Source: a virus (lineage: Duplodnaviria; Caudoviricetes). From it: a DNA stretch of 64,000 nucleotides. Shown piece by piece: positions 1 through 64,000 of this stretch (positions are counted from its first letter, which is position 1; the number at the start of each line of letters is the position of its first letter). A program made the position numbers and the translations under genes. The DNA lies in the IMG/VR virus record IMGVR_UViG_3300006155_000002, one strand, 5' to 3'. The notes below the pieces were generated by a model, which saw nothing but the letters and a program-made list of their open reading frames with translations, did not search any database and was not told the DNA's origin.

Positions 1-69
1 GTTAGTACCCTCTGAGAAACCGGAGCGTGGGAAAGCTCATGAGGTTACAAGGAGGTACTGTAACAACCT
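1..69 (+). ncRNA. Probable 3' end (spacer) of the DGR template RNA; the TR itself lies upstream of the window
   Basis: Non-coding sequence directly upstream of a DGR-type RT; TTAGTAC...GGAAAG resembles the segment between TR and RT in Firmicutes phage DGRs; ends with the RT SD (AAGGAGG). Confidence 0.4.
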
Positions 70-1185
70 ATGAAACGAACGAACAATTTGTACGAAAAAC
101 TAATTTCGGATGACAATCTGATGCTTGCCCTTACAGAAGTGAATGCAAGCCACAGGTGGCTTCCGAAGCACAGACCAAATAAGACAGTAGCTTGGGTAGA
201 GCAGGATATGGAAGCGCGTGTGATAGAGCTGCGTACTATCATCGAGCAAATCGTATACCATAAGCGCCAGCTTTCCAAACCAAAGCAGAAGCACCGTTAC
301 GATAAAAGCGCAGGCAAATGGCGCATTATCAATGAGCCGAAGCTGTGGCCGGATCAATACATCCACCATGCACTCGTTCAAGTGCTTCAACCGACAATGA
401 TGCGCGGTATGGATCGGCATTGCTGCGGGAGTATTCGCAATCGCGGTATTCACTACGGCAAGAAGAAAATCGAGAAGTGGATGGACACAGATGTGAAGGG
501 CACCAAATACTGCGAAGAACTCGACATTCATCATTTCTATGATAGTATTGACCCGAAGTTCATTATGGCTCGACTGAAATGTCTCATCAAGGATTGGCGC
601 GTATTGAAAGTATGTGAGGAAATCTTACGATATGGCGTTCTGATCGGCCTGTACACATCGCAATGGTTCGCCAATACATTGTTGCAACCACTCGACCAAC
701 TCGTCAGAGACAGCGGACTCTGCACACACTATCTCAGATATATGGACAACTTCACAATATTTGGAAGCAACAAGAGGAAGCTGCACCGCCTGAGAAAGCT
801 AATTGAAGAATGGCTTGCAAGTGTGAGCCTGGCATTAAAGGGTAACTGGCAGGTGTTCCCGACAAAGAAACGTATGCCATGCGCATTGGGATACCGATTC
901 GGCAGAGGATACACACTGCTTAAAAAGAGGAATCTGTTCCGCCTTAAGCGAAAGCTGAATGAATACTATCGCCGAAAAAGGCAACACAGGAAAATATCCT
1001 CCAGAATGGCAACCGGTCTGATTTCCAGACTCGGACAACTCAAGCACTGTAACAACCGAAATATCTATGAAAAAATCTATCACGGCAAAGTTCAAAAAGA
1101 GCTGAAGCAGGTGATCCGAAATAATATGCGAGAGGAGAGATTAACGTGGAGTATGTATTTGGAGCAGACGGCTATAGCGGCGTAG
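70..1185 (+). CDS. Reverse transcriptase, diversity-generating retroelement (DGR) type
   Basis: 371 aa; motifs KWRIINEP, DQYIHHALVQVL, ELDIHHFYDSI, GVLIGLYTSQWFAN, YLRYMDNF, LGYRF; no maturase/endonuclease extension; located in the phage tail region. Confidence 0.9.
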   Translation: MKRTNNLYEKLISDDNLMLALTEVNASHRWLPKHRPNKTVAWVEQDMEARVIELRTIIEQIVYHKRQLSKPKQKHRYDKSAGKWRIINEPKLWPDQYIHHALVQVLQPTMMRGMDRHCCGSIRNRGIHYGKKKIEKWMDTDVKGTKYCEELDIHHFYDSIDPKFIMARLKCLIKDWRVLKVCEEILRYGVLIGLYTSQWFANTLLQPLDQLVRDSGLCTHYLRYMDNFTIFGSNKRKLHRLRKLIEEWLASVSLALKGNWQVFPTKKRMPCALGYRFGRGYTLLKKRNLFRLKRKLNEYYRRKRQHRKISSRMATGLISRLGQLKHCNNRNIYEKIYHGKVQKELKQVIRNNMREERLTWSMYLEQTAIAA

Positions 1186-1430
1186 AGATTCTCCGTACCA
1201 AAGGAGACGAGCACACCGATTTTGTTGGGTTTGCTGAGACAGTACAGGAGTACGATGACAGTACAATTACCGACACTTTTCACGTTGTCCGTAAAACAAA
1301 GTCCGATGAAGACGATGAGGGCAACTGCTATGATTGGTATGAGATTGACCACCACAATCGCGTCGTTGATAAAACAAAGCGCTTGAAGGCGAATATGGCC
1401 GTATTGGTGGCATCTATTTTGGAGGGCTAA
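1146..1430 (+). CDS. Hypothetical protein overlapping the RT 3' end
   Basis: GAGGAG SD + GTG start; acidic 94 aa with CYDWYEID motif. Confidence 0.7.
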   Translation: MEYVFGADGYSGVEILRTKGDEHTDFVGFAETVQEYDDSTITDTFHVVRKTKSDEDDEGNCYDWYEIDHHNRVVDKTKRLKANMAVLVASILEG

Positions 1431-1433
1431 CAT

Positions 1434-2027
1434 ATGGACAAACAATATATTTCACAACTCTATCAGGATGGCGGTCTGACAAATGTTGGCGTTCTTCAGG
1501 CCATTACTATGGGATGGATCACTACAGATGATGCCGTTGATATTCTTGGCACCGATAATTCTTTTGGCGTCATTCGTTCCGCAAAGCTTTTGGAAATCTC
1601 CAAAGCTTGTAATAATGTGATTGTGTCCGGCGTCGATGTGCCAATTGGAGACCGCATTGACCATTTTAATCTGGCATTGGAGGATCAGAGCAACATCAAC
1701 AACCTGTTCCGCGTTGTGGAGCTGGGCGGCACAGAGTTTCCATATCAGGCAGATGATGGAACCTGTACTGTCTATTCCGCTATGGAAATTGCTCAAATCT
1801 ACATTGCTGCACAGACACTTATCACCACGCAGACATCTTACCACAATGCGCTGAAGTCCTATATCCTGTCTCTGGAGGACGAGGGGAGTATTTCCGCTGT
1901 GGTTTATGGCATGGAATTGCCTGAGCCATATGCTTCAGAGCTTGCGTCCAAGCTCGCGGTGGCACAGGTACAGATGTCTGCTATCGTTGGGAGGTTGAAG
2001 GAAAATGCGGCTGCCGCAACTGATTGA
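1434..2027 (+). CDS. DUF4376-like phage tail-associated protein
   Basis: GGAGG SD; KLLEISKACNNVIVSGVDV...HFNLALEDQSNI...PYQADDG pattern. Confidence 0.7.
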   Translation: MDKQYISQLYQDGGLTNVGVLQAITMGWITTDDAVDILGTDNSFGVIRSAKLLEISKACNNVIVSGVDVPIGDRIDHFNLALEDQSNINNLFRVVELGGTEFPYQADDGTCTVYSAMEIAQIYIAAQTLITTQTSYHNALKSYILSLEDEGSISAVVYGMELPEPYASELASKLAVAQVQMSAIVGRLKENAAAATD

Positions 2028-2187
2028 CCTGCTAATTGATGTTTGCAAACGACAGGCAGATGTAATCCGGGCACAGGCGTTTGCATTGAGTCAATATGAT
2101 GCTGCTGTGTGCGAAGAAGAAGCAGAGTGGGCACGACGCAAACTGGATGAAATATGTGACGATTGGGAACCTGATGTGCCATGGTAA
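2005..2187 (+). CDS. Small hypothetical protein
   Basis: Overlaps neighbours at both ends; GGAGG upstream. Confidence 0.5.
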   Translation: MRLPQLIDLLIDVCKRQADVIRAQAFALSQYDAAVCEEEAEWARRKLDEICDDWEPDVPW

Positions 2188-2630
2188 ATAACAAAATTGG
2201 AAAGTGGGTTTTGAGCGTGCTTCTGTGGGTGTGGACAGGCACGCTCTATTTCTTTATTGAAGTGGCCTGGAAAACAGCAGGAAGCAAGCCAGAGGCCATT
2301 AGTTGGACAATGCTTCTTCTCGCTATTTTCCTTGCTGTTCCACTCGAACGCTGTGGAGCAGAACTTCCATGGAATATGCCGTTAATCACACAGGCGGCTA
2401 TTTGCACAGTTGCTATTACTGTGGCCGAGTTCTGTGCCGGGTGTATCTTGAACCTGTGGCTTGGTCTTGGTGTATGGGACTACTCACACATGGCTGGCAA
2501 CATACTCGGACAGATTTGCCCGCAGTTTATGCTGGCATGGCTGGCTTTGTCAATGGTAGCCATCGTTATGTTGGACTGGCTACGGTATAGCGTCGAAGGC
2601 GGAGAGCGGCCACATTACACACTGATCTAA
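2181..2630 (+). CDS. Multi-pass membrane protein (putative ABC-transporter permease type IV/CmpB-like family)
   Basis: Four hydrophobic segments; WDYS...NILGQICP motif. Confidence 0.75.
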   Translation: MVNNKIGKWVLSVLLWVWTGTLYFFIEVAWKTAGSKPEAISWTMLLLAIFLAVPLERCGAELPWNMPLITQAAICTVAITVAEFCAGCILNLWLGLGVWDYSHMAGNILGQICPQFMLAWLALSMVAIVMLDWLRYSVEGGERPHYTLI

Positions 2631-2695
2631 AGGATCTGAGGGTCGTGCTTGGTTTGCATGGCCCTCTATACATAAAAGCGAAAGGAGGAGTTTCA

Positions 2696-3718
2696 GTGGG
2701 TAGAAAAACGAATCGTTGTCTGACGGCGCCGCAAGAGAAGATCGAGCAGATCAACCCTGAGAATATCAGGCTGATGAATGATTTTATCATGTATCTGCGC
2801 TCTGTGGATAGGTCTGAACAGACCATCGTAGTCTACAAGAACGATTTGCTGATCTTCTTCTGTTGGGTTGTAGACAACGCAAACAACAAGTTCTTCACTG
2901 AGATTTCAAAACGAGACATTATGGCTTTCCAGAACTACGCATTGGAGCAGGGCTGCTCCGCGAGCCGTGTCCGCCATTTGAAGGCCGCTCTGTCCTCTCT
3001 GTCAAACCTGATTACCAATATTCTGGACGACGAGTATCCAGATTACCGTCCGGTGGTTCGGAAGATTGAAAACCCGGTCAATGAACCTGTGCGGAAAAAG
3101 ACTGTGTTGACGAAAGAGCAGATTCAAGGATGCCTTGACTATTTGGTCGGGCACAGGAAGTATGAACAGGCGTGTTTTCTTGCGCTTGCCGCATACTCCG
3201 GCAGACGAAAATCTGAACTGAGCCGATTCAAGGCATCATACTTTACTGATGACAACATCATCTATGGTTCGCTCTATAAAACGCCGGAGAAAATTAAAAC
3301 CAAAGGCCGTGGCAAGAGCGGAAAGATGCTGACTTGCTATGTTCTGGCAAAACCCTTCAAGCCATATTTGGAGCTTTGGATGCAGGAGCGAGAGAAGAAA
3401 GGTATCGACAGCGAATGGCTGTTTACTGATGTCCACGATAGAACAAAACCCATCTCTGTTTCTCGGATGAATAGCTTTGCTCGAACATTCTCAAACATCA
3501 TTGGAGAGGATGTCTATCTTCATTCTCTACGGCACTTTATGACGAGTGAACTGGCAAGGGCTAATATTCCGGATTCTGTGATTCAGTCTCTGATTGGATG
3601 GGATTCGGCAGATATGGTTGGAGTGTATAAGGACATTGATGCCGATGAGGAGTTCGGCAAATATTTCAAGGATGGAGAGATTGTCGCACAAAAACAGGCA
3701 GACCTTGGAGACCTGTAA
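2696..3718 (+). CDS. Tyrosine recombinase (XerC/D-like)
   Basis: AAAGGAGG SD + GTG at 2696; catalytic residues SGRRKSEL (R), HSLRH (H-x-x-R), IGW (W), GVY (Y). Confidence 0.9.
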   Translation: MGRKTNRCLTAPQEKIEQINPENIRLMNDFIMYLRSVDRSEQTIVVYKNDLLIFFCWVVDNANNKFFTEISKRDIMAFQNYALEQGCSASRVRHLKAALSSLSNLITNILDDEYPDYRPVVRKIENPVNEPVRKKTVLTKEQIQGCLDYLVGHRKYEQACFLALAAYSGRRKSELSRFKASYFTDDNIIYGSLYKTPEKIKTKGRGKSGKMLTCYVLAKPFKPYLELWMQEREKKGIDSEWLFTDVHDRTKPISVSRMNSFARTFSNIIGEDVYLHSLRHFMTSELARANIPDSVIQSLIGWDSADMVGVYKDIDADEEFGKYFKDGEIVAQKQADLGDL

Positions 3719-3842
3719 TATGTTGCTTCCGCTATAGGCGGGGCGGGTTGCGACCCTCCCCTGCACCCCTCCCATAGGGGGTTGAAGGAGGCGGCGACAG
3801 CCGTAGAAAATAAAAGAGACGTTATAAGGAGGAATGAATGAC

Positions 3843-4748
3843 ATGAAATACAGCAATACAAATCCACCGCTTCAGTGTTTCATTCGTCAGAGTTCCTGGT
3901 ATCAGCGTGCCGGGAAAGTAAAGGTAAAAGGAGTGCTGTGGCACTCTACTGGCGCTGCTAACACAACGCTAAAGCGTTACGTTCAGCCGGATGACAATGA
4001 CCCAAACAGGAGCAAGCTGCTTGAGCTCATTGGCGTCAATAAGAATAACAACTCCTGGAATCGCCCTGGTCTGAATGTAGGTGTTCATGCCTTCATAGGA
4101 CAACTCGCCAGTGGTGAGGTTACTACCATTCAGACAGGAGATTGGGATAAAGAAGCATGGGGCTGCGGTCCAGGCAAAATTGGTTCTTGTAACAACGGGT
4201 GGATTCAGTTTGAAATCTGTGAGGACAAACTGGATGACCCTGTTTATTTTGAAAAGATTTATCGTGAGGGTGTGGAACTGACAGCGTATCTGTGCAAGCT
4301 CTATAACCTCGATCCGCAAGGCACAGTCACATACTGCGGCGTACAAGTTCCTGTTATCCTGTGCCACCAAGACAGCAACCGTCTTGGCCTGGGTTCTGCC
4401 CATGCCGATGTACTGCACTGGCTGCCGAAGTATGGCAAAAGTATGCAGACCGTTCGTGATGATGTCTCCGCTTTGCTGGCGGGGGCGAACAACAATAAGG
4501 AGGAGGATGATGACATGGATGTGGCACGTTTCAAGGAGCTTTACAACGAAATGCGCAGCGAGCTCCAGGACAATGACAGCGGTAAGTGGAGCGAGGAGGC
4601 CCGTGTCTGGGCAACTTCCACCGGCCTGATTGCCGGTGACGGCACAGAGGTAAACGGCGAACCCAATTATATGTGGGCTGATGTCCTCACTCGGGAACAG
4701 TTCGTGACTGTATTGTATCGCTTCGCAAAGAAGATGGGGATGGTCTAA
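3843..4748 (+). CDS. Endolysin, N-acetylmuramoyl-L-alanine amidase with C-terminal SLH-like domain
   Basis: LWHSTGA, VHAFIG, IQFEICED, CHQD, HADV amidase_2 motifs; C-terminal WSEEARVWA...GLIAG...TREQFVTVLYRF. Confidence 0.9.
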   Translation: MKYSNTNPPLQCFIRQSSWYQRAGKVKVKGVLWHSTGAANTTLKRYVQPDDNDPNRSKLLELIGVNKNNNSWNRPGLNVGVHAFIGQLASGEVTTIQTGDWDKEAWGCGPGKIGSCNNGWIQFEICEDKLDDPVYFEKIYREGVELTAYLCKLYNLDPQGTVTYCGVQVPVILCHQDSNRLGLGSAHADVLHWLPKYGKSMQTVRDDVSALLAGANNNKEEDDDMDVARFKELYNEMRSELQDNDSGKWSEEARVWATSTGLIAGDGTEVNGEPNYMWADVLTREQFVTVLYRFAKKMGMV

Positions 4749-4751
4749 GCC

Positions 4752-5111
4752 ATGACCATCAAGATTGAGCGTAGCCATAAGAAGACCCGGCGGCGCACAA
4801 AGAAGCGTCAGGGCATTGGATTTACTAACCTCTTTGCCCTGCTCCTCATACTGCTTCTTCTGCTGGGTCTGGCGGGCGGATTCATCCTCGCATGGAGGAG
4901 CATTGAGTACCAGTACATGGGTGCCCTCGCTTGCTTCACTGTGGTGTTCACGCCAATCGGAACAGCTATCGGCATCGTGCTGAACAGCATCGTTCGCAAG
5001 AGTGAGGCTGAAAATACTGGCGCTGACGGCGAGGGAATCAAGTACGCTGCTGCAAAAGCGGCTGGATTTACACAAACGGATGCGGTGGTAGAGGATAGCC
5101 CCGCAATCTGA
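4752..5111 (+). CDS. Two-TM membrane protein of the lysis cassette
   Basis: Basic N-terminus, two hydrophobic helices, KSEAENT motif; directly after the endolysin. Confidence 0.7.
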   Translation: MTIKIERSHKKTRRRTKKRQGIGFTNLFALLLILLLLLGLAGGFILAWRSIEYQYMGALACFTVVFTPIGTAIGIVLNSIVRKSEAENTGADGEGIKYAAAKAAGFTQTDAVVEDSPAI

Positions 5112-5125
5112 GAGGAGGTATAAAT

Positions 5126-5458
5126 ATGGAGTGGCTGCAACTGATTGCGTCAATCTTTGCCGGTCTGATTACCGCTATTCCTCTGGCTATTAAGCTGGTT
5201 GAGTATGTCAAGAAGGCCGTGAAGGAGAAGAACTGGGGCAAGGTTCTTGACATGGTTATGAAGTACATGGCTACTGCCGAGGAGAAGTTCGACAATGGTG
5301 CCGACCGTAAGGAATGGGTTCTCGCCATGGTCAAGGCTTCTGCCGACACTGTTGATTACGACATCAACATAGAGGAAATCAGCAAGCTCATCGATGACCT
5401 GTGCAAGATGAGCAAAAAGGTCAACGCACCTACTGAAACGGAGAAGGCAGGTGAGTGA
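5126..5458 (+). CDS. Putative holin (LL-H-like)
   Basis: GGAGG SD; N-terminal TM; AEEKF..GADRKEWV motif. Confidence 0.75.
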   Translation: MEWLQLIASIFAGLITAIPLAIKLVEYVKKAVKEKNWGKVLDMVMKYMATAEEKFDNGADRKEWVLAMVKASADTVDYDINIEEISKLIDDLCKMSKKVNAPTETEKAGE

Positions 5459-6009
5459 CCGTGAGTGTTCATGAAATCCTTGTGAATGGTGGCGGGGCGC
5501 TGGTTATCCTGATGACACTGGTGCAGATTGCACCCATCAAGGTAAACCCGTGGTCTGCCATCGGCAAAGTAATTAAGGCCATTTGGAAGGCTGTGGGCAA
5601 AGCATTTAACGGCGATGTGATTGAGCGGCTGGACAGGATAGAGGCGACCCAGATTGAAACACAGAAGAGGCTCGACCAGATAGAGTCCGCTCAATCAGAA
5701 GCAAAGGAGCGTCTTGATAAGATTGAGGAGGCACAAACCGAGACAAAAGAGCGCCTTGGAACCCATATCCGTATCGATGACGAGCGAAATGCCGATATGC
5801 ACCGAGCCAGCATCCTCCGGTTCAACGAGGAGTTGATTGGTGACCTACCGCATACGGAGGAGCACTTTAACGAGGTTCTCTACAACATTGATTGCTATGA
5901 GAGATACTGTGAAGCGCATCCAGAGTATCCAAACAATCGCGCTGTTCGTGCCATCAAGAACATCAAGCGTGTTTATGATGAGCGTATGGAGAAGCACGAT
6001 TTTCTGTGA
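5455..6009 (+). CDS. Holin-associated membrane/coiled-coil protein
   Basis: LVQIAPIKVNPWS and ILRFNEEL...HTEEHF...YERYC..HPEY.N motifs; GTGA overlap with the holin. Confidence 0.75.
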   Translation: MTVSVHEILVNGGGALVILMTLVQIAPIKVNPWSAIGKVIKAIWKAVGKAFNGDVIERLDRIEATQIETQKRLDQIESAQSEAKERLDKIEEAQTETKERLGTHIRIDDERNADMHRASILRFNEELIGDLPHTEEHFNEVLYNIDCYERYCEAHPEYPNNRAVRAIKNIKRVYDERMEKHDFL

Positions 6010-6020
6010 AGCTATTAAAC

Positions 6021-6067
6021 AAAAAATAGGAGAGTTACTTGCATTGCAGGTAGCTCTCCTTTTTTTA
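6021..6067. terminator. Bidirectional intrinsic terminator between convergent late and early regions
   Basis: AAAAAA-T-AGGAGAGTTACTTGCA/TGCAGGTAGCTCTCCT stem followed by a T run. Confidence 0.85.
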
Positions 6068-6084
6068 CGCGGCATTCTTTGATG

Positions 6085-6375
6085 TTATTCTTCCATAAAG
6101 TCTTCGAGTTCTTTAAGCCACTTGATATTTTCCTTAGTAACTTTGTGCAATATATATTCTCCGTCGTAATATCCCGTGTCACAGTCTTTCGGCCTATAGA
6201 TATATACGCCACTCGAAACCCGCTTTACATTAGGCTTCGCAGCGGCATCGAGTAACGCACTTGATATGCTTTCGATTGCTTTTCGTTTAGTCTGAAAGGA
6301 CACTCGCCCGCCGTCGTCGAATATGTCTACCCACAAACCTTCGTCGTTGACTGCCACCCACTCTCCGATCTTCAT
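6085..6375 (-). CDS. Hypothetical protein
   Basis: 96 aa ORF with GGGGG SD; sigmaA-like TTTACA-17-TACAAT upstream. Confidence 0.65.
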   Translation of the reverse strand: MKIGEWVAVNDEGLWVDIFDDGGRVSFQTKRKAIESISSALLDAAAKPNVKRVSSGVYIYRPKDCDTGYYDGEYILHKVTKENIKWLKELEDFMEE

Positions 6376-6521
6376 TCCAATTCCCCCAATCTTTTTAATA
6401 TGAACACTTACAACATCATTGATGGATTGTATCGAATATCAGTGCTCTTGTAAATGAACATTTATATGTATTCGCCTCAAATGCACGATTTGAGACGACG
6501 ATGAAATAGATGACAAATCCA

Positions 6522-6565
6522 TTGTATGTTGATTGTTACGCCAAAGCAATACAATCAGACTACAA
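6522..6565. other. Candidate attP site of the serine integrase
   Basis: Imperfect inverted repeat TTGTATGTTGATTGT-14 bp-ACAATCAGACTACAA (12/15 match) ending 3 bp from the integrase stop. Confidence 0.55.
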
Positions 6566-6568
6566 CGA

Positions 6569-8080
6569 TTAAATCTTCCATGTAATTTCAACCTGTTCCT
6601 CATCTACTTTGATATTGTCAATGAGGGTATCTACGACAACCAGCTTGTCGCTAATACTGATTTTATTCCATTGCTGCAAATAGTCTCTGACTGTCCCTAC
6701 ATCTTTTCTGCCGTAAATGTCAGCAGACATTTCGGCAATTTCTTTTTTCAAAGAAGTTTTCTCTGAATCCAATTCTTCTATCTTACGATTGATGTATTCC
6801 ATCGTGGCTGCATTAGCAGAAAGAATTCGTTCCACGAGGATATTTATCTCGTGCTCAATCTGATCCACTCTCACTTTCTTTTTGGTGACCTCTATGCTGT
6901 CATCAACTTTTTCGTGCATTTGAAGCTCATTAAACTCAGCAAGTTTCTTTTGCATTTCAATGAACACGATGTCCTCTATTTTGTCTGCTTGAATAGAGCC
7001 GATACCGTCACACAGCATAGTGACGTACTTTCTTGCACACACATAATATCTCGCGTTTTCTGTGCGCTTTCTTTTGTAGTCTCTGAGCGATAGCGCATAT
7101 CCACATTTTCGGCATTTTATCTTTCCGGCGAGCCATGTATTTTTGGCCTTAACTGGTTTTGCTATCTGTCTCACATTAAGGCATTTTCTTCGACACTGAA
7201 GCCATAATGTAGAGTCGATACATCCTTCATGTGGTGCCAAAACCGCAATGTGTCCTTCCAATGAAACCGACTTTCGTTTATCTGCATCCTCACCAGTATA
7301 AAGGTACACTCCATTTGAACCTATGAACTGGGATATGTCATTGACGACAACGGCACCTTGACTTTGAAAGAACTCATAGATCGTATCGTCCGCTCTTAGA
7401 TATATAGGGTTCACAATAATGTCCCGCAAACGTGTCCTGCTGAAACCATCGCCATCACGATTCCGTATCCCATGGTCGAGTAGATATCGCATTACATCAG
7501 AGAAGGATGTTTGAGGGTCTGCGTACAGAGAATAGATTAGTCTCACGACTTCAATTTCTGTGGGAATTGGTTCATACATACTTGTCTTAATTCCATCTAT
7601 CACAGTATCTTTAAGCTGAAATCCATATGGCATTCGTCCACCCATGTAAAAACCCTTACGACTTCTGGAGCGGTATGCGTCTACTACACGTTGCTGTATC
7701 GTCTCGCGTTCAAGCTGTGCAAAGATCATGACGATCATCAGCATGGCCTTGCCTATTGGTGTCGATGTATCAAACCTCTCTGTCACCGACACAAATTCTA
7801 CACCGTACTTCTGAAATTCGTTGATAAGCTCCGCAAAGTCAAGCACCGAACGACTGATACGGTCAAGCCTGTATACGATAACTCGCGTTGTGTCGCCAGC
7901 TCTAATGCGATCCATCATGCGTTTGAAATCTGGTCTGTCTGTGTTTTTACCACTGTAGCCTTTATCCGAAAACTTCATGTACTCTGGTGAGGTTACTTCT
8001 TTCTCGCAAAGTTCAATTTGGCTTTCGACAGAGATACTGTCTTCGCGTTCTACTGACTGTCTTGCGTAAATAAAATCCAT
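6569..8080 (-). CDS. Large serine recombinase (integrase)
   Basis: YARQS catalytic motif, DKGYSG, VYRLDRISRS, LERETIQQR, recombinase domain, Zn ribbon (CRKCG...YYVC...C), coiled coil. Confidence 0.95.
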   Translation of the reverse strand: MDFIYARQSVEREDSISVESQIELCEKEVTSPEYMKFSDKGYSGKNTDRPDFKRMMDRIRAGDTTRVIVYRLDRISRSVLDFAELINEFQKYGVEFVSVTERFDTSTPIGKAMLMIVMIFAQLERETIQQRVVDAYRSRSRKGFYMGGRMPYGFQLKDTVIDGIKTSMYEPIPTEIEVVRLIYSLYADPQTSFSDVMRYLLDHGIRNRDGDGFSRTRLRDIIVNPIYLRADDTIYEFFQSQGAVVVNDISQFIGSNGVYLYTGEDADKRKSVSLEGHIAVLAPHEGCIDSTLWLQCRRKCLNVRQIAKPVKAKNTWLAGKIKCRKCGYALSLRDYKRKRTENARYYVCARKYVTMLCDGIGSIQADKIEDIVFIEMQKKLAEFNELQMHEKVDDSIEVTKKKVRVDQIEHEINILVERILSANAATMEYINRKIEELDSEKTSLKKEIAEMSADIYGRKDVGTVRDYLQQWNKISISDKLVVVDTLIDNIKVDEEQVEITWKI

Positions 8081-8103
8081 GTTTTGTACTCCCTTTCTGT
8101 TCT

Positions 8104-8154
8104 AAAAAAAAGCAGAGCCCCATCCAAAGAAGGATGGCAGCTCTGCTATTTTTT
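8104..8154. terminator. Hairpin/terminator directly upstream of the integrase RBS
   Basis: A-run, AGCAGAGC..CATCC/GGATG..GCTCTGCT stem, T-run. Confidence 0.7.
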
Positions 8155-8323
8155 ACGATGGTTGGTATTTGCTAAAGATGGAGTAGAGACGATCTTCGAT
8201 TTCACGTTTTTGCTCGTCTCTATCATCTTTATGTATATTGGGAGTATTGTTCACAACTGTGAAAATTGAGCCACAGTGATTAACGAGGTGCTGATCTGTG
8301 ATATACCTTGAGATAAGGATCAC
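8153..8323 (-). CDS. Small protein upstream of the integrase, candidate recombination directionality factor
   Basis: FTVVNNTP...EQKREIEDRLYSIFSKY resembles small proteins preceding clostridial serine recombinases; start codon uncertain. Confidence 0.5.
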   Translation of the reverse strand: MILISRYITDQHLVNHCGSIFTVVNNTPNIHKDDRDEQKREIEDRLYSIFSKYQPS

Positions 8324-8324
8324 C

Positions 8325-8495
8325 TCAATCCAAAAACAGAAGGACAAGATTGACTGCAATAGGAACCCAAAATGGTGCTAACACCAACAGCCAACTCCAT
8401 TTGATAATACCCAGCAGTTTTAGCACAACGAATATGATAGTTAAGACTTGAAGGAAACTGAGGCCGCCTTGGTTATTGTTGTTACTATATGTCAT
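8325..8495 (-). CDS. Small membrane protein (transmembrane Fragile-X-F-like phage family)
   Basis: LTIIFVVLKLLGIIKWSWLLVLAPFW motif. Confidence 0.75.
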   Translation of the reverse strand: MTYSNNNNQGGLSFLQVLTIIFVVLKLLGIIKWSWLLVLAPFWVPIAVNLVLLFLD

Positions 8496-8510
8496 ACCAC
8501 ACCTATCCAA

Positions 8511-9029
8511 TCAGCTTCCTGTAGAGCCCATACCGCCGTTTCTGATGGCGTTTACACTATCTCCATATGTAACTCCATATGGAATGAAGATGCCCTGTAT
8601 GAAGCCATCTCCAGCCTTTATTACCATGTCTTTTCGCCCATCGTTTGATACCTTGGCAAAGATATGTCCCTCGTTGTCGGAGTTATAGTAATCGCTGTCA
8701 ACGACTCCAATGGTATTGTCAAGTTGGAAACGGTACTTGAAACCAAGACTGCTGCGTGGCACACACCCAAGAAACCAACCGTCGCTGATTTTTACACGGA
8801 TTCCTGTTGGGATTTTGATTGTACCGCCAGAATTCAGAGTGAATTCAAATGGTGCCTTGAAGTCATATCCGGCTGAGCCAGAGGTGGCTCTGGATGGTAT
8901 CTTGATATTGTCATATACCTTTTTGAGATAATTATCAGAATTTACCCATTCATAAATTGAGCTATACTCGCTTTTCATGGCATCCTGGAACTGCTCAAAG
9001 CTGACTTTTTCAAATCTTCCTACCTGCAT
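8511..9029 (-). CDS. dut: Trimeric dUTPase
   Basis: SAGYDF, PRSSLG, GVVDSDY, QGIF, RNGGMGSTG motifs. Confidence 0.95.
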   Translation of the reverse strand: MQVGRFEKVSFEQFQDAMKSEYSSIYEWVNSDNYLKKVYDNIKIPSRATSGSAGYDFKAPFEFTLNSGGTIKIPTGIRVKISDGWFLGCVPRSSLGFKYRFQLDNTIGVVDSDYYNSDNEGHIFAKVSNDGRKDMVIKAGDGFIQGIFIPYGVTYGDSVNAIRNGGMGSTGS

Positions 9030-9033
9030 CTTA

Positions 9034-9522
9034 TTATTCTCCTCTTGTACGCTTCCAGTAATTCTTCATCTTGTAGTCAGAACAATGCGTAATTTCTCCG
9101 ATGTAATTGAAGGGTGGTTTGAATTCCTGCTCAGCTTCTACACTTGGGAATTCTACCTCGGCATACATGAATTCTGTATCAGACCCCTTGTCAACATGAG
9201 AACACTCAAGTTCAAGCCCATCTGGAAGTTCATAAATTCGGAAATCTTTTATTATAAAAGGCTGTGTAAACATTTCAGCAATAGCGTAGAAGTGTTCTCT
9301 GGGGATATGAAATTCGACCTCTTTTCGAACCATTTTGCCATCAGTCTTGATAGCAAGGTAGTATGCAATATCCTTGCCATTAACAACATTGCGCCGGATT
9401 CTGACCTCTGGCTGAATTGACAGATATGCTTGATAGACTTGAAATGCTTCTTTCAACGGAAGATCATCCGGGAAAGATTCGATCAGAAATTTACGTTCAA
9501 TCTCTGCAAATTGATTTTGCAT
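9034..9522 (-). CDS. CYTH-domain protein (triphosphate tunnel enzyme)
   Basis: EIERKFL (ExExK), QAYL, EVRIR, RKEVEF, YAEVEF. Confidence 0.85.
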   Translation of the reverse strand: MQNQFAEIERKFLIESFPDDLPLKEAFQVYQAYLSIQPEVRIRRNVVNGKDIAYYLAIKTDGKMVRKEVEFHIPREHFYAIAEMFTQPFIIKDFRIYELPDGLELECSHVDKGSDTEFMYAEVEFPSVEAEQEFKPPFNYIGEITHCSDYKMKNYWKRTRGE

Positions 9523-9545
9523 CTATGCGCTCCTTTCAATTGCTA

Positions 9546-9788
9546 TCAATCCTTATGAATGGCGTGATAGAGCAGATTGCCCAGCAAAGCTCCAATAACA
9601 GCGGTCAAGAAGACTTCCAGTGGAGATGTTTCGATAATGCCATCCATCTCGACACCAGTCTCAATTTTGCAGTTGTCATTGGCAGATTCTGATGGTATGG
9701 CTACCGTTTCAACGGTAGTTTCACCAATCACTTTTCCAAACTCGTCGAAATCATATGTAGTTTTAGTAGTCGTAGTTTTCTTGTCCAT
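9546..9788 (-). CDS. Hypothetical protein with C-terminal TM
   Basis: AAGGA SD before MDKKTT. Confidence 0.55.
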   Translation of the reverse strand: MDKKTTTTKTTYDFDEFGKVIGETTVETVAIPSESANDNCKIETGVEMDGIIETSPLEVFLTAVIGALLGNLLYHAIHKD

Positions 9789-10140
9789 AGTCCTTTTCCT
9801 TTCTGCGTTGGTATTCTGTGTTGCGCACGACAGTGAATAGGGTTTCACGATCAATGTTCTCACTGTAAAGAACACGATTGAATCTATGGCCTCGCGCATT
9901 ACCATCGGCTCTTAAGCACCTGATATAGCTTCCGTTTTTGAATACGATTCGATAATCGAAGCGCCTAATTTGATCAATCGCGTTGCGTTCTTCCTCATCA
10001 TATTTTGTAGCACATAGTATGTCACTAAAAGCACATTCAGCGTCTCTTACGGTTTTTGTAAATAAGCCAACTGTATAGTATGGCTCCTCTACGCACGTTC
10101 TGATGGCTTTCAAGACCTCAAGATAATCTATTTTTCTCAT
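9763..10140 (-). CDS. Hypothetical protein (weak terminase-ATPase-like motif)
   Basis: IVFKNGSYI...ARGHRFN; ATGA overlap with nrdG. Confidence 0.6.
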   Translation of the reverse strand: MRKIDYLEVLKAIRTCVEEPYYTVGLFTKTVRDAECAFSDILCATKYDEEERNAIDQIRRFDYRIVFKNGSYIRCLRADGNARGHRFNRVLYSENIDRETLFTVVRNTEYQRRKEKDYGQENYDY

Positions 10141-10655
10141 TTTCGATACTCCACTACATGGCCCGCCCGTAGACTGGCTTGCACATCAATGACACGTTGA
10201 TTTTCAGAACCGCGCCAAACCAGTTTACGGTCTGCAAGCTCCTGTTTGAATGGGCCGTCTATGACAACATCACATTGATCGATCAGTCTGAATTCCAGCG
10301 CTTTGTTTGGAACAGATGGACTAACGATATCCTCCCATACATATCCGGTCCACAGCCATACAGTCTTACCCATCTTGTGAACCTTTTTGCATATACTCGT
10401 CAGGAGCTCTAACCCATATGGTTCTTGGCATAATGGATCACCACCCAAAATGGATAGCCCAGATATAGTTGACCCTTTCACTATATCCAGAAGTTCCTTC
10501 ACAACATTCTCTGTGAGCTCTTCACCGTAATCGTAATCCTGCGCTTCTGGATTAAAACACCCAGGACAATGAAAATCACAACCGCTTACGAAGAGGGAGA
10601 CTCGAACTCCCTCTCCGTTGGCGATGTCATTATTTCTAATGAGTGCATAGTTCAT
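10137..10655 (-). CDS. nrdG: Anaerobic ribonucleotide reductase activating protein
   Basis: GVRVSLFVSGCDFHCPGCFN radical SAM motif; GGDPL; WRGSENQ. Confidence 0.97.
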   Translation of the reverse strand: MNYALIRNNDIANGEGVRVSLFVSGCDFHCPGCFNPEAQDYDYGEELTENVVKELLDIVKGSTISGLSILGGDPLCQEPYGLELLTSICKKVHKMGKTVWLWTGYVWEDIVSPSVPNKALEFRLIDQCDVVIDGPFKQELADRKLVWRGSENQRVIDVQASLRAGHVVEYRK

Positions 10656-10664
10656 TTTGCGACC

Positions 10665-13001
10665 TCAATCATCTTTCCTCATAAACTCGTGGTCTTGTTC
10701 AGAGATACGTGTGTGTCCATCTTCCTTTTGAATACGACCAGATCCACCCAAATGAACATAACGTTGCGCGATCTCCCTTGTTCGCCCCTGATTCCAGTCA
10801 TTCAATCCAATATAGCCACAGGTACGACGAGCAATATTCATCTTGTTCTTATCAGTATTTCCGCAGTTTGGGCACTTCCAAATCAATTTTCCACGATTAT
10901 CCTCTACAATTTCAATCTCCTGATCCCAATCACATACTTGACAGTAATCTGATTTTGTATTTAGCTCTGCGTACATGATATTTTCATATATGTATTGAAG
11001 AACAGACATGACGGCAGGAAGGTTATCAGAAAGGTTTGCAATCTCAATATAACTAATAGCACCGCCTGGTGAAAGTTGTTGGAACTCGCTCTCAAATTTT
11101 AGTTTGGTAAAAGCATCAATTTCCTCAGTGACATGGACATGGTAGCTATTGGTGATATAATCTCTGTCCGTGATACCCTCAATAACGCCGAAGCGCTTCT
11201 GGAGGCACTTGGCAAACTTGTATGTGGTGGACTCAATTGGTGTACCATACAGGCTGTAGTCCATGTTCTCTGCGGCCTTCCATTGCTTGCACTTGTCGTT
11301 CATGTATCGCATAACATCCAATGCAAACTCCTTGGCCTCCGGGTCTGTATGGCTCTTGCCAGTCATGGCTTTTATACACTCATACAGACCAGCATATCCA
11401 AGTGAGATAGTGGAGTAGCCGCCGTAAAGCAACTTGTCGATGGTCTCACCCTTCTTCAGCCGGGCCAGAGCACCATGTTGCCAGTGGATAGGGGAGGCGT
11501 CAGATAGCGTACCAACCAGGCGCTCATGGCGGAGCTGCAGAGCACGGTGGCACAGCTCAAGGCGCTCGTCAAAAATTTTCCAGAAGTTGTTATGCAATGC
11601 ATTGTTCCACTGGGCATCATCAACATAGGTAATATGGTCGTCGATCATCTTTTTCTGTGCTGACAAACCCACGTCTGGAAGATTGATGGTGACAACCCCT
11701 TGATTGAAACGACCGTAATACTTTGGCTCTCCGTTTTCGTCCAAATATGGTGTGAGGAAGGAACGACATCCCATGCAGGTATAGCAGTGCCCATCGCCAT
11801 TTGCGTCAACCTTGTTTTCCAGCATCTTCTTTTCAGAAATATAGTCAGGCACCAGACGCTTGACGGAACATTTGGCACACAATTCGGTCAGATAGTAGTA
11901 TGGAGTTCCTGGTTCAATATTGTCCTCTTCCAACACATAAATGAGTTTCGGGAACGCTGGTGTGATCCATACCCCTTTCTCATTTTTTACGCCTTCCATA
12001 CGTTGTTTGACTACTTCTTCAATAATCATGGCAAGGTCGTTCTTAGTCTGTGGGTCAGTAACCTCATTCAGATACATGAAGACTGTGATGAACGGAGCCT
12101 GGCCATTAGTGGTCATTAGTGTAATAACTTGGTATTGAATGGTTTGTACGCCTTTTTTGACTTCCTCACGAACACGCTGTTCTGTGATTTTGTCAATGAT
12201 CTCGCCATAGGCAACACCGTCAAGCAGGTGATCGAGCGGCACTCCAAACAGTTCGTTTTCCACCTCTTTGCGAATCTTCTGACGAGATATATCCACAAAT
12301 GGTGCAAGGTGCGCAAGAGAAATAGACTGACCACCATACTGGTTTGATGCCACCTGTGCAATAATCTGTGTGGCGATATTGCACGCGGTTGAGAAAGAAT
12401 GAGGCTTTTCAATCAGAGTTCCTGAAATAACTGTCCCGTTCTGGAGCATATCTTCCAGATTGACAAGGCAGCAGTTGTGCATATGCTGGACGTAGTAATC
12501 ACTGTCGTGGAAGTGGATGATACCTTCCTCATGAGCCTGCGTGATTTCCTCTGAAAGGAGAAGCTTATTGGTGATATCACGGCTCAGTTCGCCTGCTATA
12601 TAATCACGTTGCGTGGATAAAATCGCAGGGTTCTTGTTCGAATTTTCTTGAATAACCGTTTCATTGACATTATCAGCAATGGACAGAATCTTTTCATCAA
12701 GAGCACTGGCATTCCGAAGAAGCTCATGCTCATACCGATATTTGATGTACGCCTTTGCTACAGCGTACTCTCCTTCTTTCATGAGTTCCGTCTCAACATC
12801 ATCTTGGATCTCCTCAACAGAAATCGCACGATTGCGCTTGCGGTAACGGGATTGCAAGCGGTTGGTGATTTGACGTGTGACCTCTACTTTGTCTCCGAGC
12901 GGAATCAGCTTGTCCACCTCAACGAAAGCGTTGTTAATAGCGTTGTAAATTTTGTTTCTGTCAAAATCAGCTTCTCTGCCATCTCGTTTGATGACAACCA
13001 T
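10665..13001 (-). CDS. nrdD: Anaerobic ribonucleoside-triphosphate reductase
   Basis: ATP cone (VIKRDG), HFHD, NCCL, MGCRSFL, RRTCGYIG glycyl-radical loop. Confidence 0.97.
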   Translation of the reverse strand: MVVIKRDGREADFDRNKIYNAINNAFVEVDKLIPLGDKVEVTRQITNRLQSRYRKRNRAISVEEIQDDVETELMKEGEYAVAKAYIKYRYEHELLRNASALDEKILSIADNVNETVIQENSNKNPAILSTQRDYIAGELSRDITNKLLLSEEITQAHEEGIIHFHDSDYYVQHMHNCCLVNLEDMLQNGTVISGTLIEKPHSFSTACNIATQIIAQVASNQYGGQSISLAHLAPFVDISRQKIRKEVENELFGVPLDHLLDGVAYGEIIDKITEQRVREEVKKGVQTIQYQVITLMTTNGQAPFITVFMYLNEVTDPQTKNDLAMIIEEVVKQRMEGVKNEKGVWITPAFPKLIYVLEEDNIEPGTPYYYLTELCAKCSVKRLVPDYISEKKMLENKVDANGDGHCYTCMGCRSFLTPYLDENGEPKYYGRFNQGVVTINLPDVGLSAQKKMIDDHITYVDDAQWNNALHNNFWKIFDERLELCHRALQLRHERLVGTLSDASPIHWQHGALARLKKGETIDKLLYGGYSTISLGYAGLYECIKAMTGKSHTDPEAKEFALDVMRYMNDKCKQWKAAENMDYSLYGTPIESTTYKFAKCLQKRFGVIEGITDRDYITNSYHVHVTEEIDAFTKLKFESEFQQLSPGGAISYIEIANLSDNLPAVMSVLQYIYENIMYAELNTKSDYCQVCDWDQEIEIVEDNRGKLIWKCPNCGNTDKNKMNIARRTCGYIGLNDWNQGRTREIAQRYVHLGGSGRIQKEDGHTRISEQDHEFMRKDD

Positions 13002-13045
13002 AATGTTCGACCCCCTTGTGTAGATATTTTTATGGGACACCCTTT

Positions 13046-13603
13046 TTATTCGTTTGCAATCTTCTGAATCTCGTCGTATGCCTCGACCCAGTTATGCACT
13101 CTTACTGCGCCAACCCCATTTTCATCCAGATCCAGATTGTGCATAGCGCTCATAAGGATTTTCTTATATGAACCGCCATAGAAATTATGGATGCCATCAT
13201 CTACAAGAACATCACCAGCAATAAGCTGCTTTCGGCTTGTAATAATTACGTCGTCCCAACTTATGAACGGAAAGTATCGGAACAAGACTTTTTCAGTCTT
13301 TGCTCGAATCGTATGGTAGGTGGAAGCCGTTACAATCAGGACATCATGACCGTCGTTTTTGAGCTTCACAAGAGCGTCCGCCGCTCCCTCGACTGGTTTG
13401 ACCCAGTCCCAGAAATCGTCCTCAAACAGAGGAGCATAAACCTGTGGCTTGGTAAGTGCGGGAAATGCCTGTGATACATCCCACTGGTTGACTGCTTCAT
13501 ATGGTACATTGAGACCATATTTGTGGTTCAGGTATTCGCACCATGCAAGCGACAGCTTCTCTATGCAGTCGTCCATATCAACCAGCACAGTTAGCTTTCT
13601 CAT
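13046..13603 (-). CDS. 5'(3')-deoxyribonucleotidase (NT5C, HAD)
   Basis: VDMDD, IVTAS, LVDDGIHN motifs. Confidence 0.9.
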   Translation of the reverse strand: MRKLTVLVDMDDCIEKLSLAWCEYLNHKYGLNVPYEAVNQWDVSQAFPALTKPQVYAPLFEDDFWDWVKPVEGAADALVKLKNDGHDVLIVTASTYHTIRAKTEKVLFRYFPFISWDDVIITSRKQLIAGDVLVDDGIHNFYGGSYKKILMSAMHNLDLDENGVGAVRVHNWVEAYDEIQKIANE

Positions 13604-14034
13604 GGTGTACTCCTCCCAGCATTGAACCCTCCCATGAGTTCATCAAACGTCATTTGGTCTGGATCTTCTTTGGGCTCGCTGAGATAATGCGGCATATCAT
13701 CAAATTCAGTTTGACCAAGTTCTTGGTGATGAATGATGGCAAGGATGTTCCATGCGGCAGCGGAAAGATGATCCTCGTCCTCCATGCCCATGATGAACTT
13801 ATCAAGATGCCTCTTAGCAGAATCTATGTATCGAGAGAATGGCATACCTTTCTCCCAGTTTCGGTCAGTATATTTTCTGGCGCCTGCTTCATACCACATA
13901 GCGAGACGGCGGATTCCAAATGGCGTGATAAGGTCATACCGGCCTTTCCCGGTGGAAGGCTCGCGCATAGCAAGCCCTTCTCCGTAGACAATACGTTCGC
14001 CACCATCATTGATTTTTTCGTCTGTATAGCTCAT
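13600..14034 (-). CDS. dATP/dGTP diphosphohydrolase-domain protein (DUF5664-like)
   Basis: GKGRYDLI...GARKYTDRNWEKG...RH...EDHLSAAAWN. Confidence 0.85.
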   Translation of the reverse strand: MSYTDEKINDGGERIVYGEGLAMREPSTGKGRYDLITPFGIRRLAMWYEAGARKYTDRNWEKGMPFSRYIDSAKRHLDKFIMGMEDEDHLSAAAWNILAIIHHQELGQTEFDDMPHYLSEPKEDPDQMTFDELMGGFNAGRSTP

Positions 14035-14717
14035 ATCAAACACTCCTTTTTAGGCGTCATACCACAGGTATACCGTTCCTTACAGAAACCCATATACTGA
14101 CACTTTGGCATGAGATAGTGGTCAACTATATATTCCCATTCTGGGGAATACTCACTAAGCGCTGCACGGATATCAGCAAACAAGCCACGGTATTCATGGT
14201 ATGCACGAATACACATCCGTTGGTGTGACATATCAATCAAGTTGCGAAGATTACGCTTATCCACAATCTTTGTTTCCATGCCAAGCGGCAGACCAAGAGC
14301 AGAATCCTCCCTTGGAATCTTGAGCGCGTCCAGCTTATTAAGTGATGCACTGATGTACTGCATAAGGTCATTGTAAATCGCAAGAGCCTCATCATTTCCG
14401 GCAATGCTTGGAGGTGTGACATAAGCAAACCCATGTTCATAATCAATATATCGAGTGCTGGCCTGAAGCCTTGTGGGAGCGCCACCGATGTGGGTATACC
14501 ACTCCCGGATGACTCTGGCCGAGTAGCCATCCAGAATCATGTAGATATCCGGAAACTCGAATGTTCGGCCATGCTCGCTCTCCAAACAATCAAGACCGCG
14601 CTTATAGTTTTTTTTAGCATCAGAGGTATCTGCTCCCCAGCATATTCCGGCCTCTGTGCCAATCATTGTGATAGGATTTTTTATGGTGTAGTCGCTTTGG
14701 ATAAATACTTTCCCCAT
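14031..14717 (-). CDS. thyX: FAD-dependent thymidylate synthase
   Basis: HGRTFEF, SARVIREWYTH, QASTRY, PREDSALGLP, NLRNL, RMCIRAYHE. Confidence 0.9.
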   Translation of the reverse strand: MGKVFIQSDYTIKNPITMIGTEAGICWGADTSDAKKNYKRGLDCLESEHGRTFEFPDIYMILDGYSARVIREWYTHIGGAPTRLQASTRYIDYEHGFAYVTPPSIAGNDEALAIYNDLMQYISASLNKLDALKIPREDSALGLPLGMETKIVDKRNLRNLIDMSHQRMCIRAYHEYRGLFADIRAALSEYSPEWEYIVDHYLMPKCQYMGFCKERYTCGMTPKKECLI

Positions 14718-14725
14718 GCAATTCC

Positions 14726-15346
14726 TCAACTTTCATATGGAGATGGTAGGCTGTAATTCCATATGGAATAATTGCCTTTATACGCGTTGCGAAAGTAATT
14801 ATGTACGCCATCTCCTGTATAATGGGTATAGTCTTTTGGCAGCACTCTGCCGACTGACACCTCTCCGTTTCGTTCCGCATTCCACCGAGTAAGTACATCC
14901 TGGGCGAGCCAATAAAGCTTGTCAGTTACAGGTGTATTATAGTAATAGGCAAATTGATTTGGCGCGGTCATAACCTCTGTAACCGTATAGCCAGAAAATC
15001 GTTCGTCATCTACACGATTGCAAACTGTCCAGGCAACACAGGCTTTTTCCGTATCACTTGGAATACCTCTACACTCCCGATAAAGCAGCTTTGCCATCAT
15101 TACAACCTCGTTCTCGGTGTAATACATAACTTCCGTTTCGGCCTCGATGTCCGAATCGGCTACAACGTTTTCTTTAATTTCCGGTGTTGGTGTAGGATCA
15201 ATCATCAAAGGTGTTACTTCGATGTTATCCGTTACTTTGACCAGTACATTGCTTTCGTGGCTATCATAACTTGTACCAGAAGATATGGATATCATCAGTA
15301 AAAGCATAATAACTACCATCAGTGTTAGAATTAAAGAGCGTTTCAT
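14726..15346 (-). CDS. Cell wall hydrolase, SleB/Hydrolase_2 family
   Basis: Signal peptide; AKLLYRECRG...VAWTVCNRV...QFAY. Confidence 0.85.
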   Translation of the reverse strand: MKRSLILTLMVVIMLLLMISISSGTSYDSHESNVLVKVTDNIEVTPLMIDPTPTPEIKENVVADSDIEAETEVMYYTENEVVMMAKLLYRECRGIPSDTEKACVAWTVCNRVDDERFSGYTVTEVMTAPNQFAYYYNTPVTDKLYWLAQDVLTRWNAERNGEVSVGRVLPKDYTHYTGDGVHNYFRNAYKGNYSIWNYSLPSPYES

Positions 15347-15374
15347 AGAGCACCTCCAATCATCGTTAGCAACG

Positions 15375-15400
15375 AAAAGGACGGTGCTTCTGCACCGTCC
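15375..15400 (-). terminator. Intrinsic terminator
   Basis: GGACGGTGC/GCACCGTCC stem + TTTT on - strand. Confidence 0.75.
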
Positions 15401-15691
15401 CTACGTTGCCTCCCCGTGTGATCGGGTATACGCATAGTTTGTAAACTCAATACTGCACTCCCGGTCATACCAGCAGTTGTCAAACTGGCTGTATATGGGG
15501 ATTGTTCGTTTCATTTTCACTTTCACCGGCTCAGGTATCGTAGCTGCTTCACGCACTAACGATAGAAATTGTTGTTCCAGCATTATTCTCGGAGCAGCCA
15601 CACTGGATACACGAATTCCATTTTGAGTAGCTATCTCGAAATCAACATCAAAAATTTCAAAGCGATCATGCGGAGGCATTATTGCCACCAC
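15401..15691 (-). CDS. Hypothetical protein
   Basis: ORF in operon, overlaps the upstream gene. Confidence 0.6.
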   Translation of the reverse strand: MVAIMPPHDRFEIFDVDFEIATQNGIRVSSVAAPRIMLEQQFLSLVREAATIPEPVKVKMKRTIPIYSQFDNCWYDRECSIEFTNYAYTRSHGEAT

Positions 15692-16154
15692 CTCTTATGA
15701 TAGCCATGAAGCAGTCTTCGTCGATTTCGACATCTGCGTCATCTACGGCAGACATTTGTGGCTTGCTTGGATAGTGCTGAGCATCAACCCAATCGCCGCC
15801 ATCACCGAACGGACCACCTATTATTCCCCAGTTATCACCAGCATAAGTCCGATTTTCATAGAGTGGTCTACCTTGATATTCAATACGGAACGGAATATCC
15901 GCATCCATGTTTTCTTCTGGAACTATAAGGAATCTCCCGGTTTCCACTTCTTCAGATACTATGATAGGAGTTCCCATGAACCTTGAGACATACCCAGTAT
16001 TGTTTTCAATATCGCTTGCGCTGGAATATATGCCTCTACCATTGTCCCAAAGCAAATTTAGCGTCTCATGGTTACAAACAATCATTCCTGGTGACTTGCC
16101 TGTTCGCACCCTCATTTCATCAATCATTTGAGCGACTTCTTCTGTAATGTTCAT
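15666..16154 (-). CDS. Hypothetical protein
   Basis: GAGG SD; 162 aa. Confidence 0.65.
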   Translation of the reverse strand: MNITEEVAQMIDEMRVRTGKSPGMIVCNHETLNLLWDNGRGIYSSASDIENNTGYVSRFMGTPIIVSEEVETGRFLIVPEENMDADIPFRIEYQGRPLYENRTYAGDNWGIIGGPFGDGGDWVDAQHYPSKPQMSAVDDADVEIDEDCFMAIIRGGGNNASA

Positions 16155-16367
16155 TTAGACCTCACTTTCCACTGGCGAGATCTTGCATTTGGGAAGTATG
16201 TATTCATCCATCAACTTGTCAAAGCAGTCACAGCACAAATCAAGATTGATGGTATCACCGTCAAAACCGCTGCCATAACCGACAGACGGATAGTGGAATC
16301 CAAAACCTTCTTGTGTATCCCACTCGTCAAATTCTTTCCCGCACATATTACAAACTCGCTTTATCAT
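16155..16367 (-). CDS. Small Zn-finger protein
   Basis: CNMCG ... LCCDC. Confidence 0.7.
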   Translation of the reverse strand: MIKRVCNMCGKEFDEWDTQEGFGFHYPSVGYGSGFDGDTINLDLCCDCFDKLMDEYILPKCKISPVESEV

Positions 16368-16410
16368 CTATTCTCACCCCTTTCAATTAAAATTGATTCA
16401 AACAGATGCA

Positions 16411-18015
16411 TTATGCCGCTACTGTGTTTCGCCATTCTTCCATGCTGTGACAGATTTCTTTTCTTGCATATTCAGGAAGATTTGCTGCCGTAATTAGGCC
16501 AGCAAGGTCTGGACACACAGCGTTTCCGCACTTTTCCATCTGTTCTGATGTTGCCATTTTGTCTCCATTGGTATCCACATCAAAGACATAGTCTGGTGCA
16601 AAACCCATGGCTCTGTATGCTTCTTTAGGCTTTAGCATCCGAAGTCCGATATCGAAGATGTAATACCAGCTCCCATCAATGTCTTTGAGTAAAACATCGT
16701 CGTCCTTCAAGTCGTAGCCAGCCCACTTGTTCATGATTTCTCGCACTTTAGGCCAGTTGCCCATATCATCGCAGACGTCATACCGCACAACTTTTGTTTT
16801 GTTAGCCGTATGCTGGACAATATTGCTACCGTTAAATTGACATATGTGGGCAAACACAAGCCCTTCACGATCACGAGCTGTCACTGTATGAAGCGGTTCT
16901 TCAATATCCTGGCCATGTGTATCGTTCCCGTAATACTTGGTCAGAATGGGAGTAACTACACCATATCGGTTAGAAGCATCCAGCGTCATGATAGGATCAT
17001 TAACACCTTGTCCTCGCACATTTTCTGACTGTTCTGTATGATACTGAACGAGATATGGAGTGGTACACGGCACCGATACCATGTACGGGTTGTCTACCTT
17101 CAACACAAACTTCTCCAGCCCACGGGCAATCCGTCTCAACGTATTGTCTCGAAGCGGTCTGACGGCACGAATTGAATACTTCGCCTTAATATCTTCTTTG
17201 GTATCGAAAATACTTGGTGCTGGCAAAGAGAAGTCAAGAATTTCTGCCGCAGGCGCCCATGGTAGAAGCTCTCCGCTCAAAACGCGCTCAGAACCACGCT
17301 TAGCGTGCGTTTGTTTAGGCCACATAATTGGTTTTCCATCACATCTAAACACGCCGAAAAACCGTGTTCTCGTTGTATGTACGCCATAATCTGCAGCGCA
17401 TAGCTCCTTCCAATCCATTTTATACCCAAGACCAGCAATGAGCTTTTGCGCATCCTCTCCAGAAGGATCGATATGTAAAAACTCACAGCACTCAAGAAGT
17501 GCTGGATGATCCGGCTCAATGCCAGTGGTGAGAATCTTTACGAAACCATCAAAAGTTTCACCGGAATGCTTTGGGTCGGGGTACTTCTTACCATCTCGCT
17601 CGATGAGCGGTCCCCATGTCCTGATTTCTGGCACATTTTCCATCGCCATCACCCTTGGTCTTACGCTGAGAGCCCACTTAACCAACACCCATGATAGACC
17701 TCTGATTTCTTTCTTGACTGGTGTTGCGCCACGCGCACGCGAAAAATGGGTACAATCCGGAGAGAACCACGCAAAACCCATTGGGTAGCCGCCGCAGAAC
17801 TCTTTTGGATCGATAGCGAACACATCTTCTTTGTAGTGTTCTGTGAATGGATGGTTTGTCTGGTGCATCCGGATTGCAGCCAAATCGTGATTCACAGCAC
17901 CGACAACTGGAATATTGGTGTAGCGAACAATACCGTCCGTACTGCCACCTCCACCGCAGAAAAATACGCCAGCGACCTCGCTTGTTTCAATCTTTGCTTT
18001 GTATATGGTTGACAC
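16411..18015 (-). CDS. DNA (cytosine-5) methyltransferase
   Basis: FCGGGG (motif I), SPDC (IV), ENV (VI), TTRTRFF (VIII), CGNAVCP (X); true start may be ATA at 18006. Confidence 0.92.
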   Translation of the reverse strand: MSTIYKAKIETSEVAGVFFCGGGGSTDGIVRYTNIPVVGAVNHDLAAIRMHQTNHPFTEHYKEDVFAIDPKEFCGGYPMGFAWFSPDCTHFSRARGATPVKKEIRGLSWVLVKWALSVRPRVMAMENVPEIRTWGPLIERDGKKYPDPKHSGETFDGFVKILTTGIEPDHPALLECCEFLHIDPSGEDAQKLIAGLGYKMDWKELCAADYGVHTTRTRFFGVFRCDGKPIMWPKQTHAKRGSERVLSGELLPWAPAAEILDFSLPAPSIFDTKEDIKAKYSIRAVRPLRDNTLRRIARGLEKFVLKVDNPYMVSVPCTTPYLVQYHTEQSENVRGQGVNDPIMTLDASNRYGVVTPILTKYYGNDTHGQDIEEPLHTVTARDREGLVFAHICQFNGSNIVQHTANKTKVVRYDVCDDMGNWPKVREIMNKWAGYDLKDDDVLLKDIDGSWYYIFDIGLRMLKPKEAYRAMGFAPDYVFDVDTNGDKMATSEQMEKCGNAVCPDLAGLITAANLPEYARKEICHSMEEWRNTVAA

Positions 18016-18032
18016 CTCTTTCTGTAAAACGG

Positions 18033-18293
18033 TTATTTTGGCCTATACCACATACGATAAGAAACAACTTCCTCAAATCGCACATTATATTTTGATTCTA
18101 AATATTCCATAAATTCGTCTGTGGACAGATCATCCAAAATATCATCAAGTTCCTTGTGGGCCGTAATAGCGGCCTGCCTTATGTCAAAAGGATCTCGGAT
18201 ATTTGCGTCGTAACATCTGCTCAACAACTCAGTCAAGTCATAGTTGTCGAGTTCTTGTGCGGCAGCTTTGGACGCAGCATCGTATTCAAACAA
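18033..18293 (-). CDS. Hypothetical protein
   Basis: ORF in operon. Confidence 0.6.
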   Translation of the reverse strand: MFEYDAASKAAAQELDNYDLTELLSRCYDANIRDPFDIRQAAITAHKELDDILDDLSTDEFMEYLESKYNVRFEEVVSYRMWYRPK

Positions 18294-18338
18294 GACAGTT
18301 CCACCCCTGTAATTAAAGATTATAAAACCGTAGTTTTA

Positions 18339-18695
18339 TTAGCAGATCCCCGCCTGTTTTGCTTTGTACTCAGCAATCATATCTTGGGCTTTCTTTTCAG
18401 CATGAGCAGCGTCTTTGGCATAAACCAAAACGCCGTGGATTTCCTGAGTTATATTGTTGACGCAAACCTGTTCCAGTCTTGGATACTCTTCGAATTGTGC
18501 ATTGCATCCATTTTTGTCGCAGTACCAGAACAAGTTCAAATCAGAACCCTCGCCATCCTCATACTCCTCAATAGACGCATCATTGTATGTGTCTGAGTAA
18601 ATGGACTTTAAGAGATTTGCCTTATCCTTATTTGCTGTCAAGGCGCAAATGTGATAGTCAGAATAATCGCCTTTTGTAATTGCATATAACTTCAT
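18339..18695 (-). CDS. Conserved phage protein
   Basis: MKLYAITKGDYSDYHI N-terminus typical of a phage family. Confidence 0.7.
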   Translation of the reverse strand: MKLYAITKGDYSDYHICALTANKDKANLLKSIYSDTYNDASIEEYEDGEGSDLNLFWYCDKNGCNAQFEEYPRLEQVCVNNITQEIHGVLVYAKDAAHAEKKAQDMIAEYKAKQAGIC

Positions 18696-18728
18696 TTTTC
18701 ACCCTGCTTTCCGTTGAATTATTTCCAT

Positions 18729-19172
18729 TTATGCATTACACATTGTCCTTACCGACATCCGCCATCCGTCTGTCACAAGTGATAGAGTCATTCGATTAGC
18801 ATCCTCGTGTTCTTCGTTATCGACCGCCATCATAGCAACGTCCTCGTATACAATACTGGTAACAAACTTGTCAATGCTACCGTCAAACTCTGCTTCAATA
18901 ATGTCCATGAACAGTATCAGCCTATCATAATCAGACCTTAATTCCAGAGTCATCAGTTCTGTTGTGCTTTTCTCGAAGTCCTTGTAGTAGGTATTCTTGA
19001 AACGATGGTATGTATACTGGTCGATTTCCGCTCTTCCGAGGCCAATCCACCTTTTTGAACCTTTTGTTCGATAGCGGATATCGAGAGTTGGAAACAGGCT
19101 CGACCTTCCACATAAAAATCCTCTGCGCCGCTTTGGCTTGATCCGATATTGGATTTCATACTGCATAATCAA
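18729..19172 (-). CDS. Hypothetical protein
   Basis: AAAGGGG SD. Confidence 0.6.
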   Translation of the reverse strand: MIMQYEIQYRIKPKRRRGFLCGRSSLFPTLDIRYRTKGSKRWIGLGRAEIDQYTYHRFKNTYYKDFEKSTTELMTLELRSDYDRLILFMDIIEAEFDGSIDKFVTSIVYEDVAMMAVDNEEHEDANRMTLSLVTDGWRMSVRTMCNA

Positions 19173-19187
19173 CGCGGCCCCTTTCAG

Positions 19188-20137
19188 TCAAAATAAAAGA
19201 TGCTCGTAGTCGATCATCCGGAAATAAATCTTGTCGCGCTCCCATCGTTTGCAGACAATGATGTCGCCCTCTTTGATGGGATCTTGCTCAAATCGCCGCT
19301 TGAACACTGTCATCCGGCTCTCCTTGCCGCTGCCGATAGACTGAGTTAAAACACTGTACCCAAAAACCTCATTGTCCTTTTTACGACGAACCGGGTAAAC
19401 ACCTGTGATGAACAGCTTATTGCGGTCAGCTTCCTCTCCAGATGTGTAGCCAGCATATCCCATAATGTCATTGAAGTTCTTGGCCTTCATAAACACCGAC
19501 AGATCGTCGACATGGGCTTCCTTGATATACCGCTCAATATTATGCAGAATTGTGTCCATGTCCAGAATCGTATAATTTTTTGCTTCGCTGCCGTTTTTTG
19601 TTGTGCCACAGGAACTTTTGCTGACGATTTCTTCAAGCCATGTTCCATCGACCATGTCTTTGCGGATCTTCTTTGCTTCCCCCTTCTTAAACAACTCAAA
19701 CATTTCAACAATCTTGAATAATTCGCGCTGGTTTCCAAACTGCACAAAATAATCAATTTTGATTAGGATATCGAGCTGTCTGGAATCCAGAGATGTGTGT
19801 TCTGAGATATCACGGAGCAGGTCAACAAAGAACTCATACTGGTGAGTCTTGGACAATTCATAAAGCTCGTTCGCTCCAGCCTCGCTCATGTACTTGACGC
19901 TGCTCACACCCTTTGAAATGATGTTCGCTTCCTTGTCAAAGAAATAGTCAGCTTTGGAAAATCCATACTTGGGCTGGACAATTCTGATGCCACGCTGACG
20001 AGCCAGAGCTGTTCCGTTCTGGATATCATCATCATTTGCGGCATTGTTCAAAAACGAAGTAATAAATTCGATTGGATTGTAGTACCTGTAGTAGGCACAC
20101 AAGTATCCAAGCAAACAGTATGCGACGGAATGATTAT
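19188..20137 (-). CDS. dnaE: DNA polymerase III alpha subunit, exon 2
   Basis: (Y)NHSVAYCLLGYLCAYYRYY...F continues the PolIII-alpha motif across the splice junction. Confidence 0.9.
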
Positions 20138-21004
20138 CGTTACCTCGGACGTTTCCGCCCGAACAGACTATATCTTCGGTTTTTCGCCGTTCTTGCGCTT
20201 CTGGCAGGGACTCATCTTCTACCGTACTCCCTTACGGGATAGTCGTTACACCTTCCGATAGGATTCCCACGCAAACCCTCCGGCGGAGAATGTACGCAGG
20301 CTCACGCACCGCAATATCAATCTTGCGCTGATCCCGGTTAGACGTTCGGCTTCTGTGGCTGAATCATAGACATCAATGATGTCGCCATCTTCCGTCATCT
20401 GGACAACCGGAGTTCCCTTTGGTTTGCGCAGATTATTGTATAGAGCATGGATGTTGTTGTAGCTGTAGGTTGTCCATTCCAAATTTTCCACACAGTTATC
20501 GGCCTTGTCGCCATTTTTATGGTTAACCATTGGATACTCGTATGGATTTGGAATGAACGCTGTCGCAACCAGAATATGTACAAAAGCCACATATGAAGTT
20601 CCGTCACGCCGTAGATTGACGACCATATACCCGTTGCCGTCTTTTCCTTTGGTTCGTGTCAGTCTCATGTCTTTCCCGCGATACCTGCGAGTCCGTCCAT
20701 TTTTATCGCAAACCTCGCGGTCAACGCTGCGGACACATCCTGTGTCACTGACTTCATAGTAGCCCTCATAATCTTGAATCGCTCTCCAGCGCACAAAAAC
20801 TCCTCCTAAATCGGCTTGGCACGGTATCGCCTGCTATCCGTTTCCGGACCGTAGGTTCTCTTAGTCAGAGGCTTCGTCCTTGGAATTGGTCTGTATCTCC
20901 TTGTAAGGCTTCACAGACCGGTCTTATTCATCTGATACCGTTAGCACGGCATTATGCCGCACACCCCTGAGTCATAGGGTTCACAAGAAATGAGCTAATC
21001 AATA
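20138..21004 (-). mobile_element. Group I intron (IA-like) in dnaE carrying an HNH homing endonuclease
   Basis: Exon ends in U (GGGT|) with P1 UGGGU|UA:UAGCUCA U-G wobble; omega-G at 20138; P7 elements GACTA..AAGATATAGTC; splicing restores YMFG-Y-NHSVAY. Confidence 0.92.
20246..20794 (-). CDS. NUMOD4-HNH-NUMOD1 homing endonuclease (intron-encoded)
   Basis: WRAIQDYEGYYEVSDTGCVRS; VHILVATAF..VNHKNGDKADNCVENLEW; C-terminal NUMOD1-like HTH. Confidence 0.92.
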   Translation of the reverse strand: MRWRAIQDYEGYYEVSDTGCVRSVDREVCDKNGRTRRYRGKDMRLTRTKGKDGNGYMVVNLRRDGTSYVAFVHILVATAFIPNPYEYPMVNHKNGDKADNCVENLEWTTYSYNNIHALYNNLRKPKGTPVVQMTEDGDIIDVYDSATEAERLTGISARLILRCVSLRTFSAGGFAWESYRKV

Positions 21005-23270
21005 ACCCAAACATATAGGACGACGCGTCCTGTATGATTTGCAGGAATTCTTTTGCTTCCTGCTCGGCAATTTCACGCTGTTTCGTAGACTTATTGCAAT
21101 ACCCATCCAAAATCACAGGCATCCATTCGTCAAGCAGCTCCATTTTCTTTTTTGCAATACCACGCCGGACTGAGTCGGCCTGGCTTCCACTCAACCCACA
21201 AATCTTTTGAAGGAACTGGATAATGTCTTCCTGATAAACCAGATAGCCGAGATTGTCCTTCAGCAAATCGTCAATCAGTTCAGACGGATTGCTGTGTGGC
21301 TTCCTTGTCAAAAGTTCATTTCGGTATGATGCACCGGAAGGACGGATACAGGCAGTCACCAGTGACATATCAAAAATGCTCTGTGGTACAAATTTTCGCA
21401 AACTATCGAAAGCAAATGCACTCTCGAACTGGAATAGGCCAGCAGGGCTTCTTATCATATCCGCCCATACATCTTTGTCGTTCCAGTTAATCTCGCTTGT
21501 CTTTGGATACGGGCGGCCCATATAGCTGCAAGCGTCTCGGATTACTTGAACGGTTTTCAAGACCAGAAAGTCATACTTGGCAAGTCCGGCTTCATGTGCT
21601 TCATCCATATCAAGCATCAGACAGTTCTCTCCGTCTTTCTCAAAGACACCATAGTTATCAACCAAAGTGATTGGGCTGATGACCATGCCGGCAGGATGAA
21701 CAGACTGTGACACCTTGACACCGAACATCCCTTTGACATAGTAGAATAATTCAGGATATTTTTTCGTGGTTTGGACACCAACTACTTCATCCAGGCGCTT
21801 TTTATAGAGATCGTCCTCCGTCATGTCATATCTATCCATCAGTTCTTGTACATCGGAGGAGAACTCCTTCTTGATTTGACTGATTTTTTCCAAAGACCAC
21901 GGATTGTCCACAAGCTCTCCATGTTCTTTGACCCATTCAAAGGAAAGATGCCTTCCAACGTCGTCGATAACACCTTTTCCCTTGATTGTTCCGAATGACG
22001 CTACACGGGCTGTCTTATCAGTTCCAAATCGTCCTGTAATGTACTCGAAGATAGCCGGACGATCTGACTTAACCACGTCAATATCAATATCTCCGATCTC
22101 GACACGATCTACGTTTGCGAACCGGGAGAAGGCGGTGTGCCATGTCTCCGGGTTGAGGTCGATAATGTCTGTGATGTAGGCTACTCTGGAACCTCCGACA
22201 GAGCCACGAGCAGTTCCGATTGCCATACCTTGTTCTTTACACCAGCAAATCAGTTCAGACATGGAACCCATAAAACCCATCATACCGATTTTGTGGAAAA
22301 CCTCCATCTCCTCATCGATTGCACTCCGAAACGCATCTACCTGCTCTGGAGGAATAACGCCGCTTGAAACCTTTTCTGCAAACATACGCTCTACGCGTTG
22401 TGCAAACTGCCGCTCGTCTTCCTCTTGTGAACCATATAGAATCGGATACTTGATTGAGGTATCAAGTGTAAAATCTTCTACCAGCTCGTCAAGCCTGTTG
22501 GTGTTGTTGATGGCCTCAAGGTATACTTTTTCATCAAGTGCGCCTTGTCTGGCAAACATTGCGACCAACTCGTCATATGTTTTATATGTAAGATCGAAAC
22601 TGTCTTCGTCGCCATAAGTTTTTCGTTTTGCTCCAAGCAGAATTGTTCGGCATTCTGATTTATATGGAGATGAACTATGGGTGTCCGTCCCAGCAATCAG
22701 CGGTGTTCCAATCTTCTCGGATAAAGCCAGTAGCCTTTTATTGAAAGCAATCTGTTCAGGATGATCGTGAGCCTGTATTTCAAGAAAATCATACTTTCGC
22801 GCCAGTTCCATATATCTTGGATGGTCTGCTGGTAGCTTATTCAGCGGAGAAGCAAGGCAAGCGCTGGTCGATATGATATTTGGGGAGATATTAAGGAATT
22901 CATCAAACGTGATGCGGTTCGTGTAGTAGGTATGGTCCTTATCGCATGATGTACGAACCAGAGCATTTAGTTCCTTCATACCTTCCAAATTCCTTGCAAG
23001 TAAAACCGTATGGTAGTTATCACGGGTTTTCTCTCCATGGTCGTTAAATAATCGCTCAGTAAGGTAAATTTCAACGCCATGGATAAATTTGATACCATTC
23101 TTGTCACAGTAGAGCTTTTTAGAAACCCATCCGAGTGGCTTCCCGTGTTCCGTGCTTGCAATCGCTTTTTGGCCGTTTTTTACTGCGAGATCAACATATT
23201 CCTGAAACTTTGTGCAACTGTCCAGCAAGCTGTAATCTGAGTGCATATGATATGGGATGTAGTTGTTCAC
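21005..23270 (-). CDS. dnaE: DNA polymerase III alpha subunit, exon 1
   Basis: PHP domain HMHSDYSLLD, ARGSVGGS, DIDID, SVHPAG, KYDFLVL, LVYQEDI. Confidence 0.95.
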
Positions 23271-24256
23271 CACAACCGCCCCCTTTCTTGGTAAAGCGAC
23301 CGGAACACATCCTGCCCCTTGTCTGTTGGACTGTCTTTTTCCTCAAGCGCATTGTTCCTGTTCTTAACCCAATACACCTGTGCATACTGTCGAAGTTTCA
23401 TGATATTTGTATCTTCACGAATATTAACTTCAGCATCCAGTGCAAAAGTAATTTTGACACCAAGTTGAACAAGTATCCTAAACTGATACGGATTGAGATG
23501 TGAAGTCAAAACTGCTCCAGTATTTTTGATACCCCACCCATCGGCCATCATGACTGACTTTGCACCCTCAAACAAGATAATCTCTCCGCACCTTTTGATC
23601 TCTTTGATGTTGTCGGACAGTCCATAGAGAGTATCCAGAGTTCCAATGGGCTGAAAGTATGTATACTTCCGCAGCTTTTTTTCTTTGAAATTTGGATCTA
23701 ATGTTCTGCCACATACGCTAATAATGTTTCCGTTGACGTCCCTGATTGGATAGACAAGACGGTCTGAGAACGGGTCGTATCTTACCTGGAATCGTTCCAT
23801 AGATTCCATTGTGATACCTTCCCGCTCCCAGACCGCAAGCTTCTGCATATTCCACTCATAGCGGTTCATGTAGTCCTTGGGCAGTATTGTTGTTTTTGAT
23901 GGCTTTTCTTTCGGAGCCTTATGCTGAAACTTCTTTGCGATGGAAGTTGCAAGAAGTCTCTTCGGAGCAACCGACGTACTGTCATCTGTAATGCCAGCAT
24001 AGCTCTTTAGGATTCCAAGCCCCTTCAAAAAATCACAATTGTTATACGCGCAAATGAAATCAAGAACATTACCGCCTTTACCTGATGAGAAATCATAAAA
24101 CCGCTGCATTTCCTGATTGATAGAGAATGATGGTGTGCGCTCTTCTTTCAATGGACTGAGACACCAATACTCCCCATCTGGTGCTTCTTTGGGGTCACAA
24201 AACTGTGAGATATACTCCAAGATGTCAACACTCTCAATGATTTCGGATATCTCCAT
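23267..24256 (-). CDS. dnaG: DNA primase (Zn finger + Toprim)
   Basis: CLSPLKEERTPSF..YDFSSGKGGN; LFEGAKSV; ALDAE. Confidence 0.9.
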   Translation of the reverse strand: MEISEIIESVDILEYISQFCDPKEAPDGEYWCLSPLKEERTPSFSINQEMQRFYDFSSGKGGNVLDFICAYNNCDFLKGLGILKSYAGITDDSTSVAPKRLLATSIAKKFQHKAPKEKPSKTTILPKDYMNRYEWNMQKLAVWEREGITMESMERFQVRYDPFSDRLVYPIRDVNGNIISVCGRTLDPNFKEKKLRKYTYFQPIGTLDTLYGLSDNIKEIKRCGEIILFEGAKSVMMADGWGIKNTGAVLTSHLNPYQFRILVQLGVKITFALDAEVNIREDTNIMKLRQYAQVYWVKNRNNALEEKDSPTDKGQDVFRSLYQERGRLW

Positions 24257-24273
24257 ACCATCACCTCCATCCA

Positions 24274-25605
24274 TCAATATGGCATTTGCACAATATGTTG
24301 TCTGGCTTCTTCGTAGGAAATCAGATTCCCACAGAAACTCATGTCTATGTACTCATCTGGTGCCATCTGCGGACCATTACGGTTCAAAACAACTCGTAAC
24401 TTCTTATTCCCACACTCTGGACCGTCCGCTTCAATTTCCTCTGGTAGTTTGTCCTGGATGACTGCAATCGTTGATGCGTTGCGTCCAATCTTTGCACTGT
24501 CTGCAACCTTTCCGGTTGCCGTTGCCTGCGCTGCACCGATTCCTGCAATGTTCATGTCTCCACAGATTTGGTTTTTTACCATATCAACGAACCGCCCGAG
24601 CTCCTGATAACTATCAAAGGCATCTCCGTCGCCTTTACCTTTGAAATAATCCACGATCAGGACATCGATGCCCTGCGTATGATTTACTTTTTTAACGGTA
24701 GTGAAGATACTTTGCGCATCAAACATCGGCATATAAAGATGGGTAAAACTCTTAGATTTCATCCAGTCTCTACACACATCGATACGCTTTCCTTCTTCCG
24801 GAGAATAATTCCCGCTCCGAACCCGATTGAATTCAATTTTTGCCAGATGGGCCATTAAACGACAGGTAAAGAGCCGTGAATTCAATTCGCTGTCGATATA
24901 CATTACACGCTTGCCGCGTCTTAGCAGATCCACTGCACAGTTCAAAAGCATCATGCTCTTGCCTTGTTTCGCTTCTGCCGCAAAAATGACAAGCTCCCCA
25001 GGTTCAATCGTGACGTACTGATTGAGTGTTGGAAACTTGAATGGGATACCAGATATCCCGCTTTTCTGGCGCTCCCGTATCTGCTCCCACAATTCGTCTA
25101 CAACATCCCTGTATTGCGGAACAGACTTAGTGGTGGAGAATTGCATCATCACATCATCGAGCGTCGCATAAATTCGTTGTTCGATCTCTGACTCGCTCTG
25201 ATTCTGGCAGATATTTTGACATTCTGCAAGTCTCTGATATGTCGCACGGCGAAAAGCAGTGTTGAGCACACAGTCTGCAGCAAGCTTATAGCCCTCTGGC
25301 GTGTTTCTTGCGATGGCAGGAGCTGTGCTGATGAATTCATCCAGGCTGCGTTCTGTCAAAATCGTTTCGACTTTGCTTTTTATCCTCTGGTCTGAACGAA
25401 GTACGTTCAGAATATAAGAGGCATCAATTGTCTTTACATTTCTTTCCGCAAGCTTCTTTATTGCGTAGAAAATATAAGAGTTCGCTTGATTTGTAAAGTG
25501 TTGTGCTGTGAGTTGCTCTACGAGATAGATGTAGTCTGGATGGAAAACCAGAGTGGAAACCACTACAGCTTCGCTGTGAACATCACAAATATCATTGACA
25601 TCCAA
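24274..25605 (-). CDS. dnaB: Replicative helicase, DnaB-like
   Basis: AAEAKQGKS Walker A, YIDSE, LIVDY, AAQ; GGAGGTG SD + TTG. Confidence 0.9.
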   Translation of the reverse strand: MDVNDICDVHSEAVVVSTLVFHPDYIYLVEQLTAQHFTNQANSYIFYAIKKLAERNVKTIDASYILNVLRSDQRIKSKVETILTERSLDEFISTAPAIARNTPEGYKLAADCVLNTAFRRATYQRLAECQNICQNQSESEIEQRIYATLDDVMMQFSTTKSVPQYRDVVDELWEQIRERQKSGISGIPFKFPTLNQYVTIEPGELVIFAAEAKQGKSMMLLNCAVDLLRRGKRVMYIDSELNSRLFTCRLMAHLAKIEFNRVRSGNYSPEEGKRIDVCRDWMKSKSFTHLYMPMFDAQSIFTTVKKVNHTQGIDVLIVDYFKGKGDGDAFDSYQELGRFVDMVKNQICGDMNIAGIGAAQATATGKVADSAKIGRNASTIAVIQDKLPEEIEADGPECGNKKLRVVLNRNGPQMAPDEYIDMSFCGNLISYEEARQHIVQMPY

Positions 25606-25610
25606 TGCAA

Positions 25611-26384
25611 TCACCTCCTGTTCATTTGGAAGTAACAGCAATCGTCACTTAGGTCGCATATGTATCTACACTTCCAATAGTCTATTTTTGGCGACCAGTC
25701 TTCATTGCTCGTGATCGTATCAATGGATTTGAGTGCCCATTCTTTGGACTTTTCAAGTTCTTTTTCCCGGAAAGGCTCGGAGATCAACTGCCCGGTTCGG
25801 AAACAGTTGAACTCCAGCCTGACCGGATATGTATGGTAAAGCTGCTCCATTGGAACGCTATATAGGTAGAGCTGTCTTAGGTACGAATCAAGTTCATGGT
25901 CTGAAACCGTTGGTTTGCTTCTCCCAGAACGCGGTTTTAATGCTCTTGACTTATTGTCCAGGATTACCAATTTCCCATCATCGAATGCCACACAGTCAAT
26001 GATGCCTGTAAATGGTTTGTCACCTATCGAGAAATTGACCTTCTGTTCAACACCGGCCGGTGACGGATATGGAAAATCAATGTTGCTTATGTACTCGTAC
26101 CCTTGCTCAAAATAACTTTTGAAGATTTTGCTGTTTGGCGCCTTGCCTCTGACATTCCTTCTGAAACCTGACAGATATGCATCAGCCAACTCATCTTTCT
26201 CCAAAAAACCTCGCAAATACTGCTCAATCAGCTTGTGCATGAAACTCCCGTAGTCTGAGAAGAACATGGGTTTCTTTTCCGCTCGCTTGATATAGTTCAG
26301 CAAGAACCCATATGGACACATTTCAAACTGACCAATCCGAGAGTAAGACCAGGTGAAATCCGAAATGATATTCGAGTAATTCAC
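25611..26384 (-). CDS. PD-(D/E)XK nuclease (RecB/Cas4-like exonuclease)
   Basis: WSYSRI..F..CP, G..MH, GIIDC, ILDNKS, QLYLY, C-terminal Cys cluster. Confidence 0.9.
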   Translation of the reverse strand: MNYSNIISDFTWSYSRIGQFEMCPYGFLLNYIKRAEKKPMFFSDYGSFMHKLIEQYLRGFLEKDELADAYLSGFRRNVRGKAPNSKIFKSYFEQGYEYISNIDFPYPSPAGVEQKVNFSIGDKPFTGIIDCVAFDDGKLVILDNKSRALKPRSGRSKPTVSDHELDSYLRQLYLYSVPMEQLYHTYPVRLEFNCFRTGQLISEPFREKELEKSKEWALKSIDTITSNEDWSPKIDYWKCRYICDLSDDCCYFQMNRR

Positions 26385-26402
26385 TCAGTCTCACCAGTCC
26401 GA

Positions 26403-26795
26403 TCAGAACGGAAGATTGCTGTCGTCAACCTCTCCGTCATCAACCTCATAGGGGGGCTTTTTCTTCCCACTTTGTTTGGCATTGCCGCTGCTTGGAGAGC
26501 TTCCGTCCGCCATCTCAAAGTCGAACACCTTGTAGTTGACGTATTCCTTTTGCTTCTCCTTGTCATATGTAGTGCTGACATCACACTCCAGGATCTTGAT
26601 ACGATCCTTCGGCTGCAGGTTCTGAGCCTTGTTGTGCGCCTCTCCAATGAAGGTACAGAAGCCGGAGAAATCCTGCTCCCATTCGTCTGTCAGCTTATTC
26701 TTCCGGCTGGAAGAGAGACGAACCCTCGTTGTCTTGCCTGTCTTGCTTGGCTCTGTGCTCCATACAGAGCAGAAACCATTTTGCCGAAATCCCAT
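26403..26795 (-). CDS. ssb: Single-stranded DNA-binding protein
   Basis: OB-fold length, acidic tail ending DDSNLPF; between ERF and the nuclease. Confidence 0.8.
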   Translation of the reverse strand: MGFRQNGFCSVWSTEPSKTGKTTRVRLSSSRKNKLTDEWEQDFSGFCTFIGEAHNKAQNLQPKDRIKILECDVSTTYDKEKQKEYVNYKVFDFEMADGSSPSSGNAKQSGKKKPPYEVDDGEVDDSNLPF

Positions 26796-26811
26796 GTAAA
26801 AATCACTCCTT

Positions 26812-27525
26812 CTATGTATTAGAAAACTCAGCCTTCAGCGCCTCAAGAAGTTCAGACGCTTGGGCTGAGGTTTCAACTGCGTAATAGTTCGCGCTCGGTT
26901 TCCCATTTTCACGAACATACTTTTTGGTCAGTGCGATAACCTTTTGCTTATCGTTTGGATTAGATGCCAGATATGTAGTCACCAGCGCATGGATTTGTTC
27001 TACGATCTTTCCAGCGATAGCACGGTCCTCCTCGCCCTCTGCGAACTGCTGCTTACTGCGCCAATCATCCGGGTCTTCGCCGTCCAGCGTTGCAATCTGG
27101 AAGAATTGGAGCAAAAACTGACGCAATCCGTATGTCAAGCCACTTCCGAACGCCTGAGCAGGATCTTGCTGACTTCCGACGATGAACCAGGGAACCTCAA
27201 TCGTTTCAGACGGATCATCGTCATTCACCCAGGTGTAAACCATACGGGCCTGTGCAATGATTTCATTATTTTTTTCCTCATACTGTTGCCCGTCTTTGGT
27301 AAACTTTGTCTTTCCATATGTATATGGTGTAATTACCTCGGATTCAGGATCTACCTTTGGATATAGTGACACATGGTATTTGTTCATACCAGCCGTCACC
27401 TTTGCCAAAATCTCATCGATAGAAGTGTACCGATAGTTGAAACCCTTCTTGTTCTTTTGGATAACTTCAGTCATCTTGCGAATTTTGGCCAGTTTTTGTT
27501 GAAGATTGAGCATTTCTTCTGCCAT
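26812..27525 (-). CDS. ERF-family single-strand annealing protein
   Basis: KKGFNYRY, AQAFGSGLTYGLRQFL...EDPD. Confidence 0.88.
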   Translation of the reverse strand: MAEEMLNLQQKLAKIRKMTEVIQKNKKGFNYRYTSIDEILAKVTAGMNKYHVSLYPKVDPESEVITPYTYGKTKFTKDGQQYEEKNNEIIAQARMVYTWVNDDDPSETIEVPWFIVGSQQDPAQAFGSGLTYGLRQFLLQFFQIATLDGEDPDDWRSKQQFAEGEEDRAIAGKIVEQIHALVTTYLASNPNDKQKVIALTKKYVRENGKPSANYYAVETSAQASELLEALKAEFSNT

Positions 27526-27545
27526 ACGATCTACCTTTCTCTTGG

Positions 27546-27830
27546 TTATTCAACACAGAGCAAAGACTTGAAGTTTGCAATAACCTTATCACTTCTGGTC
27601 TTCGCATCCTCCAGCTCACTCTTTGTTGTTGCCAATTCCTTCTGGTAGTCATCAATCTCCTGCATCGTCTCGCTGATGCTTTGACTGATGAGCCCAAGAT
27701 TGTCAATGGTGTCGTTCATAAGATGAACCGCACGTTCAAATTGGGCGTTGTAGAGATTGAGACTGTTCTTCTTTTGCGCCAGAATATCAGGCGCTTGGGT
27801 CGCGACAACCTTTGCTTTGCCGAAAGCCAT
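27546..27830 (-). CDS. Coiled-coil hypothetical protein
   Basis: AAGGAGG SD; heptad pattern. Confidence 0.7.
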   Translation of the reverse strand: MAFGKAKVVATQAPDILAQKKNSLNLYNAQFERAVHLMNDTIDNLGLISQSISETMQEIDDYQKELATTKSELEDAKTRSDKVIANFKSLLCVE

Positions 27831-27845
27831 AGTGCTTCCTCCTTT

Positions 27846-28406
27846 TTATTCTTGTTTGCTTTCCTTGATATATGTTGCGGCTTCGTCCGCAACGTGGAGC
27901 GCCCATGCCAGTCCGAACTGTTCATAGGCGTTTCCAACATCTTTGTTGCCATCCCAACATCCCATATGGCAGTTGATGGCGGCAGCCTCTTCCGGTGTGA
28001 TCTTAATAAAATTTTGGACAATGAACACCGATTTACTGCCATGGCCTCCGAAGCAGAACTTTTCTTTGATGGTATAGGCATCGTACTTCTCCCACTTACC
28101 ATCTTCTGTCTTTCGATTTCGTTTTTCGGTAGCATAGAAATTCACCTTACACAAATCATGGAATAAAGACACAATAGAGACCGTCTCGTCTGTTGCCACA
28201 ATTTCCGGGTAGGCTTGGAGAATCCGCTTCAACTCGTCAAATACATTCAGTGAATGTTGCAGTAGACCTCCGGAATAGTTACCGTGATACCTCGTGCTTG
28301 CTGGCGCTGTATAGAAGTCACTCTTTTCCAGCCAATCCATCAAATCGGAAATTCCATCACGATGGATTTCAGAACAAAGCTCCAGAAATCGCTCTTTTTC
28401 AGTCAT
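27846..28406 (-). CDS. HD-domain phosphohydrolase
   Basis: APASTRYH..GGLLQHSLNV, LFHDLCK, GHGSKS, HMG, LHVAD. Confidence 0.9.
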   Translation of the reverse strand: MTEKERFLELCSEIHRDGISDLMDWLEKSDFYTAPASTRYHGNYSGGLLQHSLNVFDELKRILQAYPEIVATDETVSIVSLFHDLCKVNFYATEKRNRKTEDGKWEKYDAYTIKEKFCFGGHGSKSVFIVQNFIKITPEEAAAINCHMGCWDGNKDVGNAYEQFGLAWALHVADEAATYIKESKQE

Positions 28407-28451
28407 TAAACCAGCTCCTTCCATTTTGTTTATTCCCATGGATATATAGGA

Positions 28452-28567
28452 ACTCTGCACAGGTGGTTGAAAGTGCCGATTTCAAGGCACTTATTGGTAC
28501 GTCCTAAATCAAAGCTCATCAGAAAAATTGATGGATTCGTACCGTTGAGCAACCCCTGCCGCAGAGC
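28452..28567 (-). ncRNA. Candidate structured RNA leader of the HD/replication operon
   Basis: Nested stems GCUCUGC/GCAGAGU, CAGG/CCUG, GGUUG/CAACC enclosing GGUACG/CGUACC (with AAUC/GAUU, CAUCA/UGAUG) and AAGUGCC/GGCACUU. Confidence 0.5.
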
Positions 28568-28572
28568 AAAAA

Positions 28573-28770
28573 CTAAAAATGTATGTACTTATCCTCAAGA
28601 ACGCGGGGATTATGGTCTTTACCAAGCTTGACAAATTTTCCATCTCTCAATTCATAAAGAAAGTAGTAGTCCCGCGCCGGCTTTGAGGTTGTGATATATT
28701 TGAGATTGCCGTTTGTGTCATGATGACTGACCCACACAATCTCGCCCTTCGGGTAAGTATATTCCATCAT
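28573..28770 (-). CDS. Small hypothetical protein
   Basis: GAGG SD; YFLYE..GKFVKLGK motif. Confidence 0.65.
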   Translation of the reverse strand: MMEYTYPKGEIVWVSHHDTNGNLKYITTSKPARDYYFLYELRDGKFVKLGKDHNPRVLEDKYIHF

Positions 28771-28792
28771 ATCGCCTCGAAAATAATTATTA

Positions 28793-28822
28793 GAAAAAGA
28801 AAAAGAGGCTTTCGCCTCTCTT
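28793..28822 (-). terminator. Intrinsic terminator after the MrpR-like gene
   Basis: AGAGGC-GAAA-GCCTCT + T-rich tail on - strand. Confidence 0.75.
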
Positions 28823-28828
28823 TCCTAA

Positions 28829-29752
28829 TCAGGTGAACACTGCCTTCCAGCAGGCGTAGTCATCAAGCAAATCTCTCTTGATATAACCAGCCACCTTACC
28901 TCGTGTATAATTGTTATGGTATTCGCTCTTTCTGTTGATAACCTGTTCTGCTATGAAGCTATCAAAGTTTACTGGCTCTCCCATTCGTTCCGCCTCGTAC
29001 GCCCTATAGAACATACCGGACATACGGATTTTATTGTAAGTCAACTCAATGTCGCTATTCTTAAAGGCTTTCTGTATGAAACTCTTTGCGGTCGCTATCT
29101 TTACTTGTCCTGAGCGTATGCCGCGCATCAAATACTCACCCGGAAAACGGCTTCGCATCTGCGGCCCTTTCTTATAGTTCGGGTTCTCATATTTGAACTC
29201 CGTTGCTTCGCACGCTACCCGAAATGCTGGTATCGACTCCCTGTAGATTTCGTAAGATTTCCCGGCGTGTTCGATTAACATAGAAGTGAAGTCCACCTCA
29301 TCAACCCTGACCTCTAATGGCTCATGTTCATCGAACCCAGCAAATGACATCCATAGATAGCATCTATAGATGCAGTCCACAGTTTTACTTTCCACAGGCG
29401 GGAACGCTTCATCAAGGACAGCTTGTAAGTGCTTTGGAGAAGCTACCATATAGCGCTTCATCTTTTCGTCCATCTGCGCTTTGACGTTATAGATGCCGTC
29501 ATTAGTTCGATGTCCCTGTTCCTTGCACCACAACACATACATTCGTAGAAACGCGATTGTTTTGTCAACTGACCTCGTCCTGGCACCGAAGTTCTTGTTC
29601 ATAATGTCCTGTAGCGCTTCTGCCTGAAACTCGCATAGATCCTTCCCGGCCTCAATCTCATACGGTTCTGTAGTTCGGAATACAGACTTCCCGAAATCTT
29701 CCGAGTTTCGTGTTTCTTCTATGAATTGCATCTTACGATCTTCGTTATACAT
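28829..29752 (-). CDS. MrpR/YopR-like repressor (degenerate tyrosine-recombinase fold)
   Basis: MYNEDRKMQFI...E...GKDLCEF N-terminus; IRMSG motif; lacks the canonical R/HxxR catalytic set. Confidence 0.7.
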   Translation of the reverse strand: MYNEDRKMQFIEETRNSEDFGKSVFRTTEPYEIEAGKDLCEFQAEALQDIMNKNFGARTRSVDKTIAFLRMYVLWCKEQGHRTNDGIYNVKAQMDEKMKRYMVASPKHLQAVLDEAFPPVESKTVDCIYRCYLWMSFAGFDEHEPLEVRVDEVDFTSMLIEHAGKSYEIYRESIPAFRVACEATEFKYENPNYKKGPQMRSRFPGEYLMRGIRSGQVKIATAKSFIQKAFKNSDIELTYNKIRMSGMFYRAYEAERMGEPVNFDSFIAEQVINRKSEYHNNYTRGKVAGYIKRDLLDDYACWKAVFT

Positions 29753-29761
29753 GATGACCTC

Positions 29762-30196
29762 CTATGCTGCGCCATTCAGTCTGACTGATTTCCGCCAGAC
29801 CTCAAGAAGTTCTGTCTCATCCAAGAAGGCGATTGCTGCCGTTGCTATCAAACTTGCTTTCGCAATCTGCTTCATGTACTCGTCGGATAGCTTGGTGATG
29901 AATCCACCAATTCGCCGCTTAGACATCTTTTCTGGATTTTCGCACAGAACCATACTGTCTTTCGGAATTCCGGTATCTTCAGCCGTTACGAGGACATGGG
30001 TAGGTTGTCCGACCTTCTTAAGTACCTTGGTCATAGGAAGTGCAATCACGTTTGGGCTATGTGCATTACCCACGTTGTTCTGGAACACCACGCCTGGTCT
30101 CCACCCGTTTTGCTCATTTCCACTACCTTCAAACTTCATGTAGTAGACTTCCCCAATCAGAGGGGAAACACGCTCTGTCTGACGAGTCTCGCTCAT
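29762..30196 (-). CDS. PemK/MazF-family endoribonuclease
   Basis: GEVYY...GNEQNGWRPGVVFQNNVGNAHSPNVIALPMT...DSMVLCE. Confidence 0.9.
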   Translation of the reverse strand: MSETRQTERVSPLIGEVYYMKFEGSGNEQNGWRPGVVFQNNVGNAHSPNVIALPMTKVLKKVGQPTHVLVTAEDTGIPKDSMVLCENPEKMSKRRIGGFITKLSDEYMKQIAKASLIATAAIAFLDETELLEVWRKSVRLNGAA

Positions 30197-30231
30197 ATCT
30201 CAGTCCCTCTCTTTTTTTATTTTATGGTCTG

Positions 30232-30260
30232 ATTATACCATATCCGAGAGAGAAAGTCAA
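30232..30260 (-). promoter_or_regulatory. sigmaA promoter for the mazF-mrpR-like operon
   Basis: TTGACT-17 bp-TATAAT with extended TG. Confidence 0.85.
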
Positions 30261-30282
30261 TAATTTTTTTCGCACAATTTTT

Positions 30283-30591
30283 TTAGGCGCAATTCAGGAT
30301 GAATTTCATCGGCGTTGGGTCATTGGAGAACGAAAAATCGTTGCAAAGGAATATGTAAGACTGATAGCCTTCGGTTCTACCACGCTTTTTGATTGCTTGA
30401 ATATGACTGAGACACAGACAATCATTACTGTTTTTCAAGGCGAGATATGGAGACGCGGATAGGATGACAGAGGCATGGTCAAATTGGGTTGAAAATGAAA
30501 TCGGGCTAAGGGGATCATCAAACAATAGTTGAAATCTATTATAGGCCCCAATTTCTAAACGGAACTGACCAAGAGACATATTTGCTTGCAT
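30283..30591 (-). CDS. Hypothetical protein, first gene of the leftward early transcript
   Basis: GGGAGG SD. Confidence 0.65.
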   Translation of the reverse strand: MQANMSLGQFRLEIGAYNRFQLLFDDPLSPISFSTQFDHASVILSASPYLALKNSNDCLCLSHIQAIKKRGRTEGYQSYIFLCNDFSFSNDPTPMKFILNCA

Positions 30592-30612
30592 AGAGTACCT
30601 CCCGAAAAATGA

Positions 30613-30641
30613 TTGATTTTGCGGGAACCTCGTGCTATACT
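30613..30641 (+). promoter_or_regulatory. sigmaA promoter for a small RNA
   Basis: TTGATT-17 bp-TATACT with extended TG. Confidence 0.7.
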
Positions 30642-30647
30642 ACAACC

Positions 30648-30768
30648 GTCAGACCATATTTGCGGTATGATCTGACCGTAGCATTACGCTGCGCCCGCCC
30701 TTGGTTTGGTGTGTCCCTTTCCGGCGGGAGAAGAAGTGGATGTCTTACGGCATCCGCTTCTTTCTTTT
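30648..30768 (+). ncRNA. Candidate ~120-nt small RNA
   Basis: Own promoter; hairpins GTCAGACCATA/TATGATCTGAC and CCCGCC/GGCGGG; terminator AAGAAGTGGATGTC/GGCATCCGCTTCTT+T with G-U pairs valid on + strand. Confidence 0.6.
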
Positions 30769-30780
30769 GCGCAAAGGAAC

Positions 30781-30814
30781 TTGACACACAGGCCGTTTTA
30801 TGGTAACCTGTGTG
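30781..30814 (+). promoter_or_regulatory. Repressor promoter with overlapping operator-like palindrome
   Basis: TTGACA-17-TAACCT; CACACAGG-14-CCTGTGTG perfect inverted repeat. Confidence 0.65.
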
Positions 30815-30838
30815 CATAACAAGTTGTTTGTGTAAGAA

Positions 30839-30867
30839 AAGATAGCACAAACGCCCTGTTATGTCAA
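30839..30867 (-). promoter_or_regulatory. Leftward (lytic) promoter facing the repressor promoter
   Basis: TTGACA-17-TATCTT with extended TG on - strand. Confidence 0.65.
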
Positions 30868-30894
30868 GACCAATTTTTTTGGGGAGAGATACAC

Positions 30895-31677
30895 ATGGAC
30901 TTCAACGAGAACCTAAAAGCAATCAGAATAGATAGGGGTATTACACAGAAGTCCCTTAGTCAAAGTATAGGTGTAACACCTGTTACGATAGGAAACTGGG
31001 AGAGAGGAGTAAGGCAGCCATCTTTCGATCTCTTGATTCGGCTTGCTGATACGCTGAGTACAAGCACAGATGAGCTTCTTGGGCGGCACTCTACTAAATC
31101 AATCATTATGGACACCACATCTGAATCGCTGATTAGAAAGTATAAAACGCTGGACTCACATGGCCGTAAACTGGTTGAAGCTGTATGCATGATGGAGTAC
31201 GAGCGTGTGAACCATGATGCAAAAGTAATCAAACTTCCTGTTTATGACAGTGAGCAACGTGTGTCGAGGAACAGATATATTCCACGTTACCTATCTCCTC
31301 CAGCCGCCGGATTTGGTACTCCGCTTGAGGGAGAAGACTTCGAAATGATTCGTGTAGATGATAGTATCCCAGAAGACGCCGACTACGCAGTCTGTATATC
31401 TGGAGACAGTATGGAGCCTTACATCCATGATGGAGAACTTGTATTTGTCAAAGAAGTAACTGATTTGGATGAGGGCGATATAGGAATTTTTAGTGTAAAC
31501 GGAGAAATGTACTGCAAACAATATCATATGGATGAAGAACGAAATCTCCATCTTCTGTCTGCGAATCCAAACAGATCTGACGCCAGCGTACACGTCTCTT
31601 ATGATGGCGGATATACAGTACGTTGTTGTGGAAAAGTTCTGATAGATTTTAGTATTCCATTGCCGGATGATATCTGA
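30895..31677 (+). CDS. CI-like repressor (XRE HTH + S24 peptidase)
   Basis: TQKSLS..IGVT..TIGNWERG HTH; AAG cleavage site, GDSMEP, YCK. Confidence 0.92.
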   Translation: MDFNENLKAIRIDRGITQKSLSQSIGVTPVTIGNWERGVRQPSFDLLIRLADTLSTSTDELLGRHSTKSIIMDTTSESLIRKYKTLDSHGRKLVEAVCMMEYERVNHDAKVIKLPVYDSEQRVSRNRYIPRYLSPPAAGFGTPLEGEDFEMIRVDDSIPEDADYAVCISGDSMEPYIHDGELVFVKEVTDLDEGDIGIFSVNGEMYCKQYHMDEERNLHLLSANPNRSDASVHVSYDGGYTVRCCGKVLIDFSIPLPDDI

Positions 31678-31688
31678 GAGGAGAAAGT

Positions 31689-32204
31689 ATGATTAGCAAA
31701 AATAATAACTTCACAGTCTTCCTCGTACTCGCTACACTGGTTTTATTTCTGTCAGGATGCAGTTCTTCAAATACCAAATCTAATAGAAACCTTAGCTCTA
31801 TTTTTGACATCCCACTTGATTCAAGTATAGAAGAGATTATAGAGTTTGAGTTATCGTCGTATGGCAACTTTGAATATGATTTAGACACAGATGGATATGG
31901 CAGAACTGTACTTGGATTTGCCCCATATTCTTACCATGACAAAATTTACCATAAGCATAAATACTTCTTCGATCACGACACAGAACAATTACAGGTAATT
32001 GAGTATGGAACTATACAGGATATACAATGTCATGACGAATCCAATGTCTGTATTCACGTTGAAACTATAAAAGATAAAGTATCCAACTGGGATGAAATGG
32101 ATTCAAATGGTCGGATGGTAGTGTTTGGCAATATTGATGGAGTTGGATGTAAAATCGTCTATTCAGAGAGTATTGAACTCATTTCTTTCTCAATAGAAGG
32201 GTAG
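31689..32204 (+). CDS. Lipoprotein co-transcribed with the repressor
   Basis: Lipobox LSGC after a hydrophobic signal. Confidence 0.75.
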   Translation: MISKNNNFTVFLVLATLVLFLSGCSSSNTKSNRNLSSIFDIPLDSSIEEIIEFELSSYGNFEYDLDTDGYGRTVLGFAPYSYHDKIYHKHKYFFDHDTEQLQVIEYGTIQDIQCHDESNVCIHVETIKDKVSNWDEMDSNGRMVVFGNIDGVGCKIVYSESIELISFSIEG

Positions 32205-32216
32205 AGAACAAGTGTT

Positions 32217-32870
32217 CTATATCGGCATAAGGCTGCAATTTACCCAGGAATACGGGAGCCACATGAGTTTACCTGGTTGATATCGAAACTGCTCAATATC
32301 GTCCACGTCGAAATATTTCTTCGCGGGTTGGTCACACTCAAACAGCAATTGAGCATCGACACCATGATTACGAAGTTCGTCTCTGATGTAGCTCCAGAAT
32401 TCAACGACACGATCCCATTCGCTCCTGGTGCCTTGTCCTTCGCCGCGATCAAGATGAGTAATTGCGGAGAGAGCTACTTCATGGCGCAGTTTTCCACGCT
32501 TTGCAAGCATGATATCTACAGGTTCCTCCAACCTATGACAACGATATGCTTTGCGACCAATTTTCGTTTTATCCATAACACCATCATACGCCCACTCATT
32601 TGCTGACGTATAATATTTCTGGAATCGCATTTTTTGTCCAGCGTCTCGAACCTCGGCCCAAGCATTTTCCCTATGTTTAGACACGAAACTCCAGAGATCT
32701 TCCTGTGCGGCTCGATCTACAACCTGCGTCTCCCATGTATGGAGCCGCTCTGTCCAGAGCTCGCATCTCTGATCACTTGCAAGTTTGTTCACCTTTAAGT
32801 CGCCTTTGTCCACAAGTATTTTTCCAACGGAATAGGCGCCGCCAAAAAGCGCAATAAAAACATCCAACAT
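32217..32870 (-). CDS. Hypothetical protein with N-terminal membrane anchor
   Basis: MLDVFIALFGG; GGGAAG SD. Confidence 0.65.
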   Translation of the reverse strand: MLDVFIALFGGAYSVGKILVDKGDLKVNKLASDQRCELWTERLHTWETQVVDRAAQEDLWSFVSKHRENAWAEVRDAGQKMRFQKYYTSANEWAYDGVMDKTKIGRKAYRCHRLEEPVDIMLAKRGKLRHEVALSAITHLDRGEGQGTRSEWDRVVEFWSYIRDELRNHGVDAQLLFECDQPAKKYFDVDDIEQFRYQPGKLMWLPYSWVNCSLMPI

Positions 32871-32884
32871 AACTACTTCCCGCC

Positions 32885-33136
32885 TTACGCTATTGCATCA
32901 TTGATGCTTTCTTTTGCATCATCAATCTTGTCGATGGCTTCTTCCAGACTATCGATTGCGTTCTCCATGTTTTCATAGCGTTCGCTATTCTGAAGATTTT
33001 CTGGAAGATTATCAAGACATTCCTGCTCATCATTCCGTGCGTCTTGGATGATATCAATTGCACGATCAAGCAGGCCGGTTGCTTCTTTAAGAGAAGTGCG
33101 CCTTCCTTTATTCACTCGGCCACCTCCCATACACAA
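32885..33136 (-). CDS. Conserved phage helical protein
   Basis: EQECLDNLPENLQNSER motif; real start likely the GTG near 33115. Confidence 0.7.
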   Translation of the reverse strand: MCMGGGRVNKGRRTSLKEATGLLDRAIDIIQDARNDEQECLDNLPENLQNSERYENMENAIDSLEEAIDKIDDAKESINDAIA

Positions 33137-33486
33137 TTCACCCCAGCGTCAATTTGCAATCCATCGTCTGTGGTTGGCTTGATTTCAAGTACATCCACAT
33201 ACTGGAGGATATCAACGAAATCGTTCAGGGTATCCTTATACAGGTCAACGAGAGAAACCTCGATAGATACGTTTGCACGTTCAGACTCTGGATGAACATC
33301 AAAGCACCTGACCTCCCCGCCATCCTCGTCGGCAATAGCGTAGAAGAAATCATATACCTTACTAAACTTCTCCATATTGGCATGGTTCAACACGTACTTC
33401 CCGTCAAACTCTGCACATTTCTCTTCGATTTGAAGCGCAAGTTCGCGGGCGCACTTAAATGTCACACGTTCTTTCATTTCAGACAT
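33112..33486 (-). CDS. Hypothetical protein
   Basis: GGAGG SD, downstream of a promoter. Confidence 0.7.
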   Translation of the reverse strand: MSEMKERVTFKCARELALQIEEKCAEFDGKYVLNHANMEKFSKVYDFFYAIADEDGGEVRCFDVHPESERANVSIEVSLVDLYKDTLNDFVDILQYVDVLEIKPTTDDGLQIDAGVNCVWEVAE

Positions 33487-33517
33487 TTGCTATAAACCTC
33501 CGTACTATTTTGACAAT

Positions 33518-33546
33518 ATTATATCCGTTAAGCGCTTGCTTTTCAA
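33518..33546 (-). promoter_or_regulatory. sigmaA promoter
   Basis: TTGAAA-17-TATAAT. Confidence 0.7.
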
Positions 33547-33553
33547 GCCTGCA

Positions 33554-34171
33554 TCACGGCAAAACGGAACATTTCACTTCCAGCCTTACATTCGCGTCCG
33601 GGTTGATCATGGCGATGATAGAGTTTGTGATCATCTCAGGGATCAGAACACCCTCAAAGCACAGACTAAACTCAGTCATATCCATGCCGGTTGTTAGCCT
33701 GCTTTCACGCATATCCTGCACAGCAGAAGCTGCCTCAAAGGTTGGTGTAACTGGATTAGCAGCGTCATCATTGCCGGATAAAAACTTTTCAAATTCTGCA
33801 CGACATTCTTTCGGCATCCGTTTTCCACGCGAGAACTCAATTCCGATTTCCTGACTACCACAGAATCTTGTGACGGTCTGCGGCGTGATGTCAAACATCC
33901 TTGCCAAGTCAGAAGCTGTTGCGGAGTATTTATGTATCAAATCCAGAAGATACTCCTTCTGGAGATTCGCTGGAATTTGCTTAAACTCTTCCCATCCCAT
34001 CGGTTTTCCAAGCTGATAGGTCACGACTTTACCACACCTTTCCTCCCATTGCTTTCTCGTCATGCGGTCTGTTGACATAGGACACTTCCTACTTTTGCTT
34101 CCGCATTTTTTATGGGTTGCTTGACGCGCAAGACGTTTTCTTTGCAAGACTTCGTAATCGAAATCGTTCAT
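33554..34171 (-). CDS. Hypothetical protein with HTH-like segment
   Basis: DLARMFDITPQTV. Confidence 0.65.
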   Translation of the reverse strand: MNDFDYEVLQRKRLARQATHKKCGSKSRKCPMSTDRMTRKQWEERCGKVVTYQLGKPMGWEEFKQIPANLQKEYLLDLIHKYSATASDLARMFDITPQTVTRFCGSQEIGIEFSRGKRMPKECRAEFEKFLSGNDDAANPVTPTFEAASAVQDMRESRLTTGMDMTEFSLCFEGVLIPEMITNSIIAMINPDANVRLEVKCSVLP

Positions 34172-34180
34172 GTGAAAACC

Positions 34181-34597
34181 TCACTCAATCTGATAACTGT
34201 ACTTTCTCTGGGAGATGTCTTTAATAGGCTCTCCCTTTAATTTTGAAGCGTCAAAATCGTCATAGATGATTTTAGCATAGCATTCCTGTATTTTCCCTTC
34301 AACAAAGAACCGCTGCCAAAGGTCATCACTTCCTTCTCCTTCGCCATTGAGCCAGAACACTATGTCAGGGAACTTTGCTGAGAGAAGGCGCATATCATCT
34401 TCACAATCATACCATTTTGCGTTCACATAATATGAGTCCAGGACATTCCCGTCAGAGAAAATATTCATCTTCTCGATCTCTGCTTCAATTTGCTGCTGCA
34501 TGATTGGAGAGATACCATCCTCCATACCAATAATTTTTCCAGATAAATCTCTCACCGCGCTAAAAATGTTCAACGTGTAATCCGTATAGTACCCCAT
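34181..34597 (-). CDS. Conserved phage protein
   Basis: MGYYTDY...KWYD...DMRLLSAKFPD..F.L.GEGE. Confidence 0.7.
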   Translation of the reverse strand: MGYYTDYTLNIFSAVRDLSGKIIGMEDGISPIMQQQIEAEIEKMNIFSDGNVLDSYYVNAKWYDCEDDMRLLSAKFPDIVFWLNGEGEGSDDLWQRFFVEGKIQECYAKIIYDDFDASKLKGEPIKDISQRKYSYQIE

Positions 34598-34600
34598 AAT

Positions 34601-35737
34601 TCAACCTCCTCGCAATTGTTTTACAGAATCGGCTATGGCTCGTACGGCCTTGTCGATTTCCTCGCTTGTGGTGTACTTTGATACTGAAATCCTGATAGAA
34701 CTTCTTGCGTCATCGTCTGCGAGTCCCAGAGCAGACAAAACATGGCTTGGTACAGCATAGTGAGCAGAGCAGGCAGAACCAGCAGAAACTTCGATTCCCT
34801 TACTATCCAGCATTAAAAGCAGCGTTTCTCCGTCTATGCCAGCAAATCGAAGATTGATTGTCCGAGAGTTGTCGAACGGCGTACCATTGATGTATGTGTC
34901 TGGCACTTCAGATAAGATGCGATGTTTGATAGCGTTCGTCTTCATCCCGTAAGAATAGATATTTCGCAAATACGCTTGGTTGGCAATTTCTGCAGCTTGT
35001 CCCATTCCAACAATGTATGGGGTATTATGAGTACCTCCACGAAGGCCGTCTTCTTGGCTTCCGCCGAATATAACAGGGCAAAGAAGCTCTTTCGGTCTTG
35101 CGTACAGAAATCCAACACCCTTTGGAGCATGAATCTTGTGGCCTGATGCAGACAGAAAATCAATATGGGCGGCGTCTACATCAATTCGCATTCCGCAATA
35201 TGCCTGAACACAATCCGTATGAAACAAGATCGAATGTTTTTTGCAAAGCTCCCCGATTCGATAAATGTCATACTGGTTTCCGGTCTCATTGTTGACTGCC
35301 ATAATGGAAACAAGCCCGGTTTCAGGTCGAATTGCATCATAGATTTTGTCAAGTGTGATTGCACCATTTCCTTCAACTGGAACCCAGGTTACATCAAAGC
35401 CATGATAAAACAGGAGTTTTATTGCATTTATGACGGAGTGGTGTTCCACCTTAGACGTGATGATATGTGTTTTTCCTAAAGCCCTCAAATGCTCTGCGAT
35501 ACCAATGATAGCAAGCGTGTTGGCTTCTGAACCTCCGCCAGTAAAGATAATATTGTTCGGATCTGCTCTGATAGGTGCTGCTACTTGTTTTCGCGCAGTC
35601 TCTACCGCATTGCCTGCCATACGACCCATAGAATGAATGCTGCCAGGATTTCCATATATATCGGCAAAATACGGTAGCATTGCTTCCATTACTTCCGGCG
35701 AAACTTTTGTAGTAGCAGCGTTGTCTAAATAAATCAC
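34601..35737 (-). CDS. iscS: Cysteine desulfurase (IscS/NifS, DndA-like)
   Basis: YLDNAATT, GNPGSIH, HTDCVQ, SGHKIHAPKG (PLP Lys), SAGSACS (catalytic Cys); AGGAGG + GTG. Confidence 0.95.
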   Translation of the reverse strand: MIYLDNAATTKVSPEVMEAMLPYFADIYGNPGSIHSMGRMAGNAVETARKQVAAPIRADPNNIIFTGGGSEANTLAIIGIAEHLRALGKTHIITSKVEHHSVINAIKLLFYHGFDVTWVPVEGNGAITLDKIYDAIRPETGLVSIMAVNNETGNQYDIYRIGELCKKHSILFHTDCVQAYCGMRIDVDAAHIDFLSASGHKIHAPKGVGFLYARPKELLCPVIFGGSQEDGLRGGTHNTPYIVGMGQAAEIANQAYLRNIYSYGMKTNAIKHRILSEVPDTYINGTPFDNSRTINLRFAGIDGETLLLMLDSKGIEVSAGSACSAHYAVPSHVLSALGLADDDARSSIRISVSKYTTSEEIDKAVRAIADSVKQLRGG

Positions 35738-35751
35738 TAATGAACCGCCTC

Positions 35752-36288
35752 CTAAAGGAATAGTTCTTTCCACACAATGCGGCGCGCATCTCGAATCAGA
35801 TTTGACGCCCATGTTCTGCTGAATCCGAAAGCCTTTGATATTTCCGATGGACTGAATCCGTAAATATACATCTTGAGAACCTGTGCTTTCTGCTCCGGAA
35901 TCTTTTCTTCGATGGCTGGAAGGTCGCAGTCAACTTTATAATATCCGTCCTCGATACATGGCACCGTATGGCCAAATGGGATATCCATATCGGATTCTTT
36001 ATCAACGCCAACCACATAGTCCAAAGATATAACACGCGCCTTTTCTTTCTCACGATATCTTGACCGAAGCTCATTCTTAATTTCGTTTATTATGCACTTA
36101 GAGGCAAACGTAGAAAATTTGCCTCTGCTGTCATCGTAATGCTCACTGGCTTTCCATAGTCCAATCCTTCCACATTGAATGATGTCGTCGTCATTACATA
36201 GATCCGGGAAATATTTATGTACCATAAAGTACACAAGGTTTTCATTATCAATGATCCTTTGTTCAACTTCTTGTCTGGACACAAGCAT
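35752..36288 (-). CDS. Alternative sigma-70 factor (regions 2 and 4)
   Basis: NENLV..., DIIQCGRIGLWKA..YD..RGKFSTFA..CI.NEI; region 4 HTH. Confidence 0.9.
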   Translation of the reverse strand: MLVSRQEVEQRIIDNENLVYFMVHKYFPDLCNDDDIIQCGRIGLWKASEHYDDSRGKFSTFASKCIINEIKNELRSRYREKEKARVISLDYVVGVDKESDMDIPFGHTVPCIEDGYYKVDCDLPAIEEKIPEQKAQVLKMYIYGFSPSEISKAFGFSRTWASNLIRDARRIVWKELFL

Positions 36289-36301
36289 CGCTCCTTCCAG
36301 G

Positions 36302-36637
36302 TTAAACCTTCTTCAAGTCACCAATCCAAAACAACCACTTCGGTTCTGCTGTGTCCTCTGCGAAACATACCAAACTCTGCTTCAACCCTTTATCGTAGCT
36401 GACTGTAAACACCGTCTCCGCATTTTCTTCGCAAAAATTGCGGTATGCTGGTAACATTCGTTCATAATTTGGGTGCTTTCTGATAACCTCCAAGTTGAGC
36501 CGCACTTTGTCTCCTTCTTTGATTGACCAATCGCCTTCGATAACGTCCTTATATCTTTGGATGTCGCTCATGTCATTGAGAAGGTTCTTAATCTGAGTGG
36601 ATTTTGATGGATTTCGTCTCTCTTTGCGGTTCATCAT
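36302..36637 (-). CDS. Hypothetical protein
   Basis: MNRKERR start; GAGG SD. Confidence 0.7.
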   Translation of the reverse strand: MMNRKERRNPSKSTQIKNLLNDMSDIQRYKDVIEGDWSIKEGDKVRLNLEVIRKHPNYERMLPAYRNFCEENAETVFTVSYDKGLKQSLVCFAEDTAEPKWLFWIGDLKKV

Positions 36638-36643
36638 AGTACC

Positions 36644-37129
36644 TCAGTGATTATCGTTGTCGGTATGGACAATGTTGCCACGTCCAAATATGAACTCGAC
36701 AATATCTGTTCCATAGTCATCCAAAAAGTCTTGGAACGTCCGATAATCCTCATGACTTTGATGATCGATATAGCCATCGCTTGTATCAATTATGACACCG
36801 TTGCACTTAGCGTACTTTCCAATTTCCTGGCTGACACGCTTAAAATCTTTTGTTGTCATCAGCTCTTTTACATTCTCTTGCAGAGATTTTCTGCTACGAT
36901 ACCAAGTTTCCATTCCATTCTTCTCAGCAAGCATCGTCACCAAGTAAGAGAGCTTGTCCCCCTGCTCGGTATAATTCACGATCTCCCAGCCATACTCTCC
37001 AAGCTGGGTGTGAATGTATCCATCTGTCCCGATTGGCATATAATTCTGTGCCAACCCTCTATGTCGAATAGTGATCGAATGTGTACTGCTGCTGTTTGTC
37101 TCGAAAACGCTACGTCTAATTTGTTTCAT
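36644..37129 (-). CDS. Conserved phage protein (FETNSSSTHS family)
   Basis: IRRSVFETNSSSTHS; GYIDHQS; DNDN. Confidence 0.75.
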   Translation of the reverse strand: MKQIRRSVFETNSSSTHSITIRHRGLAQNYMPIGTDGYIHTQLGEYGWEIVNYTEQGDKLSYLVTMLAEKNGMETWYRSRKSLQENVKELMTTKDFKRVSQEIGKYAKCNGVIIDTSDGYIDHQSHEDYRTFQDFLDDYGTDIVEFIFGRGNIVHTDNDNH

Positions 37130-37694
37130 TTGTCCGTTCCTCCTTTGCTGTAGAAATAATTTCGTCTAATGTACGCGGTGTATAATCCATCCACGGCATC
37201 ATCGCGCCCACATTGAACATCTGGCATGGGCGGTCGTACAATTTCTCCATCAAAAACTTATCGTGTTCCATCATTTGAAACTCGAAAGAATTGTGTACGT
37301 GACCATAGAGGTGATACCAGCCATAGAAGTGGTTTTTGAAACATGGGATAGGGTAATGGCACAACACCACATTACGCCCCTCGTCTTCAATTTCCATGTA
37401 CTCCACAACCTTTGTAAATTTGTCGATGAATCGTCTGTTGTGGCAGCGATCATGATTACCCTTAATCAGGAAAATATCTCCGACCAGAGAGTCCAGCACA
37501 GGGATAGCCTTGTCTGTGTTGCACCAGAACATATCACCAAGGACATAGACGATATCTCCTGGCGTAACCACGGCATTCCATCGCCTGACAAGAGCTTCAT
37601 TCATCTGGTCGATATCCGTAAACGGCCTGTGGTCAAATGCGAGGCAATTCTTATGGTCGTAGTGCCAGTCTGCAATATAGAATTTTTTCGCCAT
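37116..37694 (-). CDS. Calcineurin-like metallophosphoesterase
   Basis: ADWH, LGD, GNHD, LCHYP, YGHVH. Confidence 0.92.
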   Translation of the reverse strand: MAKKFYIADWHYDHKNCLAFDHRPFTDIDQMNEALVRRWNAVVTPGDIVYVLGDMFWCNTDKAIPVLDSLVGDIFLIKGNHDRCHNRRFIDKFTKVVEYMEIEDEGRNVVLCHYPIPCFKNHFYGWYHLYGHVHNSFEFQMMEHDKFLMEKLYDRPCQMFNVGAMMPWMDYTPRTLDEIISTAKEERTNETN

Positions 37695-37695
37695 A

Positions 37696-38148
37696 TCAAC
37701 CGAACCCCACTACACGTAGATCATCGTCGATCATCCAGTCAATCTCCTCCGCCTTCAAATCTGTAATCTTCTGGACCGCCGCAATAATACGCTCGTGAAC
37801 CTCCTTGATACTCTTTGGCTCTGTTTCTAACATCTCCCAAGGCATAGAGGGCGGATAGTAGAAATAGTAGCTTCCCTCTCCATCACTTCCATAAGTAATA
37901 GAGTCTGTATCATCACAGTGTGTCAGAAGGTCAGCCAGATTCTCAAACGGGCCGCCGTACAGATAATCATCAATGTCAAGACTCCTAAAATCTTCAGAAG
38001 AAATCATCTGACGCAAATATTCAACGGTCGCCGTGTCATCCTCAAGCTGCTCAGCAAGAAACTGCGCCACCTTGCCCTTGTTCAACCACGGAACAAGTTT
38101 ATCTGTATCAAGCCCAATGCCTTCAATCATCCAATAGTCCATGCTCAT
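37696..38148 (-). CDS. Acidic hypothetical protein
   Basis: GGAGG SD. Confidence 0.65.
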   Translation of the reverse strand: MSMDYWMIEGIGLDTDKLVPWLNKGKVAQFLAEQLEDDTATVEYLRQMISSEDFRSLDIDDYLYGGPFENLADLLTHCDDTDSITYGSDGEGSYYFYYPPSMPWEMLETEPKSIKEVHERIIAAVQKITDLKAEEIDWMIDDDLRVVGFG

Positions 38149-38160
38149 AGCACACCCTCC

Positions 38161-38763
38161 TTAGTGTTCATCAAAAACGACCTGTTCGCCACTTTGAAGC
38201 GTCCAGCATCCATCATCGGTGCAGGCACATTCAGAACAGTTACCACCGCAATTCTTAGCATCTACTCGTGCGGTAGTGGAACCGTCTCGATATCTGACAT
38301 GAGCCTCTGGAAGCAGAAACGGGTTCTGCATCTCCAATCCAGTCCATGCGCTTAAGATCATATGTAAATTCTCCGGGATGCTTCCGCCCCTGGAGAGATA
38401 ATCATTCACCAGCTCATATTTCTTTGTGAAGCAAAGAATCTGGCAATGCTTGTTTCGCTGTGCGACGCTAATCATGCGGATCAGGTAGGAACTATCTGGA
38501 ATGTCTCCAGAAACATGAAATCTAAAAAATCGAGACAGCATAATTGCCGCCTCGACTTCTCTCCAATATGTATCCGGATCATCCCGAAGGACATCCAGGT
38601 TTCTTTGATACGACGCGGCCACATTTGGCCGAAGCCTTTCCAACTTTCTTGCGTAGCATTTCTGTTGACATGAACACACTCGACACGTCACAACGGACGG
38701 AAGTGATACGCTTGAAATCTTACCCATCTTTTTGTTTGCGCTACTGATACTTACCTCGCTCAT
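38161..38763 (-). CDS. GP88-like (radical-SAM-like Fe-S) phage protein
   Basis: NKKMG..SVSLP..TC..C..C..KCYA; FRFHVSGD; FTK; CGGNCSEC; AAAGGAG SD. Confidence 0.8.
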   Translation of the reverse strand: MSEVSISSANKKMGKISSVSLPSVVTCRVCSCQQKCYARKLERLRPNVAASYQRNLDVLRDDPDTYWREVEAAIMLSRFFRFHVSGDIPDSSYLIRMISVAQRNKHCQILCFTKKYELVNDYLSRGGSIPENLHMILSAWTGLEMQNPFLLPEAHVRYRDGSTTARVDAKNCGGNCSECACTDDGCWTLQSGEQVVFDEH

Positions 38764-39529
38764 AGCAGATCTCCTTTCTTCGCATCTGCGTATCATTATC
38801 AAACCTCCGTTTAAGTTCAAATATTCCTTGCGGCTCATTCTTATAAAATCCCTTAAACGGTCTGCTAATTTGACGCTGCAAATCTTCAAGTCTACTCCAA
38901 TACTGTGGGAGATACCAATAAATGTTCTGCAGCTCCCTCAAGTTTTTGTTTGCACAACACCAACATGATACTCTGTCAAGAATGTCATACAGGTCTATCA
39001 TGCCAGACACCGTGACTGGAGATTTCTCACTCCAATTCCATCCTCTATGACGACAATAAGAAAGGCAGTCCGCTTCTGTCATATCCCATTCAACAAGTGG
39101 GAGCACTTTCCCTGCAGATTTTTCTTTCTCAAAACGATCTGGCTCATCTGTCGCAATTCCAACATAGTCCGTTACTTCATCTGATATAGATTTTTTGAAT
39201 TTTCGAATCGCGGCTGTCTTCGCCGTTGTTCCCCAGCGGCATCTCCCACCACACCATGCATAACCTTGATGACATGATCCGTCTTGTCGAGATTTTACTG
39301 GCCTCTCCAGCATTGAATACAGAAACGGTTCTGATGGATGCAGTTCAATAAAATTTATGCCAACCTGTGATAAGATTGGCTTCATCCGATCTCTGATACG
39401 ATAGATGGCGTCAAATTCCATTCCAGTATCATAAAACACCACTGCATCAAGAGGTTTCTTTTCTTCCATAATGCGCAGCAACATGGCTAAAGAATCTTTG
39501 CCGAAGCTGACGCTTGCGATATACTTCAT
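38741..39529 (-). CDS. PAPS-reductase-family (PP-loop) protein, paralogue 1
   Basis: SVSFGKDS, DTGMEF, WCGGRCRWGT, VGIA.DE, RVSCWCC. Confidence 0.88.
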   Translation of the reverse strand: MKYIASVSFGKDSLAMLLRIMEEKKPLDAVVFYDTGMEFDAIYRIRDRMKPILSQVGINFIELHPSEPFLYSMLERPVKSRQDGSCHQGYAWCGGRCRWGTTAKTAAIRKFKKSISDEVTDYVGIATDEPDRFEKEKSAGKVLPLVEWDMTEADCLSYCRHRGWNWSEKSPVTVSGMIDLYDILDRVSCWCCANKNLRELQNIYWYLPQYWSRLEDLQRQISRPFKGFYKNEPQGIFELKRRFDNDTQMRRKEICYERGKYQ

Positions 39530-39678
39530 ACCGACCACAACCATATCTGGTTGAGGTCAACTGCCTAATCCTCCCATGCTACTCATCCTATGATTTTTAC
39601 GCCGTAACAGGCAGCTTTACCATGTACTTATCAATTCTACATGAACCTGGTTTACCAGGATTGGTATTAGCTCCTTTC
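39530..39678 (-). ncRNA. Structured leader motif, copy 1
   Basis: GAAAGGAG-9nt-ATCCTGGTAAACCAGGTT-CATGTA..TACATG-GTAAA; same architecture at 47655-47820. Confidence 0.55.
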
Positions 39679-39695
39679 GTTGTTCTTCTTCATTG

Positions 39696-40148
39696 TCACA
39701 CACCAATTGCAACGGGAATCGTAGCCATTCCCTTATTCTTACATACAAGATAGGCTGTATATCCATCCCGGAGGATTCCATCATCATCCACACGAACTTT
39801 CGTTTTCACGCACCCAAATGTCTTCAGTTCCCGCCTACGTTTGGCGAGCTTACTTTCGCGTGGCTCAGACAATATCATTGAAATGGGGATTTGGATATTT
39901 GCAATGTTGATGTTTTTCACCACAGCAACGATATTCTTCAATGGAATTGTGACACCATGTTCTGCAATTGCATGACCAGCTTCTTCATCAGTCATGATCT
40001 GTGAAACAATCTTTCCGGGCATATTCCCTCGCCTCGTATCACAGATAACATCTGAACCATACTCAACATATGGCATGAGGCGATCAGGAACTCCGAAGCA
40101 ATATTTCTTTGTACTCTGCTCATTATGCTGTACGAGTACGACATTCAT
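39696..40148 (-). CDS. Hypothetical protein with ParB-like C-terminal motif
   Basis: VICDTRRG; VRVDDDGILRDGYTAYL. Confidence 0.6.
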   Translation of the reverse strand: MNVVLVQHNEQSTKKYCFGVPDRLMPYVEYGSDVICDTRRGNMPGKIVSQIMTDEEAGHAIAEHGVTIPLKNIVAVVKNINIANIQIPISMILSEPRESKLAKRRRELKTFGCVKTKVRVDDDGILRDGYTAYLVCKNKGMATIPVAIGV

Positions 40149-40437
40149 ATTTTGTTCCTCCCTCCAAAATCCTCATGAATGAATTCTCTTCGATGTCGAA
40201 CTCTGCTTCCTCTTCTATGAGACAAAGATCGCTCTCCCAGACTTTCCATCCGTGTCCATTTTCGCATTTTCCGCCGCAATCATGTCCATGAACATTCTTA
40301 TCCCATTCGACTCCAATGAATTTATTCCGCTCTATGAAGCAAATTGTTCCTTGATCGCCTTTGTGAATATTTCCATTTTCCTCTGGAGCATTTTTCGTCG
40401 CCTGAACACGATCTCCGATCCTAAACTTGCTTTCCAC
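40123..40437 (-). CDS. Hypothetical phage protein
   Basis: KFRIGDRV..VEWD..GHDCGG. Confidence 0.65.
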   Translation of the reverse strand: MESKFRIGDRVQATKNAPEENGNIHKGDQGTICFIERNKFIGVEWDKNVHGHDCGGKCENGHGWKVWESDLCLIEEEAEFDIEENSFMRILEGGTKYECRTRTA

Positions 40438-40439
40438 GC

Positions 40440-40802
40440 TTATTTACCTCCATATTTCTTTATTCTGAGCTTTAGCCCATATCGTTTTGCAAGGTCGATC
40501 ATATTCTTTGTTCCTCTACTCTTGCCATCCCAAAATGCAACAAGGGCATCTGCATTCCTTGCCATCTCTTCATTTCTAATGAATCCAGCAGCTTTTCCAT
40601 ATCGCTCCCAGTCAGCCGGATAATAATCTACAGCATATCCCTTTTCTTTGGCATACCTCTCACCAAGTGTATCTGCTCCGCGAGCCTTTCCGCATACGAT
40701 TCTTACGGTGTTTTGAGTGTTAGACAGAAGATGATCCATCGTACAGTACAACAAATCAAAGTCACTAAAATCTCGCCCTCCAGCAATAATTACTCGGAAC
40801 AT
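40440..40802 (-). CDS. SLOG-family protein (DUF2493/YspA-like)
   Basis: IIAGGRDF, GKARGAD, AAGFIRNEEM, FWDGKSRGT. Confidence 0.9.
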   Translation of the reverse strand: MFRVIIAGGRDFSDFDLLYCTMDHLLSNTQNTVRIVCGKARGADTLGERYAKEKGYAVDYYPADWERYGKAAGFIRNEEMARNADALVAFWDGKSRGTKNMIDLAKRYGLKLRIKKYGGK

Positions 40803-41262
40803 ATTTCACCGACCTTACGTTCAAGCTCTGCCCATGCTTCTTCGATAAGCGGCTTTCCGCAAACAAGGCAGTATCTGGCCACGGTACTTGTGCAGCCGTG
40901 CAGCGTAAATCCTCTAAGTGGTATACTCCCGAATTCTTTACACCACCAACATCCATTCCATTTACTGCGATCCATTTTTGTCACCACCTATCATCAAACT
41001 CTGGTTTTATTTAATAAGCTGTTTATAGATTGCCTCTGCATCTTTTCCTAAGATAGCATTGATGATTTTAATGTCACCGCCCATATCCTTTCGACTTACA
41101 ACAAGAGCAGACAAGTCATCATCATTTTCATCCTGTTCAAATGCAACGATCAATACATCAGAAGTTTGCATAATTACCTCCTGTCTAATGCGCCTTTCTC
41201 ATTCCTCCGCAGAGAGCGAGCTTTCAGAGACCATCCGCAGATTCCGTGGGCATAGTTACATA

Positions 41263-42114
41263 TCACATAGAAGTTTGTGTGCTATAGAAGTTGATGTCGC
41301 CGCCGGTCTTCTTGTCGATTCCATTGCCAGCGACATGGAGACTATAGTCCTCCCACTTATCTCCGGCCTTGTGATACTCCGTCGTATCCTCAAAGACGCC
41401 CTCGTGATGTTCGATGACAAACTGTACAGTACCCTTGAAATTTGGGATCAGTGTTGTCGTCCAAGTACGCTCTTTGTGGTAGTCAAAGTCAGGATTATAC
41501 TTAAGAACTTCGCCCAAAAGGAAAACAGAAACGAGTCCTGCGTCTGCGCAGAACTCGCCAAGCACTTCATCGGTATCTGTGTCGTAAACTGTGCAACCCC
41601 AATCTCCATATAATGTATCACTGGTCATATAGTGTTGAATACCGAGAGTTTCCATGTGTGAACCATAATCACAAGCACACCAATCATCGTCGGTGATAGG
41701 GGTAGTGCCATGATGCTTCTCCCTGATGATATAACATGGGTCGGTGATGATAATGTCTCCATCGAACTCCATCGGCTCTGAATCGAGGTATTTGTCCAAT
41801 CCGCCATTTACTTTGTAAAGGATGGAATTATATGCGTCTGTATCAAGACCACGTATAAAGTCTTCCATTTCCATAAACCAGCCTGAAAACGCCTCATCAT
41901 CATCATGATTATTAAAGATTTTAAGAATGGCGGCAGGCTCAAACAAGTTATACGACTCTTTACCGCATTCGCAATCCATAATAGCAATTACATCTTGCTT
42001 GTCTTTTTCTGATAAAAGCGAAGAACTGTTGATGGTCTCAACAATCTCAGTTCGCTTTTTCTCTGCCTCATTCAAGAGTTCTTCTTTTTTGCTTTCAATC
42101 CACTGTTTGTTCAT
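41263..42114 (-). CDS. Hypothetical protein
   Basis: IITDPCY, TLYGDW, FCADAG motifs of a phage family. Confidence 0.7.
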   Translation of the reverse strand: MNKQWIESKKEELLNEAEKKRTEIVETINSSSLLSEKDKQDVIAIMDCECGKESYNLFEPAAILKIFNNHDDDEAFSGWFMEMEDFIRGLDTDAYNSILYKVNGGLDKYLDSEPMEFDGDIIITDPCYIIREKHHGTTPITDDDWCACDYGSHMETLGIQHYMTSDTLYGDWGCTVYDTDTDEVLGEFCADAGLVSVFLLGEVLKYNPDFDYHKERTWTTTLIPNFKGTVQFVIEHHEGVFEDTTEYHKAGDKWEDYSLHVAGNGIDKKTGGDINFYSTQTSM

Positions 42115-42137
42115 ATTATCCCGCCTCTCACTCTTAG

Positions 42138-42989
42138 TTAAAATCCATTCCAAATTTCCTGGTTGTGATACATAAAGCACTCTGCATCACAACAATCGCA
42201 ATCAGTCAACTCTGTTAATCTTTTCCTGCTTCTGGATATAAACAAATCAGAATCCATAGGAGGCTTTGGATTGTTATCTCTCAACAGTTCATCGACTTCA
42301 ATAAGTTGTTGATATGCTTCTGGCTCATTCTCTTTCAAATACTTGAAAAAGTAATTCTTATGAAATGGACAGAACGCACAGGCCGACGCCTTCGTTTCTA
42401 ACCCCCATACATCTTTGATGTATGCAAAATTGTCGGCCCTGGTCAGTCCCATTTCAACCAGAGGAAATTTATTGACAAACATAGGGTTTGGGCTTTCCTT
42501 GCAGCGTCGAATCTCTTCCGCGCTGAACCCCATGTGCATCTCATGTGCTTTCTTGTCTTCTTCCCGAAGCCGCTGTCCTTTCTTATATCCAAGGGCAGTC
42601 CAGCGAACAAACTTTGATATCTGGTTCACCTTGTAATCAATGGTGCAATTTCTTGGCATCTTTGATTTATGTCCATCCTCTTTGAGCGTCCACCATGGTA
42701 TGCTTACAACACGCTTTCGGCCGAAGTCTCTCATTAAGTCTGTATACAATGGAGTATCAAGCTGCTTGTACCAGATACCTGCTTCATCACAGGCTTTATG
42801 AACAAATTCCGCTTGTCGTTTTACCCATGGAGGTTCAAATCCGAGGTCACAAAAAATCACCAGATCGTAAATAGGAACAAGCGGATGCGGGATGTTGTGC
42901 GTTCCGTTCTTTACTGCTCTGGCATTTTCGCAGCTCATAAGAGCAAGCGCCGTACTTTGCATACCGGCGCCAAAGGATAATATCTTCAA
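42138..42989 (-). CDS. PP-loop/PAPS-reductase-like protein, paralogue 2
   Basis: LSFGAGMQST, FCDLGFE, RNCTIDYK, GFSAEE..R, SACAFCPFH; TTG start. Confidence 0.8.
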   Translation of the reverse strand: MKILSFGAGMQSTALALMSCENARAVKNGTHNIPHPLVPIYDLVIFCDLGFEPPWVKRQAEFVHKACDEAGIWYKQLDTPLYTDLMRDFGRKRVVSIPWWTLKEDGHKSKMPRNCTIDYKVNQISKFVRWTALGYKKGQRLREEDKKAHEMHMGFSAEEIRRCKESPNPMFVNKFPLVEMGLTRADNFAYIKDVWGLETKASACAFCPFHKNYFFKYLKENEPEAYQQLIEVDELLRDNNPKPPMDSDLFISRSRKRLTELTDCDCCDAECFMYHNQEIWNGF

Positions 42990-43005
42990 AATTACACCAC
43001 CTTTG

Positions 43006-43036
43006 AATAAAAAAAGAGCAGGCACCGGCCTGCTCA
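43006..43036 (-). terminator. Intrinsic terminator just upstream of paralogue 2
   Basis: GAGCAGGC/GCCTGCTC + T7 on - strand. Confidence 0.75.
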
Positions 43037-43223
43037 ATTTTTATTCTTGTTCGTCCTTGATCTCATACCACCGATCAACCTGGCTGTCTACCCAATCGTT
43101 CATGGCTTCCTCGATCATCTCTGGTGTATCACCTTCATCAAAGTCCATTTCAACGGTACGCTGTTGGGCGAATATCTCCAAATAAAATTTGACTTTCATT
43201 TACTGATTTACTCCTTCGATAGT

Positions 43224-44000
43224 TTATCTCCAGTAACAATAGAGACAGCCATGTGGGCACTGTTTCTTATTTTTCAAAAGCTCTGTCTTTCCGGAGTAGC
43301 ACAGACAATTTGGCCTTTGATATCCGCAGCTATCTGAATCGTCAGTTTCCAGATTGAGCAGATTCAGATCGTAATTAGAGATACATCCGCACTGGATAAC
43401 ATTTTTGAGTCCAGGCTCTGCACAGCATTCAATACGGAGTTCATCTCCGAATATCTCACGATTTCCCAGGGAGTACCAATGATACCTTGCGTCCTTGAGC
43501 ATTTCATCTACCGCCGCAACCTGCTCTTTGTTTGGAGAGAATCCAAATTCTCCGTATGGGAGCGGAAGGTTTGACTGCTTGAACCGCTCTCTGACATGAG
43601 GGTACATATCAATGATGCTCACTCGGAATCTGGAGAATCCGACATCCATAAAACTCTTGATGACCCTGAGCGCCAAATCAATTCCCTTTTTGGTTGGAAT
43701 GATGGGATCAACACGAATGACTATCTTCTCCTTTGGAAATCCATTTTTCACAAGCGTCATAATCGCGTCAAATTCATCATATGTATCCGGCACTTCTGGT
43801 TCAAGAACAGAACCTCCATACCCAGTGAATGTCGCATGAACTATGAGCTTGTTCTTATTAGCGATAACAGCATCATGAAAATCTACCGATATACACTTTG
43901 TGATTACAACTGCCCCGTCAACTGTATCCAGCTTATTTATCCAAGACAGATCTTTGCCTGCGTCTCCAGCTTCTGTGACACCAATTTTATATTTTGCCAT
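43224..44000 (-). CDS. DUF1848-like radical-SAM-related protein
   Basis: TFTGYG..LEP.VP, RVDPIIP, CCAE, QRPNCLC, CPHGCLYCYW. Confidence 0.82.
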   Translation of the reverse strand: MAKYKIGVTEAGDAGKDLSWINKLDTVDGAVVITKCISVDFHDAVIANKNKLIVHATFTGYGGSVLEPEVPDTYDEFDAIMTLVKNGFPKEKIVIRVDPIIPTKKGIDLALRVIKSFMDVGFSRFRVSIIDMYPHVRERFKQSNLPLPYGEFGFSPNKEQVAAVDEMLKDARYHWYSLGNREIFGDELRIECCAEPGLKNVIQCGCISNYDLNLLNLETDDSDSCGYQRPNCLCYSGKTELLKNKKQCPHGCLYCYWR

Positions 44001-44223
44001 TGATTGCTCTCTCCATTCCAATTTCTATAAGCATCCGAATACCATCGCAAACCTGTTCATGACTGTATGGTTTATATGGAACGAATCCTCCGATTGCGTT
44101 GACTTTGTGAACTCTGTCTTCGTCATTCTGATAGACATGAACTAAGATGGTTTCGAGTTCCAGCAGAGCATCTGCATACTCATTGACAGATGAAAACTCT
44201 TTCCCATCCAAATACAACCGCAT
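43987..44223 (-). CDS. Hypothetical protein
   Basis: ORF in operon. Confidence 0.55.
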   Translation of the reverse strand: MRLYLDGKEFSSVNEYADALLELETILVHVYQNDEDRVHKVNAIGGFVPYKPYSHEQVCDGIRMLIEIGMERAINGKI

Positions 44224-44250
44224 TTATTTCACCACCAGTTCACTTTTCTG

Positions 44251-44279
44251 TTGACATCGATATACCCTTTTTGTATACT
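44251..44279 (+). promoter_or_regulatory. sigmaA promoter of a counter-oriented single-gene unit
   Basis: TTGACA-17-TATACT. Confidence 0.85.
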
Positions 44280-44309
44280 TTTCTTATCACATACAAAGGA
44301 GGGATATAC

Positions 44310-44516
44310 ATGGCTGCACGCACTGTTAAGTCCGTTGAGGAAAAGGTTGCGGCAATTGACCAAAAGATTGCGAAGAAGCAGGATGAAATCGCCGCCCTTG
44401 AAGCTCAAAAGCAGAAGCTCCTTCACCCGGTCAATATGAAGACCGTCATGGCCAAAGCGAAGGAGGCCGGACTGACGCCAGAGGAAATCGCTGAAAAACT
44501 CGGTATCGAGGTCTAA
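44310..44516 (+). CDS. Small coiled-coil/HTH-like protein (moron)
   Basis: AAAGGAGG SD; coiled coil then AKEAGLTPEEIAEKLG. Confidence 0.8.
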   Translation: MAARTVKSVEEKVAAIDQKIAKKQDEIAALEAQKQKLLHPVNMKTVMAKAKEAGLTPEEIAEKLGIEV

Positions 44517-44521
44517 CTATG

Positions 44522-44551
44522 GAGCCTGCCCACAATAGTGGGCGGGCTCTT
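44522..44551 (+). terminator. Terminator of the moron
   Basis: GAGCCTGCCCAC/GTGGGCGGGCTC stem. Confidence 0.75.
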
Positions 44552-44854
44552 AATAAATAATGTAATACTCTGTGTCATCCTGTCCCCAGCGAATGGTCTC
44601 CATATACCGTCCTTCGCTTACCAGCCACCCCGCTTGTCCCATAACAGCAGCTACATCAGCAGCATGAACACAGCGAGCTGTTCTCTCGTGATGCCACCCG
44701 GTTGGTGTTACCTTTCCTGTGAATGCGTTTTTCTTCATCCGCTTGAAAGCTGGAGAGGATGCCTCTACCGCCATTCCGAAGGTAGTACCATCAAACTCTT
44801 TCATGTGAAGCTCAATCATAGATTACTCCTCTTGCTTTTTATAAAAGCTAAGTT

Positions 44855-45214
44855 TTATTCAGTTTTACACCTTTGTTCTGCATAGGCGTTCTTATACCAA
44901 TCACGTTCCGCCGTCAAAATACGAACGTTGTCCTCGGCAGTTATAGCCCTTTTGACCATCTCATCGTACACATCTTTGAGAAGCAAGCAACACCTGTCAG
45001 AAAGCATTATCTCCGGTTTCCCTTCGAGAGACATCATTCTTGCTTTGGCAAGTAGGTCATCCAATCCACGAGCCTCTCTGCGGAAACGAGCACTTTCTTC
45101 CTCAAGATATTTGTACTCATCCTTGCTAATCCACATTTGCCTCACCTCATTGGCTCTCGTCAAAGAGTTTTGCTGTGTTAAGGAAAATGCGTTTGAGCTG
45201 GTCATCATATCCAA
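44855..45214 (-). CDS. Hypothetical protein
   Basis: ORF; likely starts at MWISK. Confidence 0.5.
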   Translation of the reverse strand: MDMMTSSNAFSLTQQNSLTRANEVRQMWISKDEYKYLEEESARFRREARGLDDLLAKARMMSLEGKPEIMLSDRCCLLLKDVYDEMVKRAITAEDNVRILTAERDWYKNAYAEQRCKTE

Positions 45215-45608
45215 ATCGCTGTGCGTTAATCTGGATACTTTTCAGGAGATTCCCGTCATTGTGGCGCTCAGTCGCTGCCTTCCAGTCGCAGAACATCTCA
45301 CACAGGTCAATAAGGTTCATACCCAGAATCCCATCATCAAAATGCTCCGGGTGATGTCTGGACTGAGCATAGTGATGGTCAAGCGCTGGTTTCATGGCAT
45401 CCATATGGGCCTGATACTCAGGCGTTGCGTACCCAGTTGTAGCGAGGGCATCTGTATGTTCTGCAAAAATCTCGACTTCTGGAGATTCTAATTTGCAGTG
45501 GTCGTGATTAACGCCCCTCGTTGTTAGCTTATCCGTAAACAAACGAATATAGTAACGAACACGCTCAATGTGTTTCTGAGTCTCAACTTGACACTCATGG
45601 ATTGTCAT
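45147..45608 (-). CDS. DUF5662-like HD-related protein
   Basis: HDHCKL, HHYAQSRHHPEH, EMFCDW. Confidence 0.8.
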   Translation of the reverse strand: MTIHECQVETQKHIERVRYYIRLFTDKLTTRGVNHDHCKLESPEVEIFAEHTDALATTGYATPEYQAHMDAMKPALDHHYAQSRHHPEHFDDGILGMNLIDLCEMFCDWKAATERHNDGNLLKSIQINAQRFGYDDQLKRIFLNTAKLFDESQ

Positions 45609-45638
45609 TATTCTACCTCCTCATATCAAAGTTCTGTT

Positions 45639-46641
45639 TTATTCCCTTGGACGTATACCAAGGTTTTTCATTCTATTGCGGAACTCAAGATATTTTCTGG
45701 TGTACTCATAACTTTCTCCAAAAATGTTTTGTGCTGCCAGTAACAGTTTCGGCTCAAACTCTTGTATTGAGTTGAGCTCTTCCTCAAACCGCTTTCCGAA
45801 TGGACAACCAAAGCACCCAGTACGGATTAAACCATACTGGGTGTAACATCTACTATGTGTAACTTCATAGTGCTTGCAGTATTCCTTTTTATCTTCGTCT
45901 CGGAGCCAGAATACTGGCCTAAAGTGGTTGATTCCTTCTCCTTCAGAAAAGCAATTTTTATATGTTGCGGCTCTAATTCCTCCCTCCGAACGTCTGACGC
46001 CAATACAAGACAAATCATAGTGCCCACCTTTGATAAATTTTTCAGACACCCTTTTCTTTGCGTATGTGCAACATTTATCTGAGATTTTGAATGTAGGAGG
46101 GTTTATAATCATGAAGTCTTTGAGGTAAGGTATTCGTTTAATTGCATACTGCGTTGTGTTACCAGTTATGACATTACACCACCACTCCAACGCCGTTTTG
46201 CATTTTGGGTATCTTTGAATCAGTACCTCAAATGGCTCGCACTCCCATTGAAAATTGTGTGATTGCAACCGGTGAATCATATCGGATGCAAATTTGCTCC
46301 AGAACGGGGCGCCATATTCTTTAACGCAGTTTGGGATTGGTTTGATGGCATTAACTCGATGTATCTCAATCTCGTATTTACGCTCAAGTGCCTCCAAATG
46401 TTCAAATGTGGCCGCATATTCCAAACCAGTATTGAAGAACACAAAAACTACCTTATCTTTTGCCCCGCATCGAAGCAACATATCAACCATTACATCACTG
46501 TCGCCCCCCCCCGCTGCAAGAGCACACAATGTGTTGGTGCTCTTGCACCACTTCAAAACACCTTATGAGGGCATCTCGAATCACAAAATTGTCTGGTGAG
46601 CTATCAATGATGTAATCTAAAGAGTTCTTTGACATACTCAT
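45639..46641 (-). pseudogene. PAPS-reductase-family protein, paralogue 3, frameshifted in a G9 tract
   Basis: ATG 46641 with GGAGG SD reads ...IVCSCSGGG-RQ-stop; removing one G gives CSCSGGGDSDVM...NTGLEY, CCTYAKK, GVRRSEG, RTGCFGCPF. Confidence 0.8.
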
Positions 46642-46643
46642 TT

Positions 46644-46865
46644 TTAGCCTCCAACAACTTTGGATATTTTAATCGTATCCGAGTTTACTTCTTCGGCACG
46701 ATATCCTTCCTGGTTTGCCCACTGCATAATGTCATTCATATTTTTGCGGTCGCTGTGCTCGACATCAAGACATACGGAGGATTTCCTCTCAATTACAAAT
46801 GCCTTTCGCATTACATTGATGAACTCTTCATGTGTCCAGTTGAACATTGAGTTCCAGTTAGTCAT
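46644..46865 (-). CDS. Small hypothetical protein
   Basis: GAGG SD. Confidence 0.55.
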   Translation of the reverse strand: MTNWNSMFNWTHEEFINVMRKAFVIERKSSVCLDVEHSDRKNMNDIMQWANQEGYRAEEVNSDTIKISKVVGG

Positions 46866-46889
46866 ACCCTCACTTCCTTCATAAAAATT

Positions 46890-47654
46890 CTATTTTATTG
46901 CAGCATAAAATTCTCTCGAGTTAATTTTGCGTCCTGTCGCAATCCATTCATCCTCAATAATAAAACGACGCTCCAATTCTTGGATGCTCTTTCCTGCACC
47001 CTTCATTGGAGCATCAATGTTTTCTTGTAAATATCGAAGCTTTTCCCAGTAGGCCGGTAACTGATGATAGATATTGCGAAGCTCCTTCAAATTTTTGTTC
47101 TTACAGCACCAACAGCTCACTCTATCCAGAATATCGTACAGTTCAATTTCTCCCTCATACCAGTAAAAACCTCTATCATGGCAATATTTTAGGCAGTCGG
47201 CCTCTGTAAACCCTGCTTCTGCTAATGGTGAACTCTTATGTTGTTCCATCTTTTCAAGACGTTTTGTCTCATCTATTGCAATTCCAACATATGTATGGTT
47301 GCTTTGGATATATTGGTTGAGAACATTCTGTTTGATAAACGTTCCCCAACGACACGGGCCGCCACACCAACCATCGCCAAAAGCAACGCGGCCATCTCGC
47401 TTTGTTTTTCTTCTAAACAGCATATCGTCCAGAAATGGACGAGGAGGTTTAAGCTCTGTATACTTGACTCCCGCCAGCCGAAGTTTTTCTTTGACAGTAT
47501 CCCTGATGTGGTAGATTGCTTGAAACTCCACACCAGTGTCATAGAAGACCACTTCGTCTAAAGGTTTGCCCGTTTCCAAGAGCAGTAGTAACATAGCCAA
47601 ACTATCCTTGCCAAAGCTCACACTTGCAAAATACCTTTCTTTCACATCAACCAC
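46890..47654 (-). CDS. PAPS-reductase-family protein, paralogue 4
   Basis: SVSFGKDS, DTGVEF, WCGGPCRWGT, RVSCWCC; clearly homologous to 38741-39529. Confidence 0.88.
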   Translation of the reverse strand: MVDVKERYFASVSFGKDSLAMLLLLLETGKPLDEVVFYDTGVEFQAIYHIRDTVKEKLRLAGVKYTELKPPRPFLDDMLFRRKTKRDGRVAFGDGWCGGPCRWGTFIKQNVLNQYIQSNHTYVGIAIDETKRLEKMEQHKSSPLAEAGFTEADCLKYCHDRGFYWYEGEIELYDILDRVSCWCCKNKNLKELRNIYHQLPAYWEKLRYLQENIDAPMKGAGKSIQELERRFIIEDEWIATGRKINSREFYAAIK

Positions 47655-47820
47655 GTATCGAATCCTCGATAGGTGGTAACACTCTAAACTCCACTCATAC
47701 GGCTATGTGACTTTCGGCACATGGTCTTATTGGCATCTTCTGTCGCATTTTACCCAAACGTAGCTGCTAAAGATTTCCGCTTGGAACCTCGTTTCACGAG
47801 GATCAGATGTTACTCCTTTC
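47655..47820 (-). ncRNA. Structured leader motif, copy 2
   Basis: GAAAGGAG-9nt-ATCCTCGTGAAACGAGGTT-CCAAGCG..CGTTTGG-GTAAA. Confidence 0.55.
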
Positions 47821-47844
47821 TGCAATCATCATAGCGTAACCTCT

Positions 47845-48042
47845 TTATGTTATATAGTCCCATGCTTTTTCTTTTGCTAACTTTTTGTAGGTGCAGCCAT
47901 GGAATACATCTCTATTATACCGCACCATACGATTCAGACGTTTCTTGTTTTTCTTCAAAGAGTATTTAACCTCTCCTCGTAAAGAGTGCCGTCCACGGCC
48001 TCTGTCCCAATACTGTTTGGCTTCTCGCTTTGAACCTCTCAT
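47845..48042 (-). CDS. Small basic protein
   Basis: GAGGAG SD; K/R rich. Confidence 0.6.
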   Translation of the reverse strand: MRGSKREAKQYWDRGRGRHSLRGEVKYSLKKNKKRLNRMVRYNRDVFHGCTYKKLAKEKAWDYIT

Positions 48043-48332
48043 TCTGACTCCTCATGCCACAATCCAATAGAGAAGTCATTTGTAAAGTCCTCGTTATCCT
48101 TATCTCCATAGACAAGAACGTCAAATTGATGATCACTCCACACGATACTGTCGCCATCATAATGGTAGCTACTACGGATGACAGCTAAATCCTGGCACCA
48201 CACACTATCTCTATCCATGATACCAATAAACATCTCTCTGCTATATTTCGGATCTGTGTTTTGCTCTGCTACCAATTTATAGCCATTAAACAGATCAATT
48301 TCGATACGATTTCTTGCATTTTCTGACATCAT
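48039..48332 (-). CDS. Hypothetical protein
   Basis: QDLAVIR...VLVYGD..NEDFT. Confidence 0.65.
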   Translation of the reverse strand: MMSENARNRIEIDLFNGYKLVAEQNTDPKYSREMFIGIMDRDSVWCQDLAVIRSSYHYDGDSIVWSDHQFDVLVYGDKDNEDFTNDFSIGLWHEESE

Positions 48333-48784
48333 TACACCTCACTTGTTGGCGTTCTGTATAGCTGATATTTCTTACTGATTACATGAGCGATATTATCGGG
48401 TAACGGTGCGAACCAAATTCCTGTTAGTGTTGTTCCGTTTTCTTCCTCTGGCGATAATTCGGTCATACAATTATCATAAATCAGGCCAAAATTCTCACCT
48501 TCGACAAGTCCAAGTTCCTCAGCAACAATCTTGACTTTGAGTAGCTGGTTTTTGTTTTTGGCTTCGCAGATTGTTTTGACAAAAGATCCATTGATATAAT
48601 TATCGAAAATACCGCCGTCAATTCTGGCTGAGCAGCGATAATCATCCGAGCAATCGATAAAATCAGAGTGATTTCGAATGAAATTCATCCAATACGCCTC
48701 AGCGCAGTGTGCAACTTGTGCAGCCAACTTACCTGGAGACATTTTTAAGTCTTTTCGCATAATAAACAATCGTCTATAACCCAT
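48332..48784 (-). CDS. Peptidyl-tRNA hydrolase, PTH2 family
   Basis: RKDLKMSPGKLAAQVAH, K.IC, IYDNCMTE, T.TGI...P. Confidence 0.85.
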   Translation of the reverse strand: MGYRRLFIMRKDLKMSPGKLAAQVAHCAEAYWMNFIRNHSDFIDCSDDYRCSARIDGGIFDNYINGSFVKTICEAKNKNQLLKVKIVAEELGLVEGENFGLIYDNCMTELSPEEENGTTLTGIWFAPLPDNIAHVISKKYQLYRTPTSEV

Positions 48785-49019
48785 ATTATTTCACCAAAAA
48801 AGTTCTTATTATTGCTTGCAATAGTGAAGAAAATCTCCACAATGTGGACAGCGAACATAAAAGGCCGGAATACCAAGAACAGTTTCGCCCAGTTCACAGT
48901 CTTCAAAAGTTGTATATAACAGTGCTCTGCATGAACTACACCACTTTATTTTGTGCTTTGGATATTTCTTAATTGTACATCTCGGTTTAATTAACGTTTT
49001 CATAAAAATCACCACCAAA

Positions 49020-49403
49020 TCAATCTTTTGTTCTATATCTATTGCGTAGAGCAGACTCAGCCATATCTTTACTCACAAAAAAGCAATCCCCGATAGCACG
49101 TCCAACAAACTCATCGAAGTCCCCAGTTTCTTCAAAGTCAACTGAAAAGCTGTCGATATTTCCGTCTTTGAGCTGAACACTAAAAACAGTACCCTTTTCA
49201 ATCTCGCCTGATTCAAAATCCACATACCATATTGGAGAACCTTTTCTTATGGAAGTCTGACAATCTACCAAATCAGCTCTTTCCCGCAACAAAGCAACTG
49301 CCATATAAAGAGCTTCCGTAATCAGTTTTGCATGAGGATATTCATTCTTATAGTGTATCTTTGTATGTTCCTCTATTCTGTCAGCAGCTTCACGGTACGT
49401 CAT
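49020..49403 (-). CDS. Hypothetical protein
   Basis: ORF in operon. Confidence 0.55.
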   Translation of the reverse strand: MTYREAADRIEEHTKIHYKNEYPHAKLITEALYMAVALLRERADLVDCQTSIRKGSPIWYVDFESGEIEKGTVFSVQLKDGNIDSFSVDFEETGDFDEFVGRAIGDCFFVSKDMAESALRNRYRTKD

Positions 49404-49431
49404 TGTGTCACCACCTTATAAAATTAACCTT

Positions 49432-49767
49432 TTATTCTGACTTTGCAGATTTTAGCCAATGCAGACAGTCACTAACATCTCCCCACATTACTCCGCTACC
49501 AGTAATCGAACACCTAAATTCCACAGAGTACAAGAAATGCGATAGTTCGTTGTCGCCCATTGAACGGATGTGGTCTGCATTAGTTGTGGCATCCACCTCA
49601 TCGTCGTATAAATACCACATCATCCCATCGTAAGGAGAAATTGCCCCATAACAGTTTGGTTCATCTTCATTCCCGATCTGAGCTATTGTTACAATGTCTC
49701 CGTTTTCAAAATTACCACCGCTGTACACGTTTTTTGCACATACTGTAGCACCTACTCTAAATCTCAC
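49432..49767 (-). CDS. Hypothetical protein
   Basis: GAGGAGG SD; TNADHIRSM motif. Confidence 0.65.
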   Translation of the reverse strand: MRFRVGATVCAKNVYSGGNFENGDIVTIAQIGNEDEPNCYGAISPYDGMMWYLYDDEVDATTNADHIRSMGDNELSHFLYSVEFRCSITGSGVMWGDVSDCLHWLKSAKSE

Positions 49768-50247
49768 AGCAAACCTCCTCTCGGGTTAAGAACGTATAGG
49801 AAAGGGCAATCTTCTTTACAAATTGGCTGTATCTTCTAAAAAGGAGAGTCACTTCTCAACATCTTGCTCTCACAAGCTATAACCAATTAAACTACGCTAC
49901 CAGATTAGAAGTCTCTCAAAATGACTTCTTTAGAAATATATCCTAACAACGGCCTGTCATTCCAATACTGCTTTTGCCCATTGTAACAAGCGATCCGGAA
50001 ATCTGAAACATATTCCATTGATAATGCAATTTTTTTCATCTTTTTTATTGATGACTTTGCGCCATTTACTGTTCTTGGATATGCTTTAGCTCCATCTATT
50101 GCTGGATTATAAAAACCAGTATTGTGGCTATTAGGATTGATAATTTCGAGCAGTAAAGTTATCATATTATACTGTACTCCAACCATATGTGAATCCTTCA
50201 TCTTGTTCCATATCATCCATTTTGTCTCAATGAGTTGTCTAAACACT

Positions 50248-50583
50248 TCATGCTGGGACAAAACCGTGTTCGTAGAACCACATCTTATCAACCCCGTCAG
50301 GAACCTTATCAAAGATGTGTTCTTTCCAAAACGTATATCTTCCCTCTGCATATCCACGGCCATCTTCCATGGAAAATTCCAGCTCAACTCCTGTGTCATC
50401 CAGCCCCCATGCTGCTACCTTTACACAATAAACAGTATGTTTTTCGTCAGCTTTAGGGTACGGCTTATAGGAGTACAGGGCAATATATAGGTCTATTTCG
50501 TTATCGGGGTAACATGGGTGCCAATCATCCGTAACTTTTACCATCCTGTGCTCAGTTCGTTCCTTAAATTGCTTTCCCATCAC
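50248..50583 (-). CDS. Hypothetical protein
   Basis: GGAGG SD. Confidence 0.6.
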   Translation of the reverse strand: MMGKQFKERTEHRMVKVTDDWHPCYPDNEIDLYIALYSYKPYPKADEKHTVYCVKVAAWGLDDTGVELEFSMEDGRGYAEGRYTFWKEHIFDKVPDGVDKMWFYEHGFVPA

Positions 50584-50663
50584 TCCGCCTCCAAATCAGT
50601 CTTCTATTTGTTTACACATCTGAATTTTTCATGGAACTAATCATGTAAAACACCTCTATCAAA

Positions 50664-50912
50664 TTACTCTTCGGTGTGCCATGCTCTTTGTTCTGCAAGT
50701 TGATCATCTATATCAAGAGAGAAATTGTAGACTTCCACTACAGTTTGCATATTGATGGAATATTGTCGAATGGCTTCATCAAGATCTTCTTTAGACACAT
50801 AAACAGGGTAGTCTTCAAAGTCAAATGTGTCCCATACCACAAGCATATAGTCGCTTTTTGCGGCCTTTTCGCATTTAAGCCACGACTCAATCATCCATTT
50901 ATCTGCTACCAT
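50664..50912 (-). CDS. Conserved phage protein
   Basis: VVWDTFDFEDYPVYV...EVYN..QLAEQRAW. Confidence 0.7.
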   Translation of the reverse strand: MVADKWMIESWLKCEKAAKSDYMLVVWDTFDFEDYPVYVSKEDLDEAIRQYSINMQTVVEVYNFSLDIDDQLAEQRAWHTEE

Positions 50913-50928
50913 ACAGCAACCTCCTTAT

Positions 50929-51390
50929 CTAAGAAACACTGTTGAGAATTTTGATAGCTTCATTTGCTTCTCTTGCACCAAGGCCGCTGCTCATCATAGT
51001 TCTGACCCAGTGATCCTCATTTGGTTCAATATCAACTCTGTCATCCAGAATCACAAAGTTACAAACCTCGTCATGCTTTTTCAACCACAGGTTGATTTCT
51101 TCCCCTCTATGACCTGACGGAATCTCCGGTGTAAATCCATAGAATTTGATGCCATATCGTAAGAGTTCATCTCGCAACTCGATGTAGTCACTATTCCACT
51201 TAAAATCATCTCTGTCGTATCGCCAATCACTGGATAGTACGACTTCAGCACCGGTCTCGTCAACAATTCGTTTAAGGTTCTTGATTTGTCTGCGCCCAAC
51301 AAATCTGTATCCGTTAGAAGTTCTCCTGGTCGTTTTGTTGTTATTAAGTACACCGTCAACGTCCAGAAAAATTACTTTTACTTTATCCAT
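50929..51390 (-). CDS. HAD-domain protein (Swiss-army-knife RNA-repair-like HAD)
   Basis: FLDVDGVLN, LSSDWR, RGEEI, VILDD. Confidence 0.85.
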   Translation of the reverse strand: MDKVKVIFLDVDGVLNNNKTTRRTSNGYRFVGRRQIKNLKRIVDETGAEVVLSSDWRYDRDDFKWNSDYIELRDELLRYGIKFYGFTPEIPSGHRGEEINLWLKKHDEVCNFVILDDRVDIEPNEDHWVRTMMSSGLGAREANEAIKILNSVS

Positions 51391-52221
51391 TTGCTCACCG
51401 CCAACATTATCCATCTATTATCTAAGAAACTCTGAACGTATGAACTCAATGATGTTGTTTCTTACGCCATTGCTCCCATTGTTTGCTCTGAACTTGACCA
51501 TTGGATCTTCTGTGCTGAAACAGATATTTTCGATATAGTTCAGAATCTCTTTTGCTGCTGCCTTTTTGCCCATTTTGTAATACTCTAAATCACTTAAATC
51601 ATTCTTCATATTCATCACCAAAATAATTATGTTTTGTATACCGTTGCGACGGTAATGCCAAATACCTTGTATCTTGTGCAGCATCCATCGCTTATTGCAT
51701 TCGCATTCTTATACATCCACGCATATTTTGAATGCGCAAACTTCATATATATCCACATTGTGTATTCTCCTTTACTATGCGGCGTGGTGCCTTATGCCAT
51801 AGATTTCTACCCTACATTAAAAATTTCGTCATATGCGGCGTTGATGGGACATATATCGCAGCAGTCAGGTTCACAATAGCCATCACAAATCTTTTGATTA
51901 CAATATTTTCTAAATAGATCCTTAAATGCCTGTAGTTCCTGTTCTGTCATATTAGCTACCCCTTTTATGTTATTTTGACACCATTCTCCAATAGGAAATC
52001 GGCAATAGACTCAAAATCTGTTTCTTGGAGGTTAATCATTTTCGACTGGAACCATCCACCGAGACCATCAGCCAACATACTGATAAGCTTTTGGCGCTCT
52101 GTTCCAGAACATTCAGCATCCATCAATTCGTCCCATGATGGATCTTCAATGTAAATGTTCTCTCCGCACACACCACATTCCATAGAGTATCCTTGACTGT
52201 CAGTTGCAACCCAAAAATGTT

Positions 52222-52482
52222 TTATAGCTTATTCCTCCAGTCTTTCATGTTTAATACAACTCGCCTATTCCACATAGCCTGGACTGTCACTTTATCTTGT
52301 GCATATCCTGGATCTATGCTTGCCATACAACTGGAGCATAGAACACCAAAACGCTCGCCGGCCAGATGCTGATATTTATAGTAGACGACTGTAGCATCGC
52401 CACAAAACGGACACGGAAGAAGCTGTAAATCACTGTCCGCATCTGGTCTCCATATATCGTTTATCTTACTGATATCCATCAT
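52222..52482 (-). CDS. Lar-family (restriction alleviation) Zn-finger protein
   Basis: LLPCPFCG...CSSC...WNRR. Confidence 0.8.
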   Translation of the reverse strand: MMDISKINDIWRPDADSDLQLLPCPFCGDATVVYYKYQHLAGERFGVLCSSCMASIDPGYAQDKVTVQAMWNRRVVLNMKDWRNKL

Positions 52483-52589
52483 GACAGTTCCTCCCTTTTT
52501 GATAGACTCAAATTACAAAATTGAAAACGTGACATACAGACGTGTTCGTACATATGTAACTCTGTAATTTCAATCCATCACAAATATGT

Positions 52590-52615
52590 AAGCGTGACGG
52601 GAAACCGTCACGCTT
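52590..52615. terminator. Perfect hairpin, probable terminator
   Basis: AAGCGTGACGG-GAAA-CCGTCACGCTT. Confidence 0.6.
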
Positions 52616-52618
52616 TGC

Positions 52619-53308
52619 TTAGAATCGGATTTTCTTGTGGAACTTGGCCTGGAATATCTCTTTTGCAAAATCCATGTTGCGCTTAACTTGCTCAATGTAA
52701 GGTTTCTTAAGGTCATAACCAAAATAAAGTACAAACAAAATCGCGTTTAGGAACTCACCTTTAATATCACTTTTATTCATCCGAACTGTCATATTGGTGA
52801 TACCGCCAAGCAGTTTGTACCAAATTGCAGTCATTCCCTCGGTCTCTCTGAGATGAAACTCATCCAGCCATTCTTGCAAAGTCCACACTTTACCCGTTTC
52901 CTTACCAGTCTGGCAAGTATGTGGATTTACGAAGTAATGGAATGTTTGATCTCTCACATCAAAATATCTGCCAAGAGGATAAAGCGCACAAACGGCAGGC
53001 TTATTGGCTTGTATCATGCAATGTCCATTCCTTAGCAACCGGCAGCTTCCATCAAGGCGCTCTTTCAAAACAAAGAGAGGCACATTTGATTGATGACCAA
53101 TATACCCCTCCGTATTTTCAGCAATCATCTCCTCGATGGAAGTGCCGAGTGCATAAGCAACTCTGAAGATATCCGGCCCAACCAATGGAATTGGCTCTTG
53201 CCTTTTTCGACAGCAATTTCCGCACATAGCACACTCAAAATGAAATGTGCCGTCCAACCCCAGCTCATTTGCTTGAAACTCCTCAAAATCTTTTTCTGTG
53301 TAACTCAT
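52619..53308 (-). CDS. YkgJ-family Cys-cluster (Fe-S/Zn) protein
   Basis: FECAMCGNCC, CRLL..CMI..KPAVCALYP. Confidence 0.85.
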   Translation of the reverse strand: MSYTEKDFEEFQANELGLDGTFHFECAMCGNCCRKRQEPIPLVGPDIFRVAYALGTSIEEMIAENTEGYIGHQSNVPLFVLKERLDGSCRLLRNGHCMIQANKPAVCALYPLGRYFDVRDQTFHYFVNPHTCQTGKETGKVWTLQEWLDEFHLRETEGMTAIWYKLLGGITNMTVRMNKSDIKGEFLNAILFVLYFGYDLKKPYIEQVKRNMDFAKEIFQAKFHKKIRF

Positions 53309-53388
53309 TTTCGCAGCTCCTATTTTATAGATTCATACCCCATCAGTTGCAGTGAAGTATGTATGGGGTTTGAAGCTGCGATAGTAAC

Positions 53389-53904
53389 TCAGGTAATCTC
53401 CCACCAGTAATCAAAAATTTTGCGGTAGCCGTTACCTTTTGGAGATATTGCGCTGGAACGGCGTACCGCCTTATTTGATGCTCGCTTAAAGAACCTCTTA
53501 TTTACGGAGTCGTGCGGATATTTGATGTAGGAGCCAACAACCCACTTACCGTCGTCTCCCCAATGTCCTTTGATATACGGGCCAATATATGGGGCGATCC
53601 ATCTGTACCCGTCCTGAAATTTCTGTATGTGCCTTCTGCGCATACTGCGTCTGTATGCACGTCCAGTCCTGCGCTGGCCTTTTTTCTCGCACCTTGGCAT
53701 ATTGGCCCACGCATCCTCGCAATATCCTCCAGCGAAGAATTCGCCATCGATCTTTTCACAACTGCAATGGTCAAATTGGAAGTCACCATATTCGGGATGC
53801 TCTTTGGCGATTTCAAGTCGTCTATCAAGCTGACAAACAATTTGGCACTCGTCGCACATAAACAGGCATGAGCCTCCAACATCAATCATCATAATGACCT
53901 CCAT
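53389..53904 (-). CDS. Cys-rich/basic hypothetical protein
   Basis: N-terminal Cys cluster; KRASNKAVRR..YRKIFDYWW. Confidence 0.65.
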   Translation of the reverse strand: MEVIMMIDVGGSCLFMCDECQIVCQLDRRLEIAKEHPEYGDFQFDHCSCEKIDGEFFAGGYCEDAWANMPRCEKKGQRRTGRAYRRSMRRRHIQKFQDGYRWIAPYIGPYIKGHWGDDGKWVVGSYIKYPHDSVNKRFFKRASNKAVRRSSAISPKGNGYRKIFDYWWEIT

Positions 53905-53924
53905 TCTGTTTTAGAGACTGATTC

Positions 53925-54353
53925 TTATCGAAAAACAACAACCATACTCGGAAACGGTGCGGAATTTTTACCGTCTCCAAATTTCAACCGGCCACGAAGA
54001 AAACGAGTTTCAACATTCGGCTTCTTATATATGTAGTCATGGAAATATGTTGTGTCGGTACGAGCCGGTATAAGCATCACAACAGTGGTATTAGGTTGTT
54101 TTGCTTCTTCATAGCATTTCTTTACCCAATCCTTAATTACTTTTCCATATGGAGGGTTACAGAAGACTGTCTCCCCCCCCCACGACTGGCGCAGCCCATC
54201 ATCTTCTCTGGTGAAATACTTTTCGCACTTATGATTCGATGCGTCTGCGCATGGGTCGAGGGTGAATGAAAACTCAGCGTTCAACGAATCGAAGAAATCC
54301 TGTGGTGTGGACCACTGATCCGTCTTGCTGCTAAACATGAGCTCTGTATTCAT
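53925..54353 (-). CDS. Phage N6-adenine DNA methyltransferase (Dam-like family)
   Basis: WSTPQDFF, FTLDPCA, DGL, FCNPPY, LIPARTDT, GRLKF, APFPS. Confidence 0.92.
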   Translation of the reverse strand: MNTELMFSSKTDQWSTPQDFFDSLNAEFSFTLDPCADASNHKCEKYFTREDDGLRQSWGGETVFCNPPYGKVIKDWVKKCYEEAKQPNTTVVMLIPARTDTTYFHDYIYKKPNVETRFLRGRLKFGDGKNSAPFPSMVVVFR

Positions 54354-54377
54354 TGATTCACCCATCAAACTGACATT

Positions 54378-54689
54378 TTATTCAGTTGTTCCGTTGTCTT
54401 CACCAGAAGATCCACCCGTACCTGCTCCTCCTTCTGGCTCCGTCGGTTGCTCTGGCTGCTCAGGCTCTGCTGGTTTACTCGGAGTCGTCTCCATATCCAT
54501 AAAGCTCTCAAATTCCTCGGCGCAAGTTGAACACAGTTCCTTCGTCCAGATGTGATCGTTCATCTGCCGATTATCGGCTGGAGTAGGACATCTGACGCCA
54601 GAGTTCAGCGGCCTTGCATAGGTTACAACCTTGATCTTGCGCTCGTCCCCAACGACCTTTTTACACCTGTCGCACAAAATACATCTCAT
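54378..54689 (-). CDS. Zn-finger protein with Pro/Glu-rich tail
   Basis: CDRC...LCSTC; PAEPEQPEQPTEPE. Confidence 0.65.
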   Translation of the reverse strand: MRCILCDRCKKVVGDERKIKVVTYARPLNSGVRCPTPADNRQMNDHIWTKELCSTCAEEFESFMDMETTPSKPAEPEQPEQPTEPEGGAGTGGSSGEDNGTTE

Positions 54690-54702
54690 TCAAATCACTC
54701 CT

Positions 54703-54996
54703 TCATGGTTCCAAAAACATTTCGCGAAACGCTCCCAGAAGCTCAATAAAATCGTCGAACAGCGGGATATACGTTGCATTGATATACTGCTCGTTCTGAG
54801 CAGTTTCATGGGTAACAAATGGCGCAAACGAAAGTTCGCCATCTTGTACGCACAAGACACCAAGAGAAAGCCCACGCTTATTCAGTTGATAGTGCGTATG
54901 GTTCTTCCCCATCAGCCGGATGCTAACGGAACATCCCGTTTTCTCCTCCAAGTCATTAGCAAATCTCTTGTAGTCTTTTACCTTATAAATCTCCAT
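54703..54996 (-). CDS. Hypothetical protein
   Basis: GGAGG SD. Confidence 0.6.
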   Translation of the reverse strand: MEIYKVKDYKRFANDLEEKTGCSVSIRLMGKNHTHYQLNKRGLSLGVLCVQDGELSFAPFVTHETAQNEQYINATYIPLFDDFIELLGAFREMFLEP

Positions 54997-55315
54997 TCAG
55001 ATCCTCCTTTTTCTGGCGCTGTAGCTTATCGGCCTGTGTCCAGAGTTGTTTTGGAAGCGGCAGAACTGTAATCAATCTTGTATCCCGAAACAGATATACT
55101 GCGTGATTGTAAACTCGCATATTGTTAGGATTGTGACTAAGGCGGAATATGCCATCTAAATGCTTGGACAGCTTCCCCTTTGCTTCTGAATGAGTAATTC
55201 CGAACTGGAGTGCCTTTTCTGCCGCTTTTTCAGTTGACTTCTTATTGATACCAAGGCGCTGACGAATGCGTTTTTCTGCGTGCTTTGTCACAACAACATC
55301 ACTCTTGCTCGCCAT
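54983..55315 (-). CDS. Basic protein with T-x-H-A-x-x-R motif (RelE/DUF4258-like fold possible)
   Basis: VVTKHAEKRIRQRLG...LITVL. Confidence 0.65.
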   Translation of the reverse strand: MASKSDVVVTKHAEKRIRQRLGINKKSTEKAAEKALQFGITHSEAKGKLSKHLDGIFRLSHNPNNMRVYNHAVYLFRDTRLITVLPLPKQLWTQADKLQRQKKEDLNGDL

Positions 55316-55319
55316 CGAG

Positions 55320-55568
55320 CTACCCTCCTATATACGGGTTGAATCTACTATCGCTGTATATGTTGAACGGGTGTCCGTCCTCAAAGAACTCGAAATGGAC
55401 TGAATTAAACGCTCCATCGAACCCTTCCAGGTAAACGCTGGTGTATGACTGTCCCATAATGATTTTGCTTATTGGATAATCTTTTCCGACGACCAAACCA
55501 CATTTCTTCACATCTTCGATGTTGTGTTCGTAACCATTGTCAGGGTGTTCAAATCTTGCCGTAACCAT
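55320..55568 (-). CDS. Hypothetical protein
   Basis: MGQSYTSVYL..FNSVHFEF. Confidence 0.6.
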   Translation of the reverse strand: MVTARFEHPDNGYEHNIEDVKKCGLVVGKDYPISKIIMGQSYTSVYLEGFDGAFNSVHFEFFEDGHPFNIYSDSRFNPYIGG

Positions 55569-55598
55569 TTCTTCACCACCTTTCGCTTGCGCACGAAA

Positions 55599-55632
55599 CA
55601 CAAAAAGGGTGGGCTTTCGCCCACCCCTTGTG
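55599..55632 (-). terminator. Terminator ending the ABC/PspA cassette
   Basis: GGGTGGGC-GAAA-GCCCACCC + TTTTT on - strand. Confidence 0.85.
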
Positions 55633-55637
55633 TCAAA

Positions 55638-57233
55638 TTAGCTCTCGATTGTCTTAAAGAAAATGTCGGTGCGGCGGTTGAGCTCAGCATCAGGACCACT
55701 CGGATCAGCGACCATATTGGAATTACCATTACCGACCACAATAATACGGTTTGCGTCGATACCATTGGCAACAAGGTAATTCTTGACGGTCTTCGCACGC
55801 TCCTCGGAAAGCTTCATACCGCCTTCGGTATTGTTCGTAGCATTGATATTACCCTCAATCTGGATAATTGTACCGTCCAGTGTGTTAGCAATCTCAACGA
55901 ACTCGCGCAGGATTTCATCGGCCTCTGCAGTATCCAGGAACTTTGCAGTATCTGCAACAAAATTTACAGTTGCGCTCTTGGAGAGAAGTGCTGCGGCTTC
56001 CTTCGCAACGTCACGCTGCTCTTGGGTGATTTCAGAAACCACCTTAGTAGAGGTCTGTGTATAGTGGTCAGACAGAGCCTTCACATAGCTCGTATCAAAC
56101 AGGGTGGCACCAAGGTTACGGTCCACTGTTTCACCAATGCTCTCCCAGATATCACACATATCCGAGTAAATCACCGGACAATCATTCTCCAGAGATGCAA
56201 TGTTTTCCGCATAGCCCATCATACCAGCATCGCCGCATTGAGAAAGGATATCCTCATCAGACGCGTCGGCAAACATGGGCATAACGCTGCGGATGTAGTC
56301 GAACTCTGTGGTATACATGGTGTCAGCCGCCTGGAAAATACCATCGGCAAACGCTGATACCACTTCTGGATGAGCCTCCGCAAAATCGCTGCGGAAGACA
56401 ATACCGTCCATAATCAGTTTATTGGATGAAGCAGTAGAGAACAGAATGTGCGAGTTTGTGCTGTCCGCCGCATTAGACAGGAACGGCTGCCATGTAGCTG
56501 CAACATCCAGCTTCCCGGCAAAGAACGCCTGGCCGGTGGCCTCTGCATCATCCATCAAGATCATATTGCTGATGATTTCTTGCTTCGTTGTATCGGGTAG
56601 ATCGGACTTGTTGATAAACCATACAACCAGTGTCTGCGCCTCACTGAACTTGGGTACGCCGACTTTTGCGCCGGCCAGATCCTCAATAGAGTCAATGCCA
56701 TTCAGCGCAATAATACCATCGCCACCGTCCGAGAAGTTGGTGAACACCGGCATAACCACGTCCAAACCGGCCTCCTTGAACTTGCCTGACAGGAAAGCCA
56801 CACGATTTGTTGTGTATCCTGCGGCGTTCAAATCACCCTTAATCAGGGCGTTGCTGGAAGAATCTGCGTCATTGATGATATTGATGTTGACTTTGATTCC
56901 CAGATTGTCAAAAATAGAACCAGCCTGCGTCGTCAAACCGCCATTCGCGTCGATGATTGGCTTCCAACCAATCCATTCATCCAACGACAGGTTGATTGTT
57001 GGGTCGCTGGTACTGATATGTACCGGCTGTGTCTGATTCGGAGCCGCTGAAACATCGTGGTCCTGTGTCACACTTGTCGATGGCGTGTTGGCGCTGTCTT
57101 TCTCCGCAGAGTCGAACCATCCGGGATTCCATTCAGAAAGGTATTGATACCCAAAGAATCCAGCGGTGCCCAAAATGGCAACAACCAGAATGAAGATAAC
57201 AACACGCCCAGCTTTTGTCAGTCGCAATTTCAT
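55638..57233 (-). CDS. Membrane-anchored ABC substrate-binding protein (NMT1/SsuA-like) fused to an OmpA-like C-terminal domain
   Basis: N-terminal TM; WIGW..ANGG, FSDGGDGII, AATWQP; IEGNI...LSEERAKTV..YL...NRRTD. Confidence 0.85.
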   Translation of the reverse strand: MKLRLTKAGRVVIFILVVAILGTAGFFGYQYLSEWNPGWFDSAEKDSANTPSTSVTQDHDVSAAPNQTQPVHISTSDPTINLSLDEWIGWKPIIDANGGLTTQAGSIFDNLGIKVNINIINDADSSSNALIKGDLNAAGYTTNRVAFLSGKFKEAGLDVVMPVFTNFSDGGDGIIALNGIDSIEDLAGAKVGVPKFSEAQTLVVWFINKSDLPDTTKQEIISNMILMDDAEATGQAFFAGKLDVAATWQPFLSNAADSTNSHILFSTASSNKLIMDGIVFRSDFAEAHPEVVSAFADGIFQAADTMYTTEFDYIRSVMPMFADASDEDILSQCGDAGMMGYAENIASLENDCPVIYSDMCDIWESIGETVDRNLGATLFDTSYVKALSDHYTQTSTKVVSEITQEQRDVAKEAAALLSKSATVNFVADTAKFLDTAEADEILREFVEIANTLDGTIIQIEGNINATNNTEGGMKLSEERAKTVKNYLVANGIDANRIIVVGNGNSNMVADPSGPDAELNRRTDIFFKTIES

Positions 57234-57236
57234 CGT

Positions 57237-57980
57237 TTACTTTCCTCCATATTTCTTTTTAAGTGATTCGAGATACTCGTCGCCGCGCACCTGCGCAGCT
57301 TTTTGCTCTGCCCGAGCAATTTTGGTGGAAGCACGGTTTTCGTGAACCACACGCGCCCCCTCAACCTCTTTCTGGAGATCCTTGGAGCCGTCCATAATGG
57401 CATCCAGCATCTTGGACGTTGCGGTCTCCTTCCTGAGCTCATCCAAATCTCCGTAGAGATCCTTGAGCTGACCATTCATCTGGAGCTTTGCAATCGTCTC
57501 CTTTTTGGTCCGCTTCAGTTCGGTGAGCTTCTTGCCCTGCGCAACATAGATTTGGTTTGCGTCTGCCACCATGGGCTTCAACTTCTCGATACAATCCTTT
57601 TTCTGCTCGATTTCGGTGATGATCTCACTTCGACGGGCAGAATAGACTTCTGCATCGCTGTATTGCCCACTCTTGACCAGACGTTCACAAGTCGCCTCAA
57701 CGTCATGCAGTTCCTTTGTAAGCTTTGCAACATCGTTTTCTGCGCACTTAAGCTCACCAGACAACTTGTTGAATGTGGAAGCAGCCTTGTTGTAATTGTT
57801 CTGAACCTCGTCAATCGCCTGGTTGAATACGGCCTCGGCACCTTCCGGCGTCTTAGCGGCATCCTCGACGAAGACATTCAGAAATCCGCCAACCAGCACC
57901 TTGATTTTTTTGCGAAAGTCAGGGAAGATGATCAAGGCCAGAACAATCAGCACCAAAACAACACCCAAAATCAGCTTCAT
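57237..57980 (-). CDS. PspA/IM30-like coiled-coil protein with N-terminal TM
   Basis: AKTPEGAEAVFNQAIDE; long heptad repeats; C-terminal YLESLKKKY. Confidence 0.75.
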   Translation of the reverse strand: MKLILGVVLVLIVLALIIFPDFRKKIKVLVGGFLNVFVEDAAKTPEGAEAVFNQAIDEVQNNYNKAASTFNKLSGELKCAENDVAKLTKELHDVEATCERLVKSGQYSDAEVYSARRSEIITEIEQKKDCIEKLKPMVADANQIYVAQGKKLTELKRTKKETIAKLQMNGQLKDLYGDLDELRKETATSKMLDAIMDGSKDLQKEVEGARVVHENRASTKIARAEQKAAQVRGDEYLESLKKKYGGK

Positions 57981-58519
57981 TTGGTTTCCTCCATTCCTTT
58001 ACAAAATTCCACCAATCCGTCAATGATGCTGACCTCATCAGCAACGGATTGTTTGGTGGCGTTCATGATCTCTTCAGCCACCTTGATTCGGATGTTCGCT
58101 TCCTCGATGGCCTTTTTGAGGTCTTCGATATCCGCATTGGCTTCTGAGATTTCGTCGGTACGCTCGCCGACAATTTTGTCACGCGCCGCCATCAGCGTTT
58201 CGATGCGCTTCGCGGCGTCATCCAGGAGATCGCTCACAGACTTTCCGGACACCTGGAGGATGCCGAATACTGTCGCCTGTTTCTTTGCGTTGGTCATTTC
58301 AGGCGGCAAAGTATCAATGAGTGCCTGGATTGTGAAAATTGAGTTGCTCTTGTCCTGTAGGTCATTCTGTGCATAGATCTCGTCCACCACATTTACGGCG
58401 GATTTAATGTCTGCATCAACCTGTGGAAGATCACTTTCTGTTCCAAGATCAGGGACATATGCCACCTCCGAGACATCGGCTTCTCGTTCGACAAGTCCCA
58501 TTCGTTCAAAAAAGTTCAT
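57977..58519 (-). CDS. Coiled-coil hypothetical protein of the cassette
   Basis: MNFFERMGLVE; LIDTLP; ATGA coupling to the PspA-like gene. Confidence 0.7.
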   Translation of the reverse strand: MNFFERMGLVEREADVSEVAYVPDLGTESDLPQVDADIKSAVNVVDEIYAQNDLQDKSNSIFTIQALIDTLPPEMTNAKKQATVFGILQVSGKSVSDLLDDAAKRIETLMAARDKIVGERTDEISEANADIEDLKKAIEEANIRIKVAEEIMNATKQSVADEVSIIDGLVEFCKGMEETK

Positions 58520-58525
58520 AATTGA

Positions 58526-59116
58526 TTACCCTCCAAGTTTGATAATTTTATCGCACATCTTATTGGCTTCCGCCTCGCTATGTGTGACCATAATGATTGT
58601 GCTTCCGGTTTCCTGGTGTGTATCCATAATTAAGCGCTGCATTCTCGTTCTGGTCGAGTCATCCAATGCAGACAATGGTTCATCCATAAGCAGGTAGTGT
58701 GGACGAACAAACAAGACCCTCGCAAGAGAAAGCCGTTGCTGCATCCCGCCGGAGAGTTCTCTCGGGTAACGATCCATGTATTCTCCAAGTCCGACCTGCT
58801 TCAAAATCGCTTCCGCAACTGGCTTGAATGATTTCCTATCCCGCTTTCCACGGACTGCAATCAATACGTTATCAACGCACGTCAGCCAGTCAAAATTTGT
58901 GTAGCGTTGGTGCATCATGTAAACGCCATGTTCGTCGTCAAATTGGACAAACCCTGAGAGCGGCTTTATCATCCTGGAAATCGTTTTAAGGAGTGTGCTT
59001 TTCCCGCATCCGGACTTTCCAAGAATTCCGTATATGATGCCATCTTCAAACGTCATATTCAATGGCTCCATCAATGGTTTCTGATACCCAATCACCAGAT
59101 CATTCAAGGTTATCAT
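58526..59116 (-). CDS. ABC transporter ATP-binding protein (NitT/TauT-like)
   Basis: GKSGCGKST, LSGGMQQR, LLMDEP, VTH. Confidence 0.93.
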   Translation of the reverse strand: MITLNDLVIGYQKPLMEPLNMTFEDGIIYGILGKSGCGKSTLLKTISRMIKPLSGFVQFDDEHGVYMMHQRYTNFDWLTCVDNVLIAVRGKRDRKSFKPVAEAILKQVGLGEYMDRYPRELSGGMQQRLSLARVLFVRPHYLLMDEPLSALDDSTRTRMQRLIMDTHQETGSTIIMVTHSEAEANKMCDKIIKLGG

Positions 59117-59843
59117 CCAAATACCTCCATTTGAATACACGGCGAATGACTGCATTTCCAACCTTGTCAAAAACATAGCTGAACAGAACAATGATTATAA
59201 TGGCCGCAAACACAACAGTTGTTTTTCCTCTTGCCGCACCTACATTGATGATAAAACCGAGACCTTTTTTAGCATTCGTCGCCTCAACTACGGCGACGTA
59301 TGTCCATCCGATCCCGTACATCATCAAAAAAGAGTTCATGATAGACGGAAGCGCTGCCGGAAGCAATATCTCTGTAATGATTTCATGCCTTCGCATTCCA
59401 ATCGACTTCCCGGTGTCAATTAGATCCTGCGGAACATCTTCCAAGCATAGAACTGTGGATGGAAGAACGTAGACAAAAGTGGCCAAAAATAAAAACGAGA
59501 CTTTCATTGTCTCGTCAATTCCAAACCACAGTATCAAAAGCGGAGAAAATGCCGTCACTGGGATGTACCGCATAGCGGATACGACCGGAGATACCATATC
59601 CTTTAGAAACTTTACAGAACAAATCAACAGCGCAATGGGAACCGCTACAGCCATTGATAACAACGATGCTGCTGTGATTCTGGTGAGTGAATACAGAAGC
59701 CCAGGAATAAGCTGCCCTGTTTCATATAAGCCAACCAGAGCATACCATACAGACAACGGAGAGGGAACAAACAGAGGAATTGTTACCATTGACCCGACTT
59801 GCCACGCGGCCAAAAGCAGGAAAAGTCCAAATAATTTCTTCAT
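59100..59843 (-). CDS. ABC transporter permease (NitT/TauT-like)
   Basis: Six TMs; RYIP..AFSPLLILWFGIDE; EAA-like loop; GLGF. Confidence 0.9.
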   Translation of the reverse strand: MKKLFGLFLLLAAWQVGSMVTIPLFVPSPLSVWYALVGLYETGQLIPGLLYSLTRITAASLLSMAVAVPIALLICSVKFLKDMVSPVVSAMRYIPVTAFSPLLILWFGIDETMKVSFLFLATFVYVLPSTVLCLEDVPQDLIDTGKSIGMRRHEIITEILLPAALPSIMNSFLMMYGIGWTYVAVVEATNAKKGLGFIINVGAARGKTTVVFAAIIIIVLFSYVFDKVGNAVIRRVFKWRYLDDNLE

Positions 59844-59850
59844 AGTGAGC

Positions 59851-60423
59851 CTACTCGATCCAGCAAAGTACGGTGTCCTCGTCAATCCGAACTCCGTCCG
59901 GATTATCGCGGATTTCCTTCGCAAATTTTTCATAGTCGCGGAAACGACATACTCCTCTGAAATCAAATTCTGTGTCTGGAAGTTTCTCAGCATCACCAGA
60001 ATCTCTTCCATCGTCATATTCTTCGTTGCTCATATTCCACATAACATCGAAGACAAATTCTTCCGCACTGATATCGACCGTGACTCGGCCTTCTTCCCAG
60101 CGCCTGGTATCCTCAATACCTTCTTTTGTGACGGCCAGCAGTCCTATATTACGGTTAACCGCATCTCGGAAACTGATATTTTCAAATTTCCCAGATGTGT
60201 CATTCTCAATGCGCACTTTTTCCTCTTCATCTACCCCGGCACCTGTTGCCTGCAAAATTTCAACTGCAACCTTCAGTGGATTGATTTCAGTTCTGTTTTT
60301 GTATGATTCTAAGACAGTTCCAAGGGTAGAAAGAGAACTGCTTGTATATGCAGACCAATGGTAGTATGCATTGGCAAGAACCTCGCCATCATAGCACACT
60401 TCAAAATTTAATCTCTGTCCCAT
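59851..60423 (-). CDS. Hypothetical protein
   Basis: MGQRLN...YYHWSAYT. Confidence 0.7.
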   Translation of the reverse strand: MGQRLNFEVCYDGEVLANAYYHWSAYTSSSLSTLGTVLESYKNRTEINPLKVAVEILQATGAGVDEEEKVRIENDTSGKFENISFRDAVNRNIGLLAVTKEGIEDTRRWEEGRVTVDISAEEFVFDVMWNMSNEEYDDGRDSGDAEKLPDTEFDFRGVCRFRDYEKFAKEIRDNPDGVRIDEDTVLCWIE

Positions 60424-60920
60424 TAGGCTTCACCCCGCTTTGCAGAATAGATTTCTCTCACTCTGCCATCCTTGTAGAAAATTCTTGCATCCGGAGTAGT
60501 CCACCCGTATTCGTCTGCGATGTACTGAACATACTCTTCAATGTTATTGAAGCAGATGCTCCCTTCGTATCGCTCGAAAGCCCTGTCTTTCTTAAATGTC
60601 GGCGCTTCTACGATTTTGTACTTTCCGTAGCGCCGATTCCACTCCGCCACGGCATCAACACCATATCCGGTATAAATATGAACCCTATATCCTTCGGCCG
60701 CATATTTTATCAGATTGATTTCTTCTCCATATGGGTCCCATCGGTCACCGCAGCACGGACAGTCTATTCCATCAGCGACACCATTCCAATAGCAGCCAAT
60801 ATCTTCTGCTATGCGAAGAGCTTCTTTTTCATTGTCTGCTTCGATAAACAGTCTGTGGCATACCTTATCATCGACATGAAAGTGTCCACCAGAATTGTTT
60901 TGGTCAAATTCATAGAACAT
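60423..60920 (-). CDS. Conserved phage protein
   Basis: FYEFDQNNSGG...DCPCCGDRW. Confidence 0.75.
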   Translation of the reverse strand: MFYEFDQNNSGGHFHVDDKVCHRLFIEADNEKEALRIAEDIGCYWNGVADGIDCPCCGDRWDPYGEEINLIKYAAEGYRVHIYTGYGVDAVAEWNRRYGKYKIVEAPTFKKDRAFERYEGSICFNNIEEYVQYIADEYGWTTPDARIFYKDGRVREIYSAKRGEA

Positions 60921-60941
60921 GACTATATCGACCTCCTGTTC

Positions 60942-61349
60942 TCAGTCGTACCAGCATCTGACGCCTTCTTCGCCTATGTAAAATTCGTCCGCCCAGCGAA
61001 ACAGCATAGAGAAGTCGATAATGTCCTCGGTACTGGGCGACGATTTCTTCCCGATACCTTCAAAACTGATGCGGAAATCCGAACGCTCTGGACTGACGCA
61101 ATATCCATGAGCGTACCACCCGTCAGTTTTTCGATCCCGCAGGAATTCTACCATCTCCCCAACGGTTGGAGCATCATTCTGGTTCTCTTCCATGTCCAAA
61201 ACTTCAAGCTCAATAAGCTCGTCAATTTGGGCCAACGTCAGTTCGTCAAAATAGCGGACACCGCCTCCGTACTTTTTGGCGCTATATTCCTCACCAAAAA
61301 TAACCTGATCGCGCCAATCTGCAATGCTCTGTCGGATAATATCTATCAT
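60942..61349 (-). CDS. Hypothetical protein
   Basis: QNDAPT...GY.VS..R.D.RI..EG...WYD. Confidence 0.7.
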   Translation of the reverse strand: MIDIIRQSIADWRDQVIFGEEYSAKKYGGGVRYFDELTLAQIDELIELEVLDMEENQNDAPTVGEMVEFLRDRKTDGWYAHGYCVSPERSDFRISFEGIGKKSSPSTEDIIDFSMLFRWADEFYIGEEGVRCWYD

Positions 61350-61361
61350 ATCTGTCCCTCC

Positions 61362-61931
61362 TTAGTACCACTCCCAATACACAAGAGCACTGTCATTGTC
61401 CGGCTCTTTTGCTGGGAGTGTATCGTCCGGGAACGTCTCGTTGAATTTGTCGAGTACGTTTTTGTTTAATATGTAATAGCCCGTATTTTCAACGGGTTCT
61501 GGCAGGTTTTCGTGAATCCATTCTTGGATGTCATATGCTTTGCGCCAGTAGCGTACCTCCTTAGAGGCGCATATATAGCAGGTTTCCTCCCGGTTAATGA
61601 TGTACTTGCTCTCAATCAAGTCGTCTGAGAGCGTGACCGATTCACTTTTGCCGTCTCTGCTTCCGTGGATAAATGTCTTGGAGCCGTCTTTGTCGCAACA
61701 CCACCCTCCGATCCAAACATCGGTAAGATTGTAGTCCTCACCGATTTTTCTCAAATCGTAATAATGGTTCACAACGCGCACTTTGGCGCAATATGGCACA
61801 AGCTGTCGAATCGCTGGCTTGTCGGCATCGATTTCTTTGAAAATGATACCGTCGATATCGTTTCTGTCGTACACATCATCTTCACTAAGAGGCGGCTTAC
61901 TTACCATGTATACGTTCATGTCAAGCCCCAT
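61362..61931 (-). CDS. Conserved phage protein
   Basis: MGLDM...YWRKA..I..W...Y..W; AAAGGAGG SD. Confidence 0.7.
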   Translation of the reverse strand: MGLDMNVYMVSKPPLSEDDVYDRNDIDGIIFKEIDADKPAIRQLVPYCAKVRVVNHYYDLRKIGEDYNLTDVWIGGWCCDKDGSKTFIHGSRDGKSESVTLSDDLIESKYIINREETCYICASKEVRYWRKAYDIQEWIHENLPEPVENTGYYILNKNVLDKFNETFPDDTLPAKEPDNDSALVYWEWY

Positions 61932-61959
61932 AACGATTCCTCCTTTTTTGAATTGGACG

Positions 61960-61992
61960 AAAAAATACCCGAACTGCCATTAGTAGTCCGGA
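61960..61992 (-). terminator. Intrinsic terminator closing the protein+ncRNA unit
   Basis: CCGGACT/AGTTCGG stem + TATTTTTT on - strand. Confidence 0.65.
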
Positions 61993-62005
61993 TACTGTTT
62001 CTTAT

Positions 62006-62453
62006 ATTCGGTTGCCTTGTTCAGAGTCAAAGATTCATAATCCATTCAGACCAATTTTTTGCATATAAGCATACATTATTTTATTTGAGGAGAATCATCT
62101 CCGCTATATACGTTTCCAAGACGTATTAAAGAATTGTTCGGCGAATAGAGAAATGTGTATCGTGTTCTGCAGTTGTCGAATTTCGAGTTATCGTGCGATG
62201 CAGTGAACGCCGTAACGATTATGAGCGGAAAAATTTACGCATAGCAGGTAACGAACAAGTTTGTTTGACATAGATAATCAGTCTATATTTCTTCGATTTT
62301 GAACCATTACCTTGAATGGTAGAATCTTTTGTCAAAAAGATTTTTATTTGAGTTTTCGGCACACTCAACTCGCCCCGCAGCGCTATACTTCGTCTGCGGC
62401 TGAAGCGGCCTGAACTTCATACTCCACTTTGACTCTGAACGAGACAGCCGAAT
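62006..62453 (-). ncRNA. Large structured non-coding RNA candidate
   Basis: 27-bp terminal inverted repeat 62006-62032/62427-62453, symmetric internal loop, 8-bp second stem, at least seven internal stems; no credible ORF. Confidence 0.7.
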
Positions 62454-62466
62454 GGCTGCCCCTTTC

Positions 62467-63105
62467 TTACTCAGCGGGGTTGAAACGATGGACGAACATT
62501 TCGACAGCATCCTCAAAGGAGTCATTCACACTGTATTCGGGTTCATACTCGACGACCAGCTCCACCATCGCCTTGTCGATCTCGGCAGAAACCTCGTCAG
62601 CCTTGCTCATCAGGCTGCGGCCCGTATCCCTAACCTTGTTGCGGTCAAAGTCGATGACCGTGACCTGCTTGACGTCGTAGTTGTAGGTCACCTGGTTACC
62701 TTCGCCGTTGAACTTATAGTCGATGCCGCGAATGACGCTCTCAGAAGGACGCTGTTTGCTCATTTCGGCAAAGACAGACGCAACTCTCTGGCGGGTTCGA
62801 TTATTGGTGATCTCCGCGTCAATGTCGATAGAGCAGCTTCGCTTTGCAGTGCTGATTGCTGCCGTCAGCGTCTCCTTCTCCACCATAAGATGGTTCAGGA
62901 AACTCACCAGTTGGTTGTTGGTACACTCAAATGGGCGGTCTGCGGTGATCTCTACGATTTCGTCCTCGGCATCGGAATTGGCCTTGTGCCGCAGATGTTC
63001 CTGAGTTGTCCTGGTGATGTAGCTCCGTGCAGACAGGTAGCCGACAGTTCTTTCCACCAGTCCGCTCAAGTAATTTTGGTAGCGGAATGCTTCTTTCAAA
63101 TACAT
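62467..63105 (-). CDS. Uncharacterised 212-aa helical protein immediately upstream of the ncRNA
   Basis: AGGAGG SD before MYLKEAFRYQN; YKFNGEGNQVTY..DV..V..IDFDRNK motif. Confidence 0.8.
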   Translation of the reverse strand: MYLKEAFRYQNYLSGLVERTVGYLSARSYITRTTQEHLRHKANSDAEDEIVEITADRPFECTNNQLVSFLNHLMVEKETLTAAISTAKRSCSIDIDAEITNNRTRQRVASVFAEMSKQRPSESVIRGIDYKFNGEGNQVTYNYDVKQVTVIDFDRNKVRDTGRSLMSKADEVSAEIDKAMVELVVEYEPEYSVNDSFEDAVEMFVHRFNPAE

Positions 63106-63109
63106 CCTT

Positions 63110-63430
63110 TTACTCCTCCTTGTTTTCTGGTTGATACAATCCAATGCGGATTTCACTGAGCCTGTAGTATTCAATAGGTGTGTTGTAGGACCGAACATCT
63201 TCCTCGTCAGGATCTGCAACGGTTTTGAACCCAAGCAAAAAATCTCCACCGCCCAAGGATATACACTCGATGACAAACCCAAAATGCGCCTGCGTATCTT
63301 CAAACACACTCTCATCGGTAAATGCCCGCTTCTGTTCGTATGGCGTGTATACTTTCCGATATACCCAGAACATAAAGATGTCGTCCTGGTGCGTGTCAAA
63401 GAAATCAGGAAGGGAAGGAAACTCGATCAT
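63110..63430 (-). CDS. Hypothetical protein
   Basis: ATGA coupling; IEYYRLSEI. Confidence 0.6.
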   Translation of the reverse strand: MIEFPSLPDFFDTHQDDIFMFWVYRKVYTPYEQKRAFTDESVFEDTQAHFGFVIECISLGGGDFLLGFKTVADPDEEDVRSYNTPIEYYRLSEIRIGLYQPENKEE

Positions 63431-63750
63431 TTTTGCTCTGCCCTCCAATCCTTATAAGGTTCCAGATCGCGCTTCTTTTCCTCCTCAATGATGCTCTGAT
63501 GGAACCTCACCCACATTGGTTCGTCGATGACTTTATCTCCATATCCGCCCATATACTTCTGATCAGTAATGTCCTGATCGAACACATAGAGTGTTTTGTC
63601 ATTCACATACGGCAGGAGAGGCTGGATAAAATCAATCACGATCCCTGGCATATATGTCTGCCGTCCAATGGCATACCTTACGGCACAGTTAAGAATACAG
63701 CCAAAATTATCCTGACTGATTTCAATACGCGGCTTTCTGGCACCACTCAT
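63427..63750 (-). CDS. Conserved phage protein
   Basis: CAVRYAIGRQTYMP motif. Confidence 0.7.
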   Translation of the reverse strand: MSGARKPRIEISQDNFGCILNCAVRYAIGRQTYMPGIVIDFIQPLLPYVNDKTLYVFDQDITDQKYMGGYGDKVIDEPMWVRFHQSIIEEEKKRDLEPYKDWRAEQK

Positions 63751-64000
63751 GAACTGATACCAGAAGGTTTGGATGCCTTTGCGGCAACCTTTTGCAAGCG
63801 TTTTTCATGCACTTCCGGATTCCATCCACAGTTGTAGCACGGTCGAAAATCTCCGGCGCACTCAATCATTTTGTTATGCTTACAACAGGAAGTCTCTTTC
63901 ATATCAAATCTCCTTCAATCAAAAATGGTAGTCTACAATACCACCTAAATAATAGACACTAAGTGGTTTTACTTGTCTCATCCAAGATTGCAATGTGTAT

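Follow-up and report, generated by a model that had tools for sequence, protein, structure and literature searches.

Why would a phage gene carry its only strong Shine-Dalgarno (SD) sequence far upstream of its start codon, with a folded RNA in between? The question is raised by a PAPS-reductase-like PP-loop gene of 262 aa (38741-39529, minus strand; PF01507, E = 2.8e-8; phrog_424, E = 3.2e-35) in the window, by which we mean the whole stretch of 64,000 nucleotides that was analysed. The parent IMG/VR virus record is 67 kb long and has an estimated CheckV completeness of 55%. All genes in this part of the window lie on the minus strand. The upstream neighbour is a 150-aa open reading frame with its stop codon at 39696, and 17 nt later begins a leader that a first-pass annotation had taken for a cis-regulatory RNA shared by paralogous genes. 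At the level of sequence, this view is supported by a family of related leaders, by their restriction to one kind of gene, and by the covariation of their helices.

Architecture of the leader

The leader of this gene (copy 1) occupies positions 39528-39678 of the minus strand and consists of a strong SD, five helices, and a start codon that lies inside the closing helix, P1. The elements listed in the first-pass annotation (the SD, the hairpins, the stems and GUAAA) were all present on the minus strand. The SD, GAAAGGAG (39671-39678), was read in the sequence and forms the 5' edge of the conserved motif. Next come CUA and AUACC (39663-39667); the latter is the 5' strand of P1, begins 3 nt past the SD core and pairs with GGUAU (39528-39532). 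The final two bases of GGUAU are the A and U of the AUG start codon (39527-39529).

Within P1, the P2 hairpin CCUGG-UAAA-CCAGG (39646-39659) has 5 bp and a UAAA loop, and the P3 hairpin CAUGUA...UACAUG (39620-39644) has 7 bp and a conserved 11-nt loop with the consensus AGAUUGAUAAG. The P3 loop carries the 5' strand of a pseudoknot (39633-39636), which reads AAUU in copy 1 and GAUU in most sequences of the main family described below, and which pairs with the GAUU of GGGAGGAUUA at 39567-39570. The J3/4 junction, UAA of the conserved GUAAA(A) (39617-39619), is almost invariant in both subfamilies. The P4 domain (CUGCCU/AGGCAG; 39559-39616) comprises P4a (39609-39616 with 39559-39566), a possible P4b (39604-39608 with 39578-39582), and a variable tip, P4c (39585-39594), in which inserts of variable length were found in leaders L129, L163, L204 and L234. 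A conserved bulge in P4, AUGGGAG, lies just before the pseudoknot strand. P5 (39533-39558) has an outer part, GACC/GGUC, and an inner 6-bp hairpin, CAACCA/UGGUUG, separated by one 1-nt bulge on each strand. P4, P5 and P1 follow one another without linker bases, and roughly 60 conserved nucleotides are unpaired in the fold.

Two peculiarities of the initiation region that had been pointed out earlier were both seen again: no ATG, GTG or TTG occurs 4-14 nt past the SD, and no AGGAGG-type sequence precedes the AUG. The start at 39529 itself is backed by the protein N-terminus MKYIASVSFGKDS, which is common to the homologues.

Distribution of related leaders

A covariance model, R1, was built from 26 sequences (158 positions, 35 pairs), with the second copy of the window left out of the seed. 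We identified 74 distinct close relatives of the copy 1 leader, scoring 118-177 bits with R1, and these constitute the main family; the motif thus stands before many homologues of the copy 1 gene. They derive from phage contigs, from prophages of Oscillospiraceae and other Clostridia, and from metagenomes, most of these of the human gut. A pattern scan recovered copies in IMG/VR contigs of 24-160 kb, in genomes of Dysosmobacter, Flavonifractor, Clostridiales CCNA10, Oscillospiraceae MAGs and others, and in 60 metagenome contigs, many of them named as human-gut assemblies. Each of five large phage genomes contained one leader copy and no extras. In the family of one carrier, the leader was found in 1 of 151 sampled genomes, namely the query carrier, under strict filters by which weak matches could be missed. 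Such sporadic occurrence in host genomes fits a prophage-borne element.

The same leader precedes the genes of the viral homologues nearest to the copy 1 protein (60-70% identity). In GC-rich homologues at a greater distance (57-59% identity), the leader is absent and a simple GGAGG lies shortly upstream of the ATG. Within the main family, the leader that diverges most, at 118 bits, was encountered on a metagenome contig (L326, 93-1223); its P1 is reduced to 4 bp (ACCC/GGGU), and its P2 is rearranged and still paired.

A third type of long leader, about 200 nt in length, was noted on three viral contigs (L010 and L012, each at 1271-1530, and L013) before genes whose products share 60-61% identity with the copy 1 protein. 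Its features are UAAA, a long stem that includes GGGUAGCC, and a final hairpin. An R1 search of these three sequences gave no match.

The second copy and its subfamily

The first-pass annotation had also reported that the same order of elements recurs before a paralogous gene. R1 detects this second copy at full length (32.5 bits, E = 6.5e-8). Copy 2 (47640-47822, minus strand) is a divergent member of a second subfamily, with its SD at 47813-47820 and a P1 formed by ACAUC (47806-47810) and GAUGU (47644-47648). It serves a PAPS-reductase-like paralogue (46890-47645, minus strand) that matches PF01507 and phrog_424 and whose protein is 54% identical to that of copy 1.

The second subfamily has seven members, copy 2 included. 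Proteins 65-89% identical to the copy 2 protein all have upstream gaps of about 150-220 nt, and six leaders of the subfamily were matched by R1 with E values of 1e-8 to 1e-13. When the subfamily was folded separately, the same plan was obtained: SD, P1 with a GUG start, P2, P3, GUAAAA, P4 and P5. Relative to the main family, P1 differs by one compensated pair, C-G to U-A (ACAUC/GAUGU). Among viral contigs, close relatives of the copy 2 protein were found at one locus only, and no leader was present there.

The open reading frame finder places the start of the copy 2 gene at GTG 47654. Judged by the layout of the main family, the GUG at 47643-47645 inside P1, which would give MKERYFASVSFGKDS, is the likelier start than this in-frame GTG.

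Covariation and fold

The single-sequence fold is a junction closed by AUACC/GGUAU, with -50.1 kcal/mol and z = -3.2 against shuffled sequences. We assessed the 35 nested pairs of the family in two sets. In 40 distinct sequences, 97.2% of the cells were paired and 24/35 pairs showed two-sided changes; in the metagenome set, 98.2% of the cells were paired and 22/35 pairs showed compensatory changes. Across the analyses, 22-25 pairs carried such changes. None of 500 shuffles reached the observed values on any measure. When partners were slid, pairing in the 40-sequence set was 25-41% with at most 7 compensated pairs, and at most 9 compensated pairs were seen over both sets. The fold is a feature of RNA, because its conserved U-G and G-U pairs exist only on the strand of the gene.

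The pairing of AUACC with GGUAU at the start codon, a detail of the first-pass annotation, turned out to be the best supported of all its details. P1 was paired in 100% of cells in both sets, with compensatory changes, and it covaries with the identity of the start codon: its second base is U with an AUG start and C with a GUG start, with no broken cell. The second pair of P1 was UA in 22 and CG in 18 of the 40 sequences, and UA in 31 and CG in 13 of the metagenome set. At the middle pair of P2, U-A and C-G were similarly divided (20 and 19 in the 40-sequence set; 22 and 22 in the metagenome set). P3 had two-sided changes at 6/7 pairs in both sets, and its basal pair was U-G in 38/40 and 44/44 sequences. 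Compensatory changes were found at 7/8 pairs of P4a and at 3/3 pairs of P4c. P5 was paired in 96% of cells; its outer pairs are near-invariant and its inner pairs vary compatibly. The inner pairing of P4 (P4b, GUUAC/GUAGC) is compatible, but its changes are one-sided only, and P4b is for this reason unproven.

A scan of all column pairs yielded mostly noise, and only pair 47/204 and its neighbours stood out. The key pair of the pseudoknot, between the A of the P3-loop GAUU and the first U of GGAUUA, is A-U in 37 sequences and is doubly changed to G-C in L168 and to C-G in L014. All cells of the 4-bp pseudoknot pair, and three more compatible one-sided changes were observed. In the second subfamily, the equivalent strands are AAAU and GUUU, the latter being AUUU in L254, and they could pair. 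For these leaders RNAalifold favours a local pairing instead, so the pseudoknot between the P3 loop and the P4 bulge was rated for the main family only, in which it is probably real.

Other pairings were tried and set aside. The inner P4 pairing proposed by RNAalifold, CGU with the AUG before GGGAGG, has partner columns that vary freely (AU, AC, UU, AA, AG). A second RNAalifold pairing, UGUU with GGAUUA, is a competitor of the pseudoknot, which has better support, and does not hold in L014. For AAUCC in J1/2 with GGAUU, and for the P3 loop with CAAUC, the variants AAGCC and UAACC did not covary consistently. Neither inspection by eye nor the column-pair scan revealed a conserved alternative pairing; P1 holds the start codon and there is no terminator. 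With nearest-neighbour folding that ignores the pseudoknot, P1 had a probability above 50% in only 61% of the leaders, which speaks against the closed P1.

These substitution patterns also bear on whether the SD might simply serve a short leader peptide, running from AUA or AUC to the UAA of GUAAA and coupled to the main gene. The frame from the AUC of AAUCC is indeed open to the J3/4 UAA in both copies of the window. However, no canonical start lies at SD spacing, AUA swaps with ACA in step with the main start codon, and AUC is lost in L003, L014, L089, L163 and L194, which have AAGCC or UAACC instead. The compensatory changes of P2 and P3 rewrite the peptide, so that base pairs are kept and codons are not, and the peptide would end about 90 nt short of the start of the main gene. 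We regard a leader peptide as scarcely credible.

The Shine-Dalgarno sequence and start codon as parts of the motif

The SD is itself a part of the conserved motif. Information content is at most 0.8 bits upstream and rises to 1.3-2.0 bits over the four bases that precede GGAG, and the conserved region begins exactly at GAAAGGAG, with upstream genes that differ between loci. The SD is of the AAGGAG type in 66/74 leaders. Its core is separated from P1 by 2-3 nt in 72 of the 77 leaders scored, and the other five gaps probably arise from the choice of the SD core by the search pattern. Of the main-family leaders, 46 have ATG as the start codon and 28 have GTG. In four carrier genomes the 3' end of 16S rRNA was found to be GGAUCACCUCCUUUCU; GAAAGGAG is complementary to the host 16S 3' end CUCCUUUC, and given this tail it is therefore a perfect 8-bp SD.

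In copy 1, the spacing from GGAG to AUG is 141 nt, and all family members share the combination of a distant SD with no AGGAGG-like sequence at the start. Homologous genes without the leader (L015-L080, L237) have an ordinary GGAGG near the ATG, and the two other PP-loop genes of the window have ordinary SDs. A conserved structure closes the gap in the leaders, with P1 flanked by the SD on one side and holding the start at its 3' end. Clostridia genes normally depend on an SD. As the only SD lies about 140 nt away, the fold must join SD and start in such hosts. With the SD 5' of P1 and the start at the P1 3' end, folding would therefore assemble a discontinuous ribosome-binding site.

A scan of the element and its flanks for terminators and promoters revealed no site positioned to act on the element; the only match inside the motif was on the plus strand (39646-39659), opposite to the gene. 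Given the lack of such sites and its place in an operon, the element is most naturally read as controlling the initiation of translation. We propose, with a probability of about one half, that the element is a cis-acting translational leader forming a discontinuous ribosome-binding site that is probably gated by a ligand or a protein. In this model, the five-helix junction P1-P5 would be locked by the pseudoknot of the P3 loop and the P4 bulge. The sole strong SD lies 2-3 nt 5' of P1 and the start at its 3' end, at a linear distance of about 140 nt in the main family and about 165 nt in the second subfamily. Folding of the domain would bring the SD and the start codon within a few nucleotides of each other in space, and unfolding would leave the start codon with no usable SD. 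If the two outer pairs of P1 opened for initiator tRNA, the distance between SD and AUG would come to 4-5 nt and the breadth of a helix of 3 bp. Judging by the pseudoknot and by the roughly 60 nucleotides that are conserved although unpaired, the fold seems to be no mere spacer; it would probably be stabilised or disrupted by a small molecule or protein tied to the chemistry of the enzymes, making translation conditional. What we infer here is the use of the bridged site by ribosomes, the direction of control, and both the existence and the identity of an effector.

The direction of control might also be the reverse. A complete P1 engages the A and U of the start codon in base pairs, and the same helix could therefore repress instead of activate. 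Under such a repressive operator or riboswitch, the fold would hide the start in P1, and perhaps a weak SD-like GUGGUC in P5, with the 5' SD acting as a standby site and the folded state being OFF; translation would begin when the fold opens, or would be prevented by a ligand or protein. The constant pairing of the A/U (or G/U) of the start codon in P1 agrees with this, as does the burial in P5 of GUGGUC, which could pair with the GAUCAC of 16S rRNA. In the third leader type, which is possibly related, the AAGG of an ordinary AAGGUGA SD sits in the 3' strand of the final hairpin, just before the start. However, R1 does not match that leader type, and the complementarity of GUGGUC is only GUGG in most members of the second subfamily. 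Recruitment of the ribosome would be unclear in an SD-dependent Clostridia host if the strong SD of the unfolded RNA were about 140 nt off, and the fixed gap of 2-3 nt between SD and P1 would be left unexplained. A repressive fold is in our judgement rather unlikely.

GUGGUC (39533-39538, minus strand) was noted in all main-family leaders, 3 nt before the AUG in copy 1. Its complement in the 16S tail, with one G-U pair, is located directly 5' of CUCCUUUC, so the two halves, GUGGUC and the distal SD, could bind adjacent segments of a single rRNA tail. The observation was made post hoc, on a sequence mostly reduced to GUGG in the second subfamily, and it may be due to chance.

Downstream genes

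A PP-loop, PAPS-reductase-like gene of phrog_424 stands behind 74/74 distinct leaders, and in 74/74 the leader lies directly 5' of the coding sequence; the link to PAPS-reductase-like genes suspected from the two copies of the window thus extends to the whole main family. PAPS-reductase-like phage genes of phrog_424 are often annotated as auxiliary genes of sulfur metabolism. The downstream proteins fall into four subfamilies: they were of the IASVSFGKDS type in 49 cases and of the CFSGGHSS type in 23, with one ISAGVSS type and one canonical SGGKDS. The IASVSFGKDS, CFSGGHSS and ISAGVSS types show no mutual BLASTP similarity, and representatives of each match phrog_424. Across these dissimilar protein subfamilies the leaders are near-identical in their conserved parts. 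Conservation of the leader thus far exceeds that of the proteins, which points to selection acting directly on the RNA and to a role tied to a feature that the enzymes have in common. No candidate ligand follows from the gene context.

One way to tie the leader to the enzymes is autoregulation, in which the PP-loop enzyme, or another phage or host protein, would bind the leader and set its own translation. The leader might then mimic a nucleic-acid substrate of the enzyme, as for ThrRS on thrS or for T4 gp32, gp43 and RegA. PP-loop enzymes commonly act on nucleic acids, the association of the leader with one enzyme superfamily is exclusive, and two of the four paralogues in the window carry it, all of which would suit such a mechanism. 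However, the three protein subfamilies compared lack BLASTP similarity and yet have near-identical leaders, so that several different proteins would need the same RNA-binding specificity, and no RNA-binding domain was detected in the encoded proteins. We consider autoregulation unlikely.

Several features of the surrounding genes were recorded. In the window the leader precedes 2/4 PP-loop paralogues, and no leader of the same family was found before the other two. The apparent 186-nt gap before one of these (gene 42138-43037; region 42988-43223, minus strand) is no leader; it holds a 52-aa open reading frame (43041-43199) with its own SD, and a strong terminator-like hairpin (43016-43035) lies 3' of that frame. 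Past the hairpin come AAAGGUGG and then a TTG (about 42988), and it is at this TTG that the PP-loop gene more likely starts. In the other, the third paralogue, a run of nine G (46504-46512, coding strand) lies inside the PP-loop region, and an ATG with a GGAGG SD is found at 46641 in another frame. The 13-kb stretch with the leader genes (34601-47654) also encodes a class-V aminotransferase or cysteine-desulfurase-like gene and a DUF1848 gene. A GP88-family gene overlaps the end of the copy 1 gene, and a PTH2-like peptidyl-tRNA hydrolase (48332-48784) lies just past the stretch.

Elsewhere, the product of L326 has 325 aa, with a canonical SGGKDS behind a 40-residue N-terminal extension. In a prophage region of Dysosmobacter segnis (L113, 1-8000), the leader and a CFSGGHSS-type PP-loop gene were encountered between two gene groups. 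Upstream of the leader gene are another PAPS_reduct gene and a FolD-like gene, and downstream is an NAD salvage set of isochorismatase/nicotinamidase-like, PRPP-synthetase-like, NAMPT-like and NAD synthase genes.

Comparison with known RNAs

A cmscan of the whole window against Rfam 15 (4227 models, among them every curated family of riboswitches, ribozymes, T-boxes and leaders), which had been proposed as a check of novelty, gave zero matches at gathering thresholds. No match was obtained for leaders at E <= 1 over 8.9 kb, nor for leaders L096, L253, L014 and L012, and the leader alone at E <= 10 gave only chance-level matches of at most 17 bits. The best match below threshold was to the luteovirus BTE (RF00434), over AUCCUGG-UAAA-CCAGG, with 16 bits against a gathering score of 45 and E = 0.48 on 221 bases, which is chance level. 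This segment does resemble the conserved 17-nt sequence of the BTE, and both are translation elements, but the BTE is a 3' element of eukaryotic plant viruses. The PAGEV RNA motif was rejected as an identity: it is a motif of plasmid replication regions (Weinberg et al. 2017), found on plasmids of Vibrionales and other gamma-proteobacteria, and the leader does not share this setting.

The absence of Rfam 15 ribozyme families among the matches bears on a further reading, namely that the RNA has an activity of its own as a self-cleaving ribozyme, an operon processing signal or a stable non-coding RNA. Ribozymes typically have intricate folds with pseudoknots and many bases that are conserved but unpaired, and small ones occur frequently between phage genes; the location within an operon would also fit. 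This reading would however not account for an SD and a start codon that are part of the fold, nor for the covariation of P1 with the type of start, and the element has no promoter or terminator of its own. An independent activity of the RNA therefore seems improbable.

The proposed discontinuous ribosome-binding site finds its closest principle in phage T4. Split initiation regions of T4 genes 38 and 25 were reportedly described by Nivinskas and colleagues in 1999 and by Malys and Nivinskas in 2009. At these genes, intervening hairpins cut the spacing between SD and start from 22 to 5 nt and from 27 to 11 nt, respectively (PMC3014915). As in the leader, an SD and a start too far apart along the sequence are bridged by a conserved RNA structure in phage genes within operons. 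The T4 sites, however, have one hairpin across 22-27 nt, whereas the leader has a pseudoknotted five-helix junction of about 140 nt with the start codon itself in the closing helix, and the two have no sequence relationship. Function has been shown for the T4 sites and is predicted for the leader.

The leader is a conserved, covarying, structured domain in the 5' leader of a gene, as riboswitches are. Like the translational riboswitches for lysine, cobalamin and SAM (SAM-I), it has a P1-closed junction, a tertiary pseudoknot, variable tips, conserved junction and loop bases, no terminator, and one functional class of genes. It differs in that no Rfam model matches it. In the known riboswitch classes, the SD lies 3' of or inside the aptamer, close to the start, and is sequestered, whereas the SD of the leader lies 5' of the domain.

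An IMG/VR-based catalogue of 2023 lists 10,006 candidate structured RNAs (Fremin, Bhatt and Kyrpides; PMC10690425), of which 879 are within 25 bp upstream of genes with known domains. The main text of that paper mentions neither PAPS reductase nor the architecture of the leader, and the motif may be an unnamed entry of the catalogue. A full-text search of the literature, including the main text of PMC10690425, found no description of the motif. On these sequence comparisons, we class the leader as a putative new cis-regulatory RNA class with a much enlarged split ribosome-binding site.

Implications

A more specific and tentative form of the proposed split site, which we rate as possible and well short of even odds, is a riboswitch-like class in which the effector-dependent, pseudoknotted domain would dock in the space that separates the SD helix from the P site of the 30S subunit, in the manner of a bacterial IRES. 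The remaining 3 bp of P1 would lie at the E site like a codon-anticodon duplex, and translation of the phage PP-loop enzyme would be switched on only when the RNA is folded.

If the proposed discontinuous ribosome-binding site is correct, a class of RNA with a complex fold from phages of gut Clostridia would be added to the few orphan motifs of riboswitch or ribozyme grade, and the principle of the split site, seen in T4 with a single hairpin (about 25 nt), would be widened to cover a folded domain as large as about 140 nt. It would raise the questions of how the 30S subunit accommodates such a structure and whether bacteria or their phages have IRES-like initiation. The leader is compact and modular and is readily tested by reporter fusions. 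It would also provide a handle on the function of the widespread phage genes of phrog_424, as the signal to which the leader responds is likely tied to the role of the enzymes.

What the first reader, a model, noticed from the sequence alone, without database searches (positions are those of the whole stretch)
61960..63105. Candidate new protein + large structured ncRNA system: a 212-aa protein followed by a ~450-nt RNA closed by a 27-bp stem and a two-fold symmetric loop
Seen in sequence: a 530-bp gap in an otherwise densely coding operon starts right after the stop of 62467-63105. On the - strand, 62453-62427 (AUUCGGCUGUCUCGUUCAGAGUCAAAG) pairs with 62032-62006 (CUUUGACUCUGAACAAGGCAACCGAAU) at 25/27 positions. 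Inside it lies an internal loop with nearly identical strands (UGGAGUAUGAAG / UGGAUUAUGAAU), then a second stem UUCAGGCC/GGUCUGAA. The enclosed region has hairpins CCGCAG/CUGCGG, UUGAGU/ACUCAA, AAUCUUUU/AAAAGAUU, ACCAUU/AAUGGU, AUACGU/ACGUAU, GGAGA/UCUCC and UGUAUG/UAUGCA. A further stem UUGUUCG/CGAACAA (62258-62252/62140-62134) brackets a weakly structured ~110-nt core with loose ~7-nt spacing of CG/UG (UUGUUCG UUACCUG CUAUGCG; CUCGAAA UUCGACA). G-U pairs in the inner stems and the downstream terminator (61960-61992) favour - strand transcription with the gene. Inference: the protein, which is helical and has no catalytic motif I recognise, binds this RNA, possibly as a dimer at the symmetric loop or as an oligomer along the periodic core. 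The long stem may be an RNase III-type processing stalk. I cannot assign the protein or the RNA to a characterised system.
Basis: partly seen in the sequence, partly recalled or inferred. Interest (0 to 1): 0.88.

Follow-up and report, generated by a model that had tools for sequence, protein, structure and literature searches.

The report
New phage protein–large RNA module
A gut or rumen phage carries a conserved, intricately folded non-coding RNA of about 450 bases, always encoded right behind one particular small protein gene; the pair matches no catalogued RNA or protein family and is probably a new RNA-protein particle of unknown function.

Summary
Directly after the 212-aa gene (62467-63105, minus strand) lies a ~450-nt structured RNA, followed by a terminator hairpin that ends at ~61960.

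- **Structure:** There are 420 two-sided compensatory changes, and G·U outnumbers A·C 3:1 on the gene strand.
- **Known families:** Rfam 15 has no match. The protein matches nothing in Pfam, PHROGs, NCBIfam or PADLOC, yet it has more than 2,100 relatives (90%-identity clusters), mostly in phages and prophages of Oscillospiraceae, Faecalibacterium and related Clostridia.
- **Coupling:** it is essentially absolute. Of 57 RNA copies found by the RNA motif alone, 56 have the protein gene directly upstream; the other sits at a contig end.
- **Protein:** the confident model has the DIP1984/DUF6847 fold (3kdq, Z 11.4) and is predicted to form a homodimer.
- **Wider pattern:** genuine DUF6847 genes also carry their own downstream stem-closed RNA. 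The protein-plus-RNA arrangement therefore looks common to both families that share this fold.

Best reading: a co-transcribed RNA-protein particle. Binding and function are not shown.

The parts
62467..63105 (-). Gene for the 212-aa acidic protein with the invariant N-terminus M-x-LKEAFRYQN. It has the DIP1984-like fold and is predicted to form a homodimer.
   Evidence: ORF. No Pfam, PHROG, NCBIfam or PADLOC hit. 2,110 homologous clusters. AF2 pLDDT 91.9. 3kdq Z 11.4. pI 5.0. Dimer score 0.69 against 0.12 for the best control.
61960..62466 (-). The whole non-coding transcript segment: a structured RNA of ~450 nt (62453-62006) plus a short spacer and the terminator.
   Evidence: No Rfam hit at E<=10. 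MFE z -5.5. Conserved in relatives. Single copy in its genome. No tandem repeats.
62443..62460 (-). Hairpin just after the stop codon: GGCAGCC-AUUC-GGCUGUC. Its 3' arm is also the outer 5' strand of P1, so the two pairings exclude each other.
   Evidence: 6 of the 7 hairpin pairs are paired in all 8 distinct close relatives, with GU/AU/GC variation; the 7th in only 3 of 8.
62427..62453 (-). P1, 5' strand of the long closing helix.
   Evidence: Covariation across the family: 26 pairs, 25 of them with two-sided changes.
62006..62032 (-). P1, 3' strand of the long closing helix.
62415..62426 (-). 5' strand of the purine-rich internal loop (UGGAGUAUGAAG).
   Evidence: Near-symmetry with 62033-62044 is seen only in close relatives.
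62033..62044 (-). 3' strand of the internal loop (UGGAUUAUGAAU).
62407..62414 (-). P2, 5' strand (UUCAGGCC).
   Evidence: Compensatory changes.
62045..62052 (-). P2, 3' strand (GGUCUGAA), preceded by the conserved AAAUUGG.
62375..62406 (-). H-type pseudoknot and family hallmark. S1 is GCUUC (62406-62402) with GAAGU (62391-62387). S2 is CCGCAG (62399-62394) with CUGCGG (62380-62375). The loops AG, AC and AUAGCG are conserved.
   Evidence: S1 pair GC:47/CG:11 with no mismatch. S2 pairs covary: GC/AU/CG/GU/UA/UG (3 of 58 not paired) and UA/CG/UG. Most other positions are invariant in 58 sequences.
62053..62374 (-). Central domain. It holds lineage-variable hairpins, a second local pseudoknot candidate (GGCG 62374-62371 with UGCC 62361-62358), the pairing CGGCG/CGCCG (62212-62208 / 62143-62139), and three 3' hairpins: ACGU/ACGU (62124-62121 / 62113-62110), GGAGA/UCUCC (62102-62098 / 62093-62089) and UGUAUG/UAUGCA (62075-62070 / 62065-62060).
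   Evidence: Support is partial and depends on the alignment.
62134..62258 (-). G-poor, weakly structured core with G (mostly as CG or UG) spaced ~7-8 nt apart. It contains the direct repeat ACUGCA-N5-CACGAUA twice.
   Evidence: Family-wide G-poor (median 11.5% G) and C-rich (34%) 90-nt segment. Periodicity: z 4.8 at lag 7 for G and z 6.3 at lag 8 for C. Direct repeat.
61960..61993 (-). Intrinsic-terminator-like hairpin (CCGGAC...GUUCGG) followed by a U-run, ahead of the next gene's ribosome-binding site.
   Evidence: Sequence. The stem is conserved with compensatory changes in relatives.

Best explanation
This is a two-part phage module.

**What is there**
- A small acidic protein with the DIP1984 fold, probably a homodimer.
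- Directly behind its stop codon, on the same transcript, a ~450-nt ornate non-coding RNA.

**How the RNA folds (shown)**
- A 26-27-bp terminal helix (P1) formed by its two ends closes the RNA.
- Inside come an internal loop and a short helix (P2).
- P2 stacks on an almost invariant H-type pseudoknot at the main junction.
- The interior holds variable hairpins and a G-poor, C-rich single-stranded stretch of ~90-120 nt with G spaced ~7-8 nt apart.

**How it most likely works (inferred)**
- The operon transcript runs through the protein gene into the RNA and stops at the terminator at ~61960.
- The long P1 either serves as a double-strand processing stalk (RNase III type) that frees the RNA, or simply protects its ends.
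- The newly made protein dimer then binds its own RNA in cis. It probably uses the invariant, exposed N-terminal helix (K4, R8, Y9, Q10, N11) against the invariant pseudoknot/junction.
- The result is a stable particle whose RNA is the working part.

**Function**
What the particle does during infection is unknown. Its place in early/accessory regions and at the head of tRNA/GOLLD islands in larger phages points to host RNA or translation biology.

**Shown versus inferred**
- Shown: RNA structure, strand, conservation, strict gene-RNA coupling, protein fold.
- Inferred: co-transcription, processing, physical binding, function.
For: **RNA structure and strand**
- Across 58 diverse sequences, 43 modelled pairs are 90.5% paired, against 32.8-41.6% when partners are slid. 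There are 420 cells with two-sided changes, and 0/500 shuffles reach the observed score.
- G·U to A·C is 200:65 on the gene strand.

**Coupling**
- From the RNA side, a 19-nt pseudoknot pattern found 60 viral loci. Three are coding-sequence coincidences. Of the other 57, 56 have the protein gene ending 55-78 nt upstream and one is cut by a contig end.
- From the protein side, in 111 of 115 loci the best closing duplex lies 250-450 nt behind the stop, and 99 of 115 show the pseudoknot pattern.
- Flanking genes are otherwise not conserved.
- No promoter-like site lies between the gene and the RNA; a conserved terminator follows.

**Protein**
- AF2 pLDDT is 91.9.
- The best solved match is 3kdq (DIP1984): Z 11.4, 145 of 152 residues aligned, well above the next rows. 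Atlas TM is 0.62/0.76 to DUF6847 clusters.
- Homodimer model: score 0.69, best of 3 controls 0.12. That mark was reached by 20 of 30 proteins solved as pairs of one chain and 1 of 23 solved as single chains. Runs agree in >=98% of contacts and partner pLDDT is >=88. My own alignment was used, so these counts hold only roughly. If 3kdq-like dimers are solved, the pass may reflect likeness rather than evidence.
- Residues 1-13, which include the invariant KEAFRYQN, are not named among the residues the dimer model places at the interface.

**Independent parallel**
- Genuine DUF6847 genes in Bacillota genomes and one viral contig are also followed by a conserved 200-250-nt ORF-free element. It is closed by a 20-25-bp helix whose sequence differs from locus to locus but always pairs, and it ends in GUGAGGGUGGG.
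Against: - No direct evidence of a transcript, of processing, or of binding.
- The protein is acidic (median pI 5.2, net charge -6) and has no recognised RNA-binding domain.
- GOLLD and ROOL, the nearest phage RNAs by setting, work as RNA-only assemblies with no known protein partner (bioRxiv 10.1101/2024.12.08.627333).
- Strict adjacency could come from co-transcription alone.
- The symmetric loop proposed as a dimer site is not conserved.
- Sequence profiles of this family and DUF6847 do not match (hhalign probability 1.5%). The link between the two protein-RNA pairs therefore rests on fold and arrangement, and could be convergent.
Confidence: 0.6

Rival explanations
1. RNA-only machine. The RNA acts by itself, for example as a self-assembling homo-oligomer or decoy like GOLLD and ROOL. 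The protein gene merely shares its transcript, or works in the same pathway without binding the RNA.
For: - The RNA is ornate and highly conserved, with a nearly invariant pseudoknot.
- It lies next to tRNA genes, and in one phage lineage next to a sub-threshold GOLLD match. That is the setting described for GOLLD and ROOL, which have no known protein partner (10.1101/2024.12.08.627333).
- The protein is acidic.
Against: - The gene order is essentially invariant and the spacing is fixed at 55-78 nt across proteins down to ~33% identity, while all other neighbours vary.
- The same arrangement recurs in the structurally related DUF6847 family with a different RNA. Simple co-transcription would not be expected to give that.
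Confidence: 0.22
2. A cis-acting or antidote RNA. The element is a 3' untranslated region that controls the stability or translation of the protein's own message, possibly through feedback by the protein. Alternatively, the pair is a toxin-antitoxin-like couple in which the RNA neutralises the protein.
For: - Tight two-gene coupling on mobile elements.
- A hairpin just after the stop codon competes with the outer part of P1, and both pairings covary. This could link translation of the gene to folding of the RNA.
Against: - About 450 nt with a 26-bp closing helix, pseudoknot(s) and many conserved hairpins is far more than known 3'-end stabilisers need.
- Type III antitoxin RNAs are tandem repeats placed upstream of an endoribonuclease toxin. 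Here there are no tandem repeats, the order is reversed, and the protein has no nuclease-like fold match.
- No PADLOC hit.
Confidence: 0.12
3. A DNA-level element: a miniature inverted-repeat transposon, a replication origin, or a recombination site bounded by 27-bp inverted repeats.
For: Terminal inverted repeats 394 nt apart. Locally lower G+C, 0.36-0.40. Both strands fold well.
Against: - Single copy in the genome.
- Apart from three chance matches inside coding sequence, every RNA-motif match in 2.9 million viral contigs lies behind this protein gene, except one cut by a contig end.
- The arms covary freely in sequence while keeping pairing, with a 3:1 excess of G·U over A·C on one strand.
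- The internal pseudoknot covaries.
- No tRNA.
Confidence: 0.02

Closest known systems
GOLLD RNA (Rfam RF02032) and ROOL RNA (RF03087), the large ornate RNAs of phages and prophages
   Same: - A large (hundreds of nt), multi-helix, pseudoknotted non-coding RNA of phages and prophages with unknown function.
- Found in gut, rumen and Bacillota phages and, in larger relatives, at tRNA islands.
- In L014 it lies ~500 nt before a sub-threshold GOLLD match, with tRNA-Met between them.
   Different: - No sequence or structure match to either model, even at E<=10.
- Smaller, at ~430-470 nt.
- The whole RNA is closed by one 26-bp helix.
- It is always preceded by one specific protein gene. No protein partner is known for GOLLD or ROOL (10.1101/2024.12.08.627333).
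- Oligomerisation was not tested.
DIP1984 / DUF6847 proteins (Pfam PF20935; crystal structure 3kdq, function unknown)
   Same: - Same overall fold: Z 11.4, rmsd 4.2 Å over 145 residues; TM 0.62/0.76.
- A similar N-terminal helix start: MKLAEAL against MxLKEAF.
- Common in phages.
- Also followed by a stem-closed, conserved non-coding element.
   Different: - No significant sequence similarity: Pfam scan negative, the PF20935 model does not hit the gene in three host genomes, and hhalign probability is 1.5%.
- About 55 residues longer.
- Its RNA is twice as long. It has the GGUUCAG...GAAC pseudoknot instead of the GUGAGGGUGGG tail.
OLE RNA with its Oap proteins (large bacterial RNA-protein particle)
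   Same: A ~600-nt ornate RNA of Bacillota that works as a particle with dedicated, genomically linked proteins. This is the best precedent for a large structured RNA with its own protein partner.
   Different: - No Rfam match to OLE.
- The partner protein is unrelated: soluble and acidic, with no membrane segments noted.
- The element is phage-borne, not a chromosomal gene of extremophiles or anaerobes.
rRNA-type processing stalks (long helix formed by 5' and 3' flanks, cut by RNase III)
   Same: A helix of 25 bp or more formed by the two ends of the RNA. Its length is conserved while its sequence drifts.
   Different: Cleavage was not tested. The helix may simply be structural.

Membership tests
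GOLLD RNA (RF02032) | Match to the conserved 3' domain covariance model | tested here: not met
   No hit on the window at E<=10 or at the gathering score. In L014 the model hits a different stretch (4581-5015, 89 bits, below the cut-off of 150), downstream of the RNA homologue at 3635-4086.
ROOL RNA (RF03087) | Match to the covariance model | tested here: not met
   No hit in the window or in 20 related loci.
Any Rfam 15 family | Covariance-model match at or near the gathering score | tested here: not met
   Only chance-level hits (E 3.7-8.6, far below the cut-offs) in 61500-63200.
DIP1984 / DUF6847 (PF20935) | Sequence match to the Pfam model above its cut-off | tested here: not met
   No Pfam hit at E<=0.1. 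The model does not hit the gene in three genomes that carry it. hhalign probability 1.5%.
DIP1984 / DUF6847 (PF20935) | Shared three-dimensional fold with 3kdq | tested here: met
   VIA-align Z 11.4, 145 residues aligned of 152, next rows Z<=8.6. Foldseek probability 0.98. Atlas TM 0.62/0.76.
Miniature inverted-repeat transposable element | Multiple copies at unrelated loci, with target-site duplications | tested here: not met
   One copy in the 67-kb genome. 56 of 57 copies elsewhere lie directly behind the same gene.
Type III toxin-antitoxin | Tandem-repeat antitoxin RNA upstream of a ToxN-like endoribonuclease | tested here: not met
   No tandem repeats. The RNA is downstream. The protein is a helical bundle with beta hairpins and has no PADLOC hit.
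Stable RNA-protein particle (works like OLE/Oap, SmpB-tmRNA, Ro-Y RNA) | Physical binding of protein and RNA | not testable with these tools
   Only genomic coupling and a parallel in DUF6847. The complex predictor takes no RNA.
RNase III processing stalk | Cleavage within a double-stranded stem of about 20 bp or more | not testable with these tools
   The stem length requirement is met (26-27 bp). No RNA-end data: no RNA run was listed.

The most novel reading that the evidence does not exclude
Proteins with the DIP1984 fold, a group with a crystal structure since 2009 and no function, may be dedicated partners of structured RNAs encoded directly behind them. That would define a widespread, unrecognised class of bacterial and phage RNA-protein particles.

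The phage branch seen here has expanded its RNA to ~450 nt. It has an invariant pseudoknot and a periodic, G-poor single-stranded array of CG/UG roughly every 7-8 nt. Along that array either the protein or a captured host RNA-binding factor (for example Rho- or S1-like) could line up. This would make it a protein-assisted counterpart of the GOLLD/ROOL RNA assemblies.
Probability: 0.35. Interest if true: 0.92.

Novelty: categorically new. Interest (0 to 1): 0.86.

Why it matters
- **A new large RNA class.** Large, highly structured bacterial and phage RNAs are rare, and almost every one studied has revealed new biochemistry. This one is abundant: the partner protein has more than 2,100 90%-identity clusters across gut and rumen Clostridia phages and prophages. 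It has textbook covariation and is absent from Rfam.
- **A built-in experimental handle.** Unlike GOLLD and ROOL, it comes with a strictly linked small protein that can be tagged, purified and used to pull the RNA down.
- **A lead for an orphan fold.** The same arrangement appears behind genuine DUF6847/DIP1984 genes. That gives a concrete, testable function (RNA partner) to a structural-genomics orphan and hints at a general class of particles.
- **Cultured hosts exist.** Relatives occur in Faecalibacterium tardum CLA-AA-H175, Oscillospiraceae LBM23126 and Intestinimonas butyriciproducens, so experiments are feasible.

Caveat: large unnamed candidate lists (PMC8040213, PMC10690425) could contain it. 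I found no trace in the supplements I could search.

Tried and rejected
- **Rfam:** E-value mode on the window region and on 10 relatives, and gathering mode on the window and on 20 loci. Only tRNAs, one drum RNA and one sub-threshold GOLLD hit elsewhere.
- **tRNA or tmRNA in the gap:** none.
- **Protein libraries:** Pfam, PHROGs, NCBIfam, PADLOC and PDB sequence searches gave nothing for the protein.
- **Foldseek:** against PDB, no hit at E<=0.001, though 3kdq appears with probability 0.98. Against BFVD, one uncharacterised Vibrio phage protein at E 8.4e-4; the other hits are weak.
- **Profile comparison with DUF6847:** hhalign shows no similarity.
- **Expression:** no RNA holder was listed. 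The single run found is probably DNA, at low depth, with three short contigs. It says nothing about expression.
- **Promoter scan:** no site between the gene and the RNA. The scan covers the sigma-70 consensus only.
- **DUF7873 (PF25283):** searched in 351 genomes that turned out to be Bacillota. Nothing found, so the third related family could not be examined.
- **DUF6847 in viral contigs:** only 2 loci were retrieved because the search patterns were narrow.
- **Literature:**
  - No paper in the library mentions DIP1984, DUF6847 or 3KDQ.
  - No description of this RNA was found.
  - A motif search in the supplements of PMC8040213 (200 of 408 files) found nothing.
  - PMC10690425 has no supplements held.
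- **Conserved neighbour gene:** an apparent 54-locus downstream family came from single-linkage chaining of spurious G+C-rich ORFs. A blastp with one member recovered only 18 proteins (17 besides the query), so no universal third gene exists.
- **RNAalifold on full MAFFT alignments:** it recovers only P1, P2 and the pseudoknot. The central domain is too variable to align without a full-length covariance model, and the model builder is limited to 400 columns.
- **Generic pseudoknot pattern search:** not very specific, with 26 of 115 shuffled controls positive. I use it only as a rough count.
- **Small ORFs:** I noticed no conserved ORF in the gap by eye; this was not tested formally.
Full report
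**1. What is in the window.**
The window is the minus strand of a 67-kb IMG/VR virus record. It carries the early and replication genes of a large phage: NrdD, DNA polymerase, primase, helicase, methyltransferase, integrases and a reverse transcriptase far away at 70-1185.

Near its end, a tightly packed minus-strand gene series contains the 212-aa ORF 62467-63105. A 535-nt gap without credible ORFs follows, down to the next gene (61362-61931).

- the 27-nt inverted repeat 62453-62427 / 62032-62006 (24 Watson-Crick pairs plus one G·U);
- the two near-identical loop strands;
- the second stem;
- the terminator-like hairpin at ~61993-61960.

The transcript of the gene strand folds at -152.9 kcal/mol, z = -5.5 against shuffles. 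The element is single-copy in its genome. It contains no tRNA and no tandem repeat.

**2. It is a conserved, covarying RNA.**
A search with the protein found 41 viral and 80 genomic loci. The closest ones conserve the whole downstream region: 72% identity over 560 nt in L004, and both ends in L006-L010.

In every locus examined, the 60-90 nt after the stop codon pair best with a segment 250-450 nt further on. This held in 111 of 115 loci, although the sequences differ.

I aligned 58 non-redundant RNAs (A3) and counted a structure of 43 pairs:
- 90.5% of cells are paired, against 32.8-41.6% when the 3' partners are slid by 1-3 columns.
- 33 pairs show two-sided changes, in 420 cells.
- None of 500 shuffles reaches the observed covariation score.
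- The 26 pairs of the terminal helix P1 nearly all covary, as does P2.

On these pairs G·U outnumbers A·C 200 to 65. The folded strand is therefore the gene strand, which is the signature of RNA rather than of a DNA palindrome.

**3.
The "hairpin" CCGCAG/CUGCGG is one stem of an H-type pseudoknot:
- S1: GCUUC (62406-62402) with GAAGU (62391-62387).
- S2: CCGCAG (62399-62394) with CUGCGG (62380-62375).
- Loops: AG, AC and AUAGCG.

Across the family the consensus is CCGGUUCAGGUGCAGAUGAACUAUAACGCUGCAC. S1 switches cleanly between G-C (47 sequences) and C-G (11) with no mismatch. S2 covaries at its outer two pairs. Most remaining positions are invariant.

The pseudoknot starts immediately after the last pair of P2, so it sits at the main junction of the RNA.

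A minority of clades (for example L032, L035-L043) replace it with a simple hairpin carrying a related loop, CAGCGAUGAAGG.

**4. The interior.**
Full-length MAFFT alignments are too poor in the centre for RNAalifold, so only local statements are possible.
- In the window's own clade, the pairing CGGCG/CGCCG and the core of CUGCA/UGCAG have column-level support. By eye in the alignments, several hairpins keep pairing through changed sequence: UUGAGU/ACUCAA, the AUAGA/UCUAU stem, and the three hairpins near the 3' end.
- AAUCUUUU/AAAAGAUU and ACCAUU/AAUGGU lie in a lineage-specific variable region.
- A family-wide feature is a ~90-nt segment that is G-poor (median 11.5% G against 23% overall) and C-rich (34%).
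- Within it, GG is avoided and G mostly follows C. G positions autocorrelate at lag 7 (z 4.8), with echoes at 8-9 and 15-16. C positions autocorrelate at lags 4, 8 (z 6.3) and 16. The sequences are related, so these z-values are not strict probabilities.

**5. A competing hairpin at the stop codon.**
In the window's clade, GGCAGCC (62460-62454) just after the stop codon pairs with GGCUGUC (62449-62443). GGCUGUC is also the outer 5' strand of P1, so both pairings cannot form at once. Both are maintained through compensatory changes in all eight distinct relatives.

A ribosome terminating on the gene would cover the upstream arm. This could tie translation of the gene to complete closure of P1. 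That is inference only.

**6. The protein.**
It matches nothing in Pfam, PHROGs, NCBIfam, PADLOC or PDB sequences. Yet a profile search finds 2,110 clusters. All named ones are "hypothetical", for example in Intestinimonas butyriciproducens.

Genomic hits are almost all gut and rumen Clostridia: Oscillospiraceae, Faecalibacterium, Ruminococcus. Viral hits are on contigs of up to 216 kb.

The N-terminus M-x-LKEAFRYQN is invariant. The protein is acidic, with median pI 5.2.

An AlphaFold model from 25 homologues is confident (pLDDT 91.9). Its best solved match, well separated from the rest, is 3kdq, the DIP1984 protein of Corynebacterium diphtheriae: Z 11.4, 145 aligned residues of 152. Atlas clusters carrying DUF6847 or DUF7873 match at TM 0.56-0.76.

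Sequence profiles do not connect the families. The protein therefore shares the fold but is not a member of PF20935.

A homodimer prediction passes: score 0.69, best of 3 controls 0.12.
- The mark was reached by 20 of 30 proteins solved as pairs of one chain and 1 of 23 solved as single chains.
- Runs agree in >=98% of contacts and partner pLDDT is >=88.
- My own alignment was used, so the counts hold only roughly.
- Likeness to solved dimers could explain the pass.

The invariant N-terminal residues are not named among the residues the model places at the interface.

**7. Coupling of gene and RNA.**
Searching 2.9 million viral contigs with the 19-nt pseudoknot pattern alone gave 60 loci.
- Three are coincidences inside unrelated coding sequence (G-S-[AG]-A-D-E-L).
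- Of the other 57, 56 have the protein gene ending 55-78 nt upstream of the motif.
- The last is cut by the contig end.

Other neighbours are not conserved. No promoter-like site separates the gene from the RNA, and a conserved terminator follows the RNA.

Homologues without the RNA are rare, P1 covaries, and there are no copies at unrelated loci.

**8. An independent parallel.**
Because the fold pointed to DUF6847, I pulled genuine DUF6847 genes from 301 Bacillota genomes; 15 had a match above the cut-off.

Their downstream DNA is also ORF-free for 250 nt or more. It holds a conserved ~200-250-nt element:
- a 5' GGUAGC or GUGUAGCC;
- a bipartite closing helix of 20-25 bp whose sequence differs completely between loci yet always pairs;
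- often a T-arm-like hairpin;
- an invariant 3' tail, GUGAGGGUGGG...GGGG.

A viral DUF6847 locus has the same layout. Rfam has no family for it.

Two protein families that share a fold but no detectable sequence similarity each carry a stem-closed RNA directly behind the gene. This is the strongest indirect argument that these proteins work with their RNAs.

**9. Setting.**
Several larger relatives have tRNA genes on one or both sides of the module.

In the L014 lineage the order is: protein gene, RNA (3635-4086), tRNA-Met, then a sub-threshold GOLLD match (4581-5015, 89 bits), then more tRNAs. The RNA is therefore distinct from GOLLD but shares its neighbourhood.

Fourteen loci have a YonO/RdRP-like polymerase gene just upstream.

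**10. Reading and rivals.**
- **Most likely (about 0.6):** a co-transcribed RNA-protein particle in which the RNA is the working part and the dimeric protein is its dedicated partner.
- **RNA-only function, with the gene merely co-transcribed:** about 0.2.
- **Cis-regulatory or antidote RNA:** about 0.1.
- **DNA-level element:** effectively excluded.

Function is unknown. The periodic G-poor array and the tRNA-island setting suggest an interaction with host RNA-binding or translation factors. That is speculation.

**11. Novelty.**
I found no Rfam, Pfam or literature match. Unnamed entries in two large candidate catalogues cannot be excluded.

The scan had not recorded it on other DNA.

Noticed in passing
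L195-L207, L215, L216 (Bacillota genomes) and L218:1956-2170 (viral contig): Genuine DUF6847/DIP1984 genes are followed by their own conserved ~200-250-nt ORF-free element. It has a 5' GGUAGC or GUGUAGCC, a bipartite 20-25-bp closing helix that covaries, often a T-arm-like hairpin, and an invariant 3' tail GUGAGGGUGGG..GGGG. It is not in Rfam.
   Followed up: partly
L014:4170-5216: Right after the RNA homologue come tRNA-Met, a sub-threshold GOLLD match (4581-5015, 89 bits against a cut-off of 150), then tRNA-Asn and tRNA-Gly. A drum RNA lies among tRNAs in L037:4708-4817.
   Followed up: no
L013:56-2755 and 13 other loci: A 770-900-aa protein with a Pfam RdRP (PF05183) hit and a phrog_8308 match, YonO-like by my reading, is encoded ~370 nt upstream of the module in 14 of 118 loci.
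   Followed up: no
L026, L030, L060, L070, L081, L085, L095, L099, L117, L122 (12-20 nt after P1): Main-clade RNAs carry a conserved 3' tail, UGAGCAGCAGG. It can partly pair with the leader just after the stop codon. It recalls the conserved G-rich tail of the DUF6847 element.
   Followed up: no
window 62158-62173 and 62189-62204: The G-poor core contains a 16-nt direct repeat (minus strand: ACUGCAGAACACGAUA and ACUGCAUCGCACGAUA), with starts 31 nt apart.
   Followed up: no
window 70-1185 (+), 2645-3718 (+), 6569-8080 (-): A reverse transcriptase (phrog_1423), a tyrosine-type integrase and a large serine recombinase lie at the far end of the window. They are unrelated in position to the module.
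   Followed up: no
window 60423-60920 (-): A DUF7296 protein (Pfam E 8.6e-26) lies among small unknown genes downstream. The gene right after the RNA (61362-61931) is shared only with the closest relatives (weak phrog_27588 hit).
   Followed up: no
L112, L120, L127, L031 (Faecalibacterium loci): In Faecalibacterium genomes the module is followed by a long, hydrophobic-looking ORF of about 250-440 aa that is conserved between these loci. I did not scan it against any family library. The setting there may be a small island rather than a full prophage.
   Followed up: no
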